Below the pieces are notes generated by a model, which was given only the letters and a program-made list of their open reading frames with translations, was not told the origin of the DNA and made no database searches. A program made the position numbers and the translations under genes. Of a DNA stretch of 33,753 nt, positions 1 through 33,753 are shown piece after piece. Numbering within the stretch: position 1 is the first letter of the stretch; each line of letters begins with the position of its first letter. This DNA is from a virus. The stretch is taken from the UHGV virus genome UHGV-0114643; one strand, written 5' to 3'.

Positions 1-43
1 ATGGGGTTTATAGTTAGATAAGATAAGCCCCAGATAAAGAGCT

Positions 44-75
44 TTACCAACAATCCTAAATTGGAGAATCTGAAA
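44..75 (+). promoter_or_regulatory. conserved early-gene leader element copy 1 (core TCCTAAATTGGAGAATC containing SD GGAGA)
   Basis: Same ~17-nt core recurs at 593-609, 801-817, 1390-1406 and 1719-1735, each ending 5-9 nt before an ATG. Confidence 0.55.
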
Positions 76-417
76 ATGGCCTATGTAACAATTATCACCG
101 ATAAAGAAAATTCGTCATGGTCTACCCAAGTTAACGACAAAATGACGCCTATGCAGTGTCTCAAGTACTTTGAGCAGTGGAACAGGGGAGAAGATGTAAG
201 CCCCTTTCAAGTGATGCAGATTGTACATGTTGACAATGAAGGGAATAAAACTACCCTTAACACTGAATACTATGCTACACGTTTCGAAACTCGCAAATCA
301 GCTATGCAGGAGTTAAGAGAAAAGGGATATAGTCACATTGCCGCGCTCATTTGGTCTGATTTGCTTAAAAAACAGTCATTAACCTATGTTAAACCAGAAA
401 AAATCTTTATAAGCTAA
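76..417 (+). CDS. hypothetical protein (113 aa); ATG at 76 preferred over the TTG at 61 used by the ORF track
   Basis: ORF in track; ATG placed 8 nt after GGAGA within the conserved leader. Confidence 0.5.
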   Translation: MAYVTIITDKENSSWSTQVNDKMTPMQCLKYFEQWNRGEDVSPFQVMQIVHVDNEGNKTTLNTEYYATRFETRKSAMQELREKGYSHIAALIWSDLLKKQSLTYVKPEKIFIS

Positions 418-589
418 TCAACAACTTATAAAAATCTTTTGAAAAACTATTGACAATGCCCCTTGACAAGTGTAACTTTGTTCGAGGGGGGTTTATCTAA
501 AAGGGATTAACTTAATAGATTCTTTATAGATAAGCGTAAAAAGTACTTGCAAAGGTCTAATCATATCTATATAGTATCTTCAAAAGGCA

Positions 590-614
590 ACTTCCTAAAC
601 TGGAGAATCACTAA
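590..614 (+). promoter_or_regulatory. conserved leader element copy 2 (TCCTAAACTGGAGAATC)
   Basis: Direct repeat of leader core, immediately upstream of ATG 615. Confidence 0.5.
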
Positions 615-755
615 ATGTTAGATATCATTAAAAACCCTATCCTTTGCGGTATGATTGTTTCTGTTGTGTTGCCATTAGCAATACTCATCATTGGTGAAAT
701 CTCAGATAAACTTTTTGATAAAAAACTACTTGCAATACAGAATCAAAACAAGTAA
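615..755 (+). CDS. small hydrophobic peptide, 46 aa (MLDIIKNPILCGMIVSVVLPLAILIIGEISDKLFDKKLLAIQNQNK), probable single-TM protein; absent from ORF track (too short)
   Basis: ATG preceded by the conserved leader/SD; uninterrupted frame to TAA at 753-755; hydrophobic core. Confidence 0.4.
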   Translation: MLDIIKNPILCGMIVSVVLPLAILIIGEISDKLFDKKLLAIQNQNK

Positions 756-768
756 AGTATTTATCAAC

Positions 769-820
769 GGGGAGGGAGACTTCCCCACTAAAACAAAATT
801 CCTAAACTGGAGAATCTAGA
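769..820 (+). promoter_or_regulatory. leader element copy 3: GC hairpin (GGGGA-N8-TCCCC, 769-786) plus TCCTAAACTGGAGAATC core
   Basis: Inverted repeat and repeated core read directly; precedes ATG 821. Confidence 0.55.
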
Positions 821-1348
821 ATGAATAAGTTCCAAGCAATTAATCATATCCGTTCCAATGCAGTAATGAGCAAGCCAGTAAAAGACACCTTCGAATTTCG
901 CTGTAATGACAAGTTGTTTGCAGTCATTACGAAAGGGGAAGATAAAAAGTATTATGTACATCGCCAAAACGTTAAGGCAGTAACAGCAGACAGCTTTATG
1001 GAAGCTGTTGCAACAATCCTACCGGATTTTATGGAACTGGTAGCCGAACTTTGTGAACACTGCATCAAGTCATCAAAGGCAGAATTAAACCGCTTTAAAA
1101 TGGCTTATGAGCGTTCTATCAAGTCTCATAACATGTATATCATGCCATTGGCTTTTGGTACTCAGGCAATGGGAACAGGTTGTCATCCTTGCCACCTTTA
1201 CGATGTAGAAAGCATTTACCTTAGTGAGACAAAAGATATTGATTTTAGTTTACAGTTGGGACAAGCATTAAACGATATGATTAAATTACACGAAAAATCC
1301 GTAAAAGATATGCAAAAAGAGCTTGACGAAATCATCGTAAATCTATAA
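821..1348 (+). CDS. hypothetical protein, 175 aa, Cys/His-rich (CEHC ... CHPCH), possible metal-binding
   Basis: ORF in track with leader/SD; Cys/His clusters read from translation. Confidence 0.55.
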   Translation: MNKFQAINHIRSNAVMSKPVKDTFEFRCNDKLFAVITKGEDKKYYVHRQNVKAVTADSFMEAVATILPDFMELVAELCEHCIKSSKAELNRFKMAYERSIKSHNMYIMPLAFGTQAMGTGCHPCHLYDVESIYLSETKDIDFSLQLGQALNDMIKLHEKSVKDMQKELDEIIVNL

Positions 1349-1361
1349 AGTACTTATCAAC

Positions 1362-1408
1362 GGGGAGGGAATGACCTTCCCCAACAATCCTAAACTGGAG
1401 ACTAGAAA
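1362..1408 (+). promoter_or_regulatory. leader element copy 4: hairpin (1362-1382) plus CCTAAACTGGAGACT core
   Basis: Repeat of hairpin and core upstream of ATG 1409. Confidence 0.55.
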
Positions 1409-1672
1409 ATGAATAATCAAGAAATCACTATCCTGTTACAAATTGGCACTGACAAAGAAGATATCCAACTTTGCAAACGTATTGAGAGTGATTGGTTCAA
1501 CGGTGAAATCATCGCAGAATCTTATGAAGTAGTTGGATTCATGAATGGTGAAGTTGTAAGCCATTTCGGTTTAACTAAATCTGAAGCCGTTGCAAAGTAT
1601 GACGTTTTATCTTGTGAGATTCTTACAAAATACAATGAAAAAAGACTTGCAACTTATGCAGCAATGAATTAA
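1409..1672 (+). CDS. hypothetical protein, 87 aa
   Basis: ORF in track preceded by leader/SD. Confidence 0.5.
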   Translation: MNNQEITILLQIGTDKEDIQLCKRIESDWFNGEIIAESYEVVGFMNGEVVSHFGLTKSEAVAKYDVLSCEILTKYNEKRLATYAAMN

Positions 1673-1685
1673 TATTACTTTCAAC

Positions 1686-1738
1686 GGGGAGGGAGACTTC
1701 CCCACTAACCTAAAATTCCTAAACTGGAGAATCTGAAA
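1686..1738 (+). promoter_or_regulatory. leader element copy 5: hairpin (1686-1703) plus TCCTAAACTGGAGAATC core
   Basis: Repeat of hairpin and core upstream of ATG 1739. Confidence 0.55.
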
Positions 1739-1990
1739 ATGGCTACTATCCACGCAACTGTTAACAATTTTGGCTTCCACGTATTAGATGTTAAATTCGA
1801 TATGGTTGGAACTGGTGATGTTTTTGATATGGTTGATATGTGTCTGAAAGCAACTATTCAGGATTATAATCAGTCTGAGTGGTTCTGGAAAGAAGTTAAA
1901 CAAGAAGTCTTAAAGGATGGCATATCCTCTTATTATTGGGGTGATTCTCTTATCACGCTTTACTATGAAGTTGATGGCTTCAATAACTAA
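1739..1990 (+). CDS. hypothetical protein, 83 aa
   Basis: ORF in track preceded by leader/SD. Confidence 0.5.
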   Translation: MATIHATVNNFGFHVLDVKFDMVGTGDVFDMVDMCLKATIQDYNQSEWFWKEVKQEVLKDGISSYYWGDSLITLYYEVDGFNN

Positions 1991-2030
1991 CAAGTCGCCG
2001 CAACGGGGCAAATAGCCCCAGACACCTTTA

Positions 2031-2055
2031 CAGCCCCTTAGATGGGGCTTTTTAC
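2031..2055 (+). terminator. rho-independent terminator (AGCCCC-TTAGAT-GGGGCT + TTTTT); a second GC hairpin lies at 2004-2018
   Basis: Inverted repeat followed by T-run, 40 nt after the stop of the last + strand small gene. Confidence 0.6.
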
Positions 2056-3560
2056 GTCTTCCTAGAATCTTACCAGACATTTAGAACAATAACTCTATAG
2101 CTTACTCTATATCCTCTTATCAAATCAACTTAAATATAAGCCCATAACCCGAAAGGGAAGGGCAATCCCTAAAACGCTCTATAACGCTCTATACGGGCTT
2201 ATCATCTCATCTTAAGCAATCATATTAACCACTTCTTAAAAGCCCTTTATAGAGCTTTCTAGAGCCTTAAAAGAATCTTATAAGGGTATAAGCTTTATTA
2301 TCTCGTTAGTATCTTGTGAATAGTTAAACAGGGGCTTGAAAGTTACTTAATAATGTGTTATGGAGACTAAAAAGAGCTTAAAAGTAACGTAAAAGTTAGC
2401 CCCCTTTACATTCTCTTAACAAAATCTTAACAAATGCAACATAGTTATGCTTATTAGAGACTTGTTAGCCCCTTGTTAAATCCTTGTTAGATGTATGTTA
2501 AAAGCTTGTTAGACACTTTGAAGTCCCTGTATAAGCCCCTAGAAAGCCCTATAAAGAGCTATACAGGTAGTTGGTGTGTAGTTACTAGGGAGAACCTTAG
2601 AAGAGGCTATACAGAGCTATATAGAGCTTTTAAGAGGGCTTTATAGAGAATCACTAAGAAGCATAGGGAACGATAAGAGAAGAGATAGTGACCATGTTAA
2701 TAGCTTGTTAAAAAGGTTAAACACTTGTTAGAGCCTTGTTAATTATCTTAACAAAATAACTCTTAAGATTTAACTATTTAGCAACTTATAAGCAACTTGT
2801 TAGATTCTTGTAAGTACTGTTAAACTCTTGTTACACCCTTGTTAGTTCTGTTAAGAAACTGTTAAGACCTTTGAAGAGATGTTAAGAGCTTGGGAGAGTT
2901 GTTAAGAGATTGTTAATGATATTTTAAGATTTTGCAAAGGGGATGTTACAGGGCTGTTAAGGGCTACCAAGCAGATATACACCCATGAGGTAGATTCTAC
3001 CGAATCCACTAGTAGATATTTTTCAGACTCTCCAAAGACCCTAAAAGTAACCTACCTAGTCTATTTTATAAAAATTTTATAGAACTGAATAACTATCTAT
3101 ACACTATCTTATATAAAACAGGAATTAACAGGCTTATAAGAGACCTTGTTAGTACCGTGTTAGACCTTGTAGGATAAGCCTTTACAGGGAATACCTGTTT
3201 AGTGTTATATAACAGTCTATATAGAGGCTTAGTAATACCTAGTGATTCTGCTATATAGGGTACTATCTTGGACATAGAGATTAAGATGGGTATAGGGGCT
3301 TCTAAGGGGCTAGAAAGAGGTTAGGAAGGTGATTGTATAGGGTTGATTAATGGTAGGCTTAGAAGGCTTTATAGAGGGCTATATAGAGAGCACTATTTAG
3401 AGACTAAGAGGCTATATAGATACTATATAATACTATATAGAGATGATGCTTAGAGAGGGTGTTTAGAAGGGTATAGATATTTTATCACATATCATGGTGA
3501 CCCAAGATGAACGGAGTGAATCCCAAATTTTATAAAAATATAAATTTCGTAAATTTTACT
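2056..3560. repeat. 1.5-kb non-coding repeat-dense region with two short-repeat families (TGTTAAG/CTTGTTAG and [G]CTATA[T/C]AGAG)
   Basis: No credible ORF on either strand; more than 20 copies of TGTTAA[G] in 2400-2960; TATAGAG-type copies in 2160-2660 and 3340-3460. Confidence 0.7.
2985..3008. repeat. 24-bp direct repeat copy 1 (ATGAGGTAGATTCTACCGAATCCA) containing the 13-bp palindrome GGTAGA-T-TCTACC
   Basis: Read directly; 22 of 24 identical to copy 2 at 3576-3599. Confidence 0.7.
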
Positions 3561-3611
3561 CAATAAAAAGCCCCTATGAGATAGATTCTATCGAATCCAT
3601 TTTAAGGGGCT
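3561..3611 (-). terminator. candidate intrinsic terminator for the - strand operon (AGCCCCT ... AGGGGCT stem, then T-run on the - strand)
   Basis: 7-bp inverted repeat around a 29-nt loop, followed on the - strand by TTTTTATT, 9 nt after the stop of the last - strand gene. Confidence 0.4.
3576..3599. repeat. 24-bp direct repeat copy 2 (ATGAGATAGATTCTATCGAATCCA) containing the palindrome GATAGA-T-TCTATC
   Basis: Read directly; its two differences from copy 1 are compensatory within the palindrome. Confidence 0.7.
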
Positions 3612-3619
3612 GTATAGTT

Positions 3620-4285
3620 TTACATCACTTCACTAAGCATAGTTTGCAATGAAGTTTTAGAAGTCTGGAAGAAGTGTGTGAACCCATTATGACGTTCTCT
3701 TACCTGAATCATTATCTGGTCACCCTTAATTGGGTGTGAACTAATATGGTATTCATTCATGTTCAGTACAGCACCCAAACCATCTATAATGTGTCTGAGT
3801 ATGTCATATTCAACAAATTCTTCTTTACCTGTGACCTTGATACAAACACCTTTGTTGGTTCTCTTAGGGTTTATATCTTCCATAACCAGCATTTGTTGTC
3901 CACCAAGAGAAATCATAGAGAACTCTTTACGGTTCTGCTGCTTAACATACATCTCAAGTTTCTTCAAAGTATCTTCATAGAACGGATAAGACTTCTTGAC
4001 AAAGACACCTTCAAGTGGCTCTTTACCTGAGTCTTCTCGTTCCATCTTAAGTCGATTAACAAGTAATTCTAAAGACCACTTCTCACTTTCATCAAGATAT
4101 GTATTGATATCATCTAGACTCAGTACCAGATACCTTCTTTCAAGTTCAAACTTTTTCATCTCTATCAAATCCTTAAAGCATTTCTTAGTAATTGCTTCCC
4201 ATTCTTCGGAGTTCTTTCTCTTCCTCTTCAGATGGGGAACCATATCTGTTAAGTTCTTCCAACTCTTCTTCAGTAGGTGTCCCAT
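3620..4285 (-). CDS. hypothetical protein (~221 aa); start uncertain (ATG 4285 or GTG 4291)
   Basis: ORF in track; position 4291 is GTG; ATGA-type overlap with upstream gene. Confidence 0.5.
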   Translation of the reverse strand: MGHLLKKSWKNLTDMVPHLKRKRKNSEEWEAITKKCFKDLIEMKKFELERRYLVLSLDDINTYLDESEKWSLELLVNRLKMEREDSGKEPLEGVFVKKSYPFYEDTLKKLEMYVKQQNRKEFSMISLGGQQMLVMEDINPKRTNKGVCIKVTGKEEFVEYDILRHIIDGLGAVLNMNEYHISSHPIKGDQIMIQVRERHNGFTHFFQTSKTSLQTMLSEVM

Positions 4286-4287
4286 AA

Positions 4288-4752
4288 TCACATTTCAAGT
4301 TTATAATCCATCGTTTTACCATAGCCCACAATGAAGCCTTCATACGTAATCAACCAATTACCTAGACATGAGAAGACAGAGTTCACTTCAGCTTCAACCA
4401 TAGCACCTTCAAACCCACAGTTTGGTACTTCCCTGTCTACCCTGATAGTTGCTACGACGAACCCCGTCTTAACATCTTTAACAAGGTACATTGTGTTTGT
4501 TTTAATGATGCTTTCGTGTTCTTGTTCACGTAAATCATGTGGTGCTAACAAGTCTTTATCGGCTTGTAAGTTGGACTCTGAAAAAGCTGCATGAACCATG
4601 TAAGCTTCTGAACACTCCCAGATAAAGCTATGTAGAAGAACCTTTGCAGCATGTCTTGAACAACCAAATTCTGCAACGATATCTTTGTACATATCATCTT
4701 TAGTTCCATTGTTAAGTAGAGCTTTACGTACTACCTCTTTAACACTCTTCAT
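4288..4752 (-). CDS. hypothetical protein (~154 aa); start moved to the ATG with an AGGA 8 nt upstream
   Basis: ORF in track; track start overlapped the upstream gene by 65 nt. Confidence 0.5.
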   Translation of the reverse strand: MKSVKEVVRKALLNNGTKDDMYKDIVAEFGCSRHAAKVLLHSFIWECSEAYMVHAAFSESNLQADKDLLAPHDLREQEHESIIKTNTMYLVKDVKTGFVVATIRVDREVPNCGFEGAMVEAEVNSVFSCLGNWLITYEGFIVGYGKTMDYKLEM

Positions 4753-5035
4753 CGTTCCAATCCTCATCTCTCTCAATTTGAAACTCTTCAGGTAACTCTG
4801 CAACTGCTTTCAAGTAATAAGCCTCTTGGATGCTGCAAAGGTCTTCATAACCACCATTCATAAGCCAGTTGTAACCAGCAGGTACACCATTATCATCGCA
4901 GAACCCTGTGTAGAACATCGCTTTATGAATCATGTTAAGTGGCTTGTAAGCAACTTCAACGATATAGAAAGTGTTATCTTTCCAGCCACCCTTTGGAGGA
5001 TGGATACCTTTAACGCCTCTGGATTGTGGAGTCAT
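4739..5035 (-). CDS. hypothetical protein, 98 aa
   Basis: ORF in track; ATG with AGAGGA 6 nt upstream. Confidence 0.55.
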   Translation of the reverse strand: MTPQSRGVKGIHPPKGGWKDNTFYIVEVAYKPLNMIHKAMFYTGFCDDNGVPAGYNWLMNGGYEDLCSIQEAYYLKAVAELPEEFQIERDEDWNDEEC

Positions 5036-5076
5036 AGCTTTTCCTCTAAACAGGGGCTTTTACACCCCTTGACAGA

Positions 5077-5286
5077 TTACTCTTCAGCAGATTCTTTATC
5101 TTTCTTTGAAGAAGTCTTTTTATCTTTCTTCTTAGTCTCAGTTGCTGCAATAGCAATGTCAACAAGCTGTGCTAAGTCAGATTTAATCACTGTTACTGGT
5201 TGTTCGTTGTAGAAACCTTTCTCAAGGTACTCTTTGAACTCTTCCAGAGTGTTAAAGCCAAAAGGATTGACAGGTGTTCTAATCAT
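5077..5286 (-). CDS. hypothetical protein, 69 aa, lysine-rich acidic C-terminus
   Basis: ORF in track; ATG with GGAGG upstream. Confidence 0.5.
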   Translation of the reverse strand: MIRTPVNPFGFNTLEEFKEYLEKGFYNEQPVTVIKSDLAQLVDIAIAATETKKKDKKTSSKKDKESAEE

Positions 5287-5356
5287 TTACCCTCCGAGAT
5301 ATCTTTTAAGATTTTCTGGTTAATCATTTCCGCAATAGCATAGCGGATACAAACTA

Positions 5357-5863
5357 CTAAAATTTTAGGTTGCATTCTTTACTTACCTCTTCAAACTTAC
5401 TCTCAAACTCTACAATCTTCTTCTTGTAAGTTGTCATTCTCAAACATGAGAGGATGATACCAACTATTGGAATCACATACAAGAACCAAATCTCAGAAAT
5501 TTTCTTCTCAGCTTGGTTAAACGTTAAATCCTGCATGTACATGCCACCGAAGGAGATTACACAAATCATAGCAAGGAATACAGATAACATGATTGCTATT
5601 CCTGCCCACCCTCTGGTATTATGTTCAGCATTTCTACGCTTATTTTCAAGATTGATAAGCTCGTTGTAGTCTGCTGAGAAGTCTCTGTAGAAAGCTTTCA
5701 AGTACTCTCTGCTGTAACCTTCAAAACATCCTGTACCAAACCAATTTTCACCTCCAAAGTGTGAAATAGTTCCTTCTTCACCGTTTGCTTTCACAATCTT
5801 GAAAGATACATGGTGTCTTGACTTCTCATAAGAAATCTGGTCTCTTGAATCTTCATAAATCAT
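5357..5863 (-). CDS. membrane protein, 168 aa: soluble N-terminal domain plus two predicted TM helices
   Basis: Hydrophobic stretches WAGIAIMLSVFLAMICVISFGG and IWFLYVIPIVGIILSCL in translation. Confidence 0.55.
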   Translation of the reverse strand: MIYEDSRDQISYEKSRHHVSFKIVKANGEEGTISHFGGENWFGTGCFEGYSREYLKAFYRDFSADYNELINLENKRRNAEHNTRGWAGIAIMLSVFLAMICVISFGGMYMQDLTFNQAEKKISEIWFLYVIPIVGIILSCLRMTTYKKKIVEFESKFEEVSKECNLKF

Positions 5864-6078
5864 TGTTCAATCCTCTTTAATCGTGCATTCCACTCTCTGT
5901 CAATCATTCTCTGGAATGTCTTACCTCTTGGAGTAACATTCTTAAGTGACTCTTCAGTACATACCAGAATATCACCTCTGGCAAACTTGCCATAGCACTG
6001 TTTAGTCTTCTTAGCTCGTCTGTACTGCTCAGAAACAGAGAGCTTCCAGTATTCACCTAGAGTTGTAAACTTTTTCAT
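5860..6078 (-). CDS. hypothetical protein, 72 aa
   Basis: ORF in track; ATGA overlaps with both neighbours. Confidence 0.5.
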   Translation of the reverse strand: MKKFTTLGEYWKLSVSEQYRRAKKTKQCYGKFARGDILVCTEESLKNVTPRGKTFQRMIDREWNARLKRIEQ

Positions 6079-6815
6079 TCTTTCACCATTGCATTGTAGA
6101 ATTGCCTTTGAATCTCTTCAGCAATCTGATAAGGTGTTAAACCAGCTTTTAACATCATCCTTACTGTGTACTCAATGTCATTCTTATTAACCACATGGTC
6201 TGTGACACTGATTGCTTCTTTTAACTCTTCAGCTTTCTTTTTAGCATCTTCACAAGCATTGGTCAACATGGAGTCAAATTTCTTTTGTGGTGTAGTCCAA
6301 GCATGGCTATGTGGATTCGCATCACAGAAATACTTGAAGTAATCTCTGACATTATCTACGACCAGAGTTTGATGACCGTTTTCTTTAGTTTGATATCTAG
6401 ACTCTTGCTCAGGTACATCTGTGAGTCTGTGTGTAGGAGCCTCAATAGTAACATCAATCGTTCTAACCTTTGGAGTTACCTCTTTCTTCAGAGTCGGAGT
6501 TGCCTCAAAAGTTGCCTTTTCAGACTCTTCATCTTTAATAATTCCAGTATCTGCCAAAGCAATACCAAGAAGGTCTTTAAAGCTTCCTGTGAATACCAGA
6601 TTTTCTATATCAGCAGTCGAATAAACCTTACCAGCCCACAAATGCCCTTCTGCAAGGTTTTGAGAATCTGGGTACAACTTGAAGTGTATATTTTTCAAAG
6701 GTCTGAAGTACACCACACCACTATCAGAGACATGTGTGACAGTAGCTGCAACTCTACGCAATGGGTTTTCCTTGACATATATAAAAATTGTATCTGATTC
6801 ATTAACTTTGTTCAT
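6075..6815 (-). CDS. hypothetical protein, 246 aa
   Basis: ORF in track; ATG with GGAGA 6 nt upstream. Confidence 0.55.
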   Translation of the reverse strand: MNKVNESDTIFIYVKENPLRRVAATVTHVSDSGVVYFRPLKNIHFKLYPDSQNLAEGHLWAGKVYSTADIENLVFTGSFKDLLGIALADTGIIKDEESEKATFEATPTLKKEVTPKVRTIDVTIEAPTHRLTDVPEQESRYQTKENGHQTLVVDNVRDYFKYFCDANPHSHAWTTPQKKFDSMLTNACEDAKKKAEELKEAISVTDHVVNKNDIEYTVRMMLKAGLTPYQIAEEIQRQFYNAMVKE

Positions 6816-6826
6816 TTTATCTCTCC

Positions 6827-6859
6827 AATAAAAAAGGGAACCACCTTTCGATAGCTCCC
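6827..6859 (-). terminator. intrinsic terminator on - strand (GGGAGC-N12-GUUCCC with G-U pair, then UUUUUUAUU)
   Basis: Inverted repeat 6836-6859 and A-run 6827-6835 on + strand, in the 70-nt gap between two - strand genes. Confidence 0.5.
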
Positions 6860-6885
6860 ATCATACAAAATTCTAGATATTACTG

Positions 6886-7479
6886 TCAAGTATATTTTCT
6901 AGGCAGTAACTTACTTTTTCTGCTTCGAACATCTTCAAGGATAGCTATGAAGTCATCAGAAGCACCCTTCCAAGGGCTGAAGTTTGGGATATGCTGACGA
7001 ATAGCTTCAATAATCGTCTTCATACCTGTGTTCTTCATCCACCAATCTGAGCTTGAAGCAGTCATAACAAAGAACTGCTCATCATCTGTTAAGATGACCT
7101 CTTTAGTGAATGGAGAAGTGTACGTAGTGATAATAGAACCACCATTCATATAATATGTACGCTTGTGAACTTTATCAAGCATATCATGCAGGTCACCAAA
7201 CAGTTTCACAACCTCTTGGTGGTTAATGTCTTTCTCAAGGTCTAAACGGTACTTCAGAAGTGCTTCATCAACTTCTTTAGATGAGAACTTAAAGTACTGC
7301 ACATCTTCAATGATACATGCAGAGATGTTGTTCACATCCATAGTCAATTTGACAACTTTTGCTGGTGAGTTAATGTTTGGCTGGAACGCAGCAAGCACAC
7401 CCTGAACATTACCGTAGTGTTGAACTAATGCAACTTGTGGAGAATCAACTCCACCATTTTCTTTAATGTTTACACTCAT
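6886..7479 (-). CDS. hypothetical protein, 197 aa
   Basis: ORF in track; ATG with GAGGAA upstream. Confidence 0.55.
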   Translation of the reverse strand: MSVNIKENGGVDSPQVALVQHYGNVQGVLAAFQPNINSPAKVVKLTMDVNNISACIIEDVQYFKFSSKEVDEALLKYRLDLEKDINHQEVVKLFGDLHDMLDKVHKRTYYMNGGSIITTYTSPFTKEVILTDDEQFFVMTASSSDWWMKNTGMKTIIEAIRQHIPNFSPWKGASDDFIAILEDVRSRKSKLLPRKYT

Positions 7480-7480
7480 A

Positions 7481-7825
7481 CTATAACTTCCTCACTAAAT
7501 ACTTTTTAAGTGGTGTCTTCGGTTTTTCAAAGACCTCAATAGAATCTATTTTAATACCCTCACCACGCATACCTGTGGATTGGTAGATGTAGAACTCAAG
7601 CATCCCTATATTTTTAGCTGGCATATCATGCTTAACAAAGATGGTCACTGAATCTTCACTTTTAAAGATTACTGTACCATCTTTATACACAAGCTTATCA
7701 GGTTGTTTATAGTCAAGCATATCAAACATCAGAAATAGTCTTTGCTGACATTTGTCCAGCCTTGATGACAGGGCTTCTTGTATATCTGCAAAATTCTTAT
7801 AAACAACGATGTGGAGCTTAAGCAT
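7481..7825 (-). CDS. hypothetical protein (~114 aa); start moved to internal ATG (MLKLH...)
   Basis: Track start overlapped the upstream gene by 100 nt; the internal ATG overlaps the upstream stop by 8 nt. Confidence 0.5.
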   Translation of the reverse strand: MLKLHIVVYKNFADIQEALSSRLDKCQQRLFLMFDMLDYKQPDKLVYKDGTVIFKSEDSVTIFVKHDMPAKNIGMLEFYIYQSTGMRGEGIKIDSIEVFEKPKTPLKKYLVRKL

Positions 7826-8111
7826 CTGTGTATTCTCTGACGAAGAAGTAGTTGATTTTGTTATCAGATACCATAAGGTCATAGCAAGTAATCTCGAACT
7901 TACTCTTTTCAGCATCATAGCTAGTGTATGGCTCAGAAACTTGCTTTGTTGACACTTTTGGGTTATTAGGGTTTAAAAGGCCACCATAAAGTTTCTTAAT
8001 GGCCTTTGTCACCACACTCCAGATAACATCATCAGTGAGTTCTTCGTACAGGTCAAACTCAGCTTCATAGCTGAAGTCATTAATTGGAAAGATAACCTGT
8101 ACTTTACTCAT
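7818..8111 (-). CDS. hypothetical protein, 97 aa
   Basis: ORF in track; start 1 nt after upstream stop. Confidence 0.5.
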   Translation of the reverse strand: MSKVQVIFPINDFSYEAEFDLYEELTDDVIWSVVTKAIKKLYGGLLNPNNPKVSTKQVSEPYTSYDAEKSKFEITCYDLMVSDNKINYFFVREYTDA

Positions 8112-8112
8112 A

Positions 8113-8496
8113 TCAAAGTACCTGTGTAACTTGCAACGCTTCTGTTACGGAGATATCACCTACTTTTTCTTCTTTGATGAAGGTGAAAGTTAGAAGAGTT
8201 GGTTCTGAAACCTCATCTTCCAGAGGTACACCATTCAGTTCATCAAAGATAGCCTGTGTAGTCCAATCTTCCTGACCATCTGGGTAGTGGTAAGCGTATA
8301 ACGGGAAATCAACACCATACCAACCGAAAACAGGACAGCCATCTTCATCATCACGAACACGGCGAAGCTCATTATCAGCCTTTGTAAAATGAAGGAAAAG
8401 CTCCCCATCACGTTCATAGATGGAAGCGTCAACTAATTCCAAATCTTGCACACCATGACGCGAAGTGTCAACTTTGACTTGAATCTCTTTATTCAT
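8113..8496 (-). CDS. hypothetical protein (~127 aa); start moved to ATG (MNKEIQ) with GAGAGAGG upstream
   Basis: ORF in track; RBS placement. Confidence 0.5.
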   Translation of the reverse strand: MNKEIQVKVDTSRHGVQDLELVDASIYERDGELFLHFTKADNELRRVRDDEDGCPVFGWYGVDFPLYAYHYPDGQEDWTTQAIFDELNGVPLEDEVSEPTLLTFTFIKEEKVGDISVTEALQVTQVL

Positions 8497-8887
8497 AATA
8501 ACCTCTCTCAGCTTTCTCAATTTTATTCAGAAGTTTGATACACTCATTGTTATGGTATGTAGCCTCACTCTGGTGTAACTTCTTCTTCTGCTCAAGTAGA
8601 AATTTATAGTAACCTGATAACTGCCCTCTTGTCAAGGGGTGCTCTGAAATAATATCAAGAGAACTTTCACCTAAAGGTGAGAACATACCATTGTCATCCA
8701 CGTTGTACAGTTCACCAGCAAAGAAACCTTTGTTAGCCATTGTGATAGGTGAACGTTCAATGACCTCAACAACAAACTTTGTGAACACCTTATCGCCCAT
8801 CGTAATCAACTTGGTTCCTGCAATACGAACCTTCATACCACTTCTTGTGTACTTGAAAGTACCATTATCATTTGCCCAAAGCTTCAT
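8489..8887 (-). CDS. hypothetical protein (~132 aa); start moved to ATG (MKLWAND) with GGAGA upstream
   Basis: Track start has no RBS and abuts the terminator T-run. Confidence 0.5.
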   Translation of the reverse strand: MKLWANDNGTFKYTRSGMKVRIAGTKLITMGDKVFTKFVVEVIERSPITMANKGFFAGELYNVDDNGMFSPLGESSLDIISEHPLTRGQLSGYYKFLLEQKKKLHQSEATYHNNECIKLLNKIEKAERGYYE

Positions 8888-8903
8888 AGTTTTCTCCATA
8901 GAA

Positions 8904-8929
8904 ATAAAAAAGGCTCCCGAAGGAGCCTC
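8904..8929 (-). terminator. intrinsic terminator on - strand (AGGCTCC-CGAA-GGAGCCT, then 7 U), downstream of the lysozyme gene
   Basis: Perfect 7-bp inverted repeat with 4-nt loop and A-run on + strand. Confidence 0.7.
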
Positions 8930-8937
8930 TTAATCTA

Positions 8938-9402
8938 CTATTTTGGATAAACAGCGTCAAGGTAAATCTTGGCTTCCAAACTACGTCTATTTTGTAGACC
9001 CTTGGAAGTTACTTTTTGACCATTCACTGTAATCTTGTTCCACCACTGCATAGCTTCTGCACAACCAGCTTTGTTACCAGCATTGTGACGCTTGATAAAA
9101 GTTGAATCCTGCATAGCACCGATACCAATGTTGTAAGTCTCTACAACAAGTGCGTCAAATTCGTTCTGCGTAGTCGGAACCTTAATTGCGCTGTTTACTG
9201 CACCTACATAACTTTCAACATCTGCAAGGAGATATTGAACAGCTTGTTCAGCAGTAATCTTCATCCCCATTGTTACAGGTCTTCCGTTGATACGGATTGT
9301 TCCATAACCAATTGTAGGGATTCCAGCAGAGTCTTTATAGGCTTCTAAGCGAAGCCCTTCAAAGAACTTAATGGCTTCTAAGCCTTTACTTGAGAGTTGC
9401 AT
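8938..9402 (-). CDS. GH24 (T4-type) lysozyme, ~154 aa; start moved from the track TTG (9408) to ATG 9402
   Basis: Translation contains FEGLRLEAYKDSAGIPTIGYG, matching the T4 lysozyme catalytic Glu/Asp/Thr region; AGGAGG 6 nt upstream of ATG. Confidence 0.8.
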   Translation of the reverse strand: MQLSSKGLEAIKFFEGLRLEAYKDSAGIPTIGYGTIRINGRPVTMGMKITAEQAVQYLLADVESYVGAVNSAIKVPTTQNEFDALVVETYNIGIGAMQDSTFIKRHNAGNKAGCAEAMQWWNKITVNGQKVTSKGLQNRRSLEAKIYLDAVYPK

Positions 9403-9404
9403 TA

Positions 9405-10289
9405 TCAACCTCCTACTGCGTTAATAACCACCTTGGCAGATTGGGATGTGATTGAGCCACCTACACCAGTTACAACACAAGAGTAAGTACCTTCATCATC
9501 AGCTTTAGAAGTCGGTGTCTTTTCATATGTTGCAGATGTTGCTGAAGGGATATCTACATCATCTTTCTTCCACTGATAACCAGTTGCACCAGTGGCTACG
9601 ATGCCAAGGGTGAGTGTATCTCCCTCTGTAATCTCTTGGTTAGTAGGTTGCTGTGTAATCACAGGCAGTGCATTCACAGTTACTGTGGCAGCGTTGGAAT
9701 TAACACTTGAGCCACCTTCACCAGAAACTACACAGGTGTATGCGCCAGCATCAGTAGGGACTACGCCATTCTTAGTATATGTTGCAGAGGTTGCTCCAGA
9801 GATGTTTGATGCACCTTTCTTCCACTGATAACCAGTTGCACCAGTAGCAACAACTGAAAGTGTAAGTGTTCCACCCTCGTTAACAGTTTGGTCAGTTGGC
9901 TGCTGTGTAATAACTGGAGGTGTGATTGCATCCTTCAACTTTGCATTAAGCATGGAGAAAGGTTTAACCCTTGCCAACCATTCACAATAAACTGTGTCAA
10001 CATCCTTCCCATTGATGATTGCATACTGCAAGTCCATGAAGAAGTCAGCAGTCCTCATCTGAGCACCAACTGAATATAAAAGTTCTTCACTAAATGGAAC
10101 TGTGTAGTCTGGTGTGTAATTGAAGTCAGTAACTTCTGGAATATCAGACTCAGGCCACGGTGAGCTATATGTCAGAGGCAGAACGGCCTCTTGATACTTT
10201 CTGAAGTCGTATCTTTTGCCAGCTTTAACATTCGCTACAAAGTCTTTAACGAACTCTTTAAAATCTGGATATGTCTTTGCTTTAATCAT
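9405..10289 (-). CDS. protein with N-terminal domain paralogous to the next gene plus two tandem Ig-like repeats (~85 aa each, TGATGYQWKK ... SATSATY ... CVV.G.GGS)
   Basis: Internal protein repeat and ~248-bp DNA direct repeat read from sequence; ATGA overlap with upstream gene. Confidence 0.6.
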   Translation of the reverse strand: MIKAKTYPDFKEFVKDFVANVKAGKRYDFRKYQEAVLPLTYSSPWPESDIPEVTDFNYTPDYTVPFSEELLYSVGAQMRTADFFMDLQYAIINGKDVDTVYCEWLARVKPFSMLNAKLKDAITPPVITQQPTDQTVNEGGTLTLSVVATGATGYQWKKGASNISGATSATYTKNGVVPTDAGAYTCVVSGEGGSSVNSNAATVTVNALPVITQQPTNQEITEGDTLTLGIVATGATGYQWKKDDVDIPSATSATYEKTPTSKADDEGTYSCVVTGVGGSITSQSAKVVINAVGG

Positions 10290-10654
10290 TTCTTAGCCTC
10301 TAATCTTGCATTTAGTCTAAAATAACCTTTGTGCTGCGGTGAAACATCACCTACAACAACTCCGTCAATCTTATAGCCTTTACCCATCACATATTGAATA
10401 TCCATCAAAAATGTACCAAGACCAACGATATGAAACATTGGGTAAAGAAGTTCTTCAGTATCTGGTAGAGGAATTTTAGGTGTGTATTCGGAATATGTTT
10501 CGGTAGGGTTGATATCCTTCTCAGGCCATTTGCTATCACGCCATGTTAAGGGTGTCGGAAGTACATCATCAAGATTATACCTGTCACCTTCTTGAACACT
10601 TTGGACATAAGATTGTAGGAAGCAATAAAAGTCTTTTCCACTCTTTGCCTTCAT
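10286..10654 (-). CDS. hypothetical protein, 122 aa, paralogue of the N-terminal domain of 9405..10289
   Basis: Shared motifs (MKAK, EELLY, MDIQY, LNA.L); ATG with AAGGA upstream. Confidence 0.55.
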   Translation of the reverse strand: MKAKSGKDFYCFLQSYVQSVQEGDRYNLDDVLPTPLTWRDSKWPEKDINPTETYSEYTPKIPLPDTEELLYPMFHIVGLGTFLMDIQYVMGKGYKIDGVVVGDVSPQHKGYFRLNARLEAKK

Positions 10655-10670
10655 TATCTATCCTTAACAA

Positions 10671-10690
10671 ATAAAAGGGGCTTTCGCCCC
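10671..10690 (-). terminator. intrinsic terminator on - strand (GGGGC-TTTC-GCCCC flanked by A-run on + strand)
   Basis: Perfect inverted repeat, U-run on - strand, between two - strand genes. Confidence 0.6.
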
Positions 10691-10697
10691 ATAAAAC

Positions 10698-11288
10698 TTA
10701 AGCCATAGTCTTAAGCATGTTTTTAAGTTTTTTGAGATTCATTGTCTCATCCAACTTAAATCCAAATCCATTGACGTACTCAATGAAATCAGATTTCTTA
10801 CTCAGAGATAACGCATAGTTCATGTCGAAGTCATTACTTGGAGTGGACTCTGGAGAGGTGTTCACATCGAAAGAAATCTCTGTGGAAGTCTCTTCAGACT
10901 CTCTGAGGTTATCAATCACAACACATGTGTAGTTTGCTGGAGAGAATGATGTTGAACCAGCTACATAACTGTATTTAGCGTTGTGGATAAGATTTGAGAA
11001 TACTTTGAAGAATGTTTCTGAATCATGACATACCAGTTTAAATTCACTATTAGCACCTAGAGCCATGAGTGAATATGGGCTTTCACCATTAATATTATAA
11101 TCTGGGTTCATTGCCTGAACAGTAACACGCATCAAGTTATTTGCAATTGTTTTCTGTTTAAATGAATCAGGCACGTAGTGCATACCTCTTTCACATTGAT
11201 TAACCAACTCTTTAAGAAGGTCATCAGAATATGGTGAAGTGATTGATACAGACCCGTCACCATTATAATTAAAACTCACGTTTAACAT
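10698..11288 (-). CDS. hypothetical protein, 196 aa
   Basis: ORF in track; ATG with AGGAGA 8 nt upstream. Confidence 0.55.
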   Translation of the reverse strand: MLNVSFNYNGDGSVSITSPYSDDLLKELVNQCERGMHYVPDSFKQKTIANNLMRVTVQAMNPDYNINGESPYSLMALGANSEFKLVCHDSETFFKVFSNLIHNAKYSYVAGSTSFSPANYTCVVIDNLRESEETSTEISFDVNTSPESTPSNDFDMNYALSLSKKSDFIEYVNGFGFKLDETMNLKKLKNMLKTMA

Positions 11289-11515
11289 TTATCAGTTCTC
11301 CTACGATTGATAATCTTGCTGCAATAGAGAAATGAAGCAAATTCACTGGAAGAAACCATTAGAATCTGTTCACTAGATTGAGCTATTGCTCTGAAATACA
11401 TACCAGTTAGTGCATCATAGTGCTTATTCTTTCCAATTGAAGTGATATACCCATGACTCTTTGCAGTTTGGTATAAATCAATAATATCTGTGATTTCTAG
11501 TTGGGAGCTACACAT
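11282..11515 (-). CDS. hypothetical protein, 77 aa; first gene of the - strand operon
   Basis: ORF in track; ATG with AGAGGA 8 nt upstream. Confidence 0.5.
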   Translation of the reverse strand: MCSSQLEITDIIDLYQTAKSHGYITSIGKNKHYDALTGMYFRAIAQSSEQILMVSSSEFASFLYCSKIINRRRTDKC

Positions 11516-11838
11516 AAATAATCCTCTTGTCGTCTATAATTTTGAAAGTATAGGTACAAACCAATTTCAGAGGATTTGTAATAGAGTAATTCTACCCGCT
11601 TTGATTCCTTACAGTGATTGGTATTATTACCTGTCTTCAATTTTGAATTGTTTCTCATTAAGTCTCCTTTGTAGATAAAGGCAGACCTACAGCTTTAGTA
11701 AGATGGTACAGTAATCCATACAACAAGTCAAGAAGTATTGCAACTAAAAAATTTACTTGACATTCCTCTTGACAACGTGTAGCCTAATAAATACTTAGAA
11801 GATTACTTAAAAGACTCTTCTAAAAAGGCTATTTAAAC

Positions 11839-11858
11839 AGATATCTTTCTGGATATCT
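11839..11858. promoter_or_regulatory. operator-like palindrome AGATATC-N6-GATATCT in the divergent control region
   Basis: Perfect 7-bp inverted repeat ~50 bp upstream of ATG 11906, within the 390-bp gap between divergent operons. Confidence 0.35.
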
Positions 11859-11905
11859 ATCTCTTATCTTAAAAGCCTTTTAAGAGGTCTTAAAAGAGGT
11901 GAAGA

Positions 11906-12277
11906 ATGACGAAACGAACAAACAAAGGCCAATTCAAGAAAGGTCAATCTGGTAACCCATCAGGTAGACCCAAAGGCTCACGTAACAAGAGTTCACTGGT
12001 CAAGGCACAGTTGACTATTGATAACTCAGCAGAGTATGCTGCAAAGCTGTTTGAGGCCATTGTCACACGTAATGCTGACAAGCTTGCAGAGTTCGGATTA
12101 AAGGCTGAAGATGTAAACTTAAAGTCCATGATGGAAGCTGGTAAAACCATCATGACTCACTCAGCAGGTGAGATGAAAGCAATTGCAGCAGATAGTAAGA
12201 AACCTTCTGAAAATGGAGGTCAGGGAGCACAGGAGAACAAACCAACGTTCTCTGCTGTAGCAACTCTGAAAAAATAA
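11906..12277 (+). CDS. hypothetical basic protein, 123 aa, with N-terminal KGQSGNPSGRPKGSRNK motif
   Basis: ORF in track; ATG with AGAGGTG upstream. Confidence 0.55.
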   Translation: MTKRTNKGQFKKGQSGNPSGRPKGSRNKSSLVKAQLTIDNSAEYAAKLFEAIVTRNADKLAEFGLKAEDVNLKSMMEAGKTIMTHSAGEMKAIAADSKKPSENGGQGAQENKPTFSAVATLKK

Positions 12278-12287
12278 TAAAAAGGTG

Positions 12288-12316
12288 TTGACAGGTTCTA
12301 AATCAAACGTTAGAGT
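12288..12316 (+). promoter_or_regulatory. sigma70-like promoter (TTGACA-N17-TAGAGT)
   Basis: Exact -35 hexamer, 17-nt spacer, 4/6 match at -10; 40 nt upstream of ATG 12356. Confidence 0.45.
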
Positions 12317-12355
12317 CTGTCTCACCAAAACATTCTAACGAGAGAGAGAATTAAT

Positions 12356-13771
12356 ATGAGCGAATTATTTAAACACTCGCATCTACATGCAGGTTTAACT
12401 GAAAACGGTGCTGTTAACCACACATCTTCAATGTCTGCACTGGTAGATTTCTACAAAGCTGCTGGTTCAAGCAGAACAAATGTAGAAGTTCTTCCAAACT
12501 TGTTTTACAAGGCAATGCGAGAAGATATTGATGTAGCAGTTCGAATCCTGTTACATATGCGAGATGCACGAGAAGGTATGGGTGAGCGTAAAGCGTTCCG
12601 TTATACTCTTACTAAAGCAATCTCTGACGGGATTCTTGATGAGTTTCAAGTATTACGTATCATGGACAAGATTTCTGATTTAGGTCGTTATGACGACTTT
12701 AAAATCTTTGTTGGTACACGTTACGAAACAGATGCTTTCAAGCATTTAGAATCGGCACTGTTAGACCCTGCAACATCGGCTCTGGCAGCAAAATGGTTAC
12801 CACGAGTAAAATCACGACACATGCGTTTTGTTCGTCGTTTCTGTAAGTTTGCAAATCTTTCAGAGAAGCAGTATCGAGTTCTTCTGTCAGCACTGTCTGA
12901 TACTGTTGAACAAAAGATTTCAGCAAACGAGTTTGGAGAGATTGATTACAGCAAGCTTCCTTCACTGGCTGCTGCACGTTATCAAAAACTCTTCAGTCGT
13001 AAAGATGGTGAGCGTTATGCAGCATACGTTACAGCACTGACTAAAGGTGAGACAAAGATTAATGCTGGTGCAGTCTACCCTTATGACATTACAAAGTCAG
13101 TCGGTTACGGTAATGCAACCGTTGCAAATGAGCAGTGGAAAGCTTTACCAAACTGGATGAAAGAGGGTGAAAACATTCTGTGCATGGCAGATGTATCTTC
13201 ATCTATGACTTGGGAGCGACATGGTTCTGTTACAGCGCTAGATATTGGTGTATCTTTAGCCCTGTACGTTTCAGAACGTAATACAGGTTGCTTTAAAGAT
13301 GAATTGATGGTTTACTCTAGCCGACCTCACTTCATCACATTGAGTGGTGATTTGCAGACTCGCTTACGACAAGTAAAGAGTCATGTAGAATATGGTTCAA
13401 CTGACCTACAAGCTGCTTTTGCAAGAATCCTTGAGATTGGTGTTAAAAACAACTTGACTCAGAAAGAGATGCCTAGTAAGCTTATCATCTTCTCTGATAT
13501 GCAGTTCAATCAGGTTGATGGAGCAGATGGTCGTACTAACTTTGAAGCAATTCAAGAAAAGTACAAGAAAGCTGGATATGAGATGCCACAACTGGTATTC
13601 TGGTACTTAGCAAACCGTAATGGTACTTGCGAAGTGTCTGTAAAGGATAACGGTGTAGCAATGGTATCTGGTTTCTCTCCAGCCACTTTAAAAGCTTTGC
13701 TTGGTGGTGAGAAGTTTGACCCTATCAGCGTAATGCTCAAAGCAGTAATGATTGAACGCTACGATTGGTAA
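12356..13771 (+). CDS. vWA-domain protein, 471 aa (helical N-terminal region + C-terminal von Willebrand A domain); possibly Ro60/TROVE-like or DUF2828-like
   Basis: MIDAS-like D-x-S-x-S in LCMADVSSSMTWE and beta-strand-like LIIFSDMQF seen in translation; fold family is inferred, not searched. Confidence 0.6.
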   Translation: MSELFKHSHLHAGLTENGAVNHTSSMSALVDFYKAAGSSRTNVEVLPNLFYKAMREDIDVAVRILLHMRDAREGMGERKAFRYTLTKAISDGILDEFQVLRIMDKISDLGRYDDFKIFVGTRYETDAFKHLESALLDPATSALAAKWLPRVKSRHMRFVRRFCKFANLSEKQYRVLLSALSDTVEQKISANEFGEIDYSKLPSLAAARYQKLFSRKDGERYAAYVTALTKGETKINAGAVYPYDITKSVGYGNATVANEQWKALPNWMKEGENILCMADVSSSMTWERHGSVTALDIGVSLALYVSERNTGCFKDELMVYSSRPHFITLSGDLQTRLRQVKSHVEYGSTDLQAAFARILEIGVKNNLTQKEMPSKLIIFSDMQFNQVDGADGRTNFEAIQEKYKKAGYEMPQLVFWYLANRNGTCEVSVKDNGVAMVSGFSPATLKALLGGEKFDPISVMLKAVMIERYDW

Positions 13772-13789
13772 AAAGTTTTAAAAAGGGTA

Positions 13790-13818
13790 TTGACAAAGTG
13801 TTTAATACCCTTTAATAT
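13790..13818 (+). promoter_or_regulatory. sigma70-like promoter (TTGACA-N17-TAATAT), overlapped by a 9-bp inverted repeat (AAGGGTATT / AATACCCTT)
   Basis: Consensus hexamers with canonical spacing, read directly. Confidence 0.5.
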
Positions 13819-13879
13819 GTTCTACATAGAAACGAAAAAGAAGTTTTCTGAAATAAATCAAATTATTTTAAAAAACCTC

Positions 13880-13909
13880 TTGACAGACACTAAAAAATAG
13901 TGTTATAGT
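13880..13909 (+). promoter_or_regulatory. sigma70-like promoter (TTGACA-N18-TATAGT) about 30 nt upstream of the first tRNA
   Basis: Consensus hexamers read directly. Confidence 0.5.
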
Positions 13910-13936
13910 TGTTACATAGGTTGTTAAAAAGATTAT

Positions 13937-14016
13937 CTCCGTTTAGCTCAGTTTGGTTTAGCAGCACTTGCTTTGGGAGCAAGGGGTCGAGGGTTCAAAT
14001 CCTTCAACGGAGACCA
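13937..14016 (+). tRNA. tRNA-Pro (anticodon TGG), CCA encoded
   Basis: 7-bp acceptor stem CTCCGTT/AACGGAG, T-arm GAGGG-TTCAAAT-CCTTC, anticodon loop TTTGGGA. Confidence 0.8.
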
Positions 14017-14022
14017 AATTAT

Positions 14023-14100
14023 ATTCCCGTAGACAAATTAGGTAAAGTCAACACCCTTTCAAGGTGTGGTTTGAGGGTTCAAGTCCCTTCGGGAATGCCA
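14023..14100 (+). tRNA. tRNA-Glu (anticodon TTC), CCA encoded
   Basis: Perfect acceptor stem ATTCCCG/CGGGAAT, T-arm, anticodon loop CTTTCAA. Confidence 0.85.
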
Positions 14101-14107
14101 GTTTTGA

Positions 14108-14177
14108 CAGAAGACCAATTACAGCAAACAAACTTTTCAATTTCGCGCATAGAAATCCAAAAAAGATTTGGTCTGGT
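14108..14177 (+). repeat. inter-tRNA element a (CAGAAGACC ... GGTCTGGT family); candidate small structured RNA
   Basis: Shares 5' (CAGAAGACC-N-ACAGCAA) and 3' (GGTCTGGT) ends with three other spacers; terminal 5-bp helix AGACC/GGTCT. Confidence 0.6.
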
Positions 14178-14187
14178 CATTAAGAAT

Positions 14188-14264
14188 TGCGGGTATAGAG
14201 AAAGGGTGTCTCACATGTCTCATTAGCATGTTATCGGTAGGTTCGACTCCTACACCCGCCTCCA
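14188..14264 (+). tRNA. tRNA with CAT anticodon (Met, fMet or Ile2), atypical (U1:C72 mismatch, U at position 37)
   Basis: Acceptor TGCGGGT/ACCCGCC, T-arm GTAGG-TTCGACT-CCTAC, anticodon arm CATGT-CTCATTA-GCATG, CCA encoded. Confidence 0.55.
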
Positions 14265-14270
14265 AATTTA

Positions 14271-14336
14271 CAGAAGACCGTTTACAGCAAACACTTAAAA
14301 TTTTTTATAGGAAAAAATGAAAAGATACGGTCTGGT
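14271..14336 (+). repeat. inter-tRNA element b (CAGAAGACC ... GGTCTGGT family)
   Basis: Direct repeat of the element termini. Confidence 0.6.
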
Positions 14337-14347
14337 AATACTAATAT

Positions 14348-14424
14348 GGTTAGGAAGCACATAAGGCATGTGCGGTCGGCTGTTAACCGAATGGTACAGG
14401 GTTCGAATCCCTGACTAACCGCCA
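14348..14424 (+). tRNA. tRNA-Asn (anticodon GTT)
   Basis: Acceptor GGTTAGG/ACTAACC, D-stem GCAC/GTGC, anticodon loop CTGTTAA, T-arm CAGGG-TTCGAAT-CCCTG, CCA encoded. Confidence 0.8.
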
Positions 14425-14493
14425 AGATTTGGGAGAGAAGTGATTGCTCACCGATTTGTAAGGTGCAAGTCCTTAGCCTGAATAGAATAAAAT

Positions 14494-14581
14494 GCGTCGT
14501 TATCCCGTAGATGGAAGCGGTGGTGACTGTAAATCACTTGTCATTATGACTCGGTAGGTTCGACTCCTTCACGGCGCACCA
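14494..14581 (+). tRNA. tRNA-Tyr (anticodon GTA), long variable arm
   Basis: Acceptor GCGTCGT/ACGGCGC, anticodon arm GGTGA-CTGTAAA-TCACT, variable-arm hairpin, T-arm, CCA encoded. Confidence 0.8.
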
Positions 14582-14587
14582 AATAAA

Positions 14588-14664
14588 GGTTATGTAGTTT
14601 AACTGGTCAAAATACCTCCCTGTCACGGAGGATGATGAGGGTTCGAATCCCTTCGTAACCGCCA
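14588..14664 (+). tRNA. tRNA-Asp (anticodon GTC)
   Basis: Acceptor GGTTATG/CGTAACC, D-stem GTTT/AAAT, anticodon arm CCTCC-CTGTCAC-GGAGG, T-arm GAGGG-TTCGAAT-CCCTT, CCA encoded. Confidence 0.85.
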
Positions 14665-14725
14665 AATTTGAGAGGGCTTGTTAGCCCCTCCCTTAAAGAG
14701 TTCTTACGAGTATTCTTTAAAGGAG

Positions 14726-14800
14726 CAGAAGACCAAATACAGCAAGCAATTTTAATATTTCAAGCCAATTTAATTTGAAAAATTTAAAACTTGGTCTGGT
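14726..14800 (+). repeat. inter-tRNA element c (CAGAAGACC ... GGTCTGGT family)
   Basis: Direct repeat of the element termini. Confidence 0.6.
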
Positions 14801-14813
14801 TCCAACAATTTTA

Positions 14814-14940
14814 CAGAAGACCGTTTACAGCAAACAATAAACAATCTATTTCTCTGGTAAAGAAAAGGCGAAGGTTCGATTCCTTCACACGTTACGGCGT
14901 GTTGGTGTAATGGAAGCACTTAAGATAAATACGGTCTGGT
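14814..14940 (+). repeat. inter-tRNA element d (127 nt) with internal T-arm mimic (GAAGG-TTCGATT-CCTTC) and D-arm-like hairpin; candidate Y-RNA-like ncRNA
   Basis: Same termini as a-c; tRNA-like motifs present but no acceptor stem pairing, so not a tRNA. Confidence 0.5.
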
Positions 14941-15089
14941 AATCCTCTTTGCAGTGACTTATGGAGCTAATATGTCGTCCCATGAGTGCCGATGAGTTTC
15001 TTGAGCATGATTCTAGATTAGCTTACTAAGAGACAACTCTACAAACCCTTTAGCAAGGTTTGCGTAGGTTACTGCAAAGATGATTTAAT

Positions 15090-15165
15090 GGAAGTGTAGC
15101 AGAATGGTGATGCGGCAGACTTTTAATCTGACAGGCGACGGGTTCGAATCCCTCCACTTCTACCA
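15090..15165 (+). tRNA. tRNA-Lys (anticodon TTT)
   Basis: Acceptor GGAAGTG/CACTTCT, anticodon loop CTTTTAA, T-loop GGGTTCGAATCCC, CCA encoded. Confidence 0.8.
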
Positions 15166-15246
15166 AATTCGCCCCTTAACTGAAGAACACATGCGCGGCT
15201 GGAAACACCCACTCAATCAGTTCTCTACAAAGGGGCAACTTATAAT

Positions 15247-15323
15247 GGTTCAGTCGCAGATAAGGTAATGCAAGGGTTTCATAAGCCCTATGAATGTGGG
15301 TTCGATTCCCACCTGAACCTCCA
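15247..15323 (+). tRNA. tRNA-Met (anticodon CAT; could be initiator or Ile2)
   Basis: Perfect acceptor GGTTCAG/CTGAACC, anticodon arm AGGGT-TTCATAA-GCCCT, T-arm GTGGG-TTCGATT-CCCAC, CCA encoded. Confidence 0.8.
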
Positions 15324-15325
15324 AT

Positions 15326-15400
15326 TGTGGGTTAGCATAAATGGTAATGCAAACGGCTGATAACCGTTAGAAGAGGGTTCGATACCCTCACCTACAACCA
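15326..15400 (+). tRNA. tRNA-Ile (anticodon GAT)
   Basis: Acceptor TGTGGGT/ACCTACA, D-stem GCAT/ATGC, anticodon arm AACGG-CTGATAA-CCGTT, T-arm GAGGG-TTCGATA-CCCTC, CCA encoded. Confidence 0.85.
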
Positions 15401-15414
15401 ATTTCATAAAGTTG

Positions 15415-15443
15415 TTGACATTCAGATGTGACCACTTTAAGAT
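15415..15443 (+). promoter_or_regulatory. internal promoter-like element (TTGACA-N17-TAAGAT) inside the tRNA array
   Basis: Exact -35, 17-nt spacer, 4/6 at -10. Confidence 0.35.
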
Positions 15444-15676
15444 AACCTTAGTTTTCGTTAGCGTAGCGTCTATTTTAAAAACTTAAAAATAAATGCAAAC
15501 GATAATGTTTTTCTGGCAGTAGCTTAATAGGCTAAACACCAGCAGGGTATTCCAACTCCCTGTTAAAGAATTTGGCGTACTAGCCCACGGTATGATTAAT
15601 AAAGTGGGCAATATTCTAAAGAGCATCCCTTAAGGGGCTTGGCTTAAATGCAATGAGTGCTCTTTAAAATATTAAT

Positions 15677-15752
15677 GCTCCGTTAGTCTAAAGGATAGGC
15701 AACTGTCTTCTAAACAGTTCATATATAGGTTCGAGTCCTATACGGAGTGCCA
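15677..15752 (+). tRNA. tRNA-Arg (anticodon TCT)
   Basis: Acceptor GCTCCGT/ACGGAGT, D-stem GTCT/AGGC, anticodon arm ACTGT-CTTCTAA-ACAGT, T-arm ATAGG-TTCGAGT-CCTAT, CCA encoded. Confidence 0.85.
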
Positions 15753-15813
15753 ATTCTAATGGTCAAGACAACACGAGTAAGTTATCTTAGATACGCGTTA
15801 AGAGATAAACGAA

Positions 15814-15881
15814 AGTCGGAAAGTTGCTGAAGGGTAGCTCCCTTCGATAGTAAGTAGGTTCGACTCCTACCTTGACTGCCA
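15814..15881 (+). tRNA. tRNA-like element, probably degenerate or interrupted (canonical T-arm and 3' end with CCA, but no D-arm; a perfect 5' acceptor partner GGTCAAG lies at 15761-15767)
   Basis: T-arm GTAGG-TTCGACT-CCTAC and 3' strand CTTGACT-G-CCA; only 65 nt from the nearest 5' partner, 118 nt from the perfect one. Confidence 0.3.
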
Positions 15882-16046
15882 AATAGTTAGCAGATTACTA
15901 CGACGACCTTTATGGGTCTCCGCATTGACTTGAAAGAGTCAATCTCATAAGGAGGTGGTCTGTATCTCATGTTTTCCAGAACATGTAAATAATCTGAGAA
16001 GAAGCTTGACAGTGTTGAGATAACAGGGTAAGCTTCGAAATATAGT

Positions 16047-16129
16047 ATGGGACGATGTTAAGACACTAAGGCATGTGCGTAAGCCTCCAAAACTTACTCA
16101 AAGGGGTTCGAATCCTCCGTCCCATGCCA
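16047..16129 (+). tRNA. atypical tRNA, candidate tRNA-Trp (CCA inside a 9-nt anticodon loop CCUCCAAAA; D region ~7 nt too long)
   Basis: Perfect acceptor ATGGGAC/GTCCCAT, T-loop GGGGTTCGAATCC, CCA encoded; Trp is the only amino acid otherwise missing from the array. Confidence 0.45.
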
Positions 16130-16142
16130 AAGTCTTATTAGG

Positions 16143-16230
16143 GGTAGGTAGCGGCTAATGGAAGCCAAACTGTCTTGAAAACAGTTGCCATTGTAGAGAT
16201 ACGGTGAGGGTTCGACTCCTTTATCTACCG
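16143..16230 (+). tRNA. tRNA-Ser (anticodon TGA), long variable arm; 3' CCA not encoded (CCT follows)
   Basis: Acceptor GGTAGGT/ATCTACC, anticodon arm ACTGT-CTTGAAA-ACAGT, 20-nt variable arm, T-arm GAGGG-TTCGACT-CCTTT. Confidence 0.75.
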
Positions 16231-16485
16231 CCTAATAAGATTTAAAGCTGAGACTCGCTGTTCGGGCAAGTGTTTCAGGTTTCCTCTTCGTGTATTGGCG
16301 TACACGGCACTGGTAAAACACCTAGTAGGTGTCACGGAGAAGAGATAGTATCAAGCTCTCCAAAGGTTCTAGTCACCGGATTAAACAAGACTATGCAAAG
16401 GCCAATAGGTCTTTTTAGAGAATTGTTAAGATGTTTAATACCATTGTTGCTTTGGTGTCTTAGCAGTTCTCTACAAAGATTTAAT

Positions 16486-16562
16486 GCACCTATAGCCCAA
16501 CTGGAAGAGGCAGCAGACTTAGAATCTGCTCAGTGTGAGTTCGAATCTCTCTAGGTGTACCA
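16486..16562 (+). tRNA. tRNA with Leu anticodon TAG, class-II-like D-arm but short variable loop
   Basis: Acceptor GCACCTA/TAGGTGT, anticodon arm GCAGA-CTTAGAA-TCTGC, discriminator A, CCA encoded. Confidence 0.7.
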
Positions 16563-16569
16563 AATTAAT

Positions 16570-16645
16570 GCAGGTGTAGCAAAATGGTTATGCGGCTGAC
16601 TCTTAATCAGTAAGACGATGGGTTCAATTCCCTCCACCTGTACCA
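16570..16645 (+). tRNA. tRNA-Lys (anticodon CTT)
   Basis: Acceptor GCAGGTG/CACCTGT, anticodon loop CTCTTAA, T-loop GGGTTCAATTCCC, CCA encoded. Confidence 0.8.
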
Positions 16646-16651
16646 AACAAT

Positions 16652-16727
16652 GGGGATGTAGTTTACATGGTTAAAACATAAGTTTTGCAAACTTAAGTAC
16701 AGGGTTCAATTCCCTGCTTCTCCACCA
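16652..16727 (+). tRNA. tRNA-Ala (anticodon TGC) with G3:U70 identity pair
   Basis: Acceptor GGGGATG/CTTCTCC, D-stem GTTT/AAAC, anticodon arm TAAGT-TTTGCAA-ACTTA, T-arm CAGGG-TTCAATT-CCCTG, CCA encoded. Confidence 0.85.
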
Positions 16728-16733
16728 ATTAGT

Positions 16734-16808
16734 GCATCCATAGTTTAAACGGGAAAATTACAGTCTTCCAAACTGAGGTTGAGGGTTCGATTCCCTCTGG
16801 ATGCTCCA
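16734..16808 (+). tRNA. tRNA-Gly (anticodon TCC)
   Basis: Perfect acceptor GCATCCA/TGGATGC, anticodon loop CTTCCAA, T-arm GAGGG-TTCGATT-CCCTC, CCA encoded. Confidence 0.85.
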
Positions 16809-16814
16809 AATAAT

Positions 16815-16890
16815 GCTCTTATCGTATAATTGGCTATTACGGTTGCCTTGTAAGCAACTTATCAGGGTTCGAATCCTTGTGGGAGCACCA
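16815..16890 (+). tRNA. tRNA-Thr (anticodon TGT)
   Basis: Acceptor GCTCTTA/TGGGAGC, anticodon arm GTTGC-CTTGTAA-GCAAC, T-arm CAGGG-TTCGAAT-CCTTG, CCA encoded. Confidence 0.85.
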
Positions 16891-16987
16891 ATTTTGAGGT
16901 CAAGTGAAAGACCGCTTGAGTCAACTGAAGACCGTAACAAATTCCACGGAGTTGAGTTAGCGGCACAGCTTCAGACCTCTTTTCAAA

Positions 16988-17062
16988 GCTCGCTTAGTTT
17001 ATATGGTAAAGCCCCATCCTTACAAGTTGGTGAAGAAGGTTCAAGTCCTTCAGCGAGTACCA
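16988..17062 (+). tRNA. tRNA-Val (anticodon TAC)
   Basis: Acceptor GCTCGCT/AGCGAGT, D-stem GTTT/AAGC, anticodon loop CTTACAA, T-arm GAAGG-TTCAAGT-CCTTC, CCA encoded. Confidence 0.75.
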
Positions 17063-17063
17063 A

Positions 17064-17141
17064 GTTCCAGTATCCCAATTGGCAGAGGATGCAAGCTCAA
17101 ACCTTGTATTAGTGACGGTTCGAATCCGTCTTGGAACACCA
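17064..17141 (+). tRNA. tRNA with Leu anticodon CAA, class-II-like D-arm (3-bp stem, CAATTGGCAGA loop) but short variable loop
   Basis: Acceptor GTTCCAG/TTGGAAC, anticodon arm GCAAG-CTCAAAC-CTTGT, T-arm GACGG-TTCGAAT-CCGTC, discriminator A, CCA encoded. Confidence 0.7.
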
Positions 17142-17156
17142 AATTAGGAGATTCCT

Positions 17157-17369
17157 ATGAAGCCTTATGGTAGACATGGTAAAGTTGAAATTGCAAGTTG
17201 TGGTTGCTGTGCTTCTCACGATGGTGAAGAAGATTACTACAAGTGGCGTACAGACCATCGTAAACGCTTTCTCAGAAGAGATAAGAAGAAAGCTAGACAG
17301 GAATCTCGAAAGAATATTGCAGAATTAGTTCAAATGGATAGAACAGCAATCTACGAAGTTGTTTGTTAG
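17157..17369 (+). CDS. small basic Cys-containing hypothetical protein, 70 aa; last ~17 codons overlap tRNA-Arg
   Basis: ATG with AGGAGA 7 nt upstream; ORF in track; overlap makes the true extent uncertain. Confidence 0.35.
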   Translation: MKPYGRHGKVEIASCGCCASHDGEEDYYKWRTDHRKRFLRRDKKKARQESRKNIAELVQMDRTAIYEVVC

Positions 17370-17395
17370 GGGTTCGAATCCCTTATTCTGCACCA
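17319..17395 (+). tRNA. tRNA-Arg (anticodon ACG)
   Basis: Perfect acceptor GCAGAAT/ATTCTGC, D-stem GTTC/GAAC, anticodon arm GCAAT-CTACGAA-GTTGT, T-arm AGGGG-TTCGAAT-CCCTT, CCA encoded. Confidence 0.8.
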
Positions 17396-17413
17396 ATTTT
17401 AGAAGGTAATTAT

Positions 17414-17641
17414 ATGCGTAAACTCATTATTGAAAGGCATAAAGATGCTGACAAGATTGAAACAACACAAGTTGGGGACACTGACTTCATTCTTGTAGGT
17501 TGGAAATGTGACCCAATAGCAGCTATGAAGGTTGTTCATGGTTTTGCAGGAATTGAATTTAATCAAATCATATTTGAAACGCTATTACCAGAAAATCAGG
17601 ATACGTGTAATAACGCATATGTCCTGACAAGAGTTCGTTAG
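17414..17641 (+). CDS. hypothetical protein, 75 aa (paralogue A: MRKLIIERH ... DTCNNAYVLTRVR); start moved to the ATG with a proper RBS
   Basis: About 60% identical to 17686..17913; AGAAGG upstream of ATG. Confidence 0.5.
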   Translation: MRKLIIERHKDADKIETTQVGDTDFILVGWKCDPIAAMKVVHGFAGIEFNQIIFETLLPENQDTCNNAYVLTRVR

Positions 17642-17667
17642 GGGTTCGAATCCCTTATTCTGCACCA
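17633..17667 (+). pseudogene. tRNA 3' fragment (T-arm + acceptor 3' strand + CCA), identical to the 3' end of tRNA-Arg(ACG); duplication scar
   Basis: 30 of 31 nt identical to 17365-17395; no complementary 5' acceptor strand or D-arm upstream. Confidence 0.55.
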
Positions 17668-17685
17668 AATTTAAAAGGGTAACTT

Positions 17686-17913
17686 ATGTTTAAACTCATA
17701 GTTGAAAAACACCCAGAAGATGACAAGCTTGAAACAGGGAGATTTGGAGATACTTTCTTTATCAGAGTTGGCTGGAAAGCTGACCCATTAGAAGTTAGAA
17801 AGATTGTCTACAACTTTGCTGGTTTGGAATTAAAGCAAGTCATCTTTGAAACAATGTTGCCAGAAAATAAAGATACATGCAATAACGCATATATTCTTAC
17901 AAGAGTTAGTTAG
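17686..17913 (+). CDS. hypothetical protein, 75 aa (paralogue B: MFKLIVEKH ... DTCNNAYILTRVS)
   Basis: ORF in track; AAGGG upstream; paralogous to 17414..17641. Confidence 0.5.
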   Translation: MFKLIVEKHPEDDKLETGRFGDTFFIRVGWKADPLEVRKIVYNFAGLELKQVIFETMLPENKDTCNNAYILTRVS

Positions 17914-17987
17914 GGGATTAGTTTACAAGGTTAAAACCTCGGTCTTTGAAATCGAAGAAGTTGGTTCAATTCCAACATCCCCCGCCA
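17912..17987 (+). tRNA. tRNA-Gln (anticodon TTG); starts inside the stop codon of the preceding ORF
   Basis: Acceptor AGGGGAT/ATCCCCC (A1:C72), D-stem GTTT/AAAC, anticodon arm TCGGT-CTTTGAA-ATCGA, T-arm GTTGG-TTCAATT-CCAAC, CCA encoded. Confidence 0.8.
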
Positions 17988-17989
17988 AT

Positions 17990-18068
17990 GCTCCATTACT
18001 CCAATTGGCAGAGAGGCCAGACTTAAAATCTGTGTTATGTATCGGTTCGAATCCGATATGGAGTACCA
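17990..18068 (+). tRNA. tRNA with Leu anticodon TAA, class-II-like D-arm but short variable loop
   Basis: Perfect acceptor GCTCCAT/ATGGAGT, D-arm CTC-CAATTGGCA-GAG, anticodon arm CCAGA-CTTAAAA-TCTGT, T-arm ATCGG-TTCGAAT-CCGAT, discriminator A, CCA encoded. Confidence 0.7.
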
Positions 18069-18074
18069 AATATT

Positions 18075-18150
18075 AGCAGTGTAGCATAACTGGCAATGCT
18101 CCAGCCTCTGAAGCTGAATGATTAAGGTTCAAATCCTTACGCTGCTGCCA
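18075..18150 (+). tRNA. tRNA-Gln (anticodon CTG)
   Basis: Acceptor AGCAGTG/CGCTGCT, D-stem GCAT/ATGC, anticodon loop CTCTGAA, T-arm TAAGG-TTCAAAT-CCTTA, CCA encoded. Confidence 0.8.
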
Positions 18151-18181
18151 CTTCTAAGGGTTCTTACGAGAGTCCTTAAAT

Positions 18182-18255
18182 GTGGCCTTATCATAAATGG
18201 ACAATGACCCATGCTGTGAACATGGTCTATACGGGTTCGATTCCCGTAGGTCACC
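18182..18255 (+). tRNA. tRNA-His (anticodon GTG); 3' tail reads C-CCCCA rather than N-CCA and no obvious G-1
   Basis: Acceptor GTGGCCT/AGGTCAC, perfect D-stem TCAT/ATGA, anticodon arm CCATG-CTGTGAA-CATGG, T-arm ACGGG-TTCGATT-CCCGT. Confidence 0.7.
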
Positions 18256-18267
18256 CCCCAATTCAAT

Positions 18268-18343
18268 AGCTCAATTAGCTTATATGGTTAAAGCGCGTGT
18301 CTGAAAAACATGAGAACAGGGTTCAAATCCCGATGGGCTACCA
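18268..18343 (+). tRNA. tRNA-Phe (anticodon GAA), acceptor/T-stem register ambiguous
   Basis: D-stem GCTT/AAGC, anticodon arm CGTGT-CTGAAAA-ACATG, T-loop GGGTTCAAATCCC, 3' ...ACCA. Confidence 0.6.
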
Positions 18344-18359
18344 ATTTTATAGGTGCATA

Positions 18360-19094
18360 ATGAAAGAGATGACAGAACAAGGTAAAGAGATTTTTGGTCT
18401 CCTTAAATCTGGTAACGGGTTCTCTAACCCTCTTATTACTGGTGCAGCAGTTCTTGGTGGTACTGTAGCTGCCTCTCAATCATTAGTTAACTCAATTAGT
18501 TCTGTAACAGACCCAGCTACACAACAGATTTTAGTTGCTGCTGGACTGACAACAGCCTTATTAGGAAGCTTCACAACAAGCCTTGGAAGGACAACTTCAA
18601 CGACAAGTACACTCACTGAGTATGGACAAAAGTCTGTAGATGAGTTTTCACAACGTATGCAAGTAGCTAAGGGTTACTCTAATGTTATGGGAGCAGCAGG
18701 TGAACAGGTTGGATGTACACCGTTTAGTGGTATCATGGGCGTAGCTACCGAGTACGGTAATAAAGCGATGGATTTGATTAATACCTCCATAGACGCTGTA
18801 AATAGCGTTCTAAGCGATTTGCAAGATGCAATCGACCAAGGACTAGATACAATCTCTGAACTCGCTACACAGGCCGTTACAGCGATTAATGAGGGTATTG
18901 CAAAGATTACTGCATATGCTAATGAAGTAACTCAGATGATTGCAGATGAAGCAGCACTGATTGCAGAATACCTGAAAACAAATATTAATGGTTTCCTTGC
19001 GAATGTTCTACCAAGCTGGTTTGATGATTCATGTAAAACTGGTGTGATTGACACTATCGCAACTCCAGAGATGAAAGAAGCTCTGAACAAATAA
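18360..19094 (+). CDS. hypothetical protein (~244 aa), Ala/Thr/Ser/Gly-rich with hydrophobic N-terminal segment; start moved downstream of the tRNA
   Basis: Track ORF began inside tRNA-Phe; ATG at 18360 has AGGTG upstream. Confidence 0.5.
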   Translation: MKEMTEQGKEIFGLLKSGNGFSNPLITGAAVLGGTVAASQSLVNSISSVTDPATQQILVAAGLTTALLGSFTTSLGRTTSTTSTLTEYGQKSVDEFSQRMQVAKGYSNVMGAAGEQVGCTPFSGIMGVATEYGNKAMDLINTSIDAVNSVLSDLQDAIDQGLDTISELATQAVTAINEGIAKITAYANEVTQMIADEAALIAEYLKTNINGFLANVLPSWFDDSCKTGVIDTIATPEMKEALNK

Positions 19095-19095
19095 C

Positions 19096-19188
19096 GGAAG
19101 ATTAACCCTAAAAGGTAAGGGAGCAGTTTGCTAAACTGCCAGTAACCGAGAAATCGGCGTACCAGTTCAAGTCTGGTATCTTCCTCCA
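19096..19188 (+). tRNA. tRNA-Ser (anticodon GCT), long variable arm
   Basis: Perfect acceptor GGAAGAT/ATCTTCC, 3-bp D-stem, anticodon arm GCAGT-TTGCTAA-ACTGC, T-arm ACCAG-TTCAAGT-CTGGT, CCA encoded. Confidence 0.8.
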
Positions 19189-19194
19189 AATTAT

Positions 19195-19270
19195 GTGTCG
19201 GTGTCAGAAATGGTTATGTCCCTGTCTGCAAAACAGGTTTATGAGGGTTCGAGTCCCTTCCGATACTCCA
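19195..19270 (+). tRNA. tRNA-Cys (anticodon GCA)
   Basis: Acceptor GTGTCGG/CCGATAC, anticodon arm CCTGT-CTGCAAA-ACAGG, T-arm GAGGG-TTCGAGT-CCCTT, CCA encoded. Confidence 0.8.
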
Positions 19271-19302
19271 ATTTATATTAATATCTCTCTCAAAGTTATT
19301 AT

Positions 19303-19362
19303 GCCCTGCTATGAGTATTCTCCCTTTCGCTACCGGAGAGTATTTTTAGACAGGGCTTTTTT
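19303..19362 (+). terminator. compound stem-loop plus T6 terminator at the end of the tRNA array
   Basis: GCCCTG ... CAGGGC outer stem with inner hairpin, followed by TTTTTT. Confidence 0.5.
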
Positions 19363-19427
19363 ATAGAGTTATACTTTATGGGAAGACCTATACAGTATGT
19401 CTCTGGCATACATTGTGGTTTCTCCTT

Positions 19428-19451
19428 GACGGTCTCTGCACCGTCTTTTTT
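19428..19451 (+). terminator. rho-independent terminator (GACGG-TCTCTGCA-CCGTC + TTTTTT)
   Basis: Perfect 5-bp GC-rich inverted repeat followed by T6, 40 nt before the next gene. Confidence 0.65.
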
Positions 19452-19489
19452 CAGGAGAATCACTATAACTTTAATTTTGGAGAAATACA

Positions 19490-19696
19490 ATGAACGAGAC
19501 TAATGTTTACAAAGAACTATATGAAACTCAGAAACAGGCTCAAATGCTTCAAGCAACTGTAATGGCTGTGGCTGAACGTTTAATTGTTGCAACTGGTATT
19601 AACCCACAGGAAGCAACGATGGATAAACTTCTTAATTTAGTAGATGAAAAGTTTGGTGTAGAACCTAAACAGGAATCTGAAGAAGTTTCTGAATAA
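19490..19696 (+). CDS. hypothetical protein, 68 aa, acidic C-terminus
   Basis: ORF in track; GGAGAAA upstream of ATG. Confidence 0.5.
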   Translation: MNETNVYKELYETQKQAQMLQATVMAVAERLIVATGINPQEATMDKLLNLVDEKFGVEPKQESEEVSE

Positions 19697-19717
19697 TTCT
19701 ATTTGCAGAGGTGCTTA

Positions 19718-21319
19718 ATGGACTTAAATGTTATTAAGCAGAAGCGAGTGGAAGATGTAAGGAAAGTCCTAGCAGGTGAGTTGGGGCTTTCTGAAGAAGT
19801 AAAAGATATTATCAAATCCTTTGGTAAAGACCCCTCTAAATTCCTTCCAACTCAAATTCTGACTTTATTAAGATATACCCCAGACCAAGTAAGACTCATC
19901 TTTAAATTGATGACTGACAAGAACTATGTAGCTCCACAGCCTGGCTCTCAAGAGGTATTCTTGAATACCAATGCTGACTTGGTACTATATGGTGGTGCTG
20001 CTGGTGCTGGTAAGACTGCTGCCCTTTTAATGGACTCTTTGAGATTCATTGATGACCCTAACTATAACGCTGTATATTTCCGTCGAAATACTACACAGTT
20101 ACAAGGTGGTTTATGGCCAGCAGCTAAAAAGCTATTTGGTAAGTTTGGTGGAATCCCACACGAACAGAAAATGACTATTACGTTCCCTTCAGGGGCGACT
20201 ATTAAGTTTACTTATTTGGAACTTGAAAAACACTCAGAAGGTCACCAAGGTATCGAATACTCAGCTATTTACTTCGACGAAGGTACACACTTCTCGGCTT
20301 CACAGATTTCATATCTTCAGACACGTTTACGTTCTGGTGCTGAAGGTGACTCATATATGAAAATCTCAATGAACCCAGATAGAGACCACTTTATTTATGA
20401 TTGGGTAGAACCTTTCCTAGATGATGCTGGATATCCAGACCCAGAGAAGTGCGGTAGGATTCGTTGGTATGTTATGAATGATGGTGTCATGGTTTCTGAT
20501 TGGGATAGAGATAAAATTCTTGAAATGTTCCCTCTTGAGATTCCTCAAACATATACCTTTATTTCTGGTACAATTGATGACAACCCTATTCTAGATTTCC
20601 TTGAACCTAAGTATCGTGGTAAATTAGAAAACAACACACCAGTTAACGTTGCACGTTTACGTTTTGGTAACTGGAAAGCTCGTGCTGAAGGTTCAAACTA
20701 CTGGCAAAGACAATGGTGTGAAATTGTTGATAGTGTTCCAGCAGATGTATTTGACGTAAGAGCATGGGACTTAGCAGCAACATTACCTTCTGAGGTTAAC
20801 CCTAACCCTGACTGGACAGCAGGTGTTAAAATGGGTAAATCTAAAAAAGATGGTTGCTATTATGTGATTAACGTAGTAAGATTTAGAGATAGACCTTCTG
20901 GAGTTGAAACACAAATTAACCAAACTGCTGAAGGTGATGGTAAGCGCACAGGTATTTTTATCCCTCAAGACCCCGGCGCTGCTGGTAAATCCTACGCAAC
21001 CTCCCTTATTAGAAAACTTGCTGAGAAAGGTTTCCGAGCAAGAGCTAAACCAACAAATAAAGATAAAGTCACCCGTTTTGCGGGTTTCTCTGCTGCTTCT
21101 GAGGCAGGACTTGTCAAAATTGTTAGAGGCTCTTGGAATGAAGCATATTTCCAAGAACTAGAAGGTTTTTGTGGCGATGGTCGTACTAAGGATGACCAAG
21201 TGGATGCTACCAGTGATGCTTTCAACAGTCTAAACGAAGTTAAACTATTCAAGCCACCTTCAATGGGTGCTCATACAGATATTATGAAGAGTAATCCATA
21301 TCAGGGGCTAAGACGCTAA
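19718..21319 (+). CDS. terminase large subunit (~533 aa); ATG 19718 preferred over the track TTG 19703
   Basis: Walker A P-loop in LVLYGGAAGAGKTAA; size and position directly upstream of portal. Confidence 0.8.
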   Translation: MDLNVIKQKRVEDVRKVLAGELGLSEEVKDIIKSFGKDPSKFLPTQILTLLRYTPDQVRLIFKLMTDKNYVAPQPGSQEVFLNTNADLVLYGGAAGAGKTAALLMDSLRFIDDPNYNAVYFRRNTTQLQGGLWPAAKKLFGKFGGIPHEQKMTITFPSGATIKFTYLELEKHSEGHQGIEYSAIYFDEGTHFSASQISYLQTRLRSGAEGDSYMKISMNPDRDHFIYDWVEPFLDDAGYPDPEKCGRIRWYVMNDGVMVSDWDRDKILEMFPLEIPQTYTFISGTIDDNPILDFLEPKYRGKLENNTPVNVARLRFGNWKARAEGSNYWQRQWCEIVDSVPADVFDVRAWDLAATLPSEVNPNPDWTAGVKMGKSKKDGCYYVINVVRFRDRPSGVETQINQTAEGDGKRTGIFIPQDPGAAGKSYATSLIRKLAEKGFRARAKPTNKDKVTRFAGFSAASEAGLVKIVRGSWNEAYFQELEGFCGDGRTKDDQVDATSDAFNSLNEVKLFKPPSMGAHTDIMKSNPYQGLRR

Positions 21320-21331
21320 TAGGTAGAAAGA

Positions 21332-22798
21332 ATGGCAGATATCACAGAAACACAAGAAAGCCTTCCTCCATTCAGAATGGGTGAGGTTGGGAGTCTTGGC
21401 CTTAAAGTTCGCTCAGGAAGAATCTATGAAGAACCTAGACAGGCTTTAAGATTCCCAGAAAGTATTAAGACTTTCCAACTTATGATGAGAGACCCTTCAG
21501 TAGCAGCCTCTGTAAATATTATTAAGATGTTTGTCAGAAAGGTTAACTGGAGATTCGTACCACCGAAGGGAAAAGAGAAAGATGCCAAGATGATTGAAAG
21601 GGCTAATTTCTTTAACTCACTAATGAATGACATGGAGCACGATTGGGCTGACTTTATTAACTCTGTAATGTCATTCTGTACTTACGGTTTCTGTGTAAAC
21701 GAGAAAGTTTATAAGAAACGTCAAGGCAAGAAAGGTAAGTACCCTTCAAAATATAATGATGGTTTAATTGGTTGGGCTAAATTACCAATCCGTAATCAGA
21801 CTACATTAGATAAATGGTACTTTGACTCTGACTATAGAAAAGTTATTGGTGTTAGACAGAACCTGCGTAATGTTTCCCATATTGCAGGAGCAATTAATCT
21901 TGGTGAACAACCATTGACAAGAAAGCTTCCTAGAAGTAAATTCTTATTGTTCAAGTATGACGATGAATACGGTAACCCAGAGGGACGTTCACCATTACTT
22001 AATGCTTATGTTCCTTGGAAATACAAAGTTCAAATTGAAGAGTTTGAAGCAGTTGGTGTTTCCAGAGACTTAGTAGGTATGCCAAAGATTGGTCTTCCAC
22101 CTGATTACTTAGGTGAAGATGCAGAGCCTGAAAAGAAAGCTTTTGTTAAATACTGCCAAGAAGTAGTAAATGATTTAATTGCTAATGACAGAGCAGGTTT
22201 AATTTGGCCTAGATTTATCGACCCAGAAACTAAAGAAGATATCTTTGAGTTCTCATTAGTTTCTCGACAGGGTGCTAAAGCTTATGATACAGGTTCTATC
22301 ATTGATAGATACTCTAAGCAAATTATGATGGCGTTTATGTCTGATGTTCTTGCTATGGGACAGTCAAAATATGGTTCATTCTCTCTGGCAGATTCTAAGA
22401 CAAGCTTACTGGCAATGTCAGTTGATATTCTTCTGAAGCAAGTGAAGAATGTAATTAACCGTGATTTGGTTGCTCAGACTTATGCACTAAATATGTGGGA
22501 TGATGAAGAACACGTAGAAATTGTGTATGATGATATTGAGACACCAGACCTTGAAGCTATTGCATCATTCATTCAGAAGACAGTTGCAGTTGGTGCTCTG
22601 GAAGTTGATAAGCCATTGTCTGACAAGCTTAGAGAATATCTTGACCTTGAACCTGCTGATGAGTCTAAACCAGTATCTGAGAAACTATCCCCAAACACTC
22701 AAAGTCGTTCTGGTGATGGTTATCAAACTGCTGGAGAAGGGACTGCTAAAACTCCTTCAGCTAAAGACCCAAGCACAGCTAATAAGGCAAACAAATAA
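21332..22798 (+). CDS. portal protein (488 aa)
   Basis: Size and position between terminase and prohead protease; not homology-searched. Confidence 0.65.
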   Translation: MADITETQESLPPFRMGEVGSLGLKVRSGRIYEEPRQALRFPESIKTFQLMMRDPSVAASVNIIKMFVRKVNWRFVPPKGKEKDAKMIERANFFNSLMNDMEHDWADFINSVMSFCTYGFCVNEKVYKKRQGKKGKYPSKYNDGLIGWAKLPIRNQTTLDKWYFDSDYRKVIGVRQNLRNVSHIAGAINLGEQPLTRKLPRSKFLLFKYDDEYGNPEGRSPLLNAYVPWKYKVQIEEFEAVGVSRDLVGMPKIGLPPDYLGEDAEPEKKAFVKYCQEVVNDLIANDRAGLIWPRFIDPETKEDIFEFSLVSRQGAKAYDTGSIIDRYSKQIMMAFMSDVLAMGQSKYGSFSLADSKTSLLAMSVDILLKQVKNVINRDLVAQTYALNMWDDEEHVEIVYDDIETPDLEAIASFIQKTVAVGALEVDKPLSDKLREYLDLEPADESKPVSEKLSPNTQSRSGDGYQTAGEGTAKTPSAKDPSTANKANK

Positions 22799-23298
22799 TG
22801 GCAGAAGTTATCTCTATTTCCAATGCTACGCGAGTGCATTCTTATAGAGGTGTCTTAATTATCACTGATGAATTAACTGTAGAGGCTGGCTCAAGGGTCA
22901 GCCTTTCAGGGTATGTTAGTGATGGTGGAACCTCTGACGTTTTCACTATTTGCAGGTTACTTGATGCTCCAATGAGCGGAAAACAGTTTATTTCAAACAA
23001 TTGTAACGAAATTGTTAAAATTCCATTTGACAGTTCATGCCTTTTGGGTGTAAAGTTATATAACTGTGAGAATAAACGTGTTAACGTTAATAGTGTTGAA
23101 GCTGCGTTTATTACCATTGATACAGCATTTCAATCTCCAATGACAGTAAATAAAGAGTCTAACAGACTTGAGTACATTTTTTCACAAAATGATTACAAAG
23201 TACTTGTCAAAGGTAAAGTTTATGATATGATTGTAAATGTGGTAGATGAATCTGGTAACCATTCAACAATCCTTAAACAAAAAGTAAGGTTTAATTAA
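22798..23298 (+). CDS. hypothetical protein, 166 aa
   Basis: ORF in track; ATG overlaps portal stop (TAATG). Confidence 0.5.
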   Translation: MAEVISISNATRVHSYRGVLIITDELTVEAGSRVSLSGYVSDGGTSDVFTICRLLDAPMSGKQFISNNCNEIVKIPFDSSCLLGVKLYNCENKRVNVNSVEAAFITIDTAFQSPMTVNKESNRLEYIFSQNDYKVLVKGKVYDMIVNVVDESGNHSTILKQKVRFN

Positions 23299-23630
23299 TG
23301 GGAACATTAACGATTGATGGTAAGAATAAAATCCTAGCCACACTAACCCCGACAACTATTGTATTACACAATGTAGACCCAACGGCAGACCCTACAGCAA
23401 ACAAGGTTACTCAGCCAGTGGCTATCTTCTTCTCAGAACCTAATAATGGATTAATTGCATCAGAAGACACAGTTAATATTACTGTTCCAGCTTCTGCTAC
23501 AGTTTCTCATTTTAGTTTATGGGATGACAACTCTAAGTGCGTGGCAACAGGTGCTCTAAGTAGCCCTCAGTTCTTTGCTGAAGAAGGAATTTATGTTATC
23601 TCTTCAGTATCCATTGACTTAAATAAATAG
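23298..23630 (+). CDS. hypothetical protein, 110 aa
   Basis: ORF in track; ATG overlaps upstream stop. Confidence 0.5.
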   Translation: MGTLTIDGKNKILATLTPTTIVLHNVDPTADPTANKVTQPVAIFFSEPNNGLIASEDTVNITVPASATVSHFSLWDDNSKCVATGALSSPQFFAEEGIYVISSVSIDLNK

Positions 23631-23641
23631 GGTGAGTAAAA

Positions 23642-24991
23642 ATGAGTTCGAATATCTTCAGACTTGCTGACAGATTATTCAACCAACCTTTACTAGCTAC
23701 AGAATCATTAGCCCACTCAGCAGCGACTTATGTTAATAACCGCTTGTTAGGTGAGGTACAAGCAGCAGTAAACTTTGATAAACCAAAAGGTGAGGCAAGA
23801 AGTCTTTTAAAAGTTAAAGATGATATTGCTATTATCCCTATTATGGGTGGCCTAACACATCGTATGACCTTCATGGATGCAATGTGTACTGGTGGACTAA
23901 GTTCTTATGAAGGTTTACGCAGAGGCTTTGACGAAGCCCTAGCAGATGAGTCTATTAAGACTATCGTGCTGCACGTTGATTCAGGTGGTGGTGAAGCGTC
24001 AGGTTGTTTTGAGTTGGCACGACACATCATGGCTTCAAGAGGCCAAAAGAAAATTATTGCTTATGTAGATGAGTTTGCTTGCTCTGCTGCATATGCTCTT
24101 GCATCTTCCGCTGAAGAAATTATTGCATCACCAGATGCAGATGTTGGTTCAATTGGTGTGATTATGGTTCACCAAGAATTAACTAAAGCATTTGAAAAGA
24201 ATGGCGTAACTATTAACGTTATTAAAGCTGGTGAATTTAAAGGTATGGGTTCCCCATTCCAAGCATTATCAGAAGAAAGCAAGAATAGACTTCAAAAGAG
24301 AATTGATGACACTTACAAGACTTTTACTAGTTTTGTTGCAGACTCACGTAATATCTCTGAAGAAGCTGTAAAGAATACTGAGGCGAATGTTTATTCTGCT
24401 CAGGAAGCTCTTGAACTTGGTTTAATTAACTCTATCATGTCTCAAGATGATTTCTTAAATTACTTACAAGGTTCTGAAGAAGCTCCTGTAAGTTTAAACA
24501 CAAACAATTCAGGTGAAGAAATGACTGAACAAGAAAAGCAAGAACTAGAAGCTCTGCGTCTTCAGGTTGCTCAAATGAAAGCTAAGGAACAGGAAACAGT
24601 TCTTACAGATTTAACTGGTAAGATTTCTGCATCTGCTGAAGCTTTTGGGTTTGATGCAAAAGAAGCTGCAACAGCTATTTTAGGTGCTGGTCTTGACAAC
24701 CCTCTGAGTGTTCTGTTTATGAATGCTATGGAAGGTGCTAACCAGAAACTTAATGAAACTATCGCGTCCCATGCTTCTGCCATGTCTGAGAAGGATTCTG
24801 AAATCACTAAGCTGAAAGAAGCTGCTGGTGCTGTTCTGGAACACTCAAACGCTATGGAAGAACTTGGCAATGACGGCGAAGCAGAAGTGGATGATGGTAA
24901 AGATACCACTCCAGAAGCAAATGTTAATGCTAACGCTGACCAACGCAAACTGGCTCTCCAGAATGCTTTGAATACTCTTATCAAGAAATAA
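23642..24991 (+). CDS. prohead protease (S49/ClpP-like) fused to a C-terminal scaffold-like coiled-coil region (449 aa)
   Basis: Gly-rich and serine-containing segments (VDSGGGEASG, EFACSAAYALASS) typical of S49 peptidases; charged helical C-terminus; position before decoration/capsid genes. Confidence 0.65.
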   Translation: MSSNIFRLADRLFNQPLLATESLAHSAATYVNNRLLGEVQAAVNFDKPKGEARSLLKVKDDIAIIPIMGGLTHRMTFMDAMCTGGLSSYEGLRRGFDEALADESIKTIVLHVDSGGGEASGCFELARHIMASRGQKKIIAYVDEFACSAAYALASSAEEIIASPDADVGSIGVIMVHQELTKAFEKNGVTINVIKAGEFKGMGSPFQALSEESKNRLQKRIDDTYKTFTSFVADSRNISEEAVKNTEANVYSAQEALELGLINSIMSQDDFLNYLQGSEEAPVSLNTNNSGEEMTEQEKQELEALRLQVAQMKAKEQETVLTDLTGKISASAEAFGFDAKEAATAILGAGLDNPLSVLFMNAMEGANQKLNETIASHASAMSEKDSEITKLKEAAGAVLEHSNAMEELGNDGEAEVDDGKDTTPEANVNANADQRKLALQNALNTLIKK

Positions 24992-25003
24992 GGAACACAA
25001 ATA

Positions 25004-25381
25004 ATGGCATATCAAGGTTTTACTAAATTAGGTGAAAGAGAACCTCTTAACGATATTATCCTTTGGGAAGAAATTACCCCAACTGGTCACTCTCGTAAAG
25101 AGTACGCTCCAGTAGCAAGCACAGAATACCGTGTTGGTGAAGTTCTGAAGGCTGACGGCTCTAAAGTAGCTGCTGGTCAAGAAGCTCAGGCAGATTCTGT
25201 ATGTATCGTTAACTTCTATGCAGACCTGCAACTGTCTTATCATGGTCAGTTAAAAGTCGTTGGTATCTACCGTGACGCTGAACTGAAAGACTTGCTGAAG
25301 CTAGAGAGTGGCGTTGATGCTGCTGCTGTCAAGTCTGCTCTTAAGGCGAAAGGTATTGATTTCGTCCCAACTGGCCTGTAA
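25004..25381 (+). CDS. head decoration-like protein (125 aa)
   Basis: Size and position between protease/scaffold and major capsid gene, as in lambda D. Confidence 0.45.
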   Translation: MAYQGFTKLGEREPLNDIILWEEITPTGHSRKEYAPVASTEYRVGEVLKADGSKVAAGQEAQADSVCIVNFYADLQLSYHGQLKVVGIYRDAELKDLLKLESGVDAAAVKSALKAKGIDFVPTGL

Positions 25382-25412
25382 TTAATAATAAGACATTCTG
25401 GAGAATTTTACA

Positions 25413-26516
25413 ATGTTGACTAATTCTGAAAAAAGCAGATTTTTCCTTGCTGACTTAACTGGTGAAGTCCAGTCTATTCCAAATACTTACGGATATATCT
25501 CTGGTCTGGGACTGTTCCGTTCTGCTCCACAAACACAGACTACTTTCCTGATGGACTTGACTGATTGGGATATCAGCTTACTGGATGCGGTAGACCGTAC
25601 CAGCCGTAAAGCTGAGACTAGCGCTCCTGAGCGTGTTCGTCAGATTAGCTTCCCGATGATGTACTTCAAGGAAGTTGAAAGCATCACTCCTGATGAGATT
25701 CAGGGTGTTCGTCAGCCAGGCACTGCAAATGAACTGACTACTGAAGCAGTTGTACGTGCTAAGAAGCTGATGAAGATTCGTACCAAGTTTGATATTACTC
25801 GTGAGTTCTTGTTTATGCAAGCTCTGAAGGGTAAAGTTATCGACGCTAACGGTGTTCTGTACGCAGACCTGTACAAGCAGTTCGATGTAACTAAGAAGAC
25901 TATCTACTTCGACTTGGACAACCCGAACTCTGATATCGATGCGCACATTGAAGACCTGCGTATGCACATGGAAGATGAAGCTAAGACAGGTACTGTAATC
26001 AACGGTGAAGAAATTCACATCGTTGTTGACAGAACTTTCTTCAGCAAGCTTATCAAGCATCCTAAGATTCGTGACGCATACCTTGCACAGCAGACTCCGC
26101 TGGCTTGGCAACAGATTACTGGTTCTCTGAGAACTGGTGGTACTGATGGTGTTCAGGCTCACATGAACCGCTTCTACTACGGTGGTGTTGTATTCGTACA
26201 GTACAACGGTAAGTTCAAAGATAAGCGTGGTAAGACTCATACTCTGGTTAGCATTGACGGTGTATCTGATACTAATGTTGGTGTAGGTCACGCATTCCCT
26301 AACGTAGCAATGTTGGGTGAAGCTAACAACATCTTCGAAGTTGCTTACGCTCCATGTCCTAAGATGGGTTATGCAAACACTCTGGGTCAGGAACTGTATG
26401 TGTTCGAATATGAGAAAGACCGTGACGAAGGTATTGACTTCGAAGCCCACTCTTACATGCTGCCATACTGCACACGTCCTCAACTGCTTGTTGACGTTCG
26501 TTCAGACGCTGAGTAA
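25413..26516 (+). CDS. major capsid protein (367 aa), lambda gpE-like by context
   Basis: Position after protease and decoration genes; size; strong codon bias shown by a long antisense ORF. Confidence 0.65.
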   Translation: MLTNSEKSRFFLADLTGEVQSIPNTYGYISGLGLFRSAPQTQTTFLMDLTDWDISLLDAVDRTSRKAETSAPERVRQISFPMMYFKEVESITPDEIQGVRQPGTANELTTEAVVRAKKLMKIRTKFDITREFLFMQALKGKVIDANGVLYADLYKQFDVTKKTIYFDLDNPNSDIDAHIEDLRMHMEDEAKTGTVINGEEIHIVVDRTFFSKLIKHPKIRDAYLAQQTPLAWQQITGSLRTGGTDGVQAHMNRFYYGGVVFVQYNGKFKDKRGKTHTLVSIDGVSDTNVGVGHAFPNVAMLGEANNIFEVAYAPCPKMGYANTLGQELYVFEYEKDRDEGIDFEAHSYMLPYCTRPQLLVDVRSDAE

Positions 26517-26538
26517 TAACTTGAAAGGAGGGTTATAA

Positions 26539-26988
26539 ATGTGTTATACAGGCGACCCCGCTAATAACCCTCTTGATAGAGTTCGAATCCTCTGCACCGA
26601 TACTGACAACAATGAAATCCTCATTGACCAGTCGGTGCTAGAGTGGTTCTACCAAGAATCTGGAAAGGATGAAAAGAAAGCAGCCATCAAAGCTCTTAAA
26701 TATTTACTCTTTCAAGTAGCCAAGATGGGAGATGAGAAAGTTGGTGGTGTTTATTTACGAAACTCTTCCAGATTCAAATCTCTGAAAGCTGTCTATGACG
26801 ACCTAGTCAAAAGCTCTGTTAGTGGCCTCCCTTATGCGGGTGGTATTAACCAGTGTGATATTGACATGCGTCGTCAAAATCCTTGCTCTGTCAAGAAATA
26901 TACTGAATATGGCGATGCTGTTAGATACTACGGTAGAGATTACTGTGAACGTGTCAATGGTGTATTTATTATCGAGCGAGATGAATAA
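26539..26988 (+). CDS. hypothetical head-tail connector / head completion protein (149 aa)
   Basis: ORF in track; AGGAGGG upstream; position after capsid gene. Confidence 0.4.
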   Translation: MCYTGDPANNPLDRVRILCTDTDNNEILIDQSVLEWFYQESGKDEKKAAIKALKYLLFQVAKMGDEKVGGVYLRNSSRFKSLKAVYDDLVKSSVSGLPYAGGINQCDIDMRRQNPCSVKKYTEYGDAVRYYGRDYCERVNGVFIIERDE

Positions 26989-27470
26989 TGGTTAAAAGGG
27001 TTATTCACCCCGCTAGAGCTAAATTAGTCGGGGCTATGAAGAACTTGCATACGGCTAATGCTCAAGTTGGGTATTTTCAGGAACAAGGTCAACATAGCTC
27101 TGGTTTTTCTTACTCTGCTTTAATGTACTTGCATGAAGTTATTGGTGTACCAGCAGCTTCAGGTAAAGTATATCGTAGGTTGTTTGAAATTACTATGATG
27201 TTACACAGACAGACCTTGTTAGAGCAGACTAAGAAGAATCTCTATAAGCAATTAAACAGTCTTAATACTGACCCCTCAGATACTTTAGAAGCATTTGCAA
27301 AGAGTGCTCAGAAAGCAATTAAAAGAGGTTTTGGTAATACGGCTATATTGCCTCCTAACGCTCCATCTACAGTTAAAAAGAAAGGCTTCAATGCCCCTCT
27401 TGTGGAAACTGGAGATTTACGAGATAACCTTGCTTATAAAATCTCTACTAAGAAAGGTATTAAAAAATGA
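26988..27470 (+). CDS. hypothetical head-tail joining protein (160 aa)
   Basis: ORF in track; overlapping start/stop. Confidence 0.4.
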   Translation: MVKRVIHPARAKLVGAMKNLHTANAQVGYFQEQGQHSSGFSYSALMYLHEVIGVPAASGKVYRRLFEITMMLHRQTLLEQTKKNLYKQLNSLNTDPSDTLEAFAKSAQKAIKRGFGNTAILPPNAPSTVKKKGFNAPLVETGDLRDNLAYKISTKKGIKK

Positions 27471-27868
27471 GACTCTTAAATAGACACAGCTTTGTAGTTA
27501 AAAGAAAGGTATCTGAAGATGGCCATTACAATGAAGATGGTGATTGGGTAGCTTCACAGGATGTTGTATCAATTAACTGCAAAGGTAATATTCAACCTTA
27601 TATTAAGGGTTCTGTAAAGAATGGTACACAGATTGTTTTACCTGAAGGTATCAGACTGACAGATACAAGAATCCTTTTCACTGTAGCTGAGTTAAGAACG
27701 TCTGATGATGTTGATTGGACTGAAGCTGATATTGTCATGATTAAGGGACACGAATACGAAGTCTTTATGACAATGGATTGGTCTGAACAATTAGCTCACA
27801 CATCCCATTATGAGTATATCATTATTAGAAGGGATAAGATGAATGCAGTTAGAAACAGCAGAACTTGA
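27467..27868 (+). CDS. hypothetical head-tail joining protein (133 aa)
   Basis: ORF in track; ATGA overlap. Confidence 0.4.
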   Translation: MRLLNRHSFVVKRKVSEDGHYNEDGDWVASQDVVSINCKGNIQPYIKGSVKNGTQIVLPEGIRLTDTRILFTVAELRTSDDVDWTEADIVMIKGHEYEVFMTMDWSEQLAHTSHYEYIIIRRDKMNAVRNSRT

Positions 27869-28442
27869 GAAAGGTATTGTCCGAGTTTTGGTTGATGTTA
27901 TTGGTCACCGTTTAGCGAGAGACAAGAATAACAGACCAAACGTTATTAGGGCTTACCCTTCAGATAATTCCAATGATAAAGGTCTGAAACCAGACCAACC
28001 TTTTATTACAGTATACTGTCAAGATGCTACCACACCTTATGGTTGGGTTCTTGATAAGTTCGTGGAAGATGATGTAGTTTGTTATAGAATTGCTTTTCAG
28101 ATTCCTGTACTGATTACTGTAAATGGTAAAGGTGCTCACAGTATTATGCTTGAGCTAAAACAAAGATTAGAGATGAGTACTACAAGAGATTATCTAGCTG
28201 ACATGACAGGTGCTTCAGTACTTGATACAGGGGCTATCCCAAATGATTATACTTATCTCAACACAGATTTTGAAAATTCTGCACCTCTTGTTGTAACCCT
28301 TGTAAAAAATTCAGTATTAAAAGATGAACGTGGAAGTATTATCGAACGTGTCATTGTGGATGGTGAATTGGTTTACGAGGAAGGACAGGAGCCACCAGAA
28401 TATACTATCCATCTAGATGTAGACTCCAAAGGGGTAAAATAA
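27843..28442 (+). CDS. hypothetical tail completion protein (199 aa)
   Basis: ORF in track; position before sheath gene. Confidence 0.4.
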   Translation: MQLETAELEKGIVRVLVDVIGHRLARDKNNRPNVIRAYPSDNSNDKGLKPDQPFITVYCQDATTPYGWVLDKFVEDDVVCYRIAFQIPVLITVNGKGAHSIMLELKQRLEMSTTRDYLADMTGASVLDTGAIPNDYTYLNTDFENSAPLVVTLVKNSVLKDERGSIIERVIVDGELVYEEGQEPPEYTIHLDVDSKGVK

Positions 28443-29795
28443 ATGTGGAATCCAATTGTTAATGTAGATATTACATTGAACACAGCAGGAACTACAAGAG
28501 AAGGTTTTGGTTTACCATTATTCCTTGCTTCAACAGATAACTTTGAAGAAAGAATCCGTGGTTATACTTCATTAACAGAAGTAGCTGAAGACTTTGATGA
28601 AAGTACTGCTGCGTATAAAGCTGCAAAACAGCTATGGAGCCAAACTCCAAAAGTAACTCAACTGTATATTGGTAGAAGAACTATGCAATATACTGTTTCT
28701 ATTCCTGACACAGTGGCTGAAGGAAGTGAATATTCATTGACAGTTGCTATCGGTGGTGGTGTTTCTCAGCCATTCCAGTACACTGCAAAAGAAGATGACA
28801 CAGCACTTATTGTCTTGAATGAGTTTAAATCACAGATTGAAGCAAGCCCAACAATTAAAGATGGTATCAATGTTAGTGTAACAGGTACTGGTGCTTCTGC
28901 GACGATGATTATTACTAAAGCTGGTGATAATGACTTCGTAAAAGTAACGTCTATTACACCTACAACATCTATTGCAGCAACAACTGCTGACACGGCTTCC
29001 GCTGCTCTGGCATCCATTGAAGCATATTCAACAGATTGGTACTTCATCTCAGCAGAAGACAGAACTCAACAGTTTGTCTTGGCAATGGCTTCAGAGATTC
29101 AGGCTCGTAAGAAGATTTTCTTCACAGCTAATGCTGACGTTAAGGCTCTGCAAGGCACTGATTTGACCTCTGCAACAGATGTTCCGGCACAGTTAGCTAA
29201 GAACAAGTACACTCGTACAGTTTGCTTGTGGCATCACACAGCCGAGTATGACTACCCAGAAATGGCTTACATCGCATATGGTGCTCCATATGATGCAGGT
29301 TCAATTGCTTGGGGTAACGCTCAATTAACTGGTGTTGCAGCATCTCTACAACCTGCTAATCAGAGACCACTGACAAGCATTCAGAAGTCAGCTTTAGACA
29401 CTCGTAGCTGTAACTTCATTGACCTCGATGGTGGGGTTCCTGTAGTGCGTAGAGGTATCACTTCTGGTGGTGAATGGATTGATATTGTACGTGGTGTTGA
29501 TTGGCTTGAATCTGATTTGAAAACATCTCTGAGAGACTTGCTAATTAATCAGAAGGGTGGTAAGATTACTTATGATGATACTGGTATTACCCGTATTCGT
29601 CAGGTCATTGAAACATCTCTTCAGCGAGCAGTTAACAGAAACTTTTTGTCAACTTACACCGTTACTGTTCCTAAAGCCTCACAAGTTGCATTGGCAGATA
29701 AGAAAGCACGTATCCTGAAAGACGTTACCTTCCACGGTATTCTTGCAGGGGCTATCTTGGATGTTGACTTGAAAGGCACAGTGGCTTACGAATAA
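28443..29795 (+). CDS. probable tail sheath protein (450 aa)
   Basis: Size and order (sheath, tube, terminator, frameshifted chaperone, tape measure) match P2/Mu-type contractile tail modules. Confidence 0.5.
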   Translation: MWNPIVNVDITLNTAGTTREGFGLPLFLASTDNFEERIRGYTSLTEVAEDFDESTAAYKAAKQLWSQTPKVTQLYIGRRTMQYTVSIPDTVAEGSEYSLTVAIGGGVSQPFQYTAKEDDTALIVLNEFKSQIEASPTIKDGINVSVTGTGASATMIITKAGDNDFVKVTSITPTTSIAATTADTASAALASIEAYSTDWYFISAEDRTQQFVLAMASEIQARKKIFFTANADVKALQGTDLTSATDVPAQLAKNKYTRTVCLWHHTAEYDYPEMAYIAYGAPYDAGSIAWGNAQLTGVAASLQPANQRPLTSIQKSALDTRSCNFIDLDGGVPVVRRGITSGGEWIDIVRGVDWLESDLKTSLRDLLINQKGGKITYDDTGITRIRQVIETSLQRAVNRNFLSTYTVTVPKASQVALADKKARILKDVTFHGILAGAILDVDLKGTVAYE

Positions 29796-29809
29796 AGGAG
29801 TAATTAGGA

Positions 29810-30256
29810 ATGGCTATGTATCAGCAATATTCCCCTAAAGATGTAGTTTGTAGCTGGAATGGCATTGCCATTGAAGGTTTTGCACCAGACTCATTCTTGC
29901 GTCTTCAGAGAACTTCTCCACTTGTTACGCCAGTTGTAGGTGCAGGTGGTCAAGTAGCTCTGACAAGAAATGCAGACAAGACAGGTACGATTGAGATTGA
30001 GCTAATGCAGACTTCTCTATCAAACCAGATGCTTTCTGCAATTCAAGCTAAACAAGATGACATGGAACTTGAAGAAGATATCTCATCTAACTTTGTAATT
30101 TACGACCCATCTGGTTCAGTTCTGGCAACAGGTATTAATGCTTGGCTGCAAGAGCTTCCACAGATTGAATTAGGTCGTGACCAGAACTCGAAAACTTGGA
30201 TTTTCGGTTGTGAGAAGTTAGACTACACTTCAACAATCCCTGCGTCAAGCGTTTAA
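29810..30256 (+). CDS. probable tail tube protein (148 aa)
   Basis: Size and position after sheath; AAGGAG upstream. Confidence 0.5.
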   Translation: MAMYQQYSPKDVVCSWNGIAIEGFAPDSFLRLQRTSPLVTPVVGAGGQVALTRNADKTGTIEIELMQTSLSNQMLSAIQAKQDDMELEEDISSNFVIYDPSGSVLATGINAWLQELPQIELGRDQNSKTWIFGCEKLDYTSTIPASSV

Positions 30257-30269
30257 CAAATCCTAATAA

Positions 30270-30307
30270 GGGGGAGACTGTAAAAGGTCTTCCCCTTTTG
30301 TGTTTTT
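30270..30307 (+). terminator. rho-independent terminator (GGGGAGAC-N8-GTCTTCCCC + TTTTGTGTTTTT)
   Basis: 9-bp GC-rich stem and T-rich tail directly after the tube gene. Confidence 0.65.
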
Positions 30308-30332
30308 ATAGCATAACTTTTAAGGAATCACA

Positions 30333-30734
30333 ATGAAGACTGAAACTAAAATGATTAATGGCAAGAAGGTAACTATTATTCTTCTTGGAGCAAGAGATGG
30401 TATCCGTATCTCTATGAAACTTGGTAAAGCAGTTGTACCAGCATTTGCACAGATGTTCTCTGGTTTAACCTCTAAAGATGGGGAAGCTAAAATCCCATTT
30501 AAAGAACTCGTTGAAGCTTGCTTTGAAAAGGTTGATGAACTAGATATTGATGCAATGGCAGAGACACTATTTCAGGGGGCAACAGTTAATGACTTCCCAC
30601 TGAAAATTGATAGTTACTTCCAAGCGAACTACGGTGAATTTATTGACTTCTTAGCTTTTGCTTTGGAGGCAAACTTCGGAAGTTTTTTCGAGGCAAGCAT
30701 TTTCAAAAGCCTAACTTCTCAGCAGGAAGCTTAA
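30333..30734 (+). CDS. tail assembly chaperone (133 aa; lambda G / P2 E analogue)
   Basis: Position immediately upstream of tape measure gene; slippery heptamer near its 3' end. Confidence 0.55.
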   Translation: MKTETKMINGKKVTIILLGARDGIRISMKLGKAVVPAFAQMFSGLTSKDGEAKIPFKELVEACFEKVDELDIDAMAETLFQGATVNDFPLKIDSYFQANYGEFIDFLAFALEANFGSFFEASIFKSLTSQQEA

Positions 30735-30742
30735 GTTATTCT

Positions 30743-30970
30743 ATGCAGACCCCGCTGACTGACGGGGCTGTAAAGGCAACTTATGATGAAGCAGATGAGA
30801 TGAAATTTGTGCTTGCTATTTATGGTATGGATGGGTGTAAAGAAACACTCAACCAACTTTTTGATATGACCTTCGTTGATTTATTATCTCTACGTCAATA
30901 TTTAGAAATCCAGAAGTCATATAAAGAAGAAATGGCTTACAACGAACTCAGAAAAGCAGGTAAAATTTAA
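30743..30970 (+). CDS. -1 frame extension ORF of the tail chaperone (GT / E' analogue); probably expressed by frameshift rather than from its own ATG
   Basis: -1 frame is open from 30647 to 30970 and overlaps the chaperone 3' end; slippery site TTTTTTC at 30683-30689. Confidence 0.5.
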   Translation: MQTPLTDGAVKATYDEADEMKFVLAIYGMDGCKETLNQLFDMTFVDLLSLRQYLEIQKSYKEEMAYNELRKAGKI

Positions 30971-33207
30971 TGGCACAATATACAGTTGATAGTTTTATTG
31001 TTGAACTCGGATTCAGTGAAAAGGTTATTAAGGGTTTGCAAAGAGTTGAGAAAATGGCTATGCAGTCTGCTCAACGTATTGAACGCAATATCAATAAAGC
31101 CTTTGATGTGAAGCCTAATAGAAGTTCACAAGACGCTCTAAACAGACTTGTAAAAAACGCTCAGACTGCTTCAGGCAGAATCAATAAATCCCTAAACAAT
31201 GCTATGAATTTAGATTCACAAGGTGTAAAATCACTTCGTAGATTAGAAACACAGGGTAAGAAAACAGCCAAAGAAATTAATAAGGCTCTAAGACAAGCTA
31301 TGAATGTTGAAGGTAAAGTCAATGTTCGTGGTGGAGTTGGTAGAGGCCGTGGTAATACTATCCCTCCGGTTGGAGGTGGTGGTTCACCTAGAGTTAGACC
31401 TGATATTGCTCAAAGACAAATGGAAAGAATGTTTAATAACAACTTCTATTCTGGTTTGACTCGTCGTCTTGAAACAATTGGTGGACAAGGTAACCAAATG
31501 GCTACTTCCTTCAGAGGAAGCTTACAAGGAATCTATAATAAGTACAAAGGTAGTGGTAAAGTTGGTGAGTATGAGATGGAAGTCAAGAAACTCATTGACA
31601 CTACCAAACGTTGGGTTATTGCAGAAAATGCTAGACTTAAGGCAGTCAGAGAGTCAGCTTGGTTACAAGACAGAGCAAACTCTTCACTAAGACAGCTTGT
31701 AGGTGGTTTTGTTTCAGCGTATGCTATGCTGGAATTAGCTCAGAAGACTATTGATGCAGGTGTAAAGAGACAGTCTGCACAGTTAGCCTCAACAGCTATC
31801 TTTGGAGGGGATACACAGCAAGCTAGAATGTTCGCTGCTACGTTCTCTCACCAGATTGGTCAGAACTACACAGACACTATGAAGCAGTACTCAAACTTCG
31901 CTGCTGGTGCTCAACCAGAGTTAGGTTTTAAAGGAACTCAAGAGTTCTATAAGAATGCTGCTATGTTCTCACGTATTCGTGGTGCTTCTGATGAAGACTT
32001 GAAAGGTATCATGGTTGCTTTCCAGCAAATGGCATCTAAAGGTAAGATTCAGGCTGAAGAACTTCGTGGACAGTTAGGTGACCGTTTGGCAGGCGCTGTT
32101 CAGTTATTTGCTGATGCTATTGGTAAAACTCCACAAGAACTTGACAAGATGATGAAAGATGGTCAGCTTCTTGCAAAAGACGTTCTACCAAAAGTCTCAG
32201 AAAAAATGAGAGAGCTTGTTGAAGCAGCAGGTGGTATGAATGCAGTTTCTAAGCAGACAGCTACCTCTATGGGTCAAGCAAAGGCAATGTGGGATAACAC
32301 CCTTGTAGCTTTGTTTAACAACTCTAGCGAAGGTATTTCACAACTCTCTAACTCAGTTGCAATGTTCTTGCAAGGTTCCCTTGGTACATCTGAAGCACTT
32401 GGTACAGGTATTGGTTACCTCTTAAAAGGTGCTAGTAACCTCCTAGATTTCGTGACAGATATCATGTACCGCATTTCTTCATTGTACTACACCTCAATGG
32501 GTTATTTCAAGGAATTAGATGCTAGTCAACAGAAACTAATCAAGGACTCTGCTGAGTTAGTTGCTACGTTCACCGCTATCGGTGTTTCAATTGCAGCTAT
32601 TACAAAAGTTGCTAAAATCTTTGGTGGTACTGTAGCATTTGTCAAGAGTATTTTTGAAGAAGGTATCTTAGCTAAGATTGCACAGAAGTTTGGGTTAACT
32701 ACAGCAGCAGAAACAGCAGCTACAACGGCTGGTGTATCAGCAACCAGAATGGCTCTTGGTGTAGGTGGTTCTGCATTAATGTTATCTGGTTCAGTTGACA
32801 AGAATGCTGGAAAGAGATTTAACGAGGTTAACACACCTAATCCTTTCAATGAAGCTATCTCAGGAATCACTAATCCAAAACGTCCAATGTTCTTTGACCA
32901 GAATGGACAACTTCAGTTTGCACAATATACCACAGACCCTTCTGGAAATATTCAGAGGGTTGATAATGGTTTGTCAAATTGGGATATTATCATGAACAAC
33001 CTGTCTGAGTCTCTAAATAACTTTGCAAACAAGTTTAACCAGACACCTATGATGATGACTCCCTCTGGACTACCATTGCAAACTAAGCAGACGCTTCACG
33101 TTTCCTTTAATCTGGATGGTAAGCAGATTGCTACTAAGATGGTGGATATCACTGATAAGAGTCAGGAAGATATTCTGTTAAACTCTAGCTACCCAGAGGA
33201 TGAATAA
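30970..33207 (+). CDS. tail tape measure protein (745 aa)
   Basis: Largest ORF, directly after chaperone pair; helical/Gly-rich and hydrophobic segments. Confidence 0.7.
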
Positions 33208-33753
33208 TGTTATGGGATAACAACATGCAAATCAAGTATTCTGGAAAGGATGGTATTTATTTCCATCTAAGGGATAATGTAGACGCTTTTCTTACATTAT
33301 CTGCAACAGAAAACATGGAGTATGACTCACCTATGTTGGTGACAACTCAATCGGTTCAAAGTGGTCAAACAGTCACAGATAACGTACAGCGTTCTCCAAA
33401 GACTATTTCCATTAGCGGTGTTGTTGTAGTGGGCTACGAAGGTAGCCTTCTATTAACTCGTCAAGGCCAACTTGTAGAGAACTTCATTAGCACAGTTGAA
33501 ACGTGGAGAGACCAGAAACAGATTATTTCAATTGTCTGTAAAGATGGTATCAAGATTGACGACTCTATTATTACACAGTTTAAAGCTTCTAAGGAACATA
33601 CAATTTCTAATGGTCTTCGTATTCAGATGACCTTTCAAGAAATTAACTTTAAAGCTGTAGTCGGGACAACTGATGTTTCTGCTGCAACTGGTAAAACAGC
33701 AACTACAAAAGATGACGGAGTTACTTCTAAGAAGAATACAGGTAACACCACAA
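33207..33753 (+). CDS. tail protein downstream of tape measure (partial, runs off the window end)
   Basis: ATG overlapping the tape measure stop (TAATG), GAGGA upstream, open frame to end of window. Confidence 0.45.

What the first reader, a model, noticed from the sequence alone, without database searches (positions are those of the whole stretch)
17157..17913. Tandem duplication of a (tRNA 3' half + small ORF) unit inside the tRNA array
The 3' part of tRNA-Arg(ACG) (17365-17395) recurs almost identically at 17633-17667 as an orphan fragment. Each copy is followed by a similar RBS/leader and a 75-aa ORF (17414-17641 and 17686-17913, ~60% identical, both ending ...DTCNNAY[V/I]LTRV). Junctions share the microhomology GTT.GTTAGGGG, which is also the start of tRNA-Gln at 17912. 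A further small Cys-containing ORF (17157-17369, strong RBS) overlaps the 5' two-thirds of tRNA-Arg. This looks like recent recombination at tRNA sequences carrying a small-protein family.
Basis: seen in the sequence. Interest (0 to 1): 0.6.

Follow-up and report, generated by a model that had tools for sequence, protein, structure and literature searches.

The report
Recombination scar in phage tRNA array
In the tRNA gene cluster of a Felix-O1-like (Mooglevirus) phage, recombination at a 12-base match between two tRNA genes placed two long-diverged versions of a small accessory gene one behind the other and left a dead piece of tRNA-Arg between them, which is a clean but ordinary example of how phages shuffle genes.

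Summary
A 272-nt unit (17361-17632 and 17633-17904, 74% identical) lies between tRNA-Arg(ACG) and tRNA-Gln(UUG). It consists of the 3' part of tRNA-Arg, a leader and a 75-aa ORF. The window is a Mooglevirus (Ounavirinae), 98.5% identical to Citrobacter phage BSwM KMM4.

Both 75-aa ORFs (phrog_14202) and the 70-aa ORF (phrog_10765) are real genes under purifying selection. Their function is unknown.

This is not a duplication that later diverged. Copy a is 99.6% identical to the single copy of phage ESh21, and copy b is 91% identical to the single copy of phage SFPB. The two ORFs differ at dS of about 1, yet the orphan tRNA piece matches tRNA-Arg at 32 of 32 bases. The best reading is an unequal crossover at the shared 12-mer GTTnGTTAGGGG, which stacked two existing alleles. 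The tRNA piece is a scar.

Four genomes share the cassette at 99-100% identity inside more diverged flanks. A fifth genome carries the collapse product, a single a/b hybrid ORF.

The 70-aa ORF is an 80-aa gene cut by an 82-nt deletion. It now reads into tRNA-Arg, and the tRNA-encoded tail shows no protein-level constraint.

Verdict: a new member of a known kind, of modest interest.

The parts
17146..17150 (+). AGGAG ribosome-binding site of ORF70, 6 nt before the ATG
   Evidence: Read directly in the sequence.
17157..17369 (+). ORF70 (phrog_10765). Codons 1-54 belong to the gene itself; codons 55-70 and the TAG stop are tRNA-Arg read in frame.
   Evidence: PHROG E=2e-49. pN/pS is 0.15 for codons 1-54 and 0.91 for codons 55-70. 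Frame controls give 2.56 and 0.51. Variable sites by codon position are 3/4/15. An 80-aa form with its own stop exists in phage Silverhawkium.
17319..17395 (+). tRNA-Arg(ACG), intact
   Evidence: ARAGORN. Rfam tRNA 61.3 bits.
17361..17372 (+). Junction 12-mer J1, GTTTGTTAGGGG (variable loop and 5' T stem of tRNA-Arg). It contains the TAG stop of ORF70.
17361..17632 (+). Repeat unit 1: tRNA-Arg 3' part, leader a and ORF75a
   Evidence: the repeat finder family D1. The 17396-17632 part is 99.6% identical to the single copy of ESh21.
17414..17641 (+). ORF75a (phrog_14202), allele a. RBS GAAGGT at 17402-17407.
   Evidence: PHROG E=1e-33. 98.7% aa identity to ESh21 and ESh22. dN/dS against allele b is 0.24.
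17457..17464 (+). TTGAAACA, the crossover site in copy a that gives the collapsed a/b hybrid. Its partner in copy b is 17729-17736.
   Evidence: The Logan contig L025 equals unit a up to this site and unit b after it, at 100% on both sides.
17633..17644 (+). Junction 12-mer J2, GTTCGTTAGGGG. This is the recombination joint and contains the TAG stop of ORF75a.
   Evidence: The left side equals the ORF75a end of ESh21 and the right side equals the tRNA-Arg T arm.
17637..17668 (+). Orphan 3' part of tRNA-Arg (T arm, 3' acceptor strand and CCA), not a gene
   Evidence: 32/32 identical to 17365-17396. No ARAGORN call. Rfam tRNA only 19.6 bits, E=2.3. KMM4 carries a C-to-A change at the loop-closing T-stem pair.
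17633..17904 (+). Repeat unit 2: orphan tRNA-Arg 3' part, leader b and ORF75b
   Evidence: the repeat finder family D1. The 17669-17911 part is 90.9% identical to SFPB, where the same leader follows an intact tRNA-Arg.
17686..17913 (+). ORF75b (phrog_14202), allele b. RBS AAGGG at 17675-17679. The stop TAG is made of T17911 plus the first two bases of tRNA-Gln.
   Evidence: PHROG E=1e-37. 97% aa identity to SFPB_122. dN/dS against SFPB and KPS64 is 0.05-0.06.
17905..17916 (+). Junction 12-mer J3, GTTAGTTAGGGG (ORF75b end and 5' end of tRNA-Gln)
17912..17987 (+). tRNA-Gln(UUG), intact. It is the right-hand border of the variable slot.
   Evidence: ARAGORN. Rfam 56.6 bits.
13880..13909 (+). Context: promoter-like site (TTGACA, 18 nt, TG, TATAGT) just before the first tRNA of the array
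   Evidence: Consensus scan, 11 of 12 matches. Function not tested.
19428..19445 (+). Context: terminator-like hairpin with T run after the last tRNA of the array
   Evidence: Consensus scan. Function not tested.

Best explanation
The slot between tRNA-Arg(ACG) and tRNA-Gln(UUG) in the tRNA array of Ounavirinae phages holds a small accessory gene (ORF75, phrog_14202) and varies between genomes. In Moogleviruses the gene exists as diverged alleles, bounded on each side by conserved tRNA sequence.

The last codons and stop of ORF75, together with the first bases of tRNA-Gln, read GTTnGTTAGGGG. The variable loop and T stem of tRNA-Arg read almost the same. I infer that an unequal crossover at this 8-12-nt match occurred, most simply between two co-infecting phages. 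One carried allele a (ESh21-like) and the other carried allele b (related to SFPB/KPS64). The crossover joined '...ORF75a-GTTCGTTAGGGG' to 'TTCGAATCC... (rest of the donor's tRNA-Arg)-leader b-ORF75b-tRNA-Gln'.

Because the match contains the TAG stop, every gene survived intact: tRNA-Arg, ORF75a, ORF75b and tRNA-Gln. The only by-product is a 32-nt orphan 3' piece of tRNA-Arg, which is a scar and not a gene.

The cassette then spread among related phages by ordinary homologous recombination. It can collapse again by recombination between the two diverged copies, giving hybrid alleles.

The neighbouring ORF70 has a similar history. An 82-nt deletion at a TGC microhomology removed the 3' end of an 80-aa gene, so translation now runs 16 codons into tRNA-Arg and stops at the same TAG.

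Shown: the anatomy, the progenitor and product states, coding constraint, and sharing of the cassette. Inferred: the crossover event itself, its direction, and co-infection as the setting. What ORF75 and ORF70 do remains unknown.
For: 1. The repeat and the three 12-mers are as described.

2. Both alleles exist as single copies in the same slot. ESh21 and ESh22 carry allele a (99.6% nt, 98.7% aa). SFPB, KPS64 and ESh19 carry allele b (91% nt, 95-97% aa). In SFPB, leader b directly follows an intact tRNA-Arg, so the orphan piece, leader b and ORF75b were contiguous in a donor of that type.

3. dS between a and b is about 1.0, but the orphan differs from tRNA-Arg at 0 of 32 bases. At the 74% identity of the unit, that has a probability of about 0.74^32, or 7e-5 (my arithmetic). 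The joint is therefore much younger than the divergence of the alleles.

4. The joint reads ESh21-type ORF75a end on its left and tRNA-Arg T arm on its right.

5. The orphan is not held as a tRNA. ARAGORN makes no call, Rfam gives 19.6 bits against a threshold of 29, and the MFE fold forms no acceptor stem. KMM4 has C-to-A at the loop-closing pair of the T stem. That this pair (G53-C61) is near-invariant in tRNAs is from general knowledge.

6. Four carriers (window, KMM4, IMGVR_UViG_3300045988_004299, ULRN01024863) were found. For two of them (the IMG/VR and ULRN contigs), the ORF70-to-tRNA-Gln segments are 98.9-100% identical to the window, except the 77-nt tRNA-Arg at 96.1% (3 differences), while their outer flanks are 89-94% identical. 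KMM4 is about 98% identical to the window throughout and does not show this contrast.

7. Collapse product: Logan contig SRR25035320_1444 has one ORF75 that equals unit a up to TTGAAACA and unit b afterwards, at 100% on both sides.

8. The ORFs are genes. ORF75 gives pN/pS 0.29 in frame against 0.96 and 1.54 out of frame. ORF70 codons 1-54 give 0.15 against 2.56 and 0.51.

9. ORF70: Silverhawkium has the 80-aa form with its own TAA stop 1 nt before tRNA-Arg. The 70-aa form differs by an 82-nt gap flanked by TGC. 41 of 42 phage records have the fused form. The tail encoded by the tRNA has pN/pS 0.91.

10. Precedent: in phage T6, a tandem repeat of a tRNA plus a small ORF forms at a microhomology between tRNA-Tyr and the end of segB, and it collapses without selection (PMC13096335).
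Against: - The actual b donor has not been sampled. The best match is only 91% at nt level, and both flanks of the window resemble ESh21. An insertion of unit b into an ESh21-like genome therefore cannot be told apart from a deletion of unit b out of a window-like genome.
- The 11-12 of 12 match between the ORF75 end and the variable-loop region of tRNA-Arg is itself unexplained. It could mean that orphan-containing states are older and recurrent.
- Gene conversion from tRNA-Arg, 272 nt upstream, could also keep the orphan identical.
- No recombination was observed directly.
Confidence: 0.73

Rival explanations
1. An old duplication within one genome was followed by divergence of the two ORF copies. 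The tRNA piece was kept identical by gene conversion or selection. Today's single-copy phages arose by loss of one copy or the other.
For: Both losses are mechanically easy. A deletion between J1 and J2 uses 44 nt of near-identity. A deletion between J2 and J3 uses the 12-mer. A collapse product exists. All single-copy alleles end in the same AAGAGTTCGTTAGGG(G), which resembles tRNA-Arg sequence and hints at an older tRNA-Arg-derived junction.
Against: Only 4 carriers were found, and the two tested against diverged flanks share the cassette at about 99-100%. About 40 other Mooglevirus records are single-copy, empty or carry DUF7338. 0 of 32 differences against dS of about 1 would need continuous conversion. 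KMM4 already carries a disruptive change in the orphan. Felixounaviruses and HP1 have one ORF75 followed by DUF7338 and no orphan.
Confidence: 0.12
2. A homing-endonuclease break in the T arm drove a segmental amplification, as SegB does in phage T6. It was selected because more, or more varied, ORF75 helps the phage, for instance against a host defence.
For: In T6, SegB cuts inside tRNA genes at RAWTSGAAC, which by my reading is the reverse complement of the T-loop GTTCGAAT. This yields tandem tRNA-plus-ORF repeats at a microhomology (PMC13096335). The joint here lies at the T stem/T loop. Relatives such as SFPB carry HNH genes inside the same tRNA array, 0.5-2 kb upstream.
Against: There is no HNH or GIY-YIG gene in the window's array. 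None was found among 20 ORFs scanned with Pfam, and there is no tblastn match to the SFPB enzymes. There are two diverged copies, not a ladder of identical units. No defence-related function is known for ORF75.
Confidence: 0.1
3. The orphan tRNA-Arg 3' half is a working RNA element. It could be a tRNA-like processing or stabilising signal for the mRNA of ORF75a or ORF75b, or a decoy for tRNA-targeting nucleases.
For: It is identical to the functional tRNA over 32 nt in three carriers. The T-arm hairpin and ACCA are retained. A full-length but weak tRNA-model match exists at 17596-17664, and CAGGAT at 17597-17602 could pair with the 3' acceptor strand in 6 of 7 positions. It gives ORF75b the same upstream context as in its native locus.
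Against: The Rfam E-value is 2.3. The predicted fold pairs CAGGAT locally instead. 6 of 7 pairs within a 20-nt search range is expected about 1 time in 4 (my estimate). KMM4 breaks the loop-closing T-stem pair. Single-copy relatives and the collapsed hybrid do without the orphan.
Confidence: 0.04
4. The orphan tRNA piece is an attachment-site remnant: an integrating element that targets a tRNA 3' end brought in the ORF.
For: A duplicated 3' tRNA part next to an inserted gene is the classic signature of integration at a tRNA gene (general knowledge).
Against: No integrase was found among the 20 ORFs of at least 100 aa scanned with Pfam. The tRNA belongs to the phage. A 61-nt query spanning the orphan and the following leader has no match in 5,426 E. 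coli genomes. The unit is simply a second allele of the resident gene with its native leader.
Confidence: 0.01

Closest known systems
SegB-dependent segmental amplification in the tRNA region of phage T6 (Chihara et al. 2026, PMC13096335)
   Same: A head-to-tail repeat inside a phage tRNA cluster. The unit is tRNA sequence plus a small ORF. The junction lies at a microhomology between a tRNA and the 3' end of the ORF. The repeats are unstable and collapse.
   Different: In T6 the unit holds a full tRNA-Tyr and a truncated endonuclease gene, forms ladders of identical copies, needs SegB nuclease activity, and was selected in the laboratory against Septu. Here there are two diverged alleles and only a tRNA fragment. 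There is no endonuclease gene in the window, the carriers are natural genomes, and no selective agent is known.
Mosaic evolution of tailed phages by illegitimate recombination at short matches, followed by homologous exchange of cassettes (general knowledge of phage genomics)
   Same: Short sequence identity at gene borders serves as the joint. Allelic cassettes are bounded by conserved flanks. The same cassette sits in otherwise diverged genomes.
   Different: The conserved flanks and the joint are tRNA genes, and the stop codons of three ORFs lie inside tRNA-derived sequence. Progenitors, product and collapse product are all sampled.
tRNA 3'-end duplications at integration sites of temperate phages and genomic islands
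   Same: An orphan 3' tRNA part next to an extra gene.
   Different: No integrase. The tRNA is the phage's own and does not match E. coli. The extra gene is an allele of the neighbouring gene.
tRNA punctuation and gene-tRNA overlaps in animal mitochondrial genomes (general knowledge; a lead only)
   Same: Protein genes abut or overlap tRNA genes in one long transcript, and stop codons sit at or across the tRNA border.
   Different: Nothing about RNA processing was tested here. In the window the complete TAG is present in the DNA.
PHROG families phrog_14202 (ORF75) and phrog_10765 (ORF70)
   Same: Full-length matches at E = 1e-33 to 2e-49.
   Different: Both families have unknown function, so membership does not explain what the proteins do.

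Membership tests
Tandem segmental duplication by unequal recombination at a microhomology | Head-to-tail repeat units in register | tested here: met
   272-nt units at 17361-17632 and 17633-17904, without gaps, 74% identical.
Tandem segmental duplication by unequal recombination at a microhomology | The same short sequence at both outer borders and at the internal joint | tested here: met
   GTTnGTTAGGGG at 17361, 17633 and 17905.
Tandem segmental duplication by unequal recombination at a microhomology | Single-copy progenitor arrangement in relatives | tested here: met
   ESh21 and ESh22 carry allele a only. SFPB, KPS64 and ESh19 carry allele b only.
Tandem segmental duplication by unequal recombination at a microhomology | Copies identical or nearly so at birth | tested here: not met
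   The ORF parts have dS of about 1, yet the tRNA piece is 32/32 identical. Hence the reading 'two alleles stacked' rather than a self-duplication.
Homing-endonuclease (SegB-type) driven amplification | Endonuclease gene in or next to the amplified unit | tested here: not met
   No HNH or GIY-YIG domain in 20 window ORFs. No tblastn match to the HNH proteins of SFPB. Such genes do exist in relatives' arrays.
Homing-endonuclease (SegB-type) driven amplification | Double-strand break at the junction site | not testable with these tools
   Needs cleavage mapping. Only the position of the joint at the T stem/T loop is suggestive.
Functional tRNA gene (for the piece at 17633-17668) | Complete cloverleaf with acceptor stem and anticodon arm, scoring above the Rfam tRNA threshold | tested here: not met
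   No ARAGORN call. Rfam 19.6 bits against 29, E=2.3. The MFE fold has no acceptor stem.
Integrase-mediated insertion at a tRNA gene | Integrase nearby and identity of the repeat to a host tRNA 3' end | tested here: not met
   No integrase domain among the 20 scanned ORFs. No match in E. coli genomes. Citrobacter genomes were not searched.
phrog_14202 (ORF75a, ORF75b) | Full-length profile match | tested here: met
   E = 1.1e-33 and 1.2e-37, covering residues 1-75 and 1-74 of a 76-position profile.
phrog_10765 (ORF70) | Full-length profile match | tested here: met
   E = 2.1e-49, 70 of 70 positions.
Protein-coding gene (ORF70, ORF75a, ORF75b) | Excess of synonymous change, specific to the reading frame | tested here: met
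   pN/pS is 0.15 (ORF70 codons 1-54) and 0.29 (ORF75) in frame, against 0.5-2.6 out of frame. Translation itself was not tested.

The most novel reading that the evidence does not exclude
The tRNA-embedded stop codons may not be an accident of packing. They could couple expression of the small proteins to tRNA maturation. RNase P cleavage at the 5' ends of tRNA-Arg and tRNA-Gln would strip ORF70 of its last 16 codons and its stop, and ORF75b of its stop. Full-length protein could then come only from transcripts not yet processed, and cleaved transcripts would be non-stop mRNAs. The orphan fragment, which is not a tRNA, would shield the stop of ORF75a from this. The stacking would therefore change how the first copy is expressed as well as its dose.
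Probability: 0.08. Interest if true: 0.55.

Novelty: new member of a known kind. Interest (0 to 1): 0.3.

Why it matters
It gives a complete natural series for one small recombination event in a virulent phage:

- an empty slot;
- allele a alone;
- allele b alone;
- ORF75 followed by DUF7338;
- DUF7338 alone;
- the a+b tandem with its scar;
- the collapsed a/b hybrid.

The series shows that conserved tRNA sequence can serve as portable homology arms and as illegitimate joints for shuffling accessory genes in tRNA arrays. It complements the recent laboratory finding of endonuclease-driven amplification in the tRNA region of phage T6.

There is also a practical point for annotation. The small ORFs that overlap tRNA genes here are real genes by evolutionary criteria. 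ORF75b, ORF70 and the orphan piece are missing from the closest GenBank record.

It does not open a long-standing question, and the function of the proteins stays unknown.

Tried and rejected
1. **Function of ORF75.**
   - Pfam, NCBIfam and a PDB sequence search gave nothing.
   - A first AlphaFold model from 6 close sequences was poor (pLDDT 59).
   - A second model from 24 sequences was confident (pLDDT 92.5; strand-strand-strand-helix-strand-helix).
   - The afdb50 library was not available.

2. **Wider family.** An HMM search of 1.8 billion representatives found 5 proteins. One of them, P0011, is a 2,415-aa repeat protein matched in 17 stretches of low-complexity repeats. I rejected it as spurious.

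3. **Function of ORF70.** No Pfam, NCBIfam or PDB match.

4. **Orphan as tRNA-like element.** The Rfam match is weak and the fold does not support it.

5. **Hairpin 17596-17627 at the end of ORF75a (z = -2.76).** Other alleles keep it only in part, with mismatches in HP1 and SFPB, and Felixounavirus sequences differ completely. I did not pursue it as a conserved element.

6. **Attachment-site idea.** No match in E. coli genomes.

7. **Endonuclease in the window.** None found.

8. **Flank affinities to identify the donor.** Both flanks resemble ESh21, so the direction of the event cannot be read from them.

9. **Literature.** The Felix O1 and Felixounavirus genome papers and the KMM4 preprint do not describe this feature.
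Full report
**Where the window comes from.** The 1.3 kb around the finding matches 255 phage records, all Ounavirinae. The best is Citrobacter phage BSwM KMM4 (genus Mooglevirus) at 98.5% over the full length. The window carries 25 tRNA genes on the + strand between 13937 and 19270. A promoter-like site lies at 13880-13909 and a terminator-like hairpin at 19428-19445. The array is therefore probably one transcription unit, though that was not tested.

**The observation.**
- tRNA-Arg(ACG) is at 17319-17395 and tRNA-Gln(UUG) at 17912-17987.
- A 272-nt direct repeat, 17361-17632 and 17633-17904, is 74% identical without gaps.
- Within it, 17365-17396 and 17637-17668 are identical at 32 of 32 bases. 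These cover the T arm, 3' acceptor strand and CCA of tRNA-Arg.
- Each copy continues into a short leader with a Shine-Dalgarno-like motif and a 75-aa ORF (17414-17641 and 17686-17913). The two ORFs are 64% identical.
- The 12-mer GTTnGTTAGGGG occurs at 17361, 17633 and 17905. In each case its TAG is the stop codon of an ORF: ORF70, ORF75a and ORF75b.
- ORF70 (17157-17369) has an AGGAG 6 nt before its ATG and overlaps the first 51 nt of tRNA-Arg.

**Are the ORFs genes?** Yes, by evolutionary criteria.
- ORF75a and ORF75b match phrog_14202 (E = 1e-33 and 1e-37), and ORF70 matches phrog_10765 (E = 2e-49). Both families are of unknown function.
- For 14 distinct ORF75 sequences, pN/pS is 0.29 in frame against 0.96 and 1.54 in the other two frames. 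Variable sites by codon position are 26/16/46. Pairwise dN/dS is 0.05-0.26.
- For 16 distinct ORF70 sequences, codons 1-54 give pN/pS 0.15 against 2.56 and 0.51 out of frame, with variable sites 3/4/15. The 16 codons that are tRNA-Arg read in frame give 0.91. That part evolves as a tRNA, not as a protein.

**The slot in relatives.** The slot between tRNA-Arg and tRNA-Gln takes many states:
- empty, 13 nt (Michonne, and also Silverhawkium, Moogle and Sf13);
- ORF75 allele a alone (ESh21, ESh22, one IMG/VR contig);
- allele b or related alleles alone (SFPB, KPS64, ESh19, Sf17-19, ESh20, 3HA14);
- ORF75 followed by a 185-aa DUF7338 membrane protein, with overlapping stop and start (HP1, and the Felixounaviruses wV8, EC6 and UAB_Phi87);
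- DUF7338 alone (pEC-M719, SUSP1, SUSP2, Sl26);
- two ORF75 copies with the orphan tRNA piece (the window, KMM4, IMGVR_UViG_3300045988_004299, and metagenome contig ULRN01024863, found by searching for the joint itself).

A more distant phage group, with ORF75 at 32% identity, also has ORF75-DUF7338 inside a tRNA array and directly upstream of tRNA-Gln(UUG). The gene is therefore a long-term resident of this position.

**Duplication, or two alleles stacked?**
- The leader plus ORF75a is 99.6% identical to the single copy of ESh21.
- The leader plus ORF75b is 90.9% identical to SFPB, where that same leader follows an intact tRNA-Arg.
- dS between a and b is about 1.0, yet the orphan differs from tRNA-Arg at none of 32 bases. 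If the piece had diverged like the rest of the unit, that would have a probability near 0.74^32, about 7e-5.
- The joint reads as the ESh21-type end of ORF75a (…AGAGTTCGTTAGGGG) continued by the T arm of tRNA-Arg (TTCGAATCCC…).

The simplest account is one unequal crossover within GTTnGTTAGGGG. One partner was the ORF75a-end/tRNA-Gln-start of one genome and the other was the variable loop/T stem of tRNA-Arg in a genome carrying allele b. Because the shared 12-mer contains the TAG, all four genes stayed intact and only a 32-nt orphan was created. The crossover is inferred, not observed. The exact donor of b is not in the databases. The flanks do not tell whether unit b was gained by an ESh21-like genome or lost from a window-like one.

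**What happened afterwards.**
- For the IMG/VR and ULRN carriers, the segments from ORF70 to tRNA-Gln are 98.9-100% identical to the window, apart from 3 differences in the 77-nt tRNA-Arg (96.1%). The regions outside are only 89-94% identical. This indicates one origin followed by transfer through homologous recombination. KMM4 is about 98% identical to the window throughout, so it does not show the contrast.
- A contig assembled from run SRR25035320 has a single ORF75 between intact tRNA-Arg and tRNA-Gln. It equals the window's unit a up to TTGAAACA (17457-17464) and unit b from the matching site (17729-17736) onward, at 100% on both sides. That is the product expected if the tandem collapses by recombination between its two diverged copies.
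- In KMM4 the orphan has a C-to-A change at the loop-closing pair of the T stem, as expected for a sequence under no tRNA constraint.

**Is the orphan anything more than a scar?**
- ARAGORN does not call it, and Rfam gives a full-length tRNA alignment of only 19.6 bits (threshold 29, E = 2.3).
- The predicted fold pairs the upstream CAGGAT locally rather than with the 3' acceptor strand.
- A 61-nt query spanning the orphan and the following leader has no match in E. coli genomes, so an attachment-site origin is not supported.
- I rate a functional role as unlikely but not excluded.

**ORF70.** Phage Silverhawkium, and a second cluster in the protein database, carry an 80-aa form. It ends …NIAKDFRESVLSRRDTNEELKLYGVLIG with its own TAA, 1 nt before tRNA-Arg. 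The 70-aa form differs by an 82-nt gap flanked by TGC. This fuses codon 55 to the first base of tRNA-Arg, and reading continues to the TAG in the T stem. Of 42 phage records, 41 have the fused form. The direction (deletion) is inferred from the neutral evolution of the tRNA-encoded tail. The N-terminal 54 codons remain constrained, so the truncated protein is probably still used.

**Mechanistic context.** Chihara et al. (PMC13096335) showed that the T6 homing endonuclease SegB cuts within tRNA genes. Its preferred motif, RAWTSGAAC, is by my reading the reverse complement of the T-loop GTTCGAAT. The cuts drive tandem amplification of a tRNA-Tyr + segB unit at a microhomology, and the repeats collapse without selection. 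The joint here sits at the T stem/T loop, and relatives such as SFPB have HNH genes inside the same array. However, the window has no such gene, and its two copies are diverged alleles rather than a ladder. An endonuclease-made break is a possible trigger, not a supported one.

**Unexplained.** Only AGGGG of the 12-mer is accounted for by the two tRNAs. The ORF75 C-terminal codons also match the variable-loop region of tRNA-Arg (11-12 of 12). All single-copy alleles share the same last 16 nt despite dS of about 1 elsewhere. This suggests earlier exchanges between these sites, or repeated cycles of duplication and collapse. I could not resolve it.

**Verdict.** It is a natural, well-documented instance of a known process: illegitimate recombination at a microhomology, followed by homologous spread and collapse. 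It occurs in a place, a phage tRNA array, where such events have recently been shown to matter. It is a new member of a known kind, with interest about 0.3.

Noticed in passing
window 14820-14894 (+): An extra tRNA-like sequence scores 28.8 bits on the Rfam tRNA model (threshold 29). Its anticodon loop CUGGUAA gives anticodon GGU (Thr), and the acceptor stem has two non-standard pairs. ARAGORN does not call it. It could be a decaying or unconventional 26th tRNA.
   Followed up: partly
window 14496-14576 (+): A degenerate tRNA-Tyr(GUA)-like sequence with a long variable arm and a weak T stem (22.8 bits). It lies between tRNA-Asn and tRNA-Asp, the same place as the 'pseudo Tyr' listed for Felix O1 (PMC3185647).
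   Followed up: partly
window 15340-15581 (+): Sub-threshold matches to permuted tmRNA (34.7 bits against 47) and alpha tmRNA (20.3 bits) start in tRNA-Ile and run into the 277-nt gap before tRNA-Arg(UCU). A promoter-like site lies at 15415-15443.
   Followed up: no
L026 (Shigella phage Silverhawkium MK562505) 1501-1743; window 17157-17369: The ORF70 family exists in an 80-aa form with its own stop 1 nt before tRNA-Arg. The common 70-aa form is that gene minus 82 nt, now ending inside the tRNA.
   Followed up: yes
L027 (Shigella phage SFPB) 2390-2734 and 1219-1623: Two free-standing HNH endonuclease genes are inserted between tRNA genes of the same array. The first matches PF01844 at 24.5 bits and the second only weakly. 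Both are absent from the window.
   Followed up: partly
L028-L030 2501-3285; L003 814-1598; L007-L009: ORF75 and a DUF7338 membrane protein form a pair with overlapping stop and start. The pair always lies inside a tRNA array just upstream of tRNA-Gln(UUG), in three diverged phage groups.
   Followed up: partly
window 17596-17627: A 32-nt hairpin in the last codons of ORF75a (z = -2.76 against shuffles). Copy b keeps most pairs, one through a double change (C-G to A-U), but HP1 and SFPB have mismatches and Felixounavirus sequences differ.
   Followed up: partly
window 17361-17372, 17633-17644, 17905-17916: The end of ORF75 resembles the variable-loop region of tRNA-Arg beyond what the two tRNAs explain (11-12 of 12). 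All single-copy alleles share the same last 16 nt despite dS of about 1 elsewhere. The origin of this similarity is unresolved.
   Followed up: partly
L001 (KMM4), L006 (SFPB), L017 (KMM2), at the 5' end of tRNA-Gln(UUG): These genomes have GGG instead of GGGG at the start of tRNA-Gln. KMM4 also has one C fewer in the 3' strand, while SFPB and KMM2 do not. This is either a real acceptor-stem polymorphism or homopolymer sequencing error.
   Followed up: no
P0004 (75 aa): This ORF75 variant looks like a mosaic, with a b-like N-terminal half and a-like residues (VVHGFAG, EF, QIIFET) further on. This would fit repeated exchange between alleles.
   Followed up: no
L001 (KMM4 GenBank record OP902293) 557-769 and 1086-1313: The closest public record annotates only ORF75a. 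ORF70, ORF75b and the orphan tRNA piece are unannotated.
   Followed up: yes
window 17319-17395: tRNA-Arg differs at 3 of 77 positions from the other carriers (D loop, D stem, anticodon stem), although the sequence on both sides is 99-100% identical. It is closest to the HP1 type (98.7%). This points to a very short exchange tract inside the tRNA.
   Followed up: no

What the first reader, a model, noticed from the sequence alone, without database searches (positions are those of the whole stretch)
30647..30970. Programmed -1 frameshift site in the tail chaperone gene
The chaperone ORF (30333-30734) contains the canonical slippery heptamer T_TTT_TTC at 30683-30689 in the X_XXY_YYZ register. 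The -1 frame is open from 30647 to the TAA at 30968-30970, which overlaps the tape measure ATG. A -1 slip would yield a ~210-aa fusion; this is the conserved G/GT (lambda) or E/E' (P2) strategy.
Basis: partly seen in the sequence, partly recalled or inferred. Interest (0 to 1): 0.45.

Follow-up and report, generated by a model that had tools for sequence, protein, structure and literature searches.

The report
Tail chaperone gene frameshift site
This is the ordinary "slippery" spot at which some ribosomes probably slip back one base in a Felix O1-like phage's tail chaperone gene, making a longer second protein; the same site is already annotated in sister phages.

Summary
The window comes from a Mooglevirus (Ounavirinae, Felix O1-like myophage). 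Its gene order is sheath, tube, tail assembly chaperone (TAC, 30333-30734), a -1-frame ORF, then tape measure (30970-33207). T_TTT_TTC (30683-30689) lies in X_XXY_YYZ register. The -1 frame is open from 30647 to 30970. A -1 slip gives a 212-aa fusion (119 + 93 aa).

One window gives weak support: any in-register heptamer in the 29-codon overlap has P of about 0.06. Comparison with relatives gives strong support:
- The heptamer T_TTT_TTY is present at the homologous position in all 41 relatives scored, down to about 30% protein identity.
- It sits in the most conserved 21 nt of the locus.
- Variability moves from 0-frame to -1-frame third codon positions across it.
- The downstream ORF has no conserved start codon.

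The fusion I predicted for phages Moogle and Mijalis with the same junction matches the deposited proteins exactly. A 2025 paper reports the conserved T-run across Andersonviridae. The feature is therefore already known, but only by prediction; I found no experimental test. I found no downstream RNA stimulator. A conserved GGAGG 13 nt upstream is a possible dnaX-like stimulator. Interest is low.

The parts
30333..30734 (+). Tail assembly (tape measure) chaperone gene, 0 frame, 133 aa (TAC-N; analogue of lambda G and P2 E)
   Evidence: ORF list. Pfam Phage_TAC_15, E = 7.5e-20. phrog_1613 'tail assembly chaperone', E = 1.8e-48. The exact 133-aa sequence is deposited as 'tape measure chaperone' in Mooglevirus phages.
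30683..30689 (+). Slippery heptamer T_TTT_TTC in X_XXY_YYZ register (codons AGT TTT TTC = S117 F118 F119)
   Evidence: Sequence and register. Invariant in 33 unique Ounavirinae alleles, including the synonymous third positions 30683, 30686 and 30689. T_TTT_TTT sits at the homologous site in distant IMG/VR relatives. It is the only in-register T_TTT_TTC in the window's ORFs taken as genes.
30689..30970 (+). -1-frame extension: 93 codons plus TAA, giving the C-terminal domain of the 212-aa fusion (analogue of lambda T and P2 E'). RefSeq relatives annotate its last 75 codons (30743-30970) as a separate gene.
   Evidence: The -1 frame is open 30647-30970. phrog_4963, E = 9e-52. After the 0-frame stop, variability peaks at -1-frame third codon positions. 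Relatives have 91-94 codons after the heptamer in the -1 frame. No conserved start codon.
30665..30669 (+). GGAGG, a Shine-Dalgarno-like pentamer 13 nt 5' of the heptamer. Candidate upstream stimulator; inferred, not shown.
   Evidence: Invariant in 30 of 33 unique alleles, including synonymous sites 30665 and 30668. Absent in Kolesnikvirus. AGGAG or GGGAG lies 11-12 nt upstream in L038-L040 and L042, although the amino acids there differ. GGAGG occurs at 2.6e-4 per nt in the window's ORFs. SD-like stimulators are searched 6-17 nt upstream in PMC4066793.
30970..33207 (+). Tape measure protein gene. Its ATG overlaps the TAA of the -1 ORF (TAATG).
   Evidence: PF20155 TMP_3, E = 7.7e-17. phrog_4036, full length.
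29810..30256 (+). Tail tube gene (context: upstream neighbour of the TAC)
   Evidence: PF11681 KPP10_Orf10, E = 5.3e-7. phrog_280, E = 1.9e-47.
28443..29795 (+). Tail sheath gene (context)
   Evidence: PF11863 DUF3383, E = 5.7e-23. phrog_205 'tail sheath', E = 6.3e-119.
30268..30307 (+). Intrinsic-terminator-like hairpin plus T tract between the tube gene and the TAC gene
   Evidence: Consensus scan: 12-bp stem with 6 G-C pairs, then TTGTGTTTTT. A terminator is annotated at the same place in Mijalis and wV8.

Best explanation
This is a programmed -1 ribosomal frameshift in the tail assembly chaperone gene of a Mooglevirus myophage.

Proposed mechanism:
- Most ribosomes translate 30333-30734 and release the 133-aa chaperone.
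- At AGU_UUU_UUC, the P-site and A-site tRNA-Phe (anticodon GAA) sit on UUU and UUC. A minority of ribosomes slip back one base and re-pair on UUU UUU.
- These ribosomes read CGA GGC AAG onward in the -1 frame and terminate at TAA 30968-30970.
- The product is a 212-aa protein with the same first 119 residues and a different 93-residue C-terminal domain.

By analogy with lambda gpG/gpGT and P2 E/E+E', the shared N-terminal part would coat the tape measure protein. The rare C-terminal domain would recruit the tail tube protein. On that analogy the two products would be made in a fixed ratio and neither would end up in the virion.

Shown here: the anatomy, the register, the coding status of both frames and the conservation. 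Inferred: the slip itself, its efficiency and the roles of the proteins.
For: 1. Context. The order is sheath, tube, TAC, -1 ORF, tape measure, and each gene has family hits.

2. Heptamer conservation. T_TTT_TTC is in register and invariant in 33 unique alleles from Mooglevirus, Suspvirus, Felixounavirus, Kolesnikvirus and Pectobacterium phage Wc4-1. T_TTT_TTT occupies the homologous 'SFF/TFF' position in IMG/VR relatives at 29-35% identity. In L041 the preceding Ser codon AGT became Thr ACT but kept the T.

3. Conservation minimum. The lowest 21-nt mean entropy in the whole locus is 30680-30700: 0.063 bits against a mean of 0.47. The only DNA-level match to Erwinia phages is window 30672-30712.

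4. Phase switch. Upstream of the heptamer, variability is highest at 0-frame third positions (0.887 against 0.44 and 0.31). After the 0-frame stop it is highest at -1-frame third positions (0.662 against 0.26 and 0.37).

5. Permissible shift window. Intersected over 41 sequences, it runs from 3 nt 5' to 33 nt 3' of the heptamer.

6. No conserved independent start. In phiEa21-4 the first start codon in the -1 frame comes 38 codons after the TAC stop, inside the conserved domain. The ATG positions differ between Mooglevirus and Felixounavirus.

7. Public annotation. The Moogle/Mijalis fusion predicted with this junction is an exact match to ARB06563.1 / YP_009145710.1. Mijalis carries a joined CDS. 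The frameshift is stated in PMC4319497 and PMC5543628. A conserved GTTTTT at the 3' end of TAC-N in 231 Andersonviridae genomes is reported in PMC12846349.

8. Motif efficiency. H_HH.U_UU.Y motifs, which include U_UUU_UUC, are among the efficient -1 motifs in E. coli (PMC4066793). P2's annotated site is T_TTT_TTG in the same register.
Against: - I found no experimental evidence (mass spectrometry, western blot or reporter assay) for any Ounavirinae phage in the literature I could search.
- The heptamer alone is not statistically rare: P is about 0.06 for any in-register heptamer in the overlap.
- No 3' stimulatory structure was found. For 30690-30740 the z-score is -0.08; the consensus fold is only -4 kcal/mol with no covariation term; Rfam gave nothing. 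Lambda G/GT is described only as low-level frameshifting (PMC5009743); that it needs no 3' structure is from my own recall.
- In the 45-nt dual-coding stretch the two frames cannot be separated by conservation.
- An ATG at 30743 with AGGAAG 13 nt upstream could allow some independent initiation in this particular phage.
- The protein made by ribosomal slippage is identical to that made from an mRNA with one extra U. Sequence data therefore cannot separate the two mechanisms.
Confidence: 0.88

Rival explanations
1. There are two independent genes. The 75-aa ORF (ATG 30743 to TAA 30970) is translated from its own start, as RefSeq annotates it in Sf14, Sf17, wV8 and others, and no frameshift occurs.
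For: - The ATG at 30743 has AGGAAG (30724-30729) 13 nt upstream.
- Many records annotate two separate 'tail assembly chaperone' CDSs.
- The exact 75-aa sequence is deposited many times.
Against: - The start codon is not conserved in position. wV8 uses a different ATG. phiEa21-4 has no start codon for 38 codons after the TAC stop, although the conserved domain starts before that. In phiEa21-4 and Wc4-1 the depositors annotated no gene at all in the roughly 235-nt gap.
- The 13-nt spacer is long for a ribosome-binding site.
- This reading does not explain the invariant heptamer at synonymous sites, the conservation minimum centred on it, or the -1 frame always opening upstream of it.
Confidence: 0.05
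2. RNA polymerase slips on the T6 run (T7 in distant relatives). A fraction of the mRNAs carry one extra U, and standard translation of these yields the same 212-aa protein.
For: - The conserved element is a homopolymeric T-run whose length varies among lineages: T5 in L043, T6 here, and T7 in L038-L042.
- A conserved GTTTTT motif is reported in Vandenendeviridae and Andersonviridae.
- The title of the T4-like TAC paper cited in PMC12846349 (ref. [quoted passage not shown]
- The protein product would be indistinguishable.
- UUUUUUU is under-represented in all frames in E. coli, possibly because of slippage (PMC4066793).
Against: - Productive transcriptional slippage in bacteria is described for runs of about 9 A or T (PMC5009743). 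This run has six.
- The run is always in the exact X_XXY_YYZ register, and the T at the X position is kept even when the codon changes from Ser to Thr in L041. That fits tRNA re-pairing. A longer run also helps slippage, however, so this does not decide the matter.
- U_UUU_UUC is an experimentally shift-prone ribosomal motif in E. coli.
Confidence: 0.06
3. The shift occurs at a different site in the overlap: the U_UUC tetramer at 30701-30704 (ATT TTC). This would give ...EASIF|QKPNF... in the same -1 frame.
For: - U_UU.C is the second most shift-prone tetramer in E. coli when a strong stimulator is present.
- The site lies inside the permissible window.
- It is conserved in most Ounavirinae.
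Against: [quoted passage not shown]
- The motif is absent in Wc4-1 (GCT ATC CTG) and in L038-L042, whereas the heptamer is universal.
Confidence: 0.02

Closest known systems
Annotated tape measure chaperone frameshift of Citrobacter phages Moogle, Mijalis and Michonne (Mooglevirus)
   Same: - These are orthologous genes: about 91% nucleotide identity over the module.
- The heptamer and flanks are identical.
- The deposited 212-aa Moogle/Mijalis protein equals the fusion predicted with this junction.
- The frameshift is stated in PMC4319497 and PMC5543628.
   Different: - A few amino-acid substitutions.
- The window's nearest relatives (KMM2, Henu11, Sf14) annotate two separate genes or hypothetical proteins.
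- The window's own 212-aa sequence is not deposited.
Phage P2 E / E+E' (Peduovirus, myophage)
   Same: - A contractile-tail phage, with the chaperone gene between the tube gene (FII) and the tape measure gene (T).
- A -1 shift at T_TTT_TTG in the same register, preceded by a codon ending in GT.
- The -1 ORF ends overlapping the tape measure start.
   Different: - No detectable sequence similarity.
- P2's products are smaller: 91 and 142 aa, against 133 and 212 aa.
- The last base of the heptamer is G, not C, so the A-site tRNA is Leu rather than Phe.
- P2's frameshift efficiency is reported as 2- to 3-fold that of lambda (PMC5009743). Here the efficiency is unknown.
Phage lambda G / GT
   Same: - The same strategy and gene position: between the major tail protein gene V and the tape measure gene H.
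- Low-level -1 frameshifting.
- The function of the two products has been worked out for lambda (PMC5009743).
   Different: - A siphophage.
- The heptamer is G_GGA_AAG, read by tRNA-Gly and tRNA-Lys.
- No significant sequence similarity: best local E = 0.08 over 24 N-terminal residues.
- A different Pfam family.
Conserved GTTTTT site in TAC-N genes of Vandenendeviridae (Pakpunavirus) and Andersonviridae (PMC12846349, 2025)
   Same: The same T-run near the 3' end of TAC-N and an uninterrupted -1 frame up to the tape measure gene. The paper explicitly covers 231 Andersonviridae genomes, the family that contains Ounavirinae.
   Different: That paper describes a 6-nt GTTTTT motif and is also purely comparative. 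Here the full heptamer T_TTT_TTY, its register and the phase switch were checked for this locus.
E. coli dnaX -1 frameshift cassette
   Same: An XXXYYYZ heptamer with a Shine-Dalgarno-like element upstream. Here that is GGAGG, 13 nt 5' of the heptamer and within the 6-17 nt range used in PMC4066793.
   Different: No 3' stem-loop. The heptamer differs. The role of the SD-like element is untested and it is missing in Kolesnikvirus and L041.

Membership tests
Tail assembly chaperone programmed -1 frameshift (lambda G/GT-type strategy, Xu, Hendrix and Duda 2004) | Two overlapping ORFs lying between the major tail/tube gene and the tape measure gene | tested here: met
   Tube 29810-30256, TAC 30333-30734, -1 ORF to 30970, tape measure 30970-33207. 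Family hits; ORFs.
Tail assembly chaperone programmed -1 frameshift (lambda G/GT-type strategy, Xu, Hendrix and Duda 2004) | The downstream ORF is in the -1 frame relative to the chaperone ORF and overlaps its 3' end | tested here: met
   The -1 frame is open from 30647, giving an 88-nt overlap. The same arrangement is found in all relatives.
Tail assembly chaperone programmed -1 frameshift (lambda G/GT-type strategy, Xu, Hendrix and Duda 2004) | A shift-prone X_XXY_YYZ heptamer in the correct register inside the overlap | tested here: met
   T_TTT_TTC at 30683-30689. This motif class is efficient in E. coli (PMC4066793).
Tail assembly chaperone programmed -1 frameshift (lambda G/GT-type strategy, Xu, Hendrix and Duda 2004) | Slip site and frame arrangement conserved among diverged relatives, beyond what the protein sequence requires | tested here: met
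   41 of 41 scored sequences carry T_TTT_TTY at the homologous site. Synonymous sites are invariant. The conservation minimum is at 30680-30700. Variability switches phase across the site.
Tail assembly chaperone programmed -1 frameshift (lambda G/GT-type strategy, Xu, Hendrix and Duda 2004) | The downstream ORF lacks its own conserved translation start | tested here: met
   ATG positions differ between genera. phiEa21-4 has none for 38 codons after the TAC stop. In this window an ATG at 30743 does exist.
Tail assembly chaperone programmed -1 frameshift (lambda G/GT-type strategy, Xu, Hendrix and Duda 2004) | Both a short and a long product are made, in a fixed low ratio | not testable with these tools
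   Needs a western blot, mass spectrometry or a reporter assay. I found no such data for Ounavirinae in the papers searched.
Tail assembly chaperone programmed -1 frameshift (lambda G/GT-type strategy, Xu, Hendrix and Duda 2004) | Both products are needed for tail assembly: the N domain binds the tape measure protein, the C domain binds the tube protein, and both are absent from virions | not testable with these tools
   Inferred only from lambda (PMC5009743). The single-sequence AlphaFold model was unusable, with pLDDT 33.7.
Pfam Phage_TAC_15 (PF21822) / phrog_1613 | Score above the curated cut-off over the whole domain | tested here: met
   72.2 bits against a cut-off of 22, covering residues 9-122 of the protein and positions 1-124 of the 127-position profile. 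phrog_1613, E = 1.8e-48.
dnaX-type cassette (upstream SD + heptamer + 3' stem-loop) | SD-like element 6-17 nt upstream of the heptamer | tested here: inconclusive
   GGAGG lies 13 nt upstream and is conserved in 30 of 33 alleles and at synonymous sites. It is absent in Kolesnikvirus and L041.
dnaX-type cassette (upstream SD + heptamer + 3' stem-loop) | A stable, conserved 3' stem-loop or pseudoknot 5-9 nt downstream | tested here: not met
   z-scores of -0.08, 0.85, -0.30 and 0.39 in four lineages. The consensus structure is -4.0 kcal/mol with a covariation term of +0.19. No Rfam match.
Programmed transcriptional slippage | A homopolymeric A or T run of about 9 or more | tested here: not met
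   The run is T6 here and T7 in distant relatives. The threshold is taken from PMC5009743.

The most novel reading that the evidence does not exclude
This frameshift may be tuned by a 5' Shine-Dalgarno-like rRNA-pairing element rather than by any 3' structure. The candidate is GGAGG 13 nt upstream here, and AGGAG or GGGAG 11-12 nt upstream in relatives with only about 30% identity, where the amino acids at those codons differ. Its loss in Kolesnikvirus would then mark a lineage with a different short-to-long chaperone ratio. This would be a dnaX-like 5' stimulator in a phage tail chaperone gene. As a less likely alternative, the T-run could work through RNA polymerase slippage.
Probability: 0.3. 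Interest if true: 0.3.

Novelty: already known. Interest (0 to 1): 0.1.

Why it matters
The practical value is in annotation. The window's closest deposited relatives (KMM2, Henu11, Sf14 and most Felixounavirus records) list a 133-aa and a 75-aa "chaperone" or "hypothetical protein" as separate genes. Erwinia and Pectobacterium relatives leave the region unannotated. The correct gene model is a 133-aa product plus a 212-aa frameshift fusion. Biologically it adds one more well-conserved instance of a long-established rule and opens no new question. The only mildly open points are what sets the efficiency (the upstream GGAGG?) and whether the slip is ribosomal or transcriptional.

Tried and rejected
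- **3' stimulatory structure.** I folded 30690-30740, 30690-30780 and 30660-30780, and the equivalent 51 nt of wV8, phiEa21-4 and Wc4-1. None was more stable than shuffles. The RNAalifold consensus of 7 lineages is -4 kcal/mol.
- **Hairpin at about 30746-30771.** The sequence is CAGACCCCG...CGGGGCTG. It has a few compensatory changes, but it begins about 57 nt past the heptamer and is degraded in Felixounavirus. I rejected it as a canonical stimulator.
- **Rfam.** A permissive scan of 30250-31050 gave only chance-level hits.
- **Solved structures.** A sequence search with the fusion protein found nothing.
- **AlphaFold2.** A single-sequence prediction of the fusion gave pLDDT 33.7 and was unusable, so I ran no fold search.
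- **Similarity to known chaperones.** BLASTP against P2 E and lambda G showed no significant similarity.
- **Other canonical heptamers in the overlap.** There are none.
- **The +1 frame.** It closes within a few codons in all relatives tested.
- **Vladimirov et al. 2022.** This paper on T4-like chaperones could not be read because it is not held.

Full report
**What the window is.** The 4.9 kb around the finding is 99% identical to Citrobacter phage BSwM KMM2 and to Shigella phages Henu11 and Sf14. It is about 91% identical to Citrobacter phages Moogle and Mijalis, and about 80% identical to Felixounavirus genomes. These are Ounavirinae, Felix O1-like myophages, now placed in the family Andersonviridae. 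The local gene order is:
- sheath, 28443-29795 (DUF3383, phrog_205);
- tube, 29810-30256 (KPP10_Orf10, phrog_280);
- a terminator-like hairpin, 30268-30297;
- the chaperone ORF, 30333-30734 (Pfam Phage_TAC_15, E = 7.5e-20; phrog_1613);
- a -1-frame ORF ending at 30970 (phrog_4963, 'tail assembly chaperone', E = 9e-52);
- the tape measure gene, 30970-33207 (TMP_3, phrog_4036).

**Checking the observation.** Every coordinate is right.
- The chaperone's codons start at positions divisible by 3. The local reading is GGA AGT TTT TTC GAG, so T30683_TTT_TTC30689 is in X_XXY_YYZ register.
- The -1 frame is open from 30647 to TAA 30968-30970, which shares one base with the tape measure ATG.
- A -1 slip gives 119 + 93 = 212 aa.

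Judged on this window alone, the heptamer is only weakly significant.
- TTTTTTC occurs 9 times in the window against 14.7 expected.
- Any in-register heptamer in a 29-codon overlap has P of about 0.06.
- It is, however, the only in-register T_TTT_TTC in 7552 codon positions of the long ORFs I took as genes.
- Twelve of the 14 Phe-Phe dipeptides in those ORFs begin with TTC, although TTT and TTC are used 50:50 overall. The phage seems to avoid this motif elsewhere.
- The 108-codon open -1 frame compares with a maximum of 47 codons for -1-frame open runs inside the other ORFs.

**Comparative evidence.** I extracted the locus from annotated relatives: Sf14, Mijalis, Silverhawkium, phiSUSP1, wV8, Erwinia phage phiEa21-4 and Pectobacterium phage Wc4-1. 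I added 36 IMG/VR loci.
- All 41 scored sequences carry T_TTT_TTC (37) or T_TTT_TTT (4) at the homologous position, after a conserved ...NYGE...F.LE.NF.SFF motif. Each has 91-94 codons after the heptamer in the -1 frame, ending at or just before the tape measure start.
- This holds for relatives with only 29-35% protein identity (L038-L041).
- In L041 the Ser codon AGT has become Thr ACT but keeps the T at position X.
- Among 33 unique Ounavirinae alleles, AAGTTTTTTCGA is invariant.
- The lowest 21-nt mean entropy of the whole locus is 30680-30700: 0.063 bits against a mean of 0.47.
- The only stretch that still aligns at DNA level with Erwinia phages is window 30672-30712.
- Variability peaks at 0-frame third codon positions upstream of the site (0.887 against 0.443 and 0.309 bits). 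After the 0-frame stop it peaks at -1-frame third positions (0.662 against 0.261 and 0.367). Both frames are therefore coding and the hand-over lies between them.
- The -1 frame opens between 3 and 45 nt upstream of the heptamer, never downstream of it. The 0-frame stop comes 33-99 nt after it. The only interval in which a shift is possible in every lineage runs from 3 nt before to 33 nt after the heptamer.

**Independent initiation.** In this window an ATG at 30743, with AGGAAG 13 nt upstream, could start a 75-aa protein, and RefSeq annotates it so in Sf14 and wV8. Several observations argue against this:
- wV8 uses a different ATG.
- phiEa21-4 has no start codon in this frame for 38 codons after the chaperone stop, well inside the conserved domain.
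- In phiEa21-4 and Wc4-1 the region is simply left unannotated.

I give the two-gene reading about 5%.

**Prior knowledge.** Mijalis carries a joined 'tape measure chaperone' CDS. The fusion I built for Moogle and Mijalis with the junction ...GSFF|RGKHF... is an exact match to the deposited ARB06563.1 / AIW03804.1 / YP_009145710.1. Michonne also has a 212-aa entry. The Moogle and Mijalis genome announcements state the frameshift (PMC4319497, PMC5543628). A December 2025 paper reports a conserved GTTTTT near the 3' end of TAC-N in 231 Andersonviridae genomes and cites the Moogle annotation (PMC12846349). The window's own 212-aa sequence is not deposited, because its nearest relatives annotate two genes. 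The feature is thus already known by prediction. I found no experimental test in this group.

**Mechanism.** U_UUU_UUC belongs to the H_HH.U_UU.Y class, which is among the most efficient -1 motifs in E. coli. It shifts above 0.1% without stimulators (PMC4066793). Both codons are read by tRNA-Phe(GAA).

I found no 3' stimulator. Folding energies of the 51 nt after the site are no better than shuffles in four lineages. The consensus structure is -4 kcal/mol with no covariation support. Rfam has no match. From my own knowledge, lambda G/GT also works at a few percent without a 3' structure.

A possible 5' stimulator exists. GGAGG at 30665-30669 lies 13 nt upstream. It is invariant in 30 of 33 alleles, including two synonymous sites where the window's codon usage would favour other bases: GAG is 33% of Glu codons, and Leu codons ending in G are 33%. 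AGGAG or GGGAG sits 11-12 nt upstream in L038-L040 and L042, although the amino acids there differ. It is missing in Kolesnikvirus and L041. GGAGG occurs at only 2.6e-4 per nt in the window's ORFs. This is suggestive, not shown.

**Other rivals.**
- *Transcriptional slippage on the T-run.* It would give the same protein and cannot be excluded from sequence. Six T's is well below the run of about 9 described for productive bacterial slippage (PMC5009743). About 6%.
- *The U_UUC tetramer at 30701-30704.* It is a possible secondary site, but it is absent in Wc4-1 and the distant relatives, and tetramers need a strong stimulator. About 2%.

**Comparison with the classics.** I read these from the records rather than from memory.
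- P2 E/E+E' shifts at GGT_TTT_TTG, i.e. T_TTT_TTG in the same register, between the tube and tape measure genes.
- Lambda uses G_GGA_AAG.
- Neither chaperone shows significant sequence similarity to this one.

This is therefore the same strategy in a different protein family (Phage_TAC_15). Functional roles are inferred from lambda (PMC5009743): the N domain on the tape measure, and the C domain recruiting the tube protein. An attempt to model the fusion from a single sequence failed (pLDDT 33.7).

**Verdict.** The novelty class is 'already known'. Interest is low, at 0.1. The useful outcome is a corrected gene model for this phage and its many relatives that are annotated with two genes.

Noticed in passing
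window 30665-30669: GGAGG lies 13 nt upstream of the slippery heptamer. It is conserved at synonymous sites in 30 of 33 alleles. SD-like AGGAG or GGGAG sits at 11-12 nt in distant relatives, where the amino acids at those codons differ. It is absent in Kolesnikvirus and L041. It may be a dnaX-like 5' frameshift stimulator.
   Followed up: partly
window 30268-30307: A strong terminator-like hairpin (12-bp stem plus T tract) lies between the tube gene and the chaperone gene. A terminator is annotated at the same place in Mijalis and wV8. It would lower chaperone and tape measure expression relative to sheath and tube.
   Followed up: partly
window 13937-19270: An array of 25 tRNA genes. It includes tRNA-Phe(GAA) at 18268-18343, the tRNA that decodes both codons of the slip site, and tRNA-Arg(ACG) at 17319-17395, which would read the first -1-frame codon CGA. 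Whether phage tRNA supply affects shift efficiency is unknown.
   Followed up: no
window 30746-30771: A local hairpin, CAGACCCCG...CGGGGCTG, starts just after ATG 30743, about 57 nt past the heptamer. It shows a few compensatory changes among relatives but is degraded in Felixounavirus. It is too far away to be a canonical frameshift stimulator, and its role, if any, is unknown.
   Followed up: partly
long ORFs across the window taken as genes: Phe-Phe dipeptides avoid TTT as the first codon: 12 of 14 use TTC, although TTT and TTC are used 50:50 overall. This is consistent with selection against accidental slippery T-runs outside the chaperone gene.
   Followed up: partly
window 30701-30704: A U_UUC tetramer (ATT TTC) lies in the overlap and could allow a minor alternative -1 shift into the same frame. 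It is conserved in most Ounavirinae but not in Wc4-1 or the distant relatives.
   Followed up: partly
L003 1570-1805 (Erwinia phage phiEa21-4); L004 1726-1960 (Pectobacterium phage Wc4-1): In both deposited records the roughly 235 nt between the chaperone and the tape measure gene carry no annotated gene. They encode the conserved -1-frame C-terminal domain, so this is a gap in the public annotation.
   Followed up: yes
L043 about 1540-1560 (IMG/VR relative, 25% identity): The most distant relative has only CTT TTT (a U_UUU tetramer, T5) at the homologous position and a 247-nt -1 overlap. The T-run length thus varies from 5 to 7 across the wider family.
   Followed up: no
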